A stretch of 34,894 bases of DNA from Nitrospirota bacterium (GTDB lineage: Bacteria; JACPQY01). A program made the translations under genes and the position numbers. The notes beneath the pieces were generated by a model. That model was given only the letters and a program-made list of their open reading frames with translations. It made no database searches and had not been told where the DNA came from. Below, one piece after another: positions 1 to 34,894 of the stretch (positions are counted from its first letter, which is position 1; the number at the start of each line of letters is the position of its first letter). Location: the NCBI GenBank assembly GCA_016180645.1, contig JACPAV010000035.1, positions 1-34,894 of the forward strand, in the 5' to 3' direction.

Positions 1-187
1 CCGCCACGCCGTTGAGGGCCGCGGCCACTTCGGGGGAGAGGGGGATCGCGATGTCGAGGGGCACCGAGGCATTAGCGGGCGCTTTCTTCACCGCGGGCAT
101 GTCGAAGTTGCGGTAGCAGGAACCAAAGGTGACCAGCACAGTCCCCAAACCGAATACTGAAACGGCGCGTTTGCACGATCCGAACAT
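1..187 (-). CDS. Putative lipoprotein, 5' part only (runs off the window edge)
   Basis: ATG at 187 preceded by GGGAGG; translation MFGSCKRAVSVFGLGTVLVTFGSCYRNFDMP has a basic N-terminus, a hydrophobic stretch and a lipobox-like FGSC. Confidence 0.6.
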   Translation of the reverse strand, partial: MFGSCKRAVSVFGLGTVLVTFGSCYRNFDMPAVKKAPANASVPLDIAIPLSPEVAAALNGVA

Positions 188-245
188 TGGATTACCTCCC
201 CTTACTCGTCAGACAGGCCCCGGGCCTCGGTGATTGCATGGTGGT

Positions 246-274
246 TTTCTATCAGGATTCAAATGTGCTGTCAA
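246..274 (-). promoter_or_regulatory. Sigma70-type promoter for the leftward lipoprotein gene
   Basis: On the minus strand: TTGACA (274-269), 17-nt spacer ending in TGa, then TAGAAA (251-246). Confidence 0.55.
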
Positions 275-300
275 GTAGCTTTTCAAAATACTGTCGATAG

Positions 301-322
301 AAATGTGATGTAGATCACAATC
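301..322. promoter_or_regulatory. CRP/FNR-family binding site
   Basis: AAATGTGATGTAGATCACAATC: perfect TGTGA-N6-TCACA, 19/22 match to the CRP consensus AAATGTGATCTAGATCACATTT. Confidence 0.75.
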
Positions 323-436
323 GTGAAATACTTGGGAGTACCGACAGTTAGCACGTACTTCGGTGGAGAACGCGAGCTGGTGATTACGATCGCCTCATGC
401 AACTTGAATTTCTAGGTCACCAATAGCCGGTATTTA

Positions 437-621
437 GAGCCTCTAACAGAATGCGTAGGGGAGGGCCTTCATGCGTAGGGGAGGGCCTCCATGCGTAGGG
501 GAGGGTCTTCAGACCCTCCCGACAAGAGGGAGCACCTGTAGGTGCTCCCCTACGAGGAGGCAAGGACAAGAGGGAGCATCTGAAGGTGCTCCCCTACGAA
601 TCGGTATTCTGTTGGAGGTTC
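437..621. mobile_element. MITE-like element carrying GTAG-REP hairpins (copy 1, internally amplified)
   Basis: Terminal inverted repeats GAGCCTCTAACAGAAT / ATTCTGTTGGAGGTTC (14/16); TTA on both sides (434-436, 622-624); internal GTAGGGGAGGGTCTTCAGACCCTCCC...GGGAGCATCTGAAGGTGCTCCCCTAC; 3x 20-bp tandem repeat at 451-510. Confidence 0.75.
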
Positions 622-642
622 TTAAGGTGACATCGGCGGTCT

Positions 643-3288
643 TCAATCCCGGGGGGGGGGACTCGGCGTTGTGCCCGGCGACCTTGGCAGGGAGTCCAGC
701 ACTTCGCGGACTTTAGCGGTGAGACCCGCAGCGGTAAAGGGCTTCTGCAAGAACGGCGTTCCCGCGGCCAAGACGCCTTGCTGCACAATGGAGTCGTCTG
801 TGTACCCGGACATGTACAGGATCCGCATGGCCGGTCGGTCCACGGCCAGCCGTCCTGCCAATTCACGCCCGTTCATTTGGGGCATCACCACATCCGTCAG
901 GAGCAGGTGGATCTCGCCGGAGTGGTCCCCCGCCAGCGAGAGCGCCTCCGCGGGGCCGGAAGCCTCGATGATTCGGTAGCCGTGGCGTTCAAGAATTTCC
1001 TTGGCGAGGCCTCGGACGCGATGCTCATCTTCGACCAGAAGAATCGTTTCTTCCCCGGTCTGACGCCGTTCGCCTGCGCGCATCGGTGCGGACGCGGGTT
1101 GATCGGCTGAAACCTCCGGCCAAAACAACTTGAAGGTGGTCCCGCGCCCGGGCTCGCTGTATACGCCGATGTGGCCCCCATACTGATTGACGATTCCGTA
1201 GACGATGGAAAGCCCCAATCCCGTGCCTTTGCCACGCTCCTTCGTGGTGAAAAAGGGCTCGAAAAGGTGGGACTGCACCTCGCGGGTCATCCCGACGCCC
1301 GTATCACTGATGGCCAGCATCACGTATCGCCCGGCACGGACCCCCGCATGTTCCGCGGCGTAGGCTGAATCGAGCGTCATGTTTCGCGCTTCAATGGAAA
1401 GCTTTCCCCCCTGGGGCATCGCGTCGCGTGCGTTGACGACGAGGTTCATGACGACCTGCTCCACCTGTCCGGCGTCGGCCCGGATGTGCCCCGACCCGGC
1501 GCGCAGGGAGGAGTGGAGTTCAACGTCCTCGCCGATGATCCGCCGAAGCATGTTCTCCATGTTGGAGACGATGGCGCTGAGTTCGATCTCCCTGGGTTCC
1601 GCCACTTGGCGCCGGCTCAAAGCGAGGAGTTGGCGGGTGAGGGCGGTGGCCCTCTCGCCGTCCCCTTTGATCTCCTCCACGTATTTTCGCAGCGGATCGC
1701 TTTCCCCAAGGCGGTCGAGAAGGAGTTCGCTGTAACCGGTGACGGTCGTCATGAGATTGTTGAAGTCGTGCGCGATGCCGCCGGCGAGACGGCCGAGGGC
1801 CTCCATTTTCTGGGAGTGGCGGAGCTGCTCTTCGAGATGGTGGGCCTGCTGTTCGGCCCTCCGCCGTTCGGAGATGTCGATCGCCAGCCCGCCGATGAAG
1901 ATCGGGACGCCGGACCGGTCGGCAATGGGGTACTTGGTGACCAGCCAGTGATGGGGACCATCGTCGTGCGGTACTTCCTCCACGACTTGAAGGGGCCGGT
2001 TGGTCTCCAGCACGCGGCGGTCGTTCCGCTTGAACTGCGCGGCGGCCTCCGGGGGCCAGAATTCGTCGTCGGTCTTGCCGGCGAGATCCCCGAGGGTGAC
2101 GTGGAAGGTCTTTTCGAAATGCGGGTTCACGTACACGTATCGGCCTTGGGCATCCTTGGTGAAGGCCACGCCCGGCAGATTCTCCATGACCCGCGCGAGC
2201 CGTTCCTCACTCTCGCGCAGGGCCTCTTCGGCGCGCTTCCGCGCGGTGATATCCCGAAGGATGCCGAGGAACATTCTTTTCCCCTCCGCCCGCATCTCAC
2301 TCACGGCGAGGTCGAGCGGGAAGATTTCGCCGCTCTTGCGCCGTCCGACCACTTCCCGCCCGATGCCGATGATCTTCGCGTGTCCCGTCTCGACGTAGCG
2401 GCGGACATAGTCGTCGTGCTCGGTGTGCATGGGCTCCGGCATGAGCATCTTCACGTTGCGGCCGACCATTTCGGGCGTGTCGTAACCGAACAGGGTTCGC
2501 GCGGCCGGGTTCACGGAATGAATCGTGCCGTGCTCATCGATGATGATGATGCCGTCGACCGCCGTGTCCACGATGGCCCGCGAATGGGCCTCGGAGCGCT
2601 CGATATCGCGCACCTCGCGATCGAGCCTCCGGATCGTGGGGAGAAAGACGAAGAGAGCGGTCAGAAGCAAAACGGCGAGCGTCGATCCGAGCACCCAGCC
2701 GTTGCGCCGTTTGAGCCCCGCCAGGTGGCCCTCGGCGTCTTTCTGCCGTTCGTGCGTGAAGTGTTCGAGTGCTTGAAGCAGCGTCTTTTCACTCGCGGTG
2801 GCCATCAGGCGGCGCAGCAGCGGTTGATGGGGCGTGAGTTTTTCCTCCGGGGTGTTGCTCCACGATCTTGCGTCGTCAAGGTAGCTATGCAACCGCCGGT
2901 CGAGATCCGCGGGGGGCTGAAAAAAGATGGCGCGGGCTTTCTCCGGCAGGGCGACGGGAAAAGCGGACTCGCCCCTATCATGCACGAGACCGGCATGGGA
3001 GGTCTCCATGTCCTTGACGGCATCGCGGAGGGCCCCGCGGAGGATGCTCTTTTCCTCCGGATCGGTTTCGAATCCAAGCTGCTGGGCGAGAAGTCCGACC
3101 CTCTCCACCAGCATGCGTTGGCGGCCGCAAGCATTGATGACCGCCGAATGCAGCTCGCCCGCCCGCGTGTAGTCCCGCATGATCACATAGTTGGAGCCCG
3201 CCAGAAGCGTGAGAACGGCCAGGGCGAGGAGGGATCGGAGCGTCAGTCCTCGTGTGGAAGGCCTCCGTGCCGCAGGCATCGGATTCAC
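643..3288 (-). CDS. Hybrid sensor histidine kinase: TM, NarX/PilJ-type periplasmic domain, TM, two PAS (first FixL-like), HisKA, HATPase, receiver
   Basis: 881-aa ORF; P-box-like VINACGRQRML; FixL-like MLMPEPMHTEHDDYVRRY...IIGIGREV; H-box AGGIAHDFNNL; FEPFFTTK...GTGLGL; receiver ILLVEDE...LLLTDVVMP. Confidence 0.93.
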   Translation of the reverse strand: MNPMPAARRPSTRGLTLRSLLALAVLTLLAGSNYVIMRDYTRAGELHSAVINACGRQRMLVERVGLLAQQLGFETDPEEKSILRGALRDAVKDMETSHAGLVHDRGESAFPVALPEKARAIFFQPPADLDRRLHSYLDDARSWSNTPEEKLTPHQPLLRRLMATASEKTLLQALEHFTHERQKDAEGHLAGLKRRNGWVLGSTLAVLLLTALFVFLPTIRRLDREVRDIERSEAHSRAIVDTAVDGIIIIDEHGTIHSVNPAARTLFGYDTPEMVGRNVKMLMPEPMHTEHDDYVRRYVETGHAKIIGIGREVVGRRKSGEIFPLDLAVSEMRAEGKRMFLGILRDITARKRAEEALRESEERLARVMENLPGVAFTKDAQGRYVYVNPHFEKTFHVTLGDLAGKTDDEFWPPEAAAQFKRNDRRVLETNRPLQVVEEVPHDDGPHHWLVTKYPIADRSGVPIFIGGLAIDISERRRAEQQAHHLEEQLRHSQKMEALGRLAGGIAHDFNNLMTTVTGYSELLLDRLGESDPLRKYVEEIKGDGERATALTRQLLALSRRQVAEPREIELSAIVSNMENMLRRIIGEDVELHSSLRAGSGHIRADAGQVEQVVMNLVVNARDAMPQGGKLSIEARNMTLDSAYAAEHAGVRAGRYVMLAISDTGVGMTREVQSHLFEPFFTTKERGKGTGLGLSIVYGIVNQYGGHIGVYSEPGRGTTFKLFWPEVSADQPASAPMRAGERRQTGEETILLVEDEHRVRGLAKEILERHGYRIIEASGPAEALSLAGDHSGEIHLLLTDVVMPQMNGRELAGRLAVDRPAMRILYMSGYTDDSIVQQGVLAAGTPFLQKPFTAAGLTAKVREVLDSLPRSPGTTPSPPPRD

Positions 3289-3977
3289 TGCTCCGAAAAC
3301 CGGTAGCCCACGCCGCGCACGGTCTCGATCCGGTCGCCATATGTCCCCAACTTCTCCCGCAGACGGGTGATGTACATGTCCACCGTTCGGGTGAAGACGT
3401 CCGCATTGATCCCCCAGACCTTGTCGAGCAGTTCTTCTCTGGAGGTCACCTTCCCCCGGTGCTGAACGAGAAACGTCAGGAGACGGAATTCCGTTGCCGT
3501 GAGGGTGAGGGATGCGCCGTCGAGCGTCGCTCGGTGAGCGCCGACGTCGATGGCCAGCCCGTCGGCTTGCACCAAAGTGGCCGCCTCGTCCGGTGACGTC
3601 CGACGAAGAATGGCACGGACCCGCAGGATGATCTCCCGGGGGCTGAACGGCTTGGTCACGTAATCGTCCGCGCCGAGTTCGAAGGCGGCCACCTTGTCCG
3701 CTTCGTCCGCGCTCCCGGTGAGCATCAGGATGGGGATGCGCGAGGTCGCTTCCTCTTTCCGAAGTTGGCGGCAGACTTCCACTCCCGACAGGTCGCCGAG
3801 CTTGAGGTCGAGGATCATGAGATCCGGCGGGCGTTGGCGCGCCTGATCGAGGGCGGATCTCCCATCCACCGATTCCCGGACTTCAAAACCGGCCTGGGTA
3901 AGGGTTTCCCTGAGGAGCTGAACGATCCTTTTCTCATCGTCGACGACGAGTACCGTTTGTTTGGACTCGACAACCAT
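3285..3977 (-). CDS. OmpR/PhoB-family DNA-binding response regulator
   Basis: Receiver VLVVDDE...MILDLKL...GADDYVTKPFS; winged-helix end RTVDMYITRLREKL...IETVRGVGY; stop overlaps the kinase start (GTGA). Confidence 0.95.
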   Translation of the reverse strand: MVVESKQTVLVVDDEKRIVQLLRETLTQAGFEVRESVDGRSALDQARQRPPDLMILDLKLGDLSGVEVCRQLRKEEATSRIPILMLTGSADEADKVAAFELGADDYVTKPFSPREIILRVRAILRRTSPDEAATLVQADGLAIDVGAHRATLDGASLTLTATEFRLLTFLVQHRGKVTSREELLDKVWGINADVFTRTVDMYITRLREKLGTYGDRIETVRGVGYRFSEQ

Positions 3978-4185
3978 AACTGGGAATTCCCCTCCTGCCT
4001 CCCTGTTCGGGAGAGAGGCATGTGGGGATTCGCAGCCCGGGTCAGGCCCCCCTTTTTACCATTTTTTTACATTCGATTGAAAATCCTGTGATGCGTCTCC
4101 CGGATAATCCCTGCGTGAAACAAGGTTGGTTCCACGGCACGGCGGTCACGAGGACCGACGAAGTCGCAAACGAAGGGAGATGGCC

Positions 4186-4878
4186 ATGACGACGTGTGAA
4201 GCATGCCCCGCAACGAAGGACTGCTTTTTCTCAAGCGCCGATCCGAAGGTGCAATCGACTCTCGGTCGTCACCTGGTGCGAAACAAATACAAGAAGGGAC
4301 AAGTTCTCATTTACGACGGGATGAAGCCGCATGGCGTCTTTGTCGTCTGCGAAGGGAAGACGAAAGCCTACAAGGCGGATGAATCGGGACACCAGCTTGT
4401 ATTGCGGTTCGACGGTCCCGGTTCGCTGGTTGGGTCCAGAGCATTGGTCTCGGGTGTGCCCTACATGAAGACGATTGAAGTGGCGGACGACTCGCTCATC
4501 GGATTCCTGGACCGGGACATCTTTCTGACGCTGATCCGGATGGACCAGGAACTGGCCTTGCGTCTGATGCGGGGCCTGGCCCGACAGTTGGGCGATGCCG
4601 AAGACAAGGCGCTCAAGATGGCCTTCCACGGGGCGCACCGGCGAATCGCTGAGCTGCTCCAAGTGGGCAGGCCCGGTGTGGTGGAACGGCAAAACGGCTC
4701 GGGTCGAACTGTTTCGCTTCCCCGAAGACAGGACCTGGCCGAAATGGCCGGGCTCGCATTGGAAACGACGATCCGAACGCTCAAGCGGATGGAGGCCAAT
4801 CAAGTCATTCGCATGAAGGGAAGACAGATCACGATATTGGATCCCCAGAAGCTGGAGGCGCTCGCGGCAGCCGCGTGA
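4186..4878 (+). CDS. CRP/FNR-family transcriptional regulator with an N-terminal CxxCxxxxxC cluster (FNR-like)
   Basis: AAGGGAG SD before ATG 4186 (alternative start 4180); CEACPATKDC; cNMP-like beta-roll; HTH RQDLAEMAGLALETTIRTLK. Confidence 0.9.
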   Translation: MTTCEACPATKDCFFSSADPKVQSTLGRHLVRNKYKKGQVLIYDGMKPHGVFVVCEGKTKAYKADESGHQLVLRFDGPGSLVGSRALVSGVPYMKTIEVADDSLIGFLDRDIFLTLIRMDQELALRLMRGLARQLGDAEDKALKMAFHGAHRRIAELLQVGRPGVVERQNGSGRTVSLPRRQDLAEMAGLALETTIRTLKRMEANQVIRMKGRQITILDPQKLEALAAAA

Positions 4879-4890
4879 TGGAAAGCACCT

Positions 4891-5031
4891 AGCGTTCAGC
4901 TCTCAGCCGTCAGCCTCGGATCAGGAGGGGGATACGAGCCACGAGCACCTCCCGACGGATCGACGATTCCGTCGCGTCGTCGACCGTTCCCTGTCCGGAA
5001 GCTGAAAGCTGACTGCTGAAGGCTGAACGCT
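4891..5031. repeat. Long imperfect inverted repeat built from 7-nt TCAGCnn units
   Basis: AGCGTTCAGCTCTCAGCCGTCAGC ... GCTGAAAGCTGACTGCTGAAGGCTGAACGCT; perfect outer 10-bp IR with nested internal complementarity. Confidence 0.7.
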
Positions 5032-5039
5032 TGGACGAT

Positions 5040-6149
5040 ATGAGGTCTCTCAACCGAATTCTACTCGCCACTGATTTCAGTGATGGCGCGGGCGGCGCTC
5101 TAAAACAGGCCATTGTTCTCGGCCGCGCGTTCGGGGCGGAGGTCCATCTCATGCACGCCCTCCACCACAGTGTTCCCGAACTGGAGCGTGCCGGTCAGAA
5201 GGCGGTGCTCCAGATGCTCTGGGGGATGCAAACGGAGATCGAAAAAGCGGGAGTGAAGGCGGCCAAGGAACCGCTCGTCATGTTCGGGCGCCCGTCCGAT
5301 TGCATCCTGAATACCGCCGATGAACGGACGGCCGGCCTGATTCTGATCGGCGCGCGCCAGCGGAAAGAGTTGGGACGATTTCCCCTGGGAACGACCGCCG
5401 AGAAAGTCATCCGGAGATCGCTGAAGCCCGTCTGGGTGGTGCGACCGGATGGAAGAGAGCGTCCGGAGAAGATTCTGTGTGCCGTGGATTTTTCGGATCC
5501 CTCCAGGAATGCGTTGGTCCACGCGATCCAGCTCTGCCGCGTCATGGGTGCGAGTCTGATCCTGTTGAACGTTTTGAGCGCCGAAGCTCCGTATCCCCGG
5601 ATACCGGATCTGGGTCTCGTTCCCCTCCCGCCGGGAGACACGGCGGACGACCGCGGAAAGCGGCTGGCGGAGTTTCTGTCACCCCTTGGGCCGGCGGGTC
5701 TACACGTGGAGTTGAAAGTGGTCTTGGGAACCCCCCACGAAGCCATCCTGCACGCCGCGGAGGAATCCAAATGCGACTTGCTGGTGTTGGGATGCGTGGG
5801 ACGCTCCGGACTGAGCCGGATCTTGATGGGCAATACGGCGGAGAAGGTTGTTCGGGAAGTGCCGTGTTCGCTCCTGACCGTTCGCGAGGCGGATGGTGCG
5901 CCGATCGGCCTCGAGGGAGAGCTTGTGGATGCGGAGACGCATTTCCGGCGCGGGCGGGATCTGGCCGAGAAAGGTTTTTTCGAGGAGGCCCTTCGCCAGC
6001 TCGGCCTCTGCCTTGCCGTGGACCCCTATTTCTCCTCCGCGTACGACGTGCAGGCGGATGTCCACCAGAAGTTGGGCCACGGGCCTATCGCCCGTGTTCT
6101 TCGCGAGCAGGCCCGAATCAGCCGGGAGAACAGGGGAGCGAAAGTCTAG
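5040..6149 (+). CDS. Tandem universal stress protein (two Usp domains) with a C-terminal TPR-like extension
   Basis: RILLATDFS...LGTTAEKVIR and KILCAVDFS...MGNTAEKVVREVPCSLL; tail HFRRGRDLAEKGFFEEAL...DPYFSSAY is TPR-like. Confidence 0.9.
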   Translation: MRSLNRILLATDFSDGAGGALKQAIVLGRAFGAEVHLMHALHHSVPELERAGQKAVLQMLWGMQTEIEKAGVKAAKEPLVMFGRPSDCILNTADERTAGLILIGARQRKELGRFPLGTTAEKVIRRSLKPVWVVRPDGRERPEKILCAVDFSDPSRNALVHAIQLCRVMGASLILLNVLSAEAPYPRIPDLGLVPLPPGDTADDRGKRLAEFLSPLGPAGLHVELKVVLGTPHEAILHAAEESKCDLLVLGCVGRSGLSRILMGNTAEKVVREVPCSLLTVREADGAPIGLEGELVDAETHFRRGRDLAEKGFFEEALRQLGLCLAVDPYFSSAYDVQADVHQKLGHGPIARVLREQARISRENRGAKV

Positions 6150-6252
6150 CCCCTCCCTTCCGCCACTCCCCCCGCATTCCGCGCCCCGTGTCGACTTGGG
6201 CCCGGGGTCATGGTATCGGGGGAATTCCGATGGACATGCATCCGGCCAGGAC

Positions 6253-7527
6253 ATGATCAGGCTGTGGAGTGGCGCGACTCGCGGCCCGGCGGGGTCCACC
6301 GTCTCCGGTGCCTCCCCGGCCCGAAGAGCTCTCCTCCGCGGAGGATTCGGCCTGATTCTTCTGGCCGGATGCGATCTCCTGGCTTGGCTTCTCCTCGCGG
6401 TGTCGGCGAGATTCGGCGTGGTCTATCGGCCCATCTCCGATTTCCGGCTTCTCGAAGAGGATCGACGGGCCGTCGTTCGGCTTCTCGCGGATGGGACCAC
6501 CTATCTTGTCCACAGCCCGAGCCTGGGATGGAGCATCCGCCCGCAGGCCGCGACGCCGGACGGAATGTATCGGGCGAACTCGCAGGGGATACGGGCGGGC
6601 CGGGAGTACACGGCCCGCCCACCCCACGGCCTCACCCGAATCTCGGCCTACGGAGATTCGTTTGTCCACGGGGATGAAGTCGGCTTCGACGATACGTGGG
6701 AGGCCGAGTTGATGCGTCTCGATCCGCGCCTGGAGGCGTTGAACTTCGGCGTGATGGGATTCGGATCGGACCAGGCCTTCCTTCGGTATCGGGAAGAACG
6801 AACGAGGTTTCAATCGCAAGTGGTCCTGATCGGCTACATGTCCGAGAACATCCAGCGGACCGTAAACGTGTTCCGGGCGTTCTACACGCCGGGATACGGA
6901 ATGCCTTTCACCAAGCCCCGATTTGTCCTTGACCCGTCCGGACTGAAGCTGCTCGAAAACCCATTGCCCACGCGGGCCGACTACCGGGCCATGCTGGAAA
7001 GCCCGGGCCCCACATTGCGGCGGCTTTCGAAGGATGACGGTTGGTTCAAGTGGATGCCCCATGAGGGGAAATGGGATGGGCTTGCGGTCGTTCGATTGGG
7101 CAAGACGGCTCTGTTCTGGTATCGGCGAGTTCTGGCGCCGGACGCGATTCTGACCCCGGAAGGCGTGTACCGTCGAGGATCGGATGCGTTTGAGTTGACC
7201 CGGGCCATTCTCTCCGCCTTCTACGCCGAGGTGGAGATCCACGGAGAGTTTCCCGTCATCGTCCTCTTCCCCAGTCCCGCGGATGTTCGTCGATATCGGA
7301 AAACCGGAAAAGCCCGCTACGCTCCCCTGGCGGACGATCTACAAAAGATGAAACGGCGAGTCATTGACACATTGCCGGCGTTGGCGGGCCTGACCCCGGA
7401 TCCCCTGACCCCGGATCCAGGGGGAGGCGCGGTCAACGTGCACTATTCGGCCGCTCAGAACAAGGCGGTCGCCCGCAAGATCCTGGAGGAGATGTCTCAC
7501 TCATGGCCGGACGCTCTGAAGCCCTGA
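6253..7527 (+). CDS. Membrane-anchored SGNH/GDSL hydrolase-like protein
   Basis: N-terminal TM segment; AYGDSFVHG, NFGVMGFGSDQA and C-terminal VHYS; start chosen at ATG 6253 because the longer ORF overlaps the USP gene. Confidence 0.75.
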   Translation: MIRLWSGATRGPAGSTVSGASPARRALLRGGFGLILLAGCDLLAWLLLAVSARFGVVYRPISDFRLLEEDRRAVVRLLADGTTYLVHSPSLGWSIRPQAATPDGMYRANSQGIRAGREYTARPPHGLTRISAYGDSFVHGDEVGFDDTWEAELMRLDPRLEALNFGVMGFGSDQAFLRYREERTRFQSQVVLIGYMSENIQRTVNVFRAFYTPGYGMPFTKPRFVLDPSGLKLLENPLPTRADYRAMLESPGPTLRRLSKDDGWFKWMPHEGKWDGLAVVRLGKTALFWYRRVLAPDAILTPEGVYRRGSDAFELTRAILSAFYAEVEIHGEFPVIVLFPSPADVRRYRKTGKARYAPLADDLQKMKRRVIDTLPALAGLTPDPLTPDPGGGAVNVHYSAAQNKAVARKILEEMSHSWPDALKP

Positions 7528-8579
7528 AGCCGGCGCTTCTCTCCCTTCTCGTTCGGGGCGCTTACCTCGCCGTCGCCTGGGCTCTGAGTCCGGATTTCTC
7601 GGCCGTGGGCCGGTACGATGACTCCTCCAGCTATCTCGTGCTGGCCAACGCTTTCCAGACGGGTGAGTGGGCCGATCTGACCCTCCAGGCTCGCAAGTTC
7701 TGGCCCGGCTACCCGATGGCGGTGGCCATGTTTTCCGGCCTGCTGCACCTGTCGACGCCGACGGCTGCGATCGGGGTCTCGATCCTCGCTGCATCCGGCT
7801 CCACGTACCTGGTGGCGAGGCTGCACGGGGCCCGCGTGGCGGTTCTTTTCGCGTGCCTGCCGCCGGACTGGGTTTTTTACGGGAGTCTCATTTTCAGCGA
7901 AGCGCTGGCCACCCTGCTGATTTGGCTGTCCATCTTCCTTCTGTCAAGAACCCGGCGATACGACCTCGGGATCGGCGTGGCGTCTTTGGCCGCCCTCGCC
8001 CGGCCGCAGGGTGTATTCCTGCTTGCGGCGCTGGGGATTCAGGGCATCAGGGAGCGCCGGACGCGATCGGTCGTGATGGGAGGAGTCTTCGCCGCTGCCG
8101 TCGCGGCCTCGTGGTTCCTCTACCTCTACCTCAAGACCGGGGAACCGTTCTCGTCGCTGACCGGCTACGGCGCCGTTGGCCAGTGGCGGGGATTTCCCAT
8201 GACGATCCCGTTCGCGTCGGTGGCGCATGAATTGTTCGCGAACCGAGTCGCCTGGGTGCGAAAGGTCTACCTGGTTGGGCTTTGGGCGGTCACGCTCTGG
8301 GCCGCAGTCGTCGGAGTTCGGCGTATGAGGTCGGCCACCGAGCCTGTGGTTCAGGTGGAGTCGATCTTTCTCCTGGTCTTTGCCGCGTACTTTGCGTGTG
8401 AGAACAGTGCGTGGGGGTTTACCGCCTTTTCCCGGTTCGTCATACCGGTGTCCCCCGTCGTTCTAGCCGCCTTCGGGGAACGACTTCCACCGGGGAAATG
8501 GGCCTATGGGGTGGCGTGCTCCATCTCATTCGCGCTTGCGGTGGCGATATTCCTGAGGAGCCCCGCCGGCCCGCTCTGA
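7503..8579 (+). CDS. Polytopic membrane protein, GT-C (PMT/mannosyltransferase-like) glycosyltransferase candidate
   Basis: About 10 hydrophobic segments; YDDSSSY in the first loop, WPGYP, IFSEAL, LARPQG, RFVIP. Confidence 0.65.
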   Translation: MAGRSEALKPALLSLLVRGAYLAVAWALSPDFSAVGRYDDSSSYLVLANAFQTGEWADLTLQARKFWPGYPMAVAMFSGLLHLSTPTAAIGVSILAASGSTYLVARLHGARVAVLFACLPPDWVFYGSLIFSEALATLLIWLSIFLLSRTRRYDLGIGVASLAALARPQGVFLLAALGIQGIRERRTRSVVMGGVFAAAVAASWFLYLYLKTGEPFSSLTGYGAVGQWRGFPMTIPFASVAHELFANRVAWVRKVYLVGLWAVTLWAAVVGVRRMRSATEPVVQVESIFLLVFAAYFACENSAWGFTAFSRFVIPVSPVVLAAFGERLPPGKWAYGVACSISFALAVAIFLRSPAGPL

Positions 8580-8638
8580 GTTTTCAGAAGGAGGAATTTC
8601 CGTGAAGGGGGTGTCCCGTTCTGCTAGGATGGGCGCCA

Positions 8639-11600
8639 ATGGTCAGCCGACCACGAGCCGGGGGAGTTCTTGCCAGCCGTGCGCTCATCGCCGCATTTTG
8701 GGTTCCGGCCCTTCTCATCGTCTTCACGAATCCCTCATGGTCGCAGACCGAAGAATACCAACGGCGTGTTCCCGGCCCCATACAACGCCCGGCTGAAGAT
8801 ACGAAAGCGCTCATCCAGCTCATGAATCCCTACGATCCGTTGAAGCGGATCCAGGCTGCCGAGAGACTCGGCCGGACCGGGAACCCCATCTACGCCGAAC
8901 CGCTGGGATGGGCGATGGTCGATCGAAATCTGGCGGTGCGAAAGTCGGCCGCCCGCGCGCTCGGCCATTTGCCGGAAGGAGACGCCCTCCCGGTGCTGGT
9001 CCGCGCCCTCTCGAAGGAGAAGGATGACGGCGTGCTGGAATCGGTGTTGGACGCAATGGCCGGGTTCCAGGGTTCCATGGTCGATTGGCAGCTCAAGCAT
9101 TTCATCTCAAGCGCACTGGCCTCGGAACGGGTGCGCCTCAAGGCATTGGACATTTTCGGCACGCGCGCGCCACCCGATGGTCGGGTTTTTCTTGACCTGA
9201 ATCGCGGCTCGTTCCCGCCTGCGATGAGGACCAAGGCGGAGGAAATCATGGCCGAGAGCTACGGGGTCAAACCTCAGGTGCAGGTCTTTCCTCCGGTCTT
9301 CGTCGGTCCCCAAAAGCCCGAACCGGCCCCCGTGCCGGCGCCGACGCCGGTCCCCGCGGTCGAGGAGCCTCCCCCCGATCCCCGCGCGCGCGGTCGATGG
9401 CTTCTGGTAACCAGTTCCGGACTCTATGGTGCATCGTTCCTGGATCTCATGCGACGGGCGTCCGATTCCCAGGTTTCACCGAGCTGGACGATGCCCATCG
9501 GCCTGACCGTGGGCGGCGGCACGGCCTACCTCATGACCCATTTCTCGCACGGTGTGAGCCCCGGCCCCGCCCTTTGGTGGACCTCCTCGGGCATCTGGGG
9601 CGTGGCGGCGTCTCACTGGACCGCCAACGGGATGGGTGAGGGTCACGGTTCCACGAGGCGGCTTTACAACCTGGCGGGCGAGGGGATCGGCCTGGGCGCC
9701 GGGGGGATCTCGGCCTTCGCTCTGGATTGGACGATCAGTGACACCACGTACGTCAACACAGGAGGTGTGGGTGGTGCCCTTTGGGGTTGGGGGCTCGAGC
9801 TGATGAGCGGGCCGGAACGCGATCCGGCCAAGGCGGGCTGGCTCACCCTGGCGGGGGCCACGGGCGGATTGACCCTCGCGGCGCTCTCGACAGAACGGGT
9901 GACCCTCCGGAATTCCAACCTTTCGATGCTGTTCCTGGCCTCCGGCTACGGCGCGTGGGCGGGCGCATGGGCGCCGGGGCTGGGACGACGGTCCATTCCC
10001 GGCCACAAGGCGTGGGGGGGGAGCTTGACGGGACTGACCACTGGATACGCCGCCGGCGTGTTTCTCTCGCAGCGAGTGACCGAGCCGCCCGAATTCGCGT
10101 GGCGCGTGGTGGGCGCGGGCGCGATGGGGAATCTTCTTGGCGCGGGCCTCGGTTTCATGTTCTTCGACACGTTCGACCAACCTTCGATCGCACTAATGGA
10201 GGGGTTGGGTATCGGCGGTCTCGCGACGGGCGTGTACTACGATCACCTTTTCCCAGCCTCGCGGGAGCAGCCGGGCTTCAAGTCATTCGTCTTTCTTTCA
10301 GGGGCCTACTACGGTGCTCTGGTTCCGCGCGCGCTCAACCGGACTCCGCATGGGCGGCGGAGGACGGGACGGATCATGGCAGGATTTCCGATGCTGACCG
10401 CGGCCACGTTGGCATTTGGCAATGGCCTTGAAATCCCTCCGCGCGGAACCGCGGGGCTCTACTGGGGCGAGATTCTAGGGAGTGTGTCGGGCGCGGGCTG
10501 GGCCCTGACCTCCCGCTCCGACCAAGCTCTGCTTTCGGCCCTCGCGATGGGCGGGGGCGTTCTCGGCGCGGCTGGGGGATACGGTATGAGCCAGAGTCTG
10601 TCGTGGGCCCCGATGACGGAGCGTGAACATTCATTCGTCATGCTCCTGACGGCCTCGGGCGCATGGTACGGGGCGTGGGCGCCGGTGATGCTGCCGGGCC
10701 GTGTGGATCTGGACCGTGTGGGTGGCGGCGCGCTCGCGCTCTCCCCTCTGGCTCTCGGTACATCGCTTGTGCTGGCCGATCAGATCGAGCTGCGGCCTCG
10801 CATCAATCACGGGCTTTTCTTCGGGGAGGCCGTCGGATTTCTGGCGGGAGCCGGGGCCGGGTGGTCGCTGCTGGCCGATAGGCGGACGACCACGGCCATG
10901 ATGCTCGCCGGAGGCGCAGGCGGGATGTTCGGCGGCTACGTGTTCGTGCGGAACATGGCGGCGGCGTCTCCGGTCCGCGCGTGGCGGGAAAGCATCCTCG
11001 TGGCTCACGGCACGCTGGCGGGCGCGTGGTACGGCGGGTGGACGGCGAGGTCGTTCCGATTGTCCGGCCGCCGCATTTCGGCCCGACGGGTTTCGGGCGG
11101 CGCACTCCTGGGGGGAACCGTCGGCCTCACGGGTACGATGTGGATCACCAATCACTACGACGTGCAGAATCGAGTCCTGCCGGGGCTGTTCTATGGTCAG
11201 GTGATGGGCGGTACGTTCGGGCAAGGCGTCGGGTTCCTCATGACGCGATCGACGGGGCGCAATCCATCGGACGAAACGCTGGGGAAGATCGACCGCGAAG
11301 TGGATCGTTCCTACTACATCATGGCGGCTTCGAGCGCCGCGGGGATGACCGGAGGGTATTTCTTCGCGACCCGGATGGCCGATCCCTCCTCTTGGAGAGG
11401 GAAGGAGACGTCGTGGTTCTTTCTCCACTCGTCGTTTGCGGCATGGTACGGGGCATGGCTTCCCACCATGGGCCGTTCGCGCGTGGCGGACGTGGAGCAG
11501 CGCCACGTCTTCGGGGGTGTGATGACGGCCGTGCCGACCGCGATGGCCGCCTCGATCTGGAGTGCAAACCATATGGATCTGTCGCCGAGGACCGTGCCGT

Positions 11601-13927
11601 CGCTCCTGCTGGGAGGAATCTTGGGCACTTCAACCGGCATCGGAGTCGCGGAAACCACGCTGGGTTCGGGCCGGTTCAGACGAGCGTCCATGCTGACGGG
11701 TGGCGCGGCAGGTGAACTCTTCGGCTACGCCTACGGCCGCGCGTTGAGAGCGGGATCGCCGAACACGACGCCAATGGCGGCGGCCGTCACGAGTCTGGGC
11801 ACGTTCTCCGGCCTTTGGTACGGCGCGTGGCTGCCGACGCTCGTTGCGCGGGATCTTTCGGATGTGTCCGATCGGCGCATCGCGGGCGGGGTGATGGTGG
11901 GCGGGCCGGCAGCCTTCGCGGTTTCGTTGTGGACAGCCAATCAAGTCGGCATCAGCCCGCGGTCGGCCACGGGATTTTTTCTCGGCGAGGGGTTGGGCAC
12001 GTCGTTTGGCGCGGGCCTCGGGTTGCTGATCCATTCGGACGATCGCTGGAGAAGCACATTCATGCTCTCTTCGGGGGCACTGGGCGCATGGAGCGGCTTG
12101 GAAATGGCGCGCCGGATGATCGGGCCGTCCGCTTTCCGGGATGACGAGGGGGCGGTGGCCGTGGCGCTCTCGACGGCGTCGTTCACGTGGTATGGAACGT
12201 GGCTGCCGACGCTTGCCGTGCGCGATTTGAAGAAGGGTTCGCCTTCGGGGGTCATCGGCGGGGCCATGATGGCGGCGCCGGTCGGATTCGCGGCGTCCAC
12301 ATGGATCGTGAATCACCACGTCGTTCGGGAGCGGGACCTGAAAGGAATCTTCGGCGGCGAGGTGATGGGATTCTCCGTCGGCGCCGGGATCGGGATGGCC
12401 GGTTTGAGCTCGCGTAGATGGACCACCTCGCTCATGCTCGGGACCGGTGCGGTGGGCGCCCTCGCGGGCTACCGGGTCGCTCAACGTCTGCCCGGTCAGG
12501 CGCTGGAGGACTATCCGCCGCTTCTGGCATTCACCGCTCTCACCGGGCTGTGGTACGGAGGGTGGTCGCCCACGTTCACGGCGCGGAGGTGGTCCGACAT
12601 CGAGTCCAGGCGCGTGACCGGCGGCCTCATGATCGGCGGTCCGTTGGGCCTGGCGACGGGTCTCATTCTCCGCCATCGCCAAGTGGAGCCGTTGGCCTAC
12701 ACGGGATTCTTCATGGGGGAAAGTCTCGGTTCCATGGGGGGGGCGGGGGCCGCGATGACGCTGGATTCGTCCCACAGGAAGACCACGGCCGCGATGCTCG
12801 CCTCGGGCGTCGCCCTGGGGGCCGCGGGGTCGAGGGTGCTGCCGCGGATGAAACTCTCCGATCCGCAGCAGAAGGCGTTGGGGATGGGCGCGTTCTTCGG
12901 CGTGAGCTACGGAGCGCTCCTGCCGTATGTGGTGGAAGGCCGCAGGCGCGAAGTTGAAGGCAAACAGATTGCCGGCGGCGTGATGTTCGGTCTGCCGGCG
13001 GGTCTGGTGACCACGACGGCCGCTTTCGCTTTCTGGGACCCCGCAGGGGGTTCGGTGGGCCTCACCTGGTTGTCCGGCATCATCGGCTCGGCTGCCGGGC
13101 TGGGCCTCGGTCTGACGATCGAAGATTGGAACTCGCGGGCCGTCATCGGTTCGATGTATTCCACCGGCCTCAGCGGACTGGCGTTGGGCGCGCGCGCGCC
13201 GCAAATCAAGTACACCTCGGGAGCGCTTCTCTTCTCCACCTTCGGCACCGTCTACGGGTTCAGCCAGGGGTTGGCGCTGAGTATTTTCGGCGATTTTTCC
13301 GAGCGGCAGGCGATCGGGGCGATGATGTTGGGTTCGTCTCTCGGCCTCGGCACGTCGTTGATCATCACCTACGATCTTCAAGTGGGGACGGGCGGGGCGG
13401 CCGTGGCGTACACGGGCGGGATCTGGGGCGGATTCGTTGGGGCGATGCTCGCGCAGGTGGCGGCGGGCGGCAAAGAGGAGACGACGACGGCCGCCGTCAT
13501 CGTGAGCAATGCAGGGCAACTGGCGACCACGTTTTCCCTCTTGTATCTCCGTATTCCGCCGAGACGCATGGGTTGGATCAACTTGTTTGGTCTGACCGGC
13601 TTGGGGATCGGGAGCGCCATCGGACTTCCGCTCAGCGAGGGAGGCGATGTGTTCTTCATCACCGCGCCGGCGGGGAGTTTGATCGGGCTGACGACGGGGG
13701 CGATCGTCACATCCTACTGGGACTGGGAAGAGGAGCGGAAAGATTCGGGGCAGACGCCTTCAATCGGTGGCGCGTCGCCGCTCCGCGAGACATCGCCCGG
13801 ACACGGTTGGCGTTCGCTCGTTCCGCGCGTGGATGCCGTGGCGCCGCAATTCGGACTCCTTCCCGATCCGAGCGGCCGGGACCCCGAAGGGCGATATACG
13901 GTTGGCGTCATGATCTGGTATCACTAG
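8639..13927 (+). CDS. Giant exported protein: HEAT repeats, Pro-rich linker, ~120-aa Gly-rich hydrophobic tandem repeats, C-terminal beta-strand-like tail
   Basis: 1762-aa ORF; signal-like N-terminus; HEAT motifs RIQAAERLG and VRKSAARALG; nine WYGxWxP-type motifs spaced about 350-420 nt apart. Confidence 0.85.
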   Translation: MVSRPRAGGVLASRALIAAFWVPALLIVFTNPSWSQTEEYQRRVPGPIQRPAEDTKALIQLMNPYDPLKRIQAAERLGRTGNPIYAEPLGWAMVDRNLAVRKSAARALGHLPEGDALPVLVRALSKEKDDGVLESVLDAMAGFQGSMVDWQLKHFISSALASERVRLKALDIFGTRAPPDGRVFLDLNRGSFPPAMRTKAEEIMAESYGVKPQVQVFPPVFVGPQKPEPAPVPAPTPVPAVEEPPPDPRARGRWLLVTSSGLYGASFLDLMRRASDSQVSPSWTMPIGLTVGGGTAYLMTHFSHGVSPGPALWWTSSGIWGVAASHWTANGMGEGHGSTRRLYNLAGEGIGLGAGGISAFALDWTISDTTYVNTGGVGGALWGWGLELMSGPERDPAKAGWLTLAGATGGLTLAALSTERVTLRNSNLSMLFLASGYGAWAGAWAPGLGRRSIPGHKAWGGSLTGLTTGYAAGVFLSQRVTEPPEFAWRVVGAGAMGNLLGAGLGFMFFDTFDQPSIALMEGLGIGGLATGVYYDHLFPASREQPGFKSFVFLSGAYYGALVPRALNRTPHGRRRTGRIMAGFPMLTAATLAFGNGLEIPPRGTAGLYWGEILGSVSGAGWALTSRSDQALLSALAMGGGVLGAAGGYGMSQSLSWAPMTEREHSFVMLLTASGAWYGAWAPVMLPGRVDLDRVGGGALALSPLALGTSLVLADQIELRPRINHGLFFGEAVGFLAGAGAGWSLLADRRTTTAMMLAGGAGGMFGGYVFVRNMAAASPVRAWRESILVAHGTLAGAWYGGWTARSFRLSGRRISARRVSGGALLGGTVGLTGTMWITNHYDVQNRVLPGLFYGQVMGGTFGQGVGFLMTRSTGRNPSDETLGKIDREVDRSYYIMAASSAAGMTGGYFFATRMADPSSWRGKETSWFFLHSSFAAWYGAWLPTMGRSRVADVEQRHVFGGVMTAVPTAMAASIWSANHMDLSPRTVPSLLLGGILGTSTGIGVAETTLGSGRFRRASMLTGGAAGELFGYAYGRALRAGSPNTTPMAAAVTSLGTFSGLWYGAWLPTLVARDLSDVSDRRIAGGVMVGGPAAFAVSLWTANQVGISPRSATGFFLGEGLGTSFGAGLGLLIHSDDRWRSTFMLSSGALGAWSGLEMARRMIGPSAFRDDEGAVAVALSTASFTWYGTWLPTLAVRDLKKGSPSGVIGGAMMAAPVGFAASTWIVNHHVVRERDLKGIFGGEVMGFSVGAGIGMAGLSSRRWTTSLMLGTGAVGALAGYRVAQRLPGQALEDYPPLLAFTALTGLWYGGWSPTFTARRWSDIESRRVTGGLMIGGPLGLATGLILRHRQVEPLAYTGFFMGESLGSMGGAGAAMTLDSSHRKTTAAMLASGVALGAAGSRVLPRMKLSDPQQKALGMGAFFGVSYGALLPYVVEGRRREVEGKQIAGGVMFGLPAGLVTTTAAFAFWDPAGGSVGLTWLSGIIGSAAGLGLGLTIEDWNSRAVIGSMYSTGLSGLALGARAPQIKYTSGALLFSTFGTVYGFSQGLALSIFGDFSERQAIGAMMLGSSLGLGTSLIITYDLQVGTGGAAVAYTGGIWGGFVGAMLAQVAAGGKEETTTAAVIVSNAGQLATTFSLLYLRIPPRRMGWINLFGLTGLGIGSAIGLPLSEGGDVFFITAPAGSLIGLTTGAIVTSYWDWEEERKDSGQTPSIGGASPLRETSPGHGWRSLVPRVDAVAPQFGLLPDPSGRDPEGRYTVGVMIWYH

Positions 13928-13934
13928 ATCGCAT

Positions 13935-14507
13935 ATGGAATTCCGTATCCAACTTCCTGCGATGCTGGCCGGACTCCTGACGCTGATCGCCTCCGCCCTC
14001 CCGGCCCAAGCCGAAGGACCCCGAATCACCATCGAGTTCCGGGACAATCGCGGGGATTTTGCTTACGACGTGTACAAGGACGGAGAGTGGCAGGAGATGG
14101 ACTACTACGGGCGGCAGCTTGAGAGGCTCGTCAAAGAGGACGAACAAGCGAGGAGGTTCGCGAGGGACCTGGCGGACGATCGGGAGGAGGGGAGGCAGGG
14201 CAGGATCTTTGGGCATGTACTCCTGTGGGGCTCGGTGCTGGGGACGATTGTGGCGGCGAGCTCCGAATCGACGGGCGGCACATTGCTGGGCGTGGCTGGG
14301 ATGGTCGGCGGGATCGTAGTTGCATCCAACGGAAAATCGAAAGGCCGGAAGGCCTACCGGTACCTTTTCCGGGCCGTGAACACGTACAATGAATCCATGG
14401 CCGTTCGGGGTGCTGTGCCTTCGGGTCCGGCCGTTGGCCAGCCCGGTACTCCGGATTGCTCTTGCGGCGAAGGAACTTTTCCACCCGGCGGCGCAGGGAA
14501 TCCATAG
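13935..14507 (+). CDS. Hypothetical exported protein with a Gly-rich hydrophobic hairpin
   Basis: 190 aa, starts 7 nt after the giant gene; signal peptide ending LPAQA; LLWGSVLGTIVA...GTLLGVAGMVGGIVVA. Confidence 0.7.
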   Translation: MEFRIQLPAMLAGLLTLIASALPAQAEGPRITIEFRDNRGDFAYDVYKDGEWQEMDYYGRQLERLVKEDEQARRFARDLADDREEGRQGRIFGHVLLWGSVLGTIVAASSESTGGTLLGVAGMVGGIVVASNGKSKGRKAYRYLFRAVNTYNESMAVRGAVPSGPAVGQPGTPDCSCGEGTFPPGGAGNP

Positions 14508-14550
14508 CGATTCAATTCGCCGTCCCCGAAGCGAAGCGGAGAGGGGCGGG
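14494..14550 (+). mobile_element. 57-bp palindromic element, copy A (overlaps the 3' end of the 190-aa gene)
   Basis: CAGGGAATCCATAGCGATTCAATTCGCCGTCCCCGAAGCGAAGCGGAGAGGGGCGGG, preceded by CGGCG; collinear with four other copies. Confidence 0.7.
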
Positions 14551-14611
14551 CCGTGAAGGGAGGTATTACGCTCTATTTGAAAACCCCATCGTTGCCGGGA
14601 GGGATGTCTTG

Positions 14612-14666
14612 GTAGTCGCACCCTTTACGGGTGCATCCTCAGACGCAGGCTGAAGCCTGCGTCTAC
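14612..14666. repeat. GTAG-type REP doublet (family 2)
   Basis: GTAGTCGCACCCTTTACGGGTGC...GACGCAGGCTGAAGCCTGCGTCTAC; two hairpins with inverted GTAG ends, lying between convergent genes. Confidence 0.8.
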
Positions 14667-14692
14667 CGGGTCCGACGCGTTTTCAACAGAGC

Positions 14693-15457
14693 CTAAGCCG
14701 GAATCCGCCAGACGGTGGCCTGGAGGACGACGGTCATCACGAGGGAAACGACGTACGCCATGTACAGGTTGGCCACCACATTTTGCGTCACGGCCCGTCG
14801 CACGCCATCAGGACCCGGCGACGCGGAGAGGGCCTTGAAGCACGAGACGATGATTTCGAGAAAACACATCAGCGTTCCAAACAGGATGGAGAAGATAATA
14901 TCCTGGCTGGAAATCACGTTCAGAATCCACTGATTGACGACCCACGTTCCGAGGCCCGCGGCGAGGGTGGCGAGAACGGCCGCGAGGTAGCCCGCCGCCA
15001 TCGTGACGGCGGTGAAGAGTGGACCGAGGAGAACGGCGGCCAACACGCGGGGCGCGGCGAGTTCGTGCAGCGGGTCCACCCCCATCACCGTGAGGGCGTC
15101 CACTTCCTCGTTGATTTTCTGCGTGGCGATCTCCGCGGTATTGAGCGTGGTCCATGTTGCGTTGAAGAGCAGGCCCACCATGAACGGTCCCTGAAATCTG
15201 AAAACGAGGATCGCGATCAGCAGGCCGAAATACGGCTGGGCGCCGAGTCGCGCGAAGAAGGTGTAGCCACCCAGGACGAGCACGAACGTGACGATGAACG
15301 TGAGGAGAATGAGGATGGGGAGGACCCGGACGAGCATCCGGGTAATGGCGCGGGCGGTCGGGCGGATCAGATCCGCCGGATGGTGCACGGCGGCGGCGCA
15401 GGCATCGGCGGCAAAGAAGACCCCCGCGCCGATATTCTCGATTGAGGCCCTAACCAT
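14693..15457 (-). CDS. mlaE: MlaE/YrbE-family ABC permease (second paralog)
   Basis: AEIATQKINEEVDALTVMGVDP...PRVLA and GPDGVRRAVTQNVV; overlaps the first paralog by 8 nt. Confidence 0.88.
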   Translation of the reverse strand: MVRASIENIGAGVFFAADACAAAVHHPADLIRPTARAITRMLVRVLPILILLTFIVTFVLVLGGYTFFARLGAQPYFGLLIAILVFRFQGPFMVGLLFNATWTTLNTAEIATQKINEEVDALTVMGVDPLHELAAPRVLAAVLLGPLFTAVTMAAGYLAAVLATLAAGLGTWVVNQWILNVISSQDIIFSILFGTLMCFLEIIVSCFKALSASPGPDGVRRAVTQNVVANLYMAYVVSLVMTVVLQATVWRIPA

Positions 15458-16256
15458 AAACGAAGAGATCGAACAGGAACAGAATGATCAGGCCGATGAG
15501 GTAACTGTAGTTGATGCTCTTGTTGGACGCCTCGCCGACGCCCTCCGCGCCGGGCTTGCTCGTGAAGCCGCAGTAGACCGTGGCCACCCCGAGAGCAAAG
15601 CCGATGATCATGGCCTTGATGCCCACGAGGTAGAAATCGCCGGGCTTGATCATGAGCGTCAGGCCGTCCATAAAATCTCCCGCCGTGGTCAGTCCCTTCA
15701 CGGTGACGGTGAGAAACAGTCCGAGTCCGATCACGATGGCCACGCCGATGTACGTGTAGAGGACGCTCATGACGAAGAAGGCGACGAAGCACGGCACGCC
15801 CAGATACTTCACGGGGTGGATGCCCATGACTTCGAGGGCATCGACCTCCTCGCTCGCGCGCATCGTGCCGATCTGGGCGGCAATGGCGCATCCGGCGCGT
15901 CCCGCAAGAATGCTGCCCGTGAGCACGATGGATCCGTCCCCCATCAGAATGGAGAGCGTCAATCCGCCCACGTATTTCGCGATGCCGAGGGCCTGCGCTC
16001 CGGCGATGCCGATGATGATCATCGAGACACCGAACCCGCTGGCCATGAGGATCAAGGGCCACAGCCCCATCACCCCGATGTAGTGCATCTGCCGGATGGT
16101 TTCTCGGACGTAGAACGGCGGCGTGAAAACGTGCTTGAGAAGCGTTCCGGAGTAAAGGGCGATCCGCCCGATCTCCTCTGGGAAGTGGACAAGGGATCGA
16201 GGGGTCGAGCGAAGGGCAGAGAAATCTGACGGCTCTGCGATACTCTTTCCGTTCAC
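15450..16256 (-). CDS. mlaE: MlaE/YrbE-family ABC permease (first paralog)
   Basis: AGRAGCAIAAQIGTMRASEEVDALEVMGIHPVKYL and GAEGVGEASNKS. Confidence 0.9.
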   Translation of the reverse strand: MNGKSIAEPSDFSALRSTPRSLVHFPEEIGRIALYSGTLLKHVFTPPFYVRETIRQMHYIGVMGLWPLILMASGFGVSMIIIGIAGAQALGIAKYVGGLTLSILMGDGSIVLTGSILAGRAGCAIAAQIGTMRASEEVDALEVMGIHPVKYLGVPCFVAFFVMSVLYTYIGVAIVIGLGLFLTVTVKGLTTAGDFMDGLTLMIKPGDFYLVGIKAMIIGFALGVATVYCGFTSKPGAEGVGEASNKSINYSYLIGLIILFLFDLFVYG

Positions 16257-16291
16257 CTGATTACTTGATCACATGGCCACATGACCCCATC

Positions 16292-17170
16292 CTACAGGAG
16301 CCACGACTTGCTCAACTTCGTCAGCACTTTCTCGAGTTGATCCAGAAGCGCTTTGACGCGCTTTTCCGTTTCCGGATCGTTCACCTTGGTGAGAATCTGG
16401 TTGAGCTTGGTCGTGATGTCCTTGCCGTTGCGGATGATGGTCTGAAGGTTCTCCTTCTCGGAGTCGGTGAGCCGTCGGATCTCCGCGGCGGTGTGCGAGA
16501 CGTCGTCGAGCGCGGGCTTGGCCTTGTCGGTCAGCTCCTGAAGGTTCCTGACCGTCGTACTGATCTCTCTTTCATGCGTTTGAAAAAACGTTTTCACATT
16601 GCGAATGAGGACGGCCGAGTCCTGAATGGCGGTGGCCACGTTCGCTTGGGATCCGCCCTTCTCCGCGCCGCCGGAAATGACCTCGTTGATCTTGGAGAGG
16701 CTTTTCGCAAAATCATTCATCGCCGGTGAGAACTTGGCGAACATCTGTCCGGCCTGGTTGAGGAGCTCGGAGACATCGGTGCTCGGGAGGACGTTGGATA
16801 TCTCACCGCCGTCCTCAATGAGCGGCGCCTCCGGGCTGCCGGGTGTCAGCTCCACGACCTTTTCGCCGAGGAGGCTCTTGGGACGGATCGTGGCGGTGGC
16901 ATCGGCGTGCAATTGGACATCCTGGTTGATCGACATGGCCATCCTCGCGCCGCCCTCGATGTAGCGGATGCTCTCGACGCGACCGATGGGCACGCCGGCG
17001 ATCTGCACGCTCCCGAGAGCTACGACGCCCTGCGCGTGGGGAAACGTGGCGCTGACGGTGTAGCGGCTGCCGAACTTGAACGTGCCGAACTTGATGCCGA
17101 TGAAGATGATCACCACGATGGAGGCCAGGACGAACAGACCCACCTTGAGTTCCGCGGAGAACTTTTTCAC
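16292..17170 (-). CDS. mlaD: MlaD/MCE-domain protein with a long helical C-terminal extension
   Basis: ELKVGLFV TM anchor; VQIAGVPIGRV; SLLGEKVVELTPG; coiled-coil-like tail. Confidence 0.92.
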   Translation of the reverse strand: MKKFSAELKVGLFVLASIVVIIFIGIKFGTFKFGSRYTVSATFPHAQGVVALGSVQIAGVPIGRVESIRYIEGGARMAMSINQDVQLHADATATIRPKSLLGEKVVELTPGSPEAPLIEDGGEISNVLPSTDVSELLNQAGQMFAKFSPAMNDFAKSLSKINEVISGGAEKGGSQANVATAIQDSAVLIRNVKTFFQTHEREISTTVRNLQELTDKAKPALDDVSHTAAEIRRLTDSEKENLQTIIRNGKDITTKLNQILTKVNDPETEKRVKALLDQLEKVLTKLSKSWLL

Positions 17171-17203
17171 AGGTAAACCCTCACCCCCACCCTAACCCTC
17201 CCC

Positions 17204-17260
17204 CGTCGCCCCCTCCGCGTTGCTCCGGGGACGGCGAGATGAAAGGCCATTCGGAGATAG
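17204..17260 (-). mobile_element. 57-bp palindromic element, copy B (intergenic, nested in another repeat)
   Basis: Minus strand CTATCTCCGAATGGCCTTTCATCTCGCCGTCCCCGGAGCAACGCGGAGGGGGCGACG, preceded by CGGCG. Confidence 0.75.
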
Positions 17261-17276
17261 CGCCGAGGGGGAGGGG

Positions 17277-17332
17277 GTAGGCGCAGGCTTTATGCCTGCG
17301 TCTGAAGACGCACCCATAAAGGGTGCGGCTAC
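17277..17332. repeat. GTAG-type REP doublet (family 2)
   Basis: GTAGGCGCAGGCTTTATGCCTGCG...CGCACCCATAAAGGGTGCGGCTAC; reverse-complement homologue of 14612-14666. Confidence 0.8.
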
Positions 17333-17406
17333 CATCCTTTCCCCCCTTGTCCGCCGCGGCGGACTTGCGGGGGTAGGGGAGTATGGGGGGTGCCGAACGG
17401 ATACAT

Positions 17407-18288
17407 TCACAGCACCTTGATCGGGCCGTCGGAGCGGCCTTCGAAGAATTGGGAAAGGATGTCGTTCGCCCTCTCCGCTTCGCTAGGAGGGCGACGAGTG
17501 GATCCCTCATCCTGAAACCGCGTCGACGCCTTGCGAATCTCGTCCTTCGGCCCGTAGGCCACCAGTTTCGACTGGTAGAGCATTCCGATCGTGTGGGCGA
17601 TCTTGAACGTGCTCTTGATGTCGTGGCTGATCACGATGTAGGTGATGCCGAGCCGCGCCTGAGTGTCCAGGATCAGGCGGTCGATGGCGTCGCTGGTCAC
17701 GGGATCGAGGCCGGAGGTCGGCTCGTCGAACACCACCACCTCCGGATCCATCACGATCGCGCGGGCGAGGGCCACGCGCTTGCGCATGCCGCCGGAGAGT
17801 TCCGATGGATTGTAGTGCTCCGTTCCGGGCATTCCGACCAGGCGAAGTTTCTCAGCAACAATGTCACGGATTTCAGTGTCCTTGAGCTGGGTGTGTTTTA
17901 CGAGGGGGAAGGCGACGTTCTCGCCGACGCTCATCGAACCGAACAGCGCCCCGCCTTGAAACAACATGCCGAATTTCTTGCGCAGGCGGTTGAGGGCGCG
18001 ATCGTCGAGGGAGTTGACCTCGACGTCACCCACGAACACGCTTCCGCGGTCCGGCTTCATCAGTCCCACAATGTGCTTCACCAATACGCTTTTCCCCACG
18101 CCGCTCTGACCGATCACGACGGTGGTTTTTCCTCCCGGGATGTCGAGCGTAACGTCGCTGAGCACGGTTTTGCCCTTGAGTATCTTGGTCACGTTTCGAA
18201 TGCGGATGGCGTGGGGATCGTGGCGGAGTGACAGTCGGTCAATCTTCTCCAGCAGGTCGCGGTGATTCGAATTCCGGAACAATCGCAC
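17407..18288 (-). CDS. mlaF: MlaF/Mkl-family ABC ATPase
   Basis: Walker A GQSGVGKS; FGMLFQGGALFGSMSV; LSGGMRKRVALARA; FDEPTSGLDP; contains a 19-aa repeat-derived insertion near the C-terminus. Confidence 0.93.
   Translation of the reverse strand: MRLFRNSNHRDLLEKIDRLSLRHDPHAIRIRNVTKILKGKTVLSDVTLDIPGGKTTVVIGQSGVGKSVLVKHIVGLMKPDRGSVFVGDVEVNSLDDRALNRLRKKFGMLFQGGALFGSMSVGENVAFPLVKHTQLKDTEIRDIVAEKLRLVGMPGTEHYNPSELSGGMRKRVALARAIVMDPEVVVFDEPTSGLDPVTSDAIDRLILDTQARLGITYIVISHDIKSTFKIAHTIGMLYQSKLVAYGPKDEIRKASTRFQDEGSTRRPPSEAERANDILSQFFEGRSDGPIKVL
17464..17520 (-). mobile_element. 57-bp palindromic element, copy C (in frame inside mlaF)
   Basis: CGGTTTCAGGATGAGGGATCCACTCGTCGCCCTCCTAGCGAAGCGGAGAGGGCGAAC, preceded by CGACG; encodes RFQDEGSTRRPPSEAERAN. 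Confidence 0.7.
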
Positions 18289-18305
18289 CGCGGAATGCTA
18301 CACGA

Positions 18306-19211
18306 TCACCCCTCGACGGGCAATGAAAAGCGCCCTTCGAGGAGGGTCCTGAGAGGATACGGAGGGGAAGGGGGGAGGCCGTGGGCGGACACGTGTATCC
18401 CGCCGCGCTTCCAGGCGCGTTTCCGTCCCGGCTTGCCGCGGTGGGTCCGGCGGAGGAAATCGCGAAGCTGCCGCGCCTCGGCGATGTTCTGGAGTCCCGC
18501 CGGGTCCGCCTTCCACTGGGGAGCGGATTCTCCATCTCGAAGAAACTGCCGGGCGTTGCCGAGGGCCAGCTTCAGGAAGGCGTCGATTTCGGCATGGGAG
18601 AGATAAACGTTCTGCTTCAGCCGGCGATTGCGGAACTGGTCCAGAAACATCACGCCCGAGAAAAGGAGGCGATTGGTCTGGAAGTTGAGGAGGGTGGGCG
18701 TGAGTTGCGCCTGGAGAAGATCGTTGTTGCGCCGGGCGGCTTCGCGGAAGATCTGACGAAACGACACGTGAAGCTCCTGGAGAACGTGGCGTTCCACGCA
18801 GAATTCCCAATAGGTGTGTTTGAACGCGCGCTTGTAGAAGAAATTGATGAGCTGGAAGGGAACGAAAATGTTGTGCGATACAATGTCGGCCGCGAGGTGC
18901 GTAAAGTAACCGTAGGTGAACGCGCGGTGGTGATCGTTTTGGGAACGGTCCAGAAGCTCCCGGGCTACGCTCCAGTTGTGGCAGTGATACCGGTATTCAG
19001 CGAGGTTCTTTCCAAAAAGAATATCCGCCCCGATGCACCCATACAGGTAGTCGGACCGGTACGCGGAGATGAGGGAGGCCGTCTCCGAGGCGATCTGGGG
19101 GAGCGAAGACAGGACGTGCTGGCCGATCCAGAGATGGGTGGAGGGGCCCCAGGCCAGGCACTCGGGAGGGAAAAGTAGGCTGATTCCCAGAATACAGAGA
19201 ACAACAATCAT
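18306..19211 (-). CDS. Zinc-dependent phospholipase C / P1 nuclease-superfamily protein
   Basis: Signal peptide followed by WGPSTH (mature Trp1); GCIGADI; HCH; GYFTHLAADIVSHN; HTYWE. Confidence 0.85.
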   Translation of the reverse strand: MIVVLCILGISLLFPPECLAWGPSTHLWIGQHVLSSLPQIASETASLISAYRSDYLYGCIGADILFGKNLAEYRYHCHNWSVARELLDRSQNDHHRAFTYGYFTHLAADIVSHNIFVPFQLINFFYKRAFKHTYWEFCVERHVLQELHVSFRQIFREAARRNNDLLQAQLTPTLLNFQTNRLLFSGVMFLDQFRNRRLKQNVYLSHAEIDAFLKLALGNARQFLRDGESAPQWKADPAGLQNIAEARQLRDFLRRTHRGKPGRKRAWKRGGIHVSAHGLPPSPPYPLRTLLEGRFSLPVEG

Positions 19212-19243
19212 GGAGTATTACTACCGCAGTTGGTCGGTTCCGG

Positions 19244-19362
19244 GTAGTCGCAGCCCCTTGCCCAAGACGGCATGGGGCCATGATAGGTTGTGGCCCAGGA
19301 TGGGCCACATGGAACATGGCCTTCAGGCTGCGCACCGAACGCGGGCTGAAGCCCGCGGCTAC
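19244..19362. repeat. GTAG-type REP doublet with a ~60-bp insertion in the first hairpin loop
   Basis: GTAGTCGCAGCC...[insert]...CTTCAGGCTGCG followed by CGCGGGCTGAAGCCCGCGGCTAC. Confidence 0.65.
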
Positions 19363-19394
19363 AAGGACAGAACAGGATGTTGCGGCGCTCAGCC

Positions 19395-20600
19395 TTACGA
19401 CGCCGGGAGATTGACGAGCCGCCGCGCCATCACGATGCGCTGGACCTGGCCGGTCCCTTCAAAGATGTCGAACACCTTCATGTCGCGGAACAGCTTCTCG
19501 ACGAAATAATCGTTCCGAACGCCCGCGTCGCCCAGTACTTCCATCGCCTCGCGGGTGACCTCCAGCGCGGCCGGGGGGCAGTAGGCCTTCGCCATGGACG
19601 CTTCGAGCGTGTTCGGCTTGCCGTGGTCCATGAGCCACACGGCCTTCCAGCAAAGAAGACGCCCGGTATCGAGCTTGCGGCGCATGTGGTTGAGCTTCTC
19701 CTTCAGCTTTTGGTAGCGGGGAATGGGGCGGTTGACCATGTAGTTCTCTTTCACGAAATCGCGGACGTACTCGTACGCTGCGCGCCCGATGCCGATGGCC
19801 ATGGCGGCGACAGCGGGACGCGTCATGTCGAACGTGCCCATCGCGCCCTTGAAGCCTTCTTTCGCCTGGTAGTGCTCTTCGCCGCCGAGCAGATTCTCTT
19901 CCGGAACCTTGCACTCTTCATAGATGAGGGAAGCCGTTTCAGATCCGCGCAGCCCCATCTTCTGTTCGATGCGGCCCACGCGATATCCCGGCGTGCCCTT
20001 TTCGACGACGAACGTGCGATGGCCCTTTCGTCCGAGGCTCTTGTCGATCGTGGCGAACGTTACCGCCCAATCGGCCCTCGCGGCGTTGGTGATAAACATC
20101 TTCTCGCCGTTCAGGATGTAGAACTTGCCTTCCTTGCGGCAGGTCATCTTGATGCTGGAGACGTCCGACCCTGCGCTCGGTTCGGTGAGCGCAAAGCAGC
20201 CCCAGCGGGGCATGGTCTTGTCCTCGAAAATTCCGAAAAATCTCTTCTTCTGGTCCTCCGTGCCCATGATCTGAATCGGGGGGCTTCCCAAGCCGGGTCC
20301 GGGCAGCGACATCGCCACGCCTTGGTCCCAGTAAGCGATTTCCTCCGCCGCCATGATGCCGATGCGGCCCATCTTTTTCGGGCCGCCGCCGTTCTTCTTC
20401 TTGCCGCCCTGCTCTTCGAGCGCCCGCATGCCGAACGACACGCCGAAGCTCATGAACTCCTTGAAGAAAGGATGATCGACCGGCAGGGCTTCGTGTTTCC
20501 TGTCGCATTCGATCCCGAGGGGACGGAATTTCTCCTTCCCCATCCACTTCAGCATGTTGAGAATGTTCTCGGCGCCGGGGTCCAGGCTTAGGTCGATCAT
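19395..20600 (-). CDS. Acyl-CoA dehydrogenase (catalytic-type subunit)
   Basis: FALTEPSAGSD; LNGEKMFITN; KMGLRGSET; DIFEGTGQVQR with the catalytic Glu. Confidence 0.95.
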   Translation of the reverse strand: MIDLSLDPGAENILNMLKWMGKEKFRPLGIECDRKHEALPVDHPFFKEFMSFGVSFGMRALEEQGGKKKNGGGPKKMGRIGIMAAEEIAYWDQGVAMSLPGPGLGSPPIQIMGTEDQKKRFFGIFEDKTMPRWGCFALTEPSAGSDVSSIKMTCRKEGKFYILNGEKMFITNAARADWAVTFATIDKSLGRKGHRTFVVEKGTPGYRVGRIEQKMGLRGSETASLIYEECKVPEENLLGGEEHYQAKEGFKGAMGTFDMTRPAVAAMAIGIGRAAYEYVRDFVKENYMVNRPIPRYQKLKEKLNHMRRKLDTGRLLCWKAVWLMDHGKPNTLEASMAKAYCPPAALEVTREAMEVLGDAGVRNDYFVEKLFRDMKVFDIFEGTGQVQRIVMARRLVNLPAS

Positions 20601-20612
20601 CTCAAACCTCTC

Positions 20613-21665
20613 TTACTCGGCGAGCACGAGTTCGCAGGCGTCGAGATCCGCCTGGTCGACTCCGCCCCAGATCGTGGTGAGCACCTGCGCCTCACGCATC
20701 CATTTTTCGACGGGATGGTCCTTGATGTAGCCGTGCCCGCCCAGAATCTGAAGACCCCAATCGGTGACGAAGCGCGATTGCTGCGCCGCTTCCTGATAGG
20801 CGGCGGCGGCGTGCCAGCCGACCTGGCTGCCGAGGTTGAGCTGGTGGATGGCGCGCCATACGGCAAGCCTCGCGGCATCCACGGCCATCGCCATTTCGGC
20901 GATGTAGAACGCAATGGCTTGATGGTGCGCGATCGGTTTCCCGAAGGCCGAGCGTTCCTGCGCGTATTTCATGGCGTACTCGAAGGAGGCTCGCGCCACG
21001 CCGACGAGAAGCGAGGCCGTGTAGATCCGGATCCGTGCCACGATTTTCTCATAGGCCGCCGCATCCTTCACCGCATGAAGCACTTTGGCTTTGGAAAACT
21101 GAACTTCCGACGGTCCGGAGGCCTGGAGGGCGCACCCAACGAGCGGCTTGAACTTGAGGCCCTGGCCCTCGATGATGAGCGCCTGCTTGTCTTTCAGCAC
21201 CACTGCCACGTCCGCGCCGGAACCGGTGACAAATGAAGCCGTGCCCTCGACCGAACCGTTGACTTGAAGTCGGGCGTCCGTGTCGACCACGAGCACGCCC
21301 TTGGGCGCTTCGCCCGAACCGGAGAGCTTGCCGAGAAGCGACTTCTGGAGATCTTTCGGCGCGCCTTCGGTGATCGCGTAGTAAGCGGGCCAACAGCCTT
21401 CGATGGCGAGCGCGGCGCCCGCGTCCCCCCAGCCGAGTTCCTCCATCACGAGGCTCTTGGCGAATGGGGTGAGCCCCGCGCCGCCGAGATCGGTCGGCAA
21501 TTCCAGGAGGCCGAATCCGAGCTTCTTGTATTCCTCGGCGATATCGGATTGCACGCGGCCGGAGTCTTCGTGCTTCTCCCCTGCGGGGCGGAGTTTGTCG
21601 GACGCGAAACTCCTGGCGCTCTCGCGGATCATTTCTTCTTCTTCGGTGAGGGTAAAGTCGATCAT
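20613..21665 (-). CDS. Acyl-CoA dehydrogenase-like short subunit (degenerate FAD and catalytic motifs)
   Basis: MIDFTLTEEEEMIR; ERSAFGKPIAHHQAI; QILGGHGYIKDHPVEKWMR; lacks TEPxxGSD and has IWGG where IFEG is expected. Confidence 0.88.
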   Translation of the reverse strand: MIDFTLTEEEEMIRESARSFASDKLRPAGEKHEDSGRVQSDIAEEYKKLGFGLLELPTDLGGAGLTPFAKSLVMEELGWGDAGAALAIEGCWPAYYAITEGAPKDLQKSLLGKLSGSGEAPKGVLVVDTDARLQVNGSVEGTASFVTGSGADVAVVLKDKQALIIEGQGLKFKPLVGCALQASGPSEVQFSKAKVLHAVKDAAAYEKIVARIRIYTASLLVGVARASFEYAMKYAQERSAFGKPIAHHQAIAFYIAEMAMAVDAARLAVWRAIHQLNLGSQVGWHAAAAYQEAAQQSRFVTDWGLQILGGHGYIKDHPVEKWMREAQVLTTIWGGVDQADLDACELVLAE

Positions 21666-21672
21666 GCCGGAA

Positions 21673-21768
21673 ATCCTGACAGAGCATGACGCGCCTTGTC
21701 AAGGGGTTTTGACATGGTGCGTCAAATTAGGAAATTCCTTGACCGCCGCGGGCACAGAAAGCTACAAT
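21673..21768. promoter_or_regulatory. Divergent sigma70 promoters with two TGAC-N7-GTCA palindromes
   Basis: Minus strand: TTGACA (21702-21697)-18-CAGGAT (21678-21673). Plus strand: TTGACC (21739-21744)-18-TACAAT (21763-21768). Palindromes at 21686-21702 and 21709-21725. Confidence 0.6.
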
Positions 21769-21773
21769 AGGAC

Positions 21774-23189
21774 GTGGATATAGTGAACAAACCCAAGACC
21801 GTCGGCGAACTCCGGGCCTCCGGCACCCGCCTCCTTACCGTCAAGCAGGAACTTCGCAAGAACCTCCTCCATCGATTGAAGAACAAGGAGGAGTTGTTCC
21901 CCAAGATCGTCGGATACGAGGAGACCGTTACCCCCGCCATCGAGAATGCAATTCTGGCCGGGCACGACGTGATTTTCCTGGGCGAGCGCGGACAGGCGAA
22001 GAGCCGGATCATCCGGCATGTCGTCGAATTGCTGGACGAAGCGATCCCGGCCATTGAAGGCTGCGAAATCCACGACCATCCGTTCGCCCCGATCTGCTAC
22101 GGGTGCCGTGAGCGGGCAGCGAAGGAAGGTGACGCGCTTCCCATCCGCTGGGTCGGACGCGAGGAACGGTTCGGCGAAAAGCTTTCAACGCCGGACGTAA
22201 CGGTGGCCGATCTCATCGGCGAAATCGATCCGATCAAAGTGGCCGAGGGCCGGTATCTGGCCGACGAACGCGCGATCCACTACGGCCTCATTCCCCGGAG
22301 CAACCGCGGGATTTTCGCCATCAACGAACTGCCGGACCTCTCGGAACGGGTGCAGGTGGGCCTCTTCAATCTTCTGGAAGAGCGCGACGTGCAGATCAAG
22401 GGATTCAGAGTGCGACTGCCGCTCGACGTTTTCATCATGGCGAGCGCCAACCCGGAGGACTACACGAGCCGAGGCCGGATTATCACGCCGCTGAAGGACC
22501 GGTTCCAGGCGCAGATCCGCACGCACTACCCGAAAACGCGCGACATCGAGATCAAGATCATGGAGCAGGAATCGAGCTGTCCGGCGGGGAACGGCGTCTA
22601 CAAGATCGAGGTGCCCGCCTTCATGAAGGAGATCGTGTGCGAAGTGACCTTTCAGGGGCGGAAGAGCGCGGAGATCAACCAGCGGTCCGGCGTAAGCGTG
22701 CGACTGTCCATTACGAACATGGAAACCCTCGTCGCGAATGCCGAGAAGCGGGCGATTCGGAACGGCGAAGATGTGGTGGTTCCCCGAATCACCGATCTGG
22801 ACGCCGTGCGGAAATCCACCGAGGGCAAGGTGGAGATGGAATACTCCGGAGACGAGAAGGTGGAGGGCGAAGTGGTGGACAAGCTCCTCCGCCGCGCGAT
22901 CAAAGAAGTGTTCCACAAGTATTTCCGGGTGGAGGAACTCCAGTCTGTGGTGGACGCCTTCGCCTCCGGCCAAATGCTCTATGTGTCGGACCGCCTGCCT
23001 TCCGCCGACTACATCAAGGGCGTGTCCGGGATTCCCGACCTGATGCGCTGCCTCTCCCCGCTGGATCTCAAGGAATCGCCCCCGTGGATCGCCAGTGGAA
23101 CCGAGTTTCTCCTCGAGGGGCTCTACCTGAATCAAAAGCTCTTCAAACAGTCCGTCGACCATACCTTCCAATACAAGGGCATCAAGTAG
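21774..23189 (+). CDS. AAA+ ATPase, Mg-chelatase/MoxR-like family
   Basis: GERGQAKS (Walker A variant); FAINELPDL (Walker B variant); ASANPEDYTSRGRIITPLKDRF; adjacent VWA gene. Confidence 0.9.
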   Translation: MDIVNKPKTVGELRASGTRLLTVKQELRKNLLHRLKNKEELFPKIVGYEETVTPAIENAILAGHDVIFLGERGQAKSRIIRHVVELLDEAIPAIEGCEIHDHPFAPICYGCRERAAKEGDALPIRWVGREERFGEKLSTPDVTVADLIGEIDPIKVAEGRYLADERAIHYGLIPRSNRGIFAINELPDLSERVQVGLFNLLEERDVQIKGFRVRLPLDVFIMASANPEDYTSRGRIITPLKDRFQAQIRTHYPKTRDIEIKIMEQESSCPAGNGVYKIEVPAFMKEIVCEVTFQGRKSAEINQRSGVSVRLSITNMETLVANAEKRAIRNGEDVVVPRITDLDAVRKSTEGKVEMEYSGDEKVEGEVVDKLLRRAIKEVFHKYFRVEELQSVVDAFASGQMLYVSDRLPSADYIKGVSGIPDLMRCLSPLDLKESPPWIASGTEFLLEGLYLNQKLFKQSVDHTFQYKGIK

Positions 23190-23246
23190 CGGCCGGATCC
23201 CGCCGCCGCCGGGAATGCCTGTATAATGACCCGCGGGTGAACAACC

Positions 23247-24866
23247 GTGGCCACGTACGCCTATCTTAAACGCACCGCGACCGACACGGGTCCCGATTTC
23301 AGCGCGGACGACGTGTTCGGCGAGCTGGCGGAGCACCTGCTGGACTACGGCGATCTCAATTGGGCGCTCGACAAGCTGCTGCGCGAAGGGGTCACCTCGC
23401 CCGAAACGGGGAAGCGCGTCAAGGGCCTCAACCAGATTCTCAAGGACATCGAAAACAAGCTCCGGGAGTATTTCCGGAATTACGACGTCGATCCCGCGCG
23501 GGAGGAACTGGACGAAATGCTCAACGAAATGGTCCGCAAGGCCCTCGATGACCTGGATCGACGGCAGCGGCAATCCCCGGGGGGGGGGGAGGGTTCGAAG
23601 GAGCGCCGGGAGATCGAAGATCGATGGAAACAACTCGCGCAGTCGCCGGCCCAGTTCATCAAGGAGATGGGGTCCGATTCGGATCTCACCCAGGGATCAC
23701 CCGAGGACGCCGGATGGCTCCAAGATCGTCAGGAACAGATCCGCAATTTCGAGGAATTCTACGACGACTACAGCTACCGGTTCCGGGGCCGGCAGCCCCT
23801 TTCGTTGCAGGAAGCGATGGACCTCGTCGATGAAATCCGGAAGCTCGAAGAGATGGAGCGGAATCTGCGCAAAGGAAGCCTCGATCGCGTCGATCAACAG
23901 GCGGTGGACCACGTGGCCGGCGAAGACACCATGAAGGGGTTGTCGTCCTTGAAGGAAATCCGGAAGATGCTCACCGAGAGCGGTCACCTCGTGGAGGAGG
24001 GGTACTACCTCCGACTCACTCCGATGGCCATCCGCAAGATCGCCCAGAAGGCCCTTCGCGACATCTTCTACGGACTGAAGCTCTCCCAGCTCGGGCGGCA
24101 CCCGGTGCGCGGATTCGGCCAGGGACTCGAACTCCAGGAGGACCTCAAAGACTACCAGTATGGCGATGCGTTTCACGTGAACCTCACGGAGACGCTCAAG
24201 CGGAGCCTCGTCTCGGGCGAGTTGAAGCGGGGCCGCATCGGACCGAAGGATTACGTGGTCCACAAGATGGAAAAGCTGAACAAGTTTTCCACGGCGCTCC
24301 TCATCGATATGAGCTGGTCCATGGCTTGGGGCGGAAAGTTCACGGCGGCGAAGAAGGTGGCCCTCGCGCTGGAGCACCTCATCCGGACGCAATTTCCCAC
24401 GGATCGGCTTCATCTGGTTGGGTTTTTCACCTACGCGATCCAGATCAAGTCGAAGGAGCTTCCATTCGCGAATCTGAATCACATCGAGCCGTTCACGAAT
24501 ATGCAGGACGCGCTTCGTCTGGCCTCGAGACTCCTGGAAAAGGACGGGAACGCCAACAAACAGATCATCATGGTGACGGATGGTCAACCCACCGCCTACG
24601 TGCGGGAGGACGGCATGCACATCGAGTGGCCGTATCTCGGGCTGTCCCCGAACGCGTTTTTTTACACGCTCGAAGAAGTGAAGAAGATGACCAAAAAGAA
24701 CATCGTGCTGAACGTATTCATGATCGACGAGAATCCGGCGTTGCGATCGTTTGTAGAGGAGATGGTGAAGATCAATCACGGTCGCGGGCTGTTCACGCGT
24801 CCCGATCAGCTCGGGCGCTACATCATCGTCGACTATATCAAACAGCGATCGAGGTTCGTGAATTGA
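23247..24866 (+). CDS. VWA-domain protein (probable partner of the AAA+ ATPase)
   Basis: MIDAS LLIDMSWSM; TNMQDAL; IIMVTDGQPTA. Confidence 0.9.
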   Translation: MATYAYLKRTATDTGPDFSADDVFGELAEHLLDYGDLNWALDKLLREGVTSPETGKRVKGLNQILKDIENKLREYFRNYDVDPAREELDEMLNEMVRKALDDLDRRQRQSPGGGEGSKERREIEDRWKQLAQSPAQFIKEMGSDSDLTQGSPEDAGWLQDRQEQIRNFEEFYDDYSYRFRGRQPLSLQEAMDLVDEIRKLEEMERNLRKGSLDRVDQQAVDHVAGEDTMKGLSSLKEIRKMLTESGHLVEEGYYLRLTPMAIRKIAQKALRDIFYGLKLSQLGRHPVRGFGQGLELQEDLKDYQYGDAFHVNLTETLKRSLVSGELKRGRIGPKDYVVHKMEKLNKFSTALLIDMSWSMAWGGKFTAAKKVALALEHLIRTQFPTDRLHLVGFFTYAIQIKSKELPFANLNHIEPFTNMQDALRLASRLLEKDGNANKQIIMVTDGQPTAYVREDGMHIEWPYLGLSPNAFFYTLEEVKKMTKKNIVLNVFMIDENPALRSFVEEMVKINHGRGLFTRPDQLGRYIIVDYIKQRSRFVN

Positions 24867-24867
24867 A

Positions 24868-24895
24868 ACGAGTCACGAGCCACGAGCAACGAGCC
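24868..24895 (+). repeat. 4 x 7-bp tandem repeat (ACGAGYN)
   Basis: ACGAGTC ACGAGCC ACGAGCA ACGAGCC between the VWA and rhomboid genes. Confidence 0.6.
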
Positions 24896-24904
24896 CCGCG
24901 ATAG

Positions 24905-25567
24905 GTGATCCCCCTCCGCGACGCCAATCCCACGCGAACGTTCCCCATCGTAACGGTGGGCCTGATCGCCCTGAATGTCCTCGTATTTCTTTATCAGGCG
25001 ATGGGCACGGCCAATCCCCAAGCGTTCGTCATGACGTACGGAGCCATCCCGCGGGTTGTTTTGGGCGCGGGGGCCGCCGCCTACTCCGGAGGTCCGTGGC
25101 CGCCGCTCACGATCCTCACATCGATGTTCCTGCACGGCGGGTTCTTCCACTTGGGTGGAAACATGCTCTACCTGTGGATTTTCGGCGACAACCTGGAGGA
25201 CCGGATGGGGAAGGTCCGGTACGTCGTCTTCTATCTGATCTGCGGCGCGGCGGCGGCGGGGACGCACATTCTCACGGCTCCATCTTCCCCGGTACCGATG
25301 GTGGGGGCGAGCGGCGCGATTTCGGGCGTGCTGGGCGGGTACGTCCTTCTTTTCCCGCGCGCGAAGGTGATGACGCTGTTCTTCTGGGGCTGGTTCACGC
25401 GGATCGTACCGCTCCCCGCCGTGTGGGTCCTGGGCATCTGGTTTCTCATGCAGGTGTTAAACGGCCTGCCGTCCCTCGCCTTCGCGAACATGGGCGGCGT
25501 GGCATGGTTCGCCCACGTCGGCGGCTTCATCGCCGGCTTCCTCCTCGTCCGCCTCTTCGCCCGGTAG
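24905..25567 (+). CDS. Rhomboid-family intramembrane serine protease
   Basis: MFLHGGFFHLGGNMLYLWIFGDNLED; GASGA (catalytic Ser); AHVGG (catalytic His). Confidence 0.95.
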   Translation: MIPLRDANPTRTFPIVTVGLIALNVLVFLYQAMGTANPQAFVMTYGAIPRVVLGAGAAAYSGGPWPPLTILTSMFLHGGFFHLGGNMLYLWIFGDNLEDRMGKVRYVVFYLICGAAAAGTHILTAPSSPVPMVGASGAISGVLGGYVLLFPRAKVMTLFFWGWFTRIVPLPAVWVLGIWFLMQVLNGLPSLAFANMGGVAWFAHVGGFIAGFLLVRLFAR

Positions 25568-25581
25568 CGGAGCCGGAGCTC

Positions 25582-25794
25582 TTACCGCAGGTCGTGAAAG
25601 TGGTTCTGGGGCACGGGCCGGCCATGGGCCGGCAAGGACTCAATGTGCAGCCGGATCGCCTCCCGGATGTTGCGCTTGGCTTCCTCAATCGTCTTTCCGT
25701 TGCTGAAGCAGCCGGGAAGCGCGGGGGAAGGGGCAGAGTATCCCTCGTCCTCGGCCTCTTTCTCGATAACGATTTCGAACGAGAAGTACCTCAT
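25582..25794 (-). CDS. hicB: HicB-family antitoxin-like protein (short, no DNA-binding tail)
   Basis: FEIVIEKEAEDEGYSAPSPALPGCFSNGKTIEEAKRNIREAIRLHIESL. Confidence 0.85.
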   Translation of the reverse strand: MRYFSFEIVIEKEAEDEGYSAPSPALPGCFSNGKTIEEAKRNIREAIRLHIESLPAHGRPVPQNHFHDLR

Positions 25795-25975
25795 GGGCGG
25801 CATTATGCCAGACGGGGGACCCGCAGGCACGAGGCATCGCTTTGCTCAGCCGTGACAATTGCTGGCACTCGCTTTCTCCACTTCCATGCTCGTGCGATTG
25901 TTACCGCCGCGTCGAACAAGGTCGTATGAGCGCCGAAGCTGTGGTTTCCCAAACGGCGATGCTACAATGTGTCCG

Positions 25976-26202
25976 ATGAGAGCAACTCGGCAGGCACAAT
26001 TCCAACGCAAATACAGGGTGATCTACATGCCTGTCAGAGGTGGCGGGTACAGTGCATTCTTCCCTGCTTTCCCGGAGATCACGCGGTTTGGTATCCAAGT
26101 CTGCGTGCCTGCAAGAAGGCAGCTCGGGAGGCCATCGCTCTCCATTTGGAAGGCCTGGTGCTGCTGGGGGAAAAAGCCTCTCCTGATCCCCGGCTGATCC
26201 AA
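25976..26202 (+). pseudogene. Frameshifted HicB-like gene with a MITE inserted at its 3' end
   Basis: One frame gives KYRVIYMPVRGGGYSAFFPAFPEIT and another gives VWYPSLRACKKAAREAIALHLEGL; removing CG from ACGCGG at ~26081 restores a gap-free HicB alignment. Confidence 0.7.
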
Positions 26203-26303
26203 GAGCCTCTGACAGAATGCCGATTCGTAGGGGAGCATCTTCAGATGCTCCCTCTTGTCGGGAGGGTCTGAAGACCCTCCGCTACGCATTCTGTTAGACG
26301 CAC
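26203..26303. mobile_element. MITE-like element carrying a GTAG-REP doublet (copy 2, 101 bp, inverted relative to copy 1)
   Basis: GAGCCTCTGACAGAAT...GTAGGGGAGCATCTTCAGATGCTCCC...GGGAGGGTCTGAAGACCCTCCGCTAC...ATTCTGTTAGACGCAC; flanks CAA / TAA. Confidence 0.75.
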
Positions 26304-26498
26304 TAAATAGCCCCGGCGCGGGATTTGATCGGGACGCGGGTTTCAGTTGACAGGAACGTTTCGCGGGCGTACATGGTAGGTCCGTGACGCGCCCCGCAGG
26401 TAACACGGAAAGTTCAGCGGGGCAGGAGTCGCTCGTTTCCATTCCAAACATTCCCGGTTTTCAACGGTTCCAGTGTGCAAGGCATGAATAGGGGCGGC

Positions 26499-27212
26499 GT
26501 GGACGTCGTCGGGGTGATTCCCGCGCGGTATTCATCCAAGCGGCTCCCCGGCAAACCCCTCCGGAAAATTCTGGGACGCCCCCTCATTGAATTCGTTTAC
26601 CGGAACGCCAAGGGGGTCGCGCGTTTCAAACAGCTCATCATCGCCACGGACAACGACGAAATCGCCAAAGTGGCCAAGGCGTTCGGCGCCGATGTGATGA
26701 TGACCTCCCCCGATCATCAGAGCGGAACGGACCGCGTGGCCGAGGTCGCCCAGAAGGTGAAGGCCGATCTTTACGTCAACATTCAAGGGGATGAGCCGCT
26801 GCTCACCGCCGAATCCATCGACACGGTGATCGACGCCCTGCTCGATGAAGCTCTCGCGCCCATGGCCACGATCAAGGTCTCGATGAACGGCCTGCAAAAG
26901 GCCCAGAACCCGAACGTCGTGAAAGTCGTGGTGGACGAACACGACTACGCGCTGTATTTTTCACGATCGACGATCCCTTTTCAGGGAAAGGTTTTCAAAC
27001 ATATCGGACTGTACGGCTACCATCGGGAGTTTCTGCTGAACTTCACGTCGTGGGCGCCGACGCCGCTCGAACAGGCGGAACGGCTTGAGCAGCTCCGCGC
27101 CCTCGAAAAAGGGCACCGGATCAAGGTCCCCACGGTGAAGCAGGACTCGGTGAGCGTCGATACGTTCGAAGACCTGATTTTCGTCGAAAAAATCGTCCGC
27201 GATTTGACTTGA
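26499..27212 (+). CDS. kdsB: 3-deoxy-manno-octulosonate cytidylyltransferase (CMP-Kdo synthetase)
   Basis: VIPARYSSKRLPGKPL; HQSGTDR; VNIQGDEP; ALYFSR; HIGLYGY; LEQLRAL; start may be 26484 or 26475. Confidence 0.96.
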   Translation: MDVVGVIPARYSSKRLPGKPLRKILGRPLIEFVYRNAKGVARFKQLIIATDNDEIAKVAKAFGADVMMTSPDHQSGTDRVAEVAQKVKADLYVNIQGDEPLLTAESIDTVIDALLDEALAPMATIKVSMNGLQKAQNPNVVKVVVDEHDYALYFSRSTIPFQGKVFKHIGLYGYHREFLLNFTSWAPTPLEQAERLEQLRALEKGHRIKVPTVKQDSVSVDTFEDLIFVEKIVRDLT

Positions 27213-27248
27213 GCGCCCGGCTCGCACGGAGTAGAATGATGCACTTGA

Positions 27249-28928
<1,680 letters not shown>

Positions 28929-28951
28929 ATTGCTCGCCTTCCTGGCTCGCG

Positions 28952-29047
28952 TACATCCGGACATCTGCGGACATCTGGCAGACATCTGGGGACAGTATAC
29001 TAATTTCGGAAAAGTTGATCCTGAAGAATTAGTATACTGTCCCCAGA
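28952..29047. repeat. Perfect 21-bp inverted repeat preceded by short GACATCTG-type tandem units
   Basis: TCTGGGGACAGTATACTAATT (28985-29005), 21-nt spacer, AATTAGTATACTGTCCCCAGA (29027-29047); upstream ACATCCGG ACATCTGCGG ACATCTGGCAG ACATCTGGGG. Confidence 0.8.
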
Positions 29048-29271
29048 GTTTCCCCGCACGATGAGGGGCTTGTTCACGAAGTCGTAGAAGGATTGCATAG
29101 CCGCTGCGGCTGTGAAAGTCTGTATCCGGTGTGGAGCATTACTATGCCCCCCTTCCATGAGTCGCTTTTACCATGAATGCCGTTGGGCTGCGACGGCGGG
29201 TTCCACTGGAGTTTACCGATTCTCCCTCGTGCCCAACGGGGCGTGAGCATTCGGTCTGCGACCGTCTCATT

Positions 29272-29310
29272 GAGGCTAAACCTCGACAGCGGCTATCGAG
29301 GTCTAGCCTC
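29272..29310. other. Stem-loop downstream of the four-helix-bundle gene
   Basis: GAGGCTAAACCTCGA / TCGAGGTCTAGCCTC, 14/15 complementary; no U-tract. Confidence 0.5.
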
Positions 29311-29331
29311 CGGACCGGAGTGGTTGGGTTT

Positions 29332-30087
29332 TCAAATTCTGGAGACGCCTTTGCATTCGGGATAGGCCGAACAGCCCCAGAATTGACCGCCTTGGTTCTT
29401 CCCGGTCTTGGCGGTGCGCAGAACCGTCGGTTTTCCGCATTGGGGGCAGGGCGGGATGTGATCGGTCGGATCAGACCGATCGGACGGATCACCTTTCTTC
29501 CTTTCGCGTTCCGCGAGGCGGGCTGCGGCAAGCAGTTCGCTGTAACCGCCTCCCTCGACAAACCGCTTTTCAAGCGCGGCGATCTCCCGGTCAAGCAGAA
29601 AGTTGGCCTGGTGAATCAGGCAGATGACCGCATTTGCGCGCACGGCAGGGTCATCATGCTCCAACCAACGCCCGTAGAGAGACCGGCGCTCTGGGTCGGT
29701 CAGATCTGTCAGATCGGACTGATCTGACCGACCACGTTTGAAAGTCTGCGGTACTTGGCGAACGGCGAGGGCCTCGGGGCCATCCGGCGTCCACTGCTGC
29801 AATCGGCGGTGACGCAGGAAGTCTTCGTAATCCAGAAGCAGTTCCTCCAGACTGGCGCGCGCAACGTTGAGCAGGCGCAATTCTGTTTGCGAGGAGGTGG
29901 CGGCGGCGCGGCTTCCCTCGGCGATGTTCTGGCGTCCGGAGCGGGCGGCCTGGACCATCTGATCCACCGTGCGGGAACGGTGGTCAAGGACTTTCTCGCA
30001 AAACCAGTAGGTCGCGTCGTAAATGAGGGTGGCCGTTTGGAAACTGCACGTCGAGCGATATCCGCCGCTGGGTCTCAGTTTTCCCAT
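29332..30087 (-). CDS. Four-helix-bundle (23S rRNA IVS protein-like) suffix-domain protein with a C-terminal topoisomerase-type C4 zinc finger
   Basis: RTVDQMVQAARSGRQNIAEGS; ARASLEELLLDYEDFLR; ANFLLDREI...FVEGGGYSE; CPQCG...FWGCSAYPEC. Confidence 0.88.
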   Translation of the reverse strand: MGKLRPSGGYRSTCSFQTATLIYDATYWFCEKVLDHRSRTVDQMVQAARSGRQNIAEGSRAAATSSQTELRLLNVARASLEELLLDYEDFLRHRRLQQWTPDGPEALAVRQVPQTFKRGRSDQSDLTDLTDPERRSLYGRWLEHDDPAVRANAVICLIHQANFLLDREIAALEKRFVEGGGYSELLAAARLAERERKKGDPSDRSDPTDHIPPCPQCGKPTVLRTAKTGKNQGGQFWGCSAYPECKGVSRI

Positions 30088-30195
30088 GATTCCCCCGTTC
30101 TCAAGGTTCTGTCTACCACGGATCGGATCCCCTTGGAAATTGTAGCGCGGGATTTGCTTGTAGAGGCGCGTTCGCCGTGCGCATAATGCCCCCTC

Positions 30196-31056
30196 ATGGT
30201 TTCACCCACGCGGGCACGGCTCGGGCACAAGGCCTTCGAGTTCTTCAAGGAACTGGTCTACGAGGAGACCGGCATCTCGCTGGGGCCGGAGAAACGATAC
30301 CTGCTGGAAGCGCGACTCCAGAAGCGCCTGAGCGAATTCGAGTTTGATCAGTTCGATTCGTACATCCAGTGGCTGAAGTCCCGCGAGCATTCGCGGGATG
30401 AAATCGACCTCCTGATTGAAACCGTCACGGTGGGGGAAACAAGTTTCTTCCGGCACGCCGCGCATTTTCGCATCCTCAAGGAGATCGTGTTTCCAGCGTT
30501 GGCCGCGGGGCTGCCTCGAAAGGACAACACGCTCAGGCTGTGGAGCGCCGGGTGCAGCACGGGAGAGGAGGCCTACAGTCTGGCGATGGCGTTCTTCGAA
30601 ACGGGTCTGCCCTCACGCGGCTGGAGAATCAAAGTGTTCGCAACGGACATTTCTCGCAATTCCATTCGTCACGCCCAAGGGGGAGTGTACAAACTGTCCT
30701 CCTTCAAGAACACGCCCGACGTGTACACCCAAAAGTACTTCAGCCGAAAGGATGACCAGTTCATTCTTCGGCCGGACATCCGGACGGCGGTGACCTTCAG
30801 CCGGATGAATCTCCTCGAAGTCCGGAAGGTACGGCTCCTCCCCTCGATGGACGTTGTGTTCTGCCGCAACGTTCTCATGTATTTCGACGCGAAGTCCCGG
30901 AAGTCTGGAATGGACCTCATCATGGACCGTCTCCGGCCCGGCGGCTACCTCTTCCTCGGCCACCAGGAGACGCTTCATTCCAAACATCCGCAGATCCGTT
31001 CGGAGGATATCGGCAGCGTCTTGGTCTATCGGAGGCTTGTGGACGGCCATGACTGA
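30196..31056 (+). CDS. cheR: CheR-family protein-glutamate O-methyltransferase
   Basis: TVGETSFFR; LWSAGCSTGEEAYSLAM; ATDIS; DVVFCRNVLMYFD; GGYLFLGHQE. Confidence 0.93.
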   Translation: MVSPTRARLGHKAFEFFKELVYEETGISLGPEKRYLLEARLQKRLSEFEFDQFDSYIQWLKSREHSRDEIDLLIETVTVGETSFFRHAAHFRILKEIVFPALAAGLPRKDNTLRLWSAGCSTGEEAYSLAMAFFETGLPSRGWRIKVFATDISRNSIRHAQGGVYKLSSFKNTPDVYTQKYFSRKDDQFILRPDIRTAVTFSRMNLLEVRKVRLLPSMDVVFCRNVLMYFDAKSRKSGMDLIMDRLRPGGYLFLGHQETLHSKHPQIRSEDIGSVLVYRRLVDGHD

Positions 31057-31777
31057 ACGAATCACGACCACCCTGCGTTCCCTTCTCGTGTTCGCCTTCA
31101 TCTACATCATCACGATCTACTTCTCATCACTCTACGTAATCTTGTCTCTGTTCGACCGGCGGGGCCGCATCGTCGATTGGGTGCACCGAAGCTGGTCCCG
31201 CCTGGCCCTGGGCGCTTCGAGAGTGCGAGTGCGGATGGACGGGCACGAACAATTGCGCGCGGGCCGGAGCTACATCATCATCGCCAATCATCAGGGATTC
31301 TTCGACATCTGGTCGCTGCTGTCGGAGTTTCCGCTCCCCGTACGCATGGTGTTCAAGAAGGAATTGCTCCTCATCCCCATCTTCGGCACGGCCCTCAAAC
31401 GCGGCGGTCACATTTGCGTCGATCGCTCGAATCGATCCCAGGCCGTGGAACAGCTCAAACGGGGGAGGGACAAGGTGATGAGTGTCGGGGCTTCGCTTCT
31501 GTTCTTTGCGGAAGGGACTCGAAGCAAAGACGGCTTGATCGGTCCCTTCAAAAAGGGCGGGATCATCACGGCGATGGATATGGGACTGCCGATCCTTCCG
31601 ATTGCGATCCGGGGGAGCTACGAGATTCTCCAGAAGAAGAGCATGGTCATCCGGCCCGGAGTGGTTCGCATCCGAGTGCTCCCGGAAATCCCCATCGAAG
31701 GATGGACGCATGATCGGAAGGACGAATTGACCGCCTTGGTGCGCGAGCGTATCGTCACCGCATTCGAGAAACTGTGA
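31049..31777 (+). CDS. plsC: 1-acyl-sn-glycerol-3-phosphate acyltransferase (lysophospholipid acyltransferase family)
   Basis: NHQGFFD (HX4D); FAEGTRS; PFKKG; ATG at 31049 overlaps the cheR stop. Confidence 0.9.
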   Translation: MTERITTTLRSLLVFAFIYIITIYFSSLYVILSLFDRRGRIVDWVHRSWSRLALGASRVRVRMDGHEQLRAGRSYIIIANHQGFFDIWSLLSEFPLPVRMVFKKELLLIPIFGTALKRGGHICVDRSNRSQAVEQLKRGRDKVMSVGASLLFFAEGTRSKDGLIGPFKKGGIITAMDMGLPILPIAIRGSYEILQKKSMVIRPGVVRIRVLPEIPIEGWTHDRKDELTALVRERIVTAFEKL

Positions 31778-31778
31778 A

Positions 31779-33506
31779 ATGAAGATGGGCAACGGGGCAC
31801 TAATCGACGAAATGGCCGAATGGGTGGCCGGAGTTCGGTATGCCGACATTCCGCCGCGCGTGTGCGAGCGGATCAAAGTGCAATCGATCGGCATGTTGGG
31901 GGCGGCGTTTGGAGGTCTGAAATCCGAAGGCGGCCGCGCGGCGCTCAGCGCGGTGAGAAAGCGGACCGCGGAGGGGGCGGCGCAAGCTCCCGATGGAGAT
32001 TCCGATCGCCGTCCCCGGAGCCGAGCGGAGGGGGCGGCGACGATCTTTCCGACGGGGGAGAAGGGTCCACCGCACGAAGCCTTGTTCGCCAATACTGCGT
32101 TATCGATGACGTTCGACTACGATGACTACCTGTATATGGGTCACACGGGGCATTCGGCCATCTTCTCGCCGTGGGCCGTGTGCGAAGGTCTGGGCCGGAG
32201 CGGCGAAGATTTTCTCCTCGCGGCGGCGGTGGCAAACGAGGTCGAAGGGCGAATTGGAGCAACGGTCCTACTCGGGCCTCACAATGGGCAGCTTTGGTCG
32301 TTCATCCACGCCGTCGGCACCGCCTGCGCCGCGGCGAAGCTGATGGGTTTGAACGCGGCGCAGATTCGGAATGCCATCGGGATCAGCCTCTATCTGCCTC
32401 CCTTCACGATGATGCCGGGCTTCATGGGACCGTCGAGCAAGGTCACCACGGCCGCTTTCCCATCGGTGAACGGCCTGCGGGCGGCGGAACTGGCTGCCGA
32501 AGGGTTGACCGGAGCGGGACGGCTGCTGGAAGATCGGCAGGGTTTCCTGCGGCACTTCTCGTTTATTCCCCTGCCGCGGATGCTCAGCGGGTGGGGTAAG
32601 ACGTGGGTGACCGATTCTCTGAGCTTCAAGGCGTATCCGGGATGCGCCTACGTGAGCTCCATCGCGGAAGCCCTTCGGGCCTCACTCCGGGAGCTCGGGA
32701 TGGAAAGCGGCCTCAAGGATCCGGCCGAGATGGATTCGCTGCGGATTCGCGTCACATTGCTGACGCTCGGGATGGACGGGCTTTCCGCGCCGTACCTGGA
32801 AACGCCGCCGTCTTCGATCCACGTCAACTTCTCGGCCGCCTTGAGTGCCGCCGTCACGCTCCTGAACGGCGATCTGCGGCCGGACCATCTTTCGGAAAAG
32901 AAATTGAAGTCCGATTGGCCGGTCCTGTCGTCCTTTGTCGAGAAGACGCGTGTGGAGCATGATTGGGAAATGACGGTGGAACTGGTCCGTGGGATCGCGC
33001 AGGGCGTCAACCTCGCGCCACTCTTTACGCGCATCCCTGTGAGGGAATGGATTTCCCTCCGTAAGAAGGCGCGGGAACAGCATCACGTTTCGCTCCGCGG
33101 CGTCCGTCCGAAACACATCTGGCGGATCATCAAGACGGCGCGAGGCCGGCATGAGGGCTCGTTCCGCCGCCCCCGAAGCGAAGCGGAGGGGACGGCGCGA
33201 GGCAACGGGGTTGGCGGCCGATTCGATCTGGCGAATGCGAAATTCGAGGACCTCCGGATGAACTTTGCGAGTGAGGTGGAAATCCGGCTCAAGGGCGGCC
33301 GAAGCGCGCGGGCGAGGGTGGACCTTCCCCCGGGATCGTCGGGACGTCCGTGGCAGGAGAGCGTGGACTTGATGGCCGCCAAGCTGGACCGTGAAGCGGC
33401 GGGTTGTCTCTCGGCGGAAAAAATCGCCGCGATCCGCGAAGCGGTCATGGGCATCGAGAAGTGCCGCGATCTCCGCGCTCTTTCGCCCCTCTTCAAGGGG
33501 AATTGA
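31779..33506 (+). CDS. MmgE/PrpD-family protein carrying two 19-aa repeat-derived insertions
   Basis: YADIPP; FDYDDY...GHTGH; SFKAYPGCAY; long for the family at 575 aa. Confidence 0.85.
   Translation: MKMGNGALIDEMAEWVAGVRYADIPPRVCERIKVQSIGMLGAAFGGLKSEGGRAALSAVRKRTAEGAAQAPDGDSDRRPRSRAEGAATIFPTGEKGPPHEALFANTALSMTFDYDDYLYMGHTGHSAIFSPWAVCEGLGRSGEDFLLAAAVANEVEGRIGATVLLGPHNGQLWSFIHAVGTACAAAKLMGLNAAQIRNAIGISLYLPPFTMMPGFMGPSSKVTTAAFPSVNGLRAAELAAEGLTGAGRLLEDRQGFLRHFSFIPLPRMLSGWGKTWVTDSLSFKAYPGCAYVSSIAEALRASLRELGMESGLKDPAEMDSLRIRVTLLTLGMDGLSAPYLETPPSSIHVNFSAALSAAVTLLNGDLRPDHLSEKKLKSDWPVLSSFVEKTRVEHDWEMTVELVRGIAQGVNLAPLFTRIPVREWISLRKKAREQHHVSLRGVRPKHIWRIIKTARGRHEGSFRRPRSEAEGTARGNGVGGRFDLANAKFEDLRMNFASEVEIRLKGGRSARARVDLPPGSSGRPWQESVDLMAAKLDREAAGCLSAEKIAAIREAVMGIEKCRDLRALSPLFKGN
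31983..32039 (+). mobile_element. 57-bp palindromic element, copy D (in frame inside the MmgE/PrpD gene)
   Basis: Direct repeat GCGGAGGGGGCGGCG at 31968 and 32025, exactly 57 bp apart; encodes QAPDGDSDRRPRSRAEGAA. Confidence 0.8.
33141..33197 (+). mobile_element. 57-bp palindromic element, copy E (in frame inside the MmgE/PrpD gene)
   Basis: Direct repeat GACGGCGCGAGGC at 33134 and 33191, exactly 57 bp apart; encodes RGRHEGSFRRPRSEAEGTA. Confidence 0.8.
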
Positions 33507-33510
33507 AATC

Positions 33511-34743
33511 TTGAGCAAGCTGGTCTGGGCGGCCGTGGTGGCCTTCATGGCCGTGTTCTACGTCTACTCGTACCAATCGGTCGCGAGGGAAACGACGTTG
33601 GTGAAACCGCAGGTGAGCCGCCATTTCGAGTCCCACCTCATCGAACGCGCACGTTTCTATCGCAAGCAGAGCTTGACGATCGCCTGGATGCGCGAGGCGG
33701 TGGAGATGGTTCTTTTGATGCTCCTCATTTGGCCGAGGGTGAATGGGTGGCTCTCGGGGGAAATCGGCAGACTGGGTGGGGGACGGCCGTGGACCGAGAG
33801 CCTTATGGGCATCGTGTTTCTCTTTGTGCTGCTCCAAACCGTTGCTTTTCCCTTTGCCTTGTTCCGCGGCTACCTCATGGAGCATGCCTACGGATTTTCG
33901 CGCCAAACGTTCAGTGAATGGTTCGGGGATCATGCGAAGATGTGGGCCATTCAATTCACAATCACCGTTCCCGTCGGCATGGCCGCCCTCGCCCTGATGC
34001 GTCACGCCCCCGTCACGTGGTGGGTGTGGATGGGCGGTGTATTCTCCGTCTTGCTTGCCGGGATGGTGTTTCTGGCTCCGCTCGTGATCGATCCCCTCTT
34101 TTTCAGGTTCAAGAGGCTTGAAGACACGGCGTGGGAAGCGCGCATGATCGGCATGGCGAAGGAGGCCGGTCTGGAGGTGGATCAAGTCCGCATTGCCGAT
34201 GCGAGCCGCCGTTCGACGAAGAAGAATGCCTACTTCACGGGACTGGGTGGTACGAAGCGGATCGTTCTGTTCGATACGCTTGTGGATGGATCGACGAAGG
34301 CCGAAGTGGAAAGCGTTCTCGCGCACGAATTGGGGCATTGGAAACGAAAACATACACTTGTCGGTGTGCTGCTGGGCGTCGCCGGTTCGTTTCTTGTCGC
34401 GTTCCTGATCCACTCGCTCTATCCACCGCTGGCGGGATGGATTTGGGACGGCGGGGGAAAACTTGGGACGGCCGCCGGCATACCCCTTCTGGTCTTGATC
34501 CTGTCACTCATGGATCAGTTCGGAATGCCGCTGGAGAACATGCTGTCGCGGACGATGGAATCGCAGGCGGACCGTTTTTCGCTCCAGGTGACGCGGGATC
34601 CGAACGTGTTCGTGGATGCCGAGGTGGACCTTGTTCGATCGAATCTGTCGGATCCGCTGCCATCCCCGTGGATCGAGTGGCTTTACTACACCCATCCCGC
34701 GCCGATGAAACGCATTGCGCGGGCGCAAGGGCAAAATCCGTAG
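33511..34743 (+). CDS. M48 (Ste24/HtpX-like) membrane zinc metallopeptidase
   Basis: Multiple TM segments; DASRRSTKKNAYFTGLGGTKRIVLFDTL; HELGH (HExxH); ESQAD; YTHP; TTG start inferred just after the upstream stop. Confidence 0.92.
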   Translation: MSKLVWAAVVAFMAVFYVYSYQSVARETTLVKPQVSRHFESHLIERARFYRKQSLTIAWMREAVEMVLLMLLIWPRVNGWLSGEIGRLGGGRPWTESLMGIVFLFVLLQTVAFPFALFRGYLMEHAYGFSRQTFSEWFGDHAKMWAIQFTITVPVGMAALALMRHAPVTWWVWMGGVFSVLLAGMVFLAPLVIDPLFFRFKRLEDTAWEARMIGMAKEAGLEVDQVRIADASRRSTKKNAYFTGLGGTKRIVLFDTLVDGSTKAEVESVLAHELGHWKRKHTLVGVLLGVAGSFLVAFLIHSLYPPLAGWIWDGGGKLGTAAGIPLLVLILSLMDQFGMPLENMLSRTMESQADRFSLQVTRDPNVFVDAEVDLVRSNLSDPLPSPWIEWLYYTHPAPMKRIARAQGQNP

Positions 34744-34802
34744 TCAGCCTTTAGAGCCTATCCCAAAACCCGACAGAACCGGAGCGGGATTCGCGGAGCT
34801 TA

Positions 34803-34889
34803 GAGCCTCTGAGAGAATGCCGGTTCGTAGGGGAGCATCTTCAGATGCTCCCTCTTGTCGGGAGGGTCTGAAGACCCTCCCCTACGCAT
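34803..34889. mobile_element. MITE-like element carrying a GTAG-REP doublet (copy 3, right TIR not seen)
   Basis: TTA|GAGCCTCTGAGAGAATGCCGGTTCGTAGGGGAGCATCTTCAGATGCTCCC...GACCCTCCCCTACGCAT, nearly identical to copy 2; a related end TTA|GAGCCTATCCCAAAAC lies at 34754. Confidence 0.7.
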
Positions 34890-34894
34890 AAGGA

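Follow-up and report, generated by a model that had tools for sequence, protein, structure and literature searches.

A giant bacterial envelope protein joining a HEAT-repeat domain to tandem glycine-zipper units of predicted membrane helices

Results

An intact gene for a very large repeat protein

The window, by which we mean the whole analysed stretch of 34,894 nucleotides, carries an intact open reading frame with an ATG start that encodes a very large bacterial envelope protein, P0001 (Table 1). This 1762-aa frame had been singled out in an original prediction made from the bare DNA, and the gene is indeed real: its homologues and its HEAT domain rule out an artefactual frame of GC-rich DNA. 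The reading frame, the repeats, the HEAT domain and the existence and distribution of a protein family are all shown by the data. No in-frame start was found further 5' of position 8639. A promoter scan yielded no promoter-like site, and terminator-like sites occurred at shuffle level (8, versus 8.2 in shuffles).

Table 1. Parts of the gene and of the encoded protein, in window positions
Feature	Residues (aa)	Positions	Strand	Basis
Whole gene	1-1762	8639..13927	+	1762 codons and stop; near-full-length homologues, paralogue in the same genome
Signal-peptide-like N-terminus	1-35	8639..8743	+	Basic n-region, hydrophobic core, SWS/QT
HEAT-repeat domain (by matches)	41-151	8759..9091	+	Pfam HEAT_2 and HEAT_PBS, PDB alphaRep/HEAT chains
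Proline-rich linker	about 223-248	9305..9382	+	Sequence; P224 and P248 invariant across 4 close homologues
Six divergent glycine-rich helices (predicted)	248-417	9380..9940	+	AlphaFold2 model 2; invariant columns; weak repeat-HMM matches
Ten tandem four-helix units of ~120 aa (predicted helices 7-46)	435-1654	9941..13600	+	Repeat HMM, unit alignment, shuffles, AlphaFold2, family profile
Best-conserved C-terminal core, putatively in the membrane (predicted helices 41-48)	1472-1692	13052..13714	+	Alignments A6 and A1; kept in short members
C-terminal tail	1693-1762	13715..13924	+	Disordered stretch, then predicted beta-hairpin; AlphaFold2 model 1

Signal region, HEAT repeats and linker

The signal-like N-terminus, the HEAT-like repeats and the Pro-rich linker that had been noticed before could all be recovered. 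The chain begins with an Arg-containing n-region, continues with the hydrophobic core VLASRALIAAFWVPALLIV and then reaches SWS/QT. By a crude hydropathy criterion, a hydrophobic stretch also opens 28 of the 40 long homologues. The signal region ends in ...FTNPSWSQTEE, and no Cys, hence no lipobox Cys, is present within aa 1-40; a lipoprotein was rejected. Pfam HEAT_2 (PF13646) matches aa 56-140 with 43.3 bits against a cut-off of 27.7 (E 4.6e-11), and HEAT_PBS (PF03130) reaches 23.5 bits against 20.9. All 20 PDB sequence matches at E<=1 are alphaRep/HEAT proteins aligned within aa 41-151 (best alphaRep chain, E 1.7e-21); the domain probably extends to about aa 215. It is followed by the linker GPQKPEPAPVPAPTPVPAVEEPPPDP.

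Repeat units and glycine zippers

Beyond the linker we observed six divergent helices, ten clear units and then a conserved hairpin. An HMM of a single unit retrieved eight others, seven of them with E from 1e-8 to 2.8e-26 and the last with 5.5e-4. Iterating the search three times brought the detected units to ten, at E 1.9e-26 to 2.1e-42. On 200 composition-preserving shuffles the seed HMM scored 6.0 bits at most, versus 21.5-78.2 bits for those first seven. HMM and shuffles together confirm the unit of ~120 residues. The repeat region had been described as about 1450 aa of such units; the unit itself stands, but the clear copies are the ten in Table 1, flanked by the divergent helices and the hairpin. 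Weak matches of the repeat HMM at aa 321-383 and 404-437 correspond to the divergent N-terminal helices.

The motif W/Y-Y-G-x-W/L-x-P, listed at nine positions in the original prediction, is present as a variant at 9 of 9 and in its strict form at 6 of 9. It belongs to unit helix H1, which bears WYGAWxP. The second motif, given as GExxGxxxGxGxG, occurs in a GExxGxxxGxG-like form (nine instances). GxxxG zippers are found in all four helices of the unit, and glycines at i and i+4 recur in all four across 374 units from 40 homologues. Between aa 248 and 1692 we counted 87 GxxxG motifs, versus 41.6 +/- 5.3 in 1000 shuffles (maximum 60), and 39 GxxxGxxxG motifs, versus 7.0 +/- 2.8 (maximum 20).

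In the alignment of close homologues (A1), invariant columns are dense at aa 259-446, and the divergent helices (aa 248-417) are strongly conserved among these proteins. The most conserved part of all is the C-terminal core, both in A1 and in an alignment of the window protein with its myxobacterial relatives (A6). The terminal hairpin carries the motif PxRxxxINLxGLxG.

Predicted helices and their chemistry

Helices and helix number are predictions, obtained with AlphaFold2 from shallow alignments of 32 and 36 rows. Model 1 (aa 563-1762; pLDDT 77.4, pTM 0.53) contains 37 long helices and model 2 (aa 241-660; pLDDT 88.8, pTM 0.79) contains 14. Three are common to both, giving a predicted total of 48 with a mean length of 24.3 residues, which falls within the 45-50 segments proposed earlier. 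The loops joining them are 3-9 residues long; the one between helices 47 and 48 consists of SEGG, 4 residues. We looked for the absence of a repeating fold or of membrane-compatible surfaces and found instead a repetitive model with charge-free helix cores.

Charged residues make up 2.4% of the helix cores versus 31.5% of the loops (374 units, 40 homologues), and 33 of the 48 helices have a best 19-residue window free of charges. Helix length is uniformly about 24, with charges, Pro and aromatic residues at the ends. The segments had been called hydrophobic; they are uncharged, but their hydrophobicity is weak. The Kyte-Doolittle maximum over 19 residues reaches 1.6 in only 4 of 48, and on an additive biological-hydrophobicity scale after Hessa et al. 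2005 none of the 48 best windows is <=0 (mean +5.4). With such low hydrophobicity, the segments might cross via Sec without stopping in the membrane.

Searches for known families and folds

For the repeat region, no significant match came from Pfam, NCBIfam, PHROGs, PDB sequences, Foldseek or VIA. Against PDB sequences, the profile of the repeat unit found at best a transmembrane helix of WzzE (E 0.26). The closest of the Pfam Gly-zipper families was PF13441, Gly-zipper_YMGG (E 3.5, 7.8 bits versus a cut-off of 28.9). Pfam Tim17 was not matched by the helical region at E<=10. Piezo in Pfam was matched neither by the whole protein at E<=0.01 nor, at E<=10, by the helical region cut into four pieces, and no Piezo chain is among the Foldseek and VIA matches listed, where long repeat chains can be missed.

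For the 1200-residue model, Foldseek ranked the alpha-solenoids Nup188, importin-9 and Kap121 first, with E at least 0.13 and TM-scores of 0.12-0.17. For the better model (pTM 0.79) all top matches are membrane transporters, with a best E of 0.05, a TM-score of ~0.2 and an rmsd >20 A. When the Foldseek candidates were realigned by VIA, the matched stretches mostly comprised about four helices (model residues 1-123, 124-238 and 304-420) and fell on sub-bundles of MurJ, MATE or ABC transporters, none above Z 5.9. VIA ranked Tim22 first for the better model (7cgp_A; rmsd 3.4, 61 residues, 15% identity), with one hairpin aligned at Z 7.0. SlyB (7ojf_A) reaches Z 5.6 over 55 and 6.4 over 56 residues, and decameric TraT (9e2v_A) Z 6.6 over 56 residues with 20% identity. 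All these single-hairpin matches have Z 7 or less, and VIA states its noise level as Z under 8.

No transporter family (MFS, MOP/MurJ/MATE or ABC) was matched in Pfam or NCBIfam, and Foldseek and VIA gave no significant fold match over a whole transporter domain. Within the scope of these searches we set a known transporter aside, in keeping with the earlier impression that the protein fits no transporter family. A full-length match to any characterised family was also looked for and not found. In the ESM Atlas, unnamed Myxococcota clusters appear at 0.91 and named clusters at <=0.79, about one fifth of whose members carry Gly-zipper_YMGG; both serve as leads only. A literature search, with most subscription journals outside its scope, returned no description of a protein combining HEAT repeats with tandem glycine-zipper membrane repeats. 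The architecture matches no described protein family or solved structure. Taken together, the HMM, AlphaFold2 and Pfam results support the very large repetitive membrane-helix domain and soluble HEAT adaptor of the original prediction; none of the results bears out the pore, lipid conduit or surface scaffold also proposed there.

Homologues, distribution and gene neighbourhood

The homologues are full length or nearly so, with 43-49% identity. A paralogue of 1968 aa is encoded in the same genome, and the single sister genome contributes one relative. We also sampled 401 genomes from the phylum to which the myxobacteria among its named records point, and 32 of them contain the family. One of the genomes searched, with a contig of over 5.4 Mb, carries two copies. 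The family is rare, and it is conserved as a single chromosomal gene across two phyla. According to the repeat HMM, the number of units varies from 4 to 14, and short members retain the C-terminal core. A relative of 282 aa from another lineage has no signal peptide; if it shares the core, it might be oriented differently. A search for shorter relatives of aa 1400-1762 produced a single fragment, P0016. Scanning with A1 gave 89 pattern matches in genome contigs and 164 in metagenome contigs, none of them confirmed. The sequencing runs comprise four groundwater DNA runs of one study, with three possible sources, and no RNA run is listed.

The neighbourhood, which the original prediction had pointed to along with homologue distribution, is not conserved: no gene neighbour is shared among the window, the paralogue, the sister genome and the myxobacterial loci. 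The neighbours in the window (proteins of 544, 358 and 190 aa and a Usp) have no counterpart by the paralogue, in the sister genome or at the myxobacterial loci, and the 190-aa downstream frame has no relative in the sister genome. Three myxobacterial loci have only an M20 peptidase in common.

C-terminal tail and topology

The chain closes with RYTVGVMIWYH. In model 1, strands are predicted at aa 1731-1741 and 1752-1761 with a pLDDT of about 50. Of the 40 long homologues, 30 have a strand-like motif at the C-terminus and four more a clade variant of it; this conserved tail is a hallmark of the family. Its last residues are ...IWYH; most homologues likewise end in an aromatic and then a polar residue (GTWH, GFWK, GIFR). 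The tail had been compared to those of outer-membrane proteins, a likeness that is not supported. The beta-signal of outer-membrane proteins has its aromatic residue at the very C-terminus, where His stands here. AlphaFold2 predicts no beta-barrel, the chain being helical throughout except for one low-confidence hairpin. We rejected an outer-membrane barrel.

Lys and Arg are in weak excess opposite the HEAT arm, which fits a cytoplasmic-membrane protein with an exported N-terminal domain and also speaks against the outer-membrane comparison. Predicted loops opposite the HEAT arm hold 44 K+R versus 29 on the HEAT side. Averaged per loop over the family, the opposite side has 1.50 and 0.86 versus 0.83 and 1.05, a weak positive-inside bias of about 1.3-1.5 fold. 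When the HEAT arm (aa 36-240) and the tail (aa 1693-1762) were predicted as a complex, the score was 0.01. The genome itself encodes Omp85/BamA and thus belongs to a diderm cell with a periplasm.

Discussion

A proposed helical platform in the cytoplasmic membrane

Membrane, topology and function are what we infer from these data. The explanation that we favour, with about an even chance of being right as a whole, is that P0001 would found a family of giant envelope proteins that has so far gone undescribed. It would form a giant helical array in the cytoplasmic membrane, fitted with a periplasmic HEAT arm and serving as a structural or mechanical platform. A Sec-type signal peptide would export the N-terminal arm to the periplasm, and the proline-rich spacer would link it to the 48 membrane-length helices (six divergent ones, then the ten four-helix units in tandem and, last, a hairpin of high conservation). 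The helices would most likely traverse the cytoplasmic membrane back and forth; their number being even, the C-terminal tail with its strand motif would come to lie on the same side as the HEAT arm. GxxxG(xxxG) faces on each helix would permit close helix-helix packing, so that the bilayer would contain four-helix blocks in a long row instead of a compact transporter bundle. The outcome may be a platform with a very large in-plane footprint, which the HEAT arm would tie to a periplasmic partner. The conserved last helices are a likely site of self-association or conduction.

With the same architecture and membrane, the protein could instead be an oligomeric gated channel or mechanosensor with an arm like a Piezo blade, where several chains line a pore with their conserved last two helices and the HEAT arm tethers the assembly to the wall or the outer membrane. 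The varying number of tandem four-helix units and the strong conservation of the C-terminal core would suit such a design, and work of Kim and colleagues from 2005 is said to have found glycine zippers typical of helices in homo-oligomeric channels. The plan also parallels that of Piezo, whose chain of 38 transmembrane helices has a blade of nine four-helix units and two pore helices, according to PMC9256749. However, Piezo is missing from the listed fold matches and from the Pfam matches, and the last two helices are joined by SEGG only, which leaves no cap domain; we regard a channel as unlikely. Doubtful, too, is the more specific idea that the arm of ~48 crossings senses or gates envelope mechanics while tethered, in which the terminal hairpins of several chains would form the conducting or signalling core and the HEAT arm would pull on, or be pulled by, the wall or the outer membrane.

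It is also conceivable, if rather improbable, that Sec exports the chain in full, its helices having too little hydrophobicity for a stop-transfer, and that the chain then builds an outer-membrane palisade of glycine-zipper hairpins within one chain: a covalent version of the SlyB and TraT oligomer rings that would enclose or stabilise a patch of membrane. The signal peptide, the marginal helices (no window of the 48 is <=0 on the additive scale) and the conserved C-terminal strand motif are consistent with this, and the best structural matches are single glycine-zipper hairpins, among them those of SlyB and TraT. SlyB and YfgH are described as glycine-zipper outer-membrane lipoproteins with a role in envelope stress. 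Yet these matches stay below Z 8 and rank no higher than mitochondrial Tim22 and subunits of complex I, the lipobox Cys is absent, Pfam Gly-zipper families are not matched (PF13441, E 3.5) and the Lys/Arg asymmetry, weak as it is, fits the inner membrane. Nor do we know of a pathway by which apolar helices totalling about 1450 residues could pass through the periplasm.

Very improbable is a protein outside the membrane altogether, namely an alpha-solenoid of the periplasm, either soluble or peripherally bound, in which helices rich in Gly, Ala and Ser pack in HEAT fashion. Low hydropathy and the solenoids heading the first Foldseek search (E at least 0.13, TM-score 0.12-0.17) point that way. 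However, soluble solenoids require polar outer faces, and here the cores are 2.4% charged over 374 units, the helices of ~24 residues keep charges, Pro and aromatics at their ends, and the top Foldseek matches of the better model are all membrane transporters. The idea of a glycine-zipper toxin or bacteriocin, secreted to insert into foreign cell membranes, can practically be dismissed: contact-dependent bacteriocins and T7SS toxins do contain glycine-zipper segments (PMC5380434, PMC12955049), but no secretion, immunity or toxin gene adjoins the gene in the window, the paralogue, the sister genome or four myxobacterial loci, no toxin of this kind resembles it in size or in having 48 helices, and the family persists as a single chromosomal gene in two phyla.

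If the prediction is borne out, the family includes the most membrane-spanning helices known in one polypeptide; PMC9256749 describes Piezo as the record holder, with 38 per chain. It would also represent a new design of membrane domain, in which glycine-zipper blocks of four helices are strung together covalently in place of a bundle, and a new fold for structural biology. For biogenesis it would pose a hard test case, that is, into which membrane 48 marginally hydrophobic helices go after a cleavable signal peptide and how they are retained there. The family points to an envelope function common to myxobacteria and a small groundwater lineage, and a repeat so simple and regular is of interest for membrane-scaffold design.

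Comparison with known systems

BcsC, PgaA and AlgK-AlgE combine an exported alpha-solenoid arm with an outer-membrane beta-barrel and are encoded in polysaccharide operons. Signal peptide, periplasmic helical-repeat arm and C-terminal membrane domain would be shared with our protein, whose membrane domain is predicted to be all-helical and whose neighbourhood is not conserved. Tim17, Tim22 and Tim23 (7cgp_A, 8e1m_A) resemble one unit in having about four glycine-rich membrane helices and a similar size; they differ as mitochondrial protein translocases without tandem repeats, and only one hairpin could be aligned.

SlyB, YfgH and TraT (7ojf, 9e2v) would resemble our protein in the hairpin itself, as glycine-zipper hairpins of low hydrophobicity that lie side by side in a membrane in large numbers. 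For SlyB and TraT, the hairpin-level similarity (Z 5.6-6.6 over 55-56 residues, 11-20% identity) is within VIA noise. In these proteins each chain has one hairpin, a lipobox and a periplasmic domain of another fold, and the chains form ring oligomers, whereas P0001 would hold 24 hairpins in one chain and has neither a lipobox nor a Pfam Gly-zipper match.

Piezo (PMC9256749) is similar in that one chain strings together tandem four-helix membrane units, with the C-terminal membrane part most conserved and a very high helix count (48 predicted here, 38 in Piezo). Neither the sequence searches nor the listed fold matches brought up Piezo, and in our protein no beam or anchor is seen and the last two helices lack between them the extracellular cap domain that Piezo has along with its trimeric pore. 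What it has instead are units of ~120 residues, predicted loops of 3-9 residues and glycine zippers, in a bacterial protein with a HEAT arm that would be exported.

A giant protein with a predicted helical repeat domain and a probably exported HEAT arm

The evidence supports reading the product of the giant gene as a very large repetitive membrane domain coupled to a HEAT arm that is exported. The gene has no earlier in-frame start, and an AGGA lies 9 nt 5' of its ATG. The N-terminus looks like a Sec signal peptide: a basic segment leads into a hydrophobic core, and SWS/QT comes next. A crude hydropathy test found a hydrophobic start in 28 of 40 long homologues; among the 12 that failed, several are visibly truncated. 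Pfam HEAT_2 matches aa 56-140 (E 4.6e-11, 43.3 bits vs a cut-off of 27.7), where HEAT_PBS also matches, and all 20 PDB sequence matches at E<=1 were alphaRep/HEAT proteins aligned inside aa 41-151. NCBIfam and PHROGs searches gave no match for the protein. We found no description of the helical region in Pfam, NCBIfam, PHROGs, PDB sequences or the papers retrieved by literature search, and from these searches the HEAT plus glycine-zipper family is apparently not in print.

Two kinds of additional frame accompany the gene. A GTG at 8602, preceded at 5 nt by the strong Shine-Dalgarno-like AAGGAGGA, opens a frame that runs across the giant gene's start in a different register; it may be a small leader ORF or may have arisen by chance in DNA so rich in GC. 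Antisense frames inside the gene, one of 629 codons and several more of 100-300 codons, were rejected as genes, being typical of coding DNA at 66% GC. Spurious frames from the same GC effect misled naive ORF picking in myxobacterial loci.

Features of the giant protein and of the loci discussed (G000, the window's own genome)
Feature	Location	Strand	Remark
544-residue ORF	within window 5893-8579	+	upstream; weak SGNH/GDSL-like match
358-residue polytopic ORF	within window 5893-8579	+	upstream; weak match, cell-surface glycopolymer formation family
64-codon frame with Shine-Dalgarno-like site	window 8588-8796	+	
Giant gene	window 8639-13927	+	single open frame, 1762 codons, ATG start
Proline-rich spacer	about aa 223-248		after HEAT domain; sequence
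Six divergent helices	aa 248-417		AlphaFold2 models
Ten four-helix units	helices 7-46		AlphaFold2 models
Terminal hairpin	aa 1641-1692		AlphaFold2 models
Antisense frame	window 11630-13519	-	rejected as gene
190-residue ORF	window 13935-14507	+	start 8 nt past giant gene's stop codon
Two MlaE-family permease genes, MlaD-domain gene	window 14693-17170 and 18306-19211	-	lipid-transport type
Paralogue	G000:C39, locus L015 8211-14117	-	full-length, at contig end
Apparent short-member remnant, C-terminal	G000:C47, locus L026 1444-2149	+	resembles sister genome's 683-residue gene
Intact 683-residue short member	L018 1339-3390	-	sister genome
AsmA-family gene	L028 18387-20219	+	myxobacterial locus

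Repeats and predicted structure

The original prediction had described tandem units of about 120 aa, and profile matches together with shuffle controls show that these repeats are real. A profile seeded with one unit (aa 1041-1164) recovered seven others at E 1e-8 to 2.8e-26 and an eighth at 5.5e-4, while its maximum over 200 shuffles of the remaining region was 6.0 bits. Three profile rounds gave ten units over aa 435-1630 (E 1.9e-26 to 2.1e-42). A variant of the W/Y-Y-G-x-W/L-x-P motif is present at all nine predicted positions, in its strict form at six, and the GExxGxxxGxG-like motif occurs nine times. The repeat region is rich in Gly (16.9%), Ala (12.3%) and Leu (11.1%); it holds 87 GxxxG (41.6 +/- 5.3 expected, 1000 shuffles) and 39 GxxxGxxxG (7.0 +/- 2.8 expected).

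AlphaFold2 predicted 14 helices for aa 241-660 (short model; 32-row alignment, pLDDT 88.8, pTM 0.79) and 37 long helices for aa 563-1762 (long model; 36 rows, pLDDT 77.4, pTM 0.53). Because the two models have three helices in common, we count 48 in the giant protein, with a mean length of 24.3 residues and loops mostly of 3-9 residues. Beyond the helices, the long model shows disorder and then two strands (aa 1731-1741 and 1752-1761, pLDDT about 50).

Membrane character and topology

Membrane character was profiled over 374 units of the 40 long homologues, aligned to the repeat profile. Asp, Glu, Lys and Arg make up 2.4% of helix-core columns vs 31.5% of loop columns, and glycine dominates at i, i+4 spaced positions in all four helices of the unit. 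In the giant protein itself, the best 19-residue window is charge-free in 33 of the 48 helices. Such charge-poor cores give the helices the appearance of being membrane-embedded. Strongly hydrophobic residues are scarce: on the Kyte-Doolittle scale only four of the 48 helices have a 19-residue mean as high as 1.6, and on an additive biological scale no best window scores <=0, the mean being +5.4. Standard predictors would probably miss many of these helices.

Omp85/BamA-type proteins are among those encoded by the window's genome (best E 3.1e-59), so the organism is diderm. Because the helix number is even, export of the N-terminal arm would place the tail on the HEAT-arm side as well. Over the loops after helices 12-47, the giant protein has 44 Lys+Arg opposite the HEAT arm vs 29 on the HEAT side; the per-loop averages for the family are 1.50 and 0.86 vs 0.83 and 1.05. 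This direction agrees with the positive-inside rule for a cytoplasmic-membrane protein, the bias being weak. We give about even chances to an architecture in which the helical domain sits in the cytoplasmic membrane, with HEAT arm and tail in the periplasm. The glycine-zipper four-helix blocks would there build a structural or mechanical platform.

The protein might instead form a Piezo-like oligomeric channel or sensor. The marginal hydrophobicity of the helices suggests another candidate, an outer-membrane palisade that would be an analogue of the SlyB/TraT rings. A soluble solenoid is hard to reconcile with the charge-poor helix cores. A toxin was the remaining alternative considered.

Family and distribution

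A word-indexed search returned 15 proteins of 1634-2266 residues, the giant protein included; a precomputed HEAT family is assigned to 14 of these. Three homologues among them show 43-49% identity and 74-100% query coverage. An exhaustive search with aa 1054-1516 gave 51 representatives at E<=0.001, 15 at E<=1e-10 and two at E<=1e-30, one of these being the giant protein itself.

The window's DNA was found in groundwater metagenomes from one study. Its genome (4.7 Mb, 65 contigs, 97% complete) also encodes a paralogue of 1968 residues and 13 units, about 49-54% identical to the giant protein and 99.95% identical to the database protein P0002. The phylum-level group comprises two genomes in the collection, and both carry the family. 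Remoter members come from metagenome-assembled genomes whose titles read Myxococcales, Deltaproteobacteria or delta proteobacterium. Of 401 sampled genomes from the phylum of these members, 32 (one of them, G236, unpublished) matched a profile built from the last 700 residues at E<=1e-10, in open frames of 260 to 2334 residues.

Long homologues have 4 to 14 units by the repeat HMM. The 683-residue form of the sister genome has fewer helices and shares the signal peptide, the HEAT domain and the type of tail with the long members; a second short form, in another genome, has 282 residues and lacks the signal peptide. What stays constant across the family is roughly the final eight helices (motif PxRxxxINLxGLxG) together with a C-terminal strand that has an alternating hydrophobic pattern and ends in an aromatic and then a polar residue. 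The strand motif occurs in 30 of the 40 long homologues, with a clade variant in four more. The apparent remnant at L026 is broken into two frames of 109 and 156 codons that overlap, adjoins a 343-codon ORF on the opposite strand and is probably a pseudogene.

Gene surroundings

The 544- and 358-residue ORFs overlap by 25 nt and may share a transcript with the giant gene; the glycopolymer match of the latter reaches 32 bits vs a cut-off of 150. The start of the 190-residue ORF resembles a signal peptide, and a hydrophobic segment rich in glycine (GHVLLWGSVLGTIVAAS...GGTLLGVAGMVGGIVVAS) resembles a hairpin; the ORF has no match in Pfam or NCBIfam and no relative in the sister genome. None of these three neighbours recurs at the paralogue, in the sister genome or at four myxobacterial loci, so that context offers no functional lead and the giant gene behaves as a stand-alone unit. 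The paralogue has other neighbours than the giant gene: a Kelch-repeat protein, a phage-integrase-family gene and an AAA_22/PG_binding protein.

Just downstream of the giant gene, the opposite strand carries the Mla-type genes and, after them, a zinc-dependent phospholipase C-like gene; this membrane-lipid arrangement was not seen at other family loci. At L028, the family member is followed by an M20 peptidase gene, which recurs in three myxobacterial loci, and then, about 1.7 kb downstream of the member, by the AsmA-family gene.

Comparison with known folds

The three-dimensional arrangement of the helices was judged solely through fold searches. In Foldseek against the PDB, neither model matched at E<=0.001. 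The top rows were alpha-solenoids for the long model (E 0.13 or worse) and MFS transporters for the short one (E 0.05 or worse, TM-scores about 0.2, rmsd >20 A). VIA re-examination of Foldseek's top 1000 gave Z<=5.9, mostly for blocks of about four helices (model residues 1-123, 124-238 and 304-420). Three weak VIA-align rows place the first and last helices of the long model together on one compact bundle, a hint that its ends may touch, to which a pTM of 0.53 bars giving weight.

Among 48,161 representative chains, VIA-align found no Z >=8; by its own guidance the Z values obtained are ordinary for helical proteins, and we therefore read the matches as 'no known fold found' and not as kinship. 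Within this ordinary range, the best rows span one hairpin only (50-64 residues) and pair it with Tim22 (7cgp_A, Z 7.0), decameric TraT (9e2v_A, Z 6.6), SlyB (7ojf_A, Z 5.6 and 6.4), a TIM23-complex chain (Z 6.2) and small subunits of respiratory complexes and photosystems.

What the first reader, a model, noticed from the sequence alone, without database searches (positions are those of the whole stretch)
31968..33203. 57-bp hairpin element that inserts in frame into genes and adds a 19-aa peptide (five copies in the window)
Seen: five gap-free collinear 57-bp units at 14494-14550 (+), 17204-17260 (-), 17464-17520 (-), 31983-32039 (+) and 33141-33197 (+). Each is directly preceded by CG(G/A)CG. 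Each carries a CGCCGTCCCC...GGAGGGGGCGGCG-type hairpin; three copies have a GCGAAGC core. The two copies in the MmgE/PrpD gene are bracketed by direct repeats exactly 57 bp apart. Three copies start on a codon boundary within intact ORFs and read in the same frame: QAPDGDSDRRPRSRAEGAA, RGRHEGSFRRPRSEAEGTA (MmgE/PrpD) and RFQDEGSTRRPPSEAERAN (mlaF). The other two would read LSPNGLSSRRPRSNAEGAT and QGIHSDSIRRPRSEAERG. Established: Rickettsia palindromic elements insert in frame into genes, and d(GCGAAGC) is an unusually stable DNA mini-hairpin. Inference: this is a small non-autonomous mobile element whose triplet length lets it colonise proteins. The single hairpin and fixed short flank would suit an HUH (RAYT/IS200-like) or recombinase mechanism. 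I do not recognise this family.
Basis: partly seen in the sequence, partly recalled or inferred. Interest (0 to 1): 0.85.

Follow-up and report, generated by a model that had tools for sequence, protein, structure and literature searches.

The report
In-frame mobile hairpin repeat, 57 bases
A 57-base GC-rich hairpin repeat has spread to about 175 places in this uncultured groundwater bacterium, including in frame inside many housekeeping genes, much as the palindromic elements of Rickettsia do, and an internal five-base "guide" matches its own flank.

Summary
The five copies are real and belong to a family of about 175 copies in this genome. The only other genome of the phylum held (G001) has 6, and 29 genomes of other families have none.

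At least 36 copies lie in frame inside recognisable genes, among them AcrB, Mfd, DnaE, TGT, SufBD, DnaJ, OGDH-E1, MlaF and PrpD. G001 orthologues show clean gaps of 57, 57, 57 and 54 nt. Each empty site holds one CGRCG-like pentamer.

The fixed "CG(G/A)CG flank" is really a variable pentamer X. It co-varies with an internal complement X' next to a CGTC-tagged hairpin: 142 of 175 copies match exactly.

No transposase gene is flanked by the element: 0 of 7 Y1/HUH genes. Copies are about eight times denser on two contigs that carry conjugation genes.

My reading is a selfish, non-autonomous REP/RPE-like element that probably acts as single-stranded DNA. The enzyme is unknown. It is a new variant of a known kind. 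This scan has found other in-frame hairpin repeat families before, on other DNA.

The parts
14489..14550 (+). Copy 1: X (CGGCG, 14489-14493), 5' module, X' (CGCCG, from 14518), CGTC-tagged hairpin with GCGAAGC core. It supplies the last codons and the TAG stop (14505-14507) of the frame 13935-14507.
   Evidence: 71.5 bits
17204..17265 (-). Copy 2: intergenic, between the mlaF frame and the next frame downstream (16292-17170, minus strand). X is CGGCG, X' is CGCCG, and the loop core is GCAACGC.
   Evidence: 68.4 bits
17464..17525 (-). Copy 3: in frame in the 3' part of mlaF. X is CGACG and X' is CGTCG. It encodes TRFQDEGSTRRPPSEAERAN. The G001 orthologue lacks exactly 57 nt (19 residues) here.
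   Evidence: 56.5 bits
31978..32039 (+). Copy 4: in frame in the MmgE/PrpD gene (residues 69-87). CGGCG occurs at both ends, 57 nt apart, and X' is CGCCG.
   Evidence: segment absent from all 30 more distant homologues; pLDDT below 50 at residues 78-82; 73.6 bits
33136..33197 (+). Copy 5: in frame in the MmgE/PrpD gene (residues 455-473). CGGCG occurs at both ends, 57 nt apart. X' is CGCCG and the loop core is GCGAAGC.
   Evidence: absent from both close homologues; pLDDT below 50 at residues 461-479; 61.0 bits
31779..33506 (+). Host gene: MmgE/PrpD-family protein of 575 residues (PF03972, PF19305). The frame is intact with two element insertions.
17407..18288 (-). Host gene: MlaF-like ABC ATPase of 293 residues. 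The frame is intact with one element insertion near the C-terminus.
13935..14507 (+). Open frame of 190 residues whose 3' end and stop codon lie inside copy 1.

Best explanation
This is a selfish, non-autonomous DNA repeat of the REP/RPE kind.

Anatomy. The unit reads 5'-X (CGRYG)-C, then about 24 nt with conserved CAT and TTC, then X' (the exact complement of X), then a hairpin: TCCCC-GRA-GC(GRA)GC-GGA-GGGG. An X-like pentamer follows. The last two bases of X' and the first two of the stem form a conserved CGTC tag.

Shown:
- New copies appear as insertions of 54-57 nt at sites that already hold one CGRCG-like pentamer. The filled site therefore has an X on each side.
- Unit lengths are mostly multiples of three and most frames are free of stop codons. 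Copies that land in loops or linkers of proteins survive as extra segments of 15-19 residues.

Inferred:
- The element works as single-stranded DNA on its top strand.
- X' acts like the guide sequence at the foot of IS200/IS605 hairpins. It pairs with X and so chooses or defines the target and the junction.
- An enzyme supplied in trans, not yet identified, does the cutting and joining.
- Spread was helped by passage through conjugative DNA.
For: Family and spread:
- 182 nhmmer hits, which are 175 distinct copies.
- 83 strict-pattern hits against 0 for the reversed control.
- The covariance model finds at least 150 matches in G000 (only 150 candidates were scored), 6 in G001, and 0 in 29 genomes of other families.

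Insertions and not ancestral sequence:
- G001 orthologues lack exactly 57 nt in MlaF, TGT and Mfd site 1, and 54 nt in OGDH-E1.
- PrpD copy 1 is missing from all 30 more distant homologues (a 19-column gap in 29, 21 columns in one). PrpD copy 2 is missing from both close homologues.
- A 45-nt short variant is nested inside a copy that G000 and G001 share at the same site.

In genes:
- 40 host frames were sent to Pfam and 33 have family hits. They hold 41 copies, of which 33 lie at least 50 residues from the frame start.
- Seventeen copies lie within or between Pfam-matched stretches of one protein. Examples are Sigma54_activat, which spans 186 residues on 167 profile positions, and also TGT, ADH_N, ACR_tran and E1_dh.
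- Both PrpD inserts are the only internal segments with pLDDT below 50 in a model with mean pLDDT 87.8.

DNA-level and not peptide-level:
- Copies occur in both orientations and in five of six frames inside genes, and 71 are intergenic.

Structure:
- An unbiased mutual-information scan puts X:X' first: columns 19-48 are GC 84, AT 68, GT 1; columns 20-47 are CG 117, TA 25.
- X is the exact 5-of-5 complement of X' in 142 of 175 copies. Shuffles give a mean of 52 and a maximum of 69.
- The hairpin core is 94.6% paired, with CG-to-UA changes.
- G.T pairs outnumber A.C 136 to 12 in the hairpin core, so the top strand is the folding strand.

Target:
- Three of four empty sites hold an exact CGRCG at the junction and the fourth holds CCGCG. 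CGRCG occurs once per 158 nt per strand.
- The 3' pentamer equals the copy's own X in 31 of 175 copies. Shuffles give a mean of 14.5 and a maximum of 22. A control window 10 nt further out gives 1.

Conjugative DNA:
- There are 2.4-2.5 copies per 10 kb on C20 and C29, against about 0.3 elsewhere.
- Those contigs carry TraC/TraG, TraE, TrbI, SSB, ParB, Toprim and methylase genes.
Against: - No enzyme is tied to the element. None of the 7 Y1/HUH genes is flanked by it. Only one of 5 GIY-YIG genes has a copy beside it, and that copy is degenerate.
- No filled/empty polymorphism was seen in the four runs that hold this DNA. These are contigs from a single study and cannot show rare variants.
- Copies are diverged (mean column identity 73% in A6), and one copy is shared with G001 at the same site. 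Much of the family is therefore old, and current activity is unproven.
- Folding energies of the five window copies are no better than those of shuffles, with z-scores from -1.87 to +1.68. The structure rests on covariation and not on thermodynamics.
- The 3' X is far less conserved than the 5' X (31 against 142 exact). A simple target-site duplication does not explain this on its own.
- Frame use inside genes is uneven. Neither target availability nor freedom from stops explains it for the opposite orientation.
- The gene calls behind the genome-wide tallies come from my own crude codon-usage caller, which covers 78% of the genome.
- With only one relative genome, precise loss in G001 cannot be excluded as the cause of the empty sites.
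Confidence: 0.8

Rival explanations
1. The repeat is kept by the host as a signal on single-stranded DNA and is not purely selfish. It could be the target of a site-specific ssDNA nuclease of the Ssn (GIY-YIG) kind that polices incoming transforming or conjugative DNA. The copies inside genes would be by-products.
For: - A CGTC tag directly 5' of a hairpin occurs in 147 of 175 copies. This is the layout of the Neisseria NTS/dRS3 repeats cut by SsnA (PMC11893778, passages read).
- The folding is top-strand specific.
- Copies are enriched on conjugative DNA.
- A small GIY-YIG gene at C33:26565-26777 has a copy (26422-26489) at its 3' end.
Against: - None of the 175 copies fits the published SRM search motif.
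- Only one of 5 GIY-YIG genes has a neighbouring copy, on one side only and degenerate. By my estimate this has a chance probability of about 0.06.
- NCBIfam gave no family for that protein.
- A host signal does not explain insertion into dozens of coding regions or the X:X' covariation.
Confidence: 0.1
2. Copies arise by reverse transcription and integration of an abundant structured small RNA. The structure would then be an RNA structure.
For: - The G.U-type asymmetry (136 G.T against 12 A.C) fits RNA as well as single-stranded DNA.
- The helices co-vary.
Against: - There is no Rfam match.
- Intergenic copies show no orientation bias relative to flanking genes: 28 in the same direction and 23 opposite in tandem gene pairs.
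- Empty sites hold a specific pentamer that is then found on both sides of the insert. This points to site-specific DNA joining.
- No master gene was seen. No RNA run is listed, so expression could not be examined.
Confidence: 0.05
3. There is no transposition at all. The family grew by slippage, tandem duplication and gene conversion between existing copies, and the in-gene segments are locally duplicated low-complexity loops.
For: - There are five head-to-tail arrays with a 57-58 nt period.
- Partial 34-35 nt internal duplications occur at several loci.
Against: - About 175 copies are dispersed over 41 contigs in unrelated genes.
- The empty sites in orthologues have no partial copy nearby.
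- Gene conversion needs a pre-existing homologous tract at each site.
Confidence: 0.03
4. The recurring peptide (RRPRSEAEG and its like) is a functional protein module selected at the protein level.
For: One frame, +0, is the most used inside genes: 15 of 33 Pfam-backed internal copies.
Against: - The same DNA is read in five frames and both orientations inside genes, giving unrelated peptides.
- 71 copies are intergenic.
- The conserved features are nucleotide pairs.
- The inserts are low-confidence coil in the PrpD model.
Confidence: 0.02

Closest known systems
Rickettsia palindromic elements (RPE). Source: Ogata et al. 2000 and 2002 as summarised in PMC10969869 (passages read).
   Same: A hairpin-forming repeat without a gene of its own. 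It is inserted many times in frame into unrelated metabolic and housekeeping genes as well as between genes. It adds a family-specific peptide that the host proteins tolerate.
   Different: RPEs are described there as about 150 bp, and they live in AT-rich intracellular alphaproteobacteria. This unit is 57 nt and GC-rich, in a free-living groundwater lineage of another phylum. It has a pentamer, X, that co-varies with an internal complement. No sequence comparison with RPE consensus sequences was possible here.
CGTC-tagged REP superfamily. Source: Di Nocera et al. 2013, PMC3733652 (abstract, passages and section 6 read). It includes RPE-4, RPE-6 and Neisseria dRS3.
   Same: A CGTC tetranucleotide sits at the 5' foot of the stem-loop in 147 of 175 copies. 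Intragenic units occur, many of them in replication and repair genes. No dedicated transposase gene flanks the repeats.
   Different: The published families have stems of 8-9 bp that start with A/T pairs, loops of 4-5 nt, a CCA tail and mostly head-to-head dimers. Here the stem starts CCCC, has G.A-flanked internal loops around a GC(GRA)GC mini-hairpin, and has no CCA tail. Arrays are head to tail. There is an extra 5' module of about 30 nt whose first five bases pair with X'.
IS200/IS605 ends and REP/RAYT systems: HUH (Y1) enzymes acting on single-stranded hairpins, with a guide sequence at the hairpin foot that pairs with the cleavage or target site. The guide mechanism is from my own knowledge. 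The RAYT facts are from PMC3733652.
   Same: A short sequence directly 5' of a hairpin (X') is complementary to the sequence at the element boundary and at the target (X). Folding is strand-specific. The density on conjugative, single-strand-transferred DNA is high.
   Different: There is only one hairpin and one guide. The pairing is plain Watson-Crick over 5 bp. An X-like pentamer is found on both sides of the insert. None of the 7 Y1 genes in the genome is flanked by the element. The genome's GTAG-type REPs are a separate family with their own RAYT.
NTS/SRM hairpins cut by Ssn GIY-YIG single-strand nucleases (PMC11893778, passages read).
   Same: An oriented CGTC-plus-hairpin repeat that is recognised as single-stranded DNA and is abundant in some genomes.
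   Different: None of the 175 copies matches the SRM motif. The association with a GIY-YIG gene is one degenerate copy next to one of five such genes.

Membership tests
Rickettsia palindromic elements (RPE) | A hairpin-forming repeat inserted in frame in many unrelated protein genes | tested here: met
   41 copies lie in 33 Pfam-positive frames. Empty sites are seen in G001. The helices co-vary.
Rickettsia palindromic elements (RPE) | Size of about 150 bp and sequence likeness to the RPE families of Rickettsia | tested here: not met
   The unit is 57 nt. The size of about 150 bp is taken from PMC10969869. Sequence likeness could not be tested, because no RPE sequences were to hand.
CGTC-tagged REP superfamily | A CGTC (or TGTC/CCTC) tag at one end of the stem-loop | tested here: met
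   CGTC is present in 147 of 175 copies at profile columns 49-52. One caveat: its CG also belongs to X', which pairs with X, whereas the published tag is described as unpaired.
CGTC-tagged REP superfamily | A stem of 8-9 bp with A/T pairs in the first and second positions, and a loop of 4-5 nt | tested here: not met
   The stem begins with four C:G pairs. A 3-nt GRA loop is closed by GC/GC. G.A juxtapositions occur at columns 56-68 and 58-66.
CGTC-tagged REP superfamily | A three-base tail (consensus CCA), and mostly head-to-head dimers | tested here: not met
   After the stem the consensus is (G/A)CGG. Five head-to-tail arrays of 57-58 nt were found, and one inverted pair 78 nt apart.
CGTC-tagged REP superfamily | No transposase gene flanked by the repeats | tested here: met
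   None of the 7 Y1 genes is flanked by the element.
REP/RAYT (REPIN) system | A GTAG tag and a RAYT gene flanked by the same repeats | tested here: not met
   The tag is CGTC and not GTAG. The RAYT-like gene at C25:35110 is flanked by a different, GTAG-headed family.
IS200/IS605-derived miniature elements | Subterminal hairpins at both ends and a cognate TnpA with matching ends | tested here: not met
   Each unit has a single hairpin. No Y1 gene has element-like ends.
IS200/IS605-derived miniature elements | A guide at the hairpin foot that is complementary to the cleavage or target site | tested here: inconclusive
   X':X complementarity is strong, at 142 of 175 copies. Empty sites hold X-like pentamers. 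Neither cleavage nor the role of X' was tested.
Ssn-related motifs (SRM/NTS) | A match to the published SRM degenerate motif | tested here: not met
   None of the 175 copies matches. The 48 genome-wide motif hits are all away from the element copies.
Ssn-related motifs (SRM/NTS) | An ssnA-type (cd10448) GIY-YIG gene flanked by the repeats | tested here: inconclusive
   One of 5 GIY-YIG genes has one degenerate copy at its 3' end. Membership of cd10448 cannot be tested with these libraries, and NCBIfam gave no hit.

The most novel reading that the evidence does not exclude
The element is a minimal, self-guided single-strand DNA insertion unit. One hairpin with one 5-nt guide (X') at its foot pairs with X, and that pairing specifies both the element's own boundary and the pentamer it inserts beside. 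Subfamilies with different X/X' pairs (CGGCG/CGCCG, CGACG/CGTCG, CGATG/CATCG, CGGTG/CACCG) would then be naturally reprogrammed versions aimed at different targets. One of them, CGACG, has expanded on conjugative DNA. The enzyme would be a trans-acting protein that is not flanked by the element, possibly encoded among the unassigned genes of the conjugative contigs.
Probability: 0.2. Interest if true: 0.8.

Novelty: new variant of a known kind. Interest (0 to 1): 0.6.

Why it matters
This extends the Rickettsia phenomenon, selfish DNA living inside working genes, to a free-living, GC-rich, deep-branching groundwater lineage. The evidence is unusually clean. There are dozens of insertions in core genes for replication, repair, tRNA modification and Fe-S assembly. 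Empty sites can be read to the base.

For annotation, 15-19-residue loops of the type RRPRSEAEG, SSSPERSGGG or PPPLRSGDDE in this lineage are repeat-derived. They should not be read as functional motifs.

For mechanism, the three-way relation between the flanking pentamer, the internal complement and the hairpin gives CGTC-tagged repeats a concrete and testable model of target choice. The literature says these repeats have no known transposase. If the model holds, it would describe a very small natural system for programmable insertion.

Tried and rejected
- Rfam (gathering thresholds) on the window gave 0 matches.
- The search for related loci with PrpD in genome contigs gave 33 pattern matches, none a relative.
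- One search failed because my coordinates were out of frame. I used the ORF listing and script alignments instead.
- Folding energies of the five copies on both strands as DNA were not better than shuffles, with z-scores from -1.87 to +1.68. Thermodynamics alone is uninformative in this GC-rich DNA.
- A proposed second helix inside the 5' module (A6 columns 12-16 with 28-32) is only 45-88% paired per pair. I do not claim it.
- Metagenome scan with TTCNNNTCRYCGTCCCCGRAGCG: 68 loci. By inspection none has the second hairpin arm, and 2 of 68 have a complementary pentamer upstream. All are chance matches in other DNA. The element was therefore not found there with this exact pattern.
- Genome-collection scan with the hairpin 24-mer: 11 loci. 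Only L077 carries the whole element; the others share the hairpin alone.
- Sequencing runs: 4 DNA runs from one study hold the stretch, all kept as contigs, and no RNA holder is listed. Laying them showed contigs identical across the copies and no 57-nt skip among the rows shown. Contigs cannot show rare alleles.
- Orientation against local GC skew shows only a weak association (Fisher p = 0.03). I draw nothing from it.
- Frame use: the availability of CGRYGC by codon phase, multiplied by freedom from stops, roughly fits same-orientation copies but not opposite-orientation ones.
- NCBIfam on three small GIY-YIG proteins gave no informative family.
Full report
**1. The observation**

Mean column identity is 69% and 27 columns are invariant. 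They are also recovered by an independent repeat finder.

Each unit is preceded by CGGCG or CGACG. Three carry GCGAAGC. In both PrpD copies CGGCG recurs exactly 57 nt downstream. Copies 3, 4 and 5 lie in intact frames, mlaF at 17407-18288(-) and MmgE/PrpD at 31779-33506(+), and are read in the same element frame. Copy 2 is intergenic. Copy 1 provides the last codons and the TAG stop of the frame 13935-14507. Rfam has no match in the window.

**2. Size of the family**

The window is contig C49 of a 4.7-Mb, 65-contig assembly with 60.8% G+C.

| Search | Result |
|---|---|
| nhmmer profile from the five copies | 198 hits at E<1 |
| nhmmer, second round | 182 hits at E≤1e-3, which are 175 distinct copies on 41 contigs |
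| Strict 27-nt pattern, up to 2 mismatches | 83 hits, against 0 for the reversed control |
| Covariance model built on 51 copies | at least 150 matches in G000 (only 150 candidates are scored), 6 in G001, 0 in 29 genomes of 29 other families |

G001 is the only other genome of the phylum in the collection. One of its six copies lies on DNA whose 338-residue frame is 100% identical to G000 contig C11, so it is not independent.

Outside the phylum, a scan of 185,579 species genomes for the hairpin 24-mer gave 11 loci. Only one (L077) carries the whole element. The others, from Chloroflexota MAGs, two Streptomyces and a Vulcanimicrobiaceae MAG, share the hairpin but have different flanks.

A metagenome scan with a pattern spanning the 5' module and the first hairpin arm gave 68 loci. 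None of them is the element.

**3. Anatomy**

Conservation runs from profile column 17 to about column 76. The parts, in order, are:
- CGRYG-C.
- About 24 nt with near-invariant AT (columns 32-33), TTC (columns 39-41) and T (column 45).
- CRYCG.
- TCCCC-GRA-GC-GRA-GC-GGA-GGGG.

An unbiased mutual-information scan of all column pairs puts 19-48 and 20-47 first. Column pair 19-48 is GC 84, AT 68, GT 1. Column pair 20-47 is CG 117, TA 25.

The 5' pentamer X and the internal pentamer X' are therefore complementary and change together. Subfamilies are CGGCG/CGCCG (77 copies), CGACG/CGTCG (54), CGATG/CATCG (22) and CGGTG/CACCG (9), plus rarer ones. X is the exact complement of X' in 142 of 175 copies. 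When X' is shuffled among copies the mean is 52 and the maximum 69.

The hairpin core is 94.6% paired, with CG-to-UA exchanges. The GC(GRA)GC mini-hairpin is 97% paired. X' can alternatively pair with an X-like pentamer 3' of the hairpin; this also co-varies, but is much weaker. The 51 sequences of A6 were chosen to have exact X:X' complementarity. The X:X' figures therefore rest on the unfiltered sets.

In the hairpin core, G.T juxtapositions outnumber A.C by 136 to 12. The structure is therefore good on the element's top strand only. This points to a single-stranded nucleic acid.

Bases 49-52 read CGTC in 147 of 175 copies.

Single-sequence folding energies are no better than those of shuffles. 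The argument for structure rests on covariation.

**4. Where the copies sit**

I used my own codon-usage gene caller, which is crude and covers 78% of the genome. It sorts the 175 copies as follows:

| Position | Copies |
|---|---|
| Well inside a gene (35 in the gene's orientation, 19 opposite) | 54 |
| Within 50 codons of a called start | 22 |
| Within the last 10 codons | 4 |
| Overlapping a gene end | 24 |
| Intergenic | 71 |

Intergenic copies between tandem genes show no orientation preference: 28 in the same direction and 23 opposite.

I sent the 40 best-scoring host frames to Pfam, and 33 have family hits. They hold 41 copies, of which 33 lie at least 50 residues from the frame start. 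With the three in-frame copies of the window, this makes 36.

The hosts include:
- AcrB.
- Mfd (two copies).
- DnaE.
- TGT.
- OGDH-E1.
- SufBD (two copies).
- DnaJ (in the linker).
- A sigma-54 activator (two copies, one inside the AAA domain, which spans 186 residues on 167 profile positions).
- TrkH.
- A zinc alcohol dehydrogenase.
- A molybdopterin oxidoreductase.
- A B12-radical-SAM protein.
- GH31.
- A CoA-enzyme activase (two copies).

Five of the six frames are used. Among the 33 copies the counts are +0 15, +2 9, +1 1, -0 7 and -2 1. They give unrelated peptides: RRPRSEAEG, SSSPERSGGG and PPPLRSGDDE. The unit is intrinsically poor in stop codons: 54-91% of intergenic copies are open, depending on the frame.

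**5. Insertions and not ancestral sequence**

The G001 orthologues compare as follows.

| Gene | Identity to G000 | Missing in G001 |
|---|---|---|
| MlaF | 78% | exactly 57 nt |
| TGT | 72% | 57 nt |
| Mfd, first site | 50% over this N-terminal stretch (62% over residues 398-1170) | 57 nt |
| OGDH-E1 | 68% | 54 nt |
| Mfd, second site (compound) | as above | 34 residues |

PrpD was aligned with 32 homologues.
- Copy 1 is absent from all 30 more distant homologues, with a gap of 19 columns in 29 and 21 columns in one. The two closest homologues have gaps of 15 and 11.
- Copy 2 is absent from both close homologues, and it lies in a loop of variable length in the family.

In an AlphaFold2 model of PrpD (mean pLDDT 87.8, pTM 0.91), the only internal segments below pLDDT 50 are residues 78-82 and 461-479. 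These lie inside the two inserts.

At each of the four clean empty sites there is one X-like pentamer exactly at the junction. These are CGGCG, CGACG, CGACG and CCGCG. The filled site has X on the left and a degraded X on the right. CGRCG occurs once per 158 nt per strand. Three exact hits out of four junctions is therefore very unlikely by chance; by my estimate the probability is of the order of 1e-5 to 1e-4.

Genome-wide, the 3' pentamer equals the copy's own X in 31 of 175 copies. Shuffles give a mean of 14.5 and a maximum of 22. A window 10 nt further out gives 1.

One copy is shared by G000 (C65) and G001 at the same site, and in G000 it carries a 45-nt short variant nested in its hairpin. 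The family therefore predates the split of the two genomes, and insertion continued afterwards. Five head-to-tail arrays with a 57-58 nt period also exist.

**6. What moves it**

The genome has seven Y1 (HUH) transposase-like genes. None is flanked by the element.
- One (C25:35110) is flanked by doublets of a GTAG-headed REP. This is the second repeat family of the window.
- One (C25:105800) is flanked by a GGTAGTCGCA-type repeat. This is the third repeat family of the window.
- Three carry TGGGGTCAAG-type terminal inverted repeats.
- Two have other inverted repeats.

Of five GIY-YIG genes, one small gene (C33:26565-26777) has a degenerate copy at its 3' end. By my estimate this could be chance, at about 0.06.

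Copies are about eight times denser on contigs C20 and C29, at 2.4-2.5 per 10 kb against about 0.3 elsewhere. Those copies are mostly of the CGACG subfamily. These contigs carry TraC/TraG, TraE, TrbI, SSB, ParB, Toprim primases, methylases and Tn3 transposases. That is conjugative DNA, which enters cells single-stranded.

Four DNA runs from one groundwater study hold the window. Their contigs are identical across the copies and show no 57-nt skip. This says nothing about rare alleles.

**7. Mechanism**

Shown:
- This is a dispersed, gene-less repeat.
- It inserts 54-57 nt at CGRCG-like sites.
- It is tolerated in frame in protein loops and linkers.
- It has a strand-specific hairpin.
- It has an internal pentamer complementary to its boundary.

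Inferred:
- It acts as single-stranded DNA.
- X' works like the guide at the foot of IS200/IS605 hairpins (from my own knowledge of that family), pairing with X to define the junction and the target.
- The better-kept 5' X travels with the element, and the poorer 3' X is the target's own sequence.
- The enzyme acts in trans.

I put 0.8 on "selfish mobile REP/RPE-like element", and about 0.2-0.35 on the guided single-strand mechanism within it.

**8. Comparison with what is known**

In-frame MITE insertions are "not unusual", and RPEs are the extreme case (PMC10969869, passages read).

Di Nocera et al. (PMC3733652; abstract, passages and section 6 read) define GTAG- and CGTC-tagged REP superfamilies.
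- CGTC REPs include RPE-4, RPE-6 and dRS3.
- They occur inside genes, many of them replication and repair genes.
- They "apparently lack a dedicated transposase".

The present element shares the CGTC tag, the intragenic habit and the lack of a flanking transposase. It fails the stem, loop, tail and dimer criteria, and it has an extra 5' module.

Ssn GIY-YIG nucleases cut CGTC-tagged NTS hairpins as single-stranded DNA (PMC11893778, passages read). The published SRM motif matches 0 of 175 copies.

I did not find this family in print. My searches were made, and none was for this exact sequence beyond GCGAAGC. Supplementary tables of these papers were not read, so a listing there cannot be excluded.

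Earlier notes of this scan describe other in-frame hairpin repeat families in CPR bacteria, Omnitrophota and giant viruses. None concerns this sequence.

**9. Verdict**

The mechanism is open. This is a new variant of a known kind, with one unusual and testable feature: the X / X' / target relation.

Noticed in passing
window 430-623, 26193-26309, 34790-34889: A second repeat family is present: GTAG-headed hairpins (GTAGGGGAGC...TCTTCAGA...GCTCCC) arranged as inverted doublets, like REPINs. The same family flanks a 159-residue Y1 (RAYT-like) frame at G000:C25:35110-35430.
   Followed up: partly
window 14610-14650, 17294-17334, 19339-19371: A third repeat family is present (TGGTAGTCGCACCC...GGGTGC...CAGACGCAGGC). 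A related GGTAGTCGCA inverted pair flanks another Y1 frame at G000:C25:105800-106063. Read depth in the laid runs peaks at these repeats.
   Followed up: partly
G000:C48:52251-53979 and G000:C46:14702-15031 (L014-L016): Three Y1 transposase-like genes of about 315-370 residues are each bounded by TGGGGTCAAG-type terminal inverted repeats about 950-990 nt apart. This resembles the 'TIRYT' arrangement described in PMC3733652.
   Followed up: no
G000 contigs C20 and C29 (L087-L096): These are conjugative-element-like contigs. They carry TraC/TraG, TraE, TrbI, SSB, ParB, Toprim, C5 and N6/N4 methylases, SNF2, PD-(D/E)XK and Tn3 transposases. They also carry very large proteins without a Pfam family (1490 and 1789 residues). 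Their density of the 57-nt element is about eight times that of the rest of the genome.
   Followed up: partly
G000:C20:46573/46607, C20:69342/69377, C48:48091/48125, C53:8201/8236, C65 near 10470: A short variant of 34-45 nt (X = CGGTG, X' = CACCG, short hairpin TCCCCGGAGGGGG) is repeatedly found inside the hairpin of a full element, after CGTCGTCC(C). At C65 it is nested in a copy that G001 has intact.
   Followed up: partly
L071-L076, L078-L081 (genome contigs): The same 24-nt CGTC-tagged hairpin (CGTCCCCGRAGCGRAGCGGAGGGG) recurs in repeats of two Chloroflexota MAGs (3 and 4 loci), two Streptomyces genomes and a Vulcanimicrobiaceae MAG. Their 5' flanks are quite different. The hairpin module may be older or more widespread than this family.
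   Followed up: no
L176 (G001:C68) against G000:C11:128554-129567: A 338-residue frame is 100% identical between the two assemblies, although their orthologues are otherwise 60-80% identical. This suggests a shared or mis-binned contig, or a very recent transfer.
   Followed up: no
L002 2288-3358 (G001, gene downstream of mlaF): The MlaD-like frame of G001 begins with about 65 residues of low-complexity, P/G/S-rich sequence (…SPSPSPPAGAARAGPFQGEGTRRPTPSPWKGEGAAP…). This may derive from another repeat.
   Followed up: no
window 8639-13927: A 1762-residue frame contains internal repeats with a period of about 363-390 nt that share a WYG(A/G)W motif (repeat families D5-D7 and D19).
   Followed up: no
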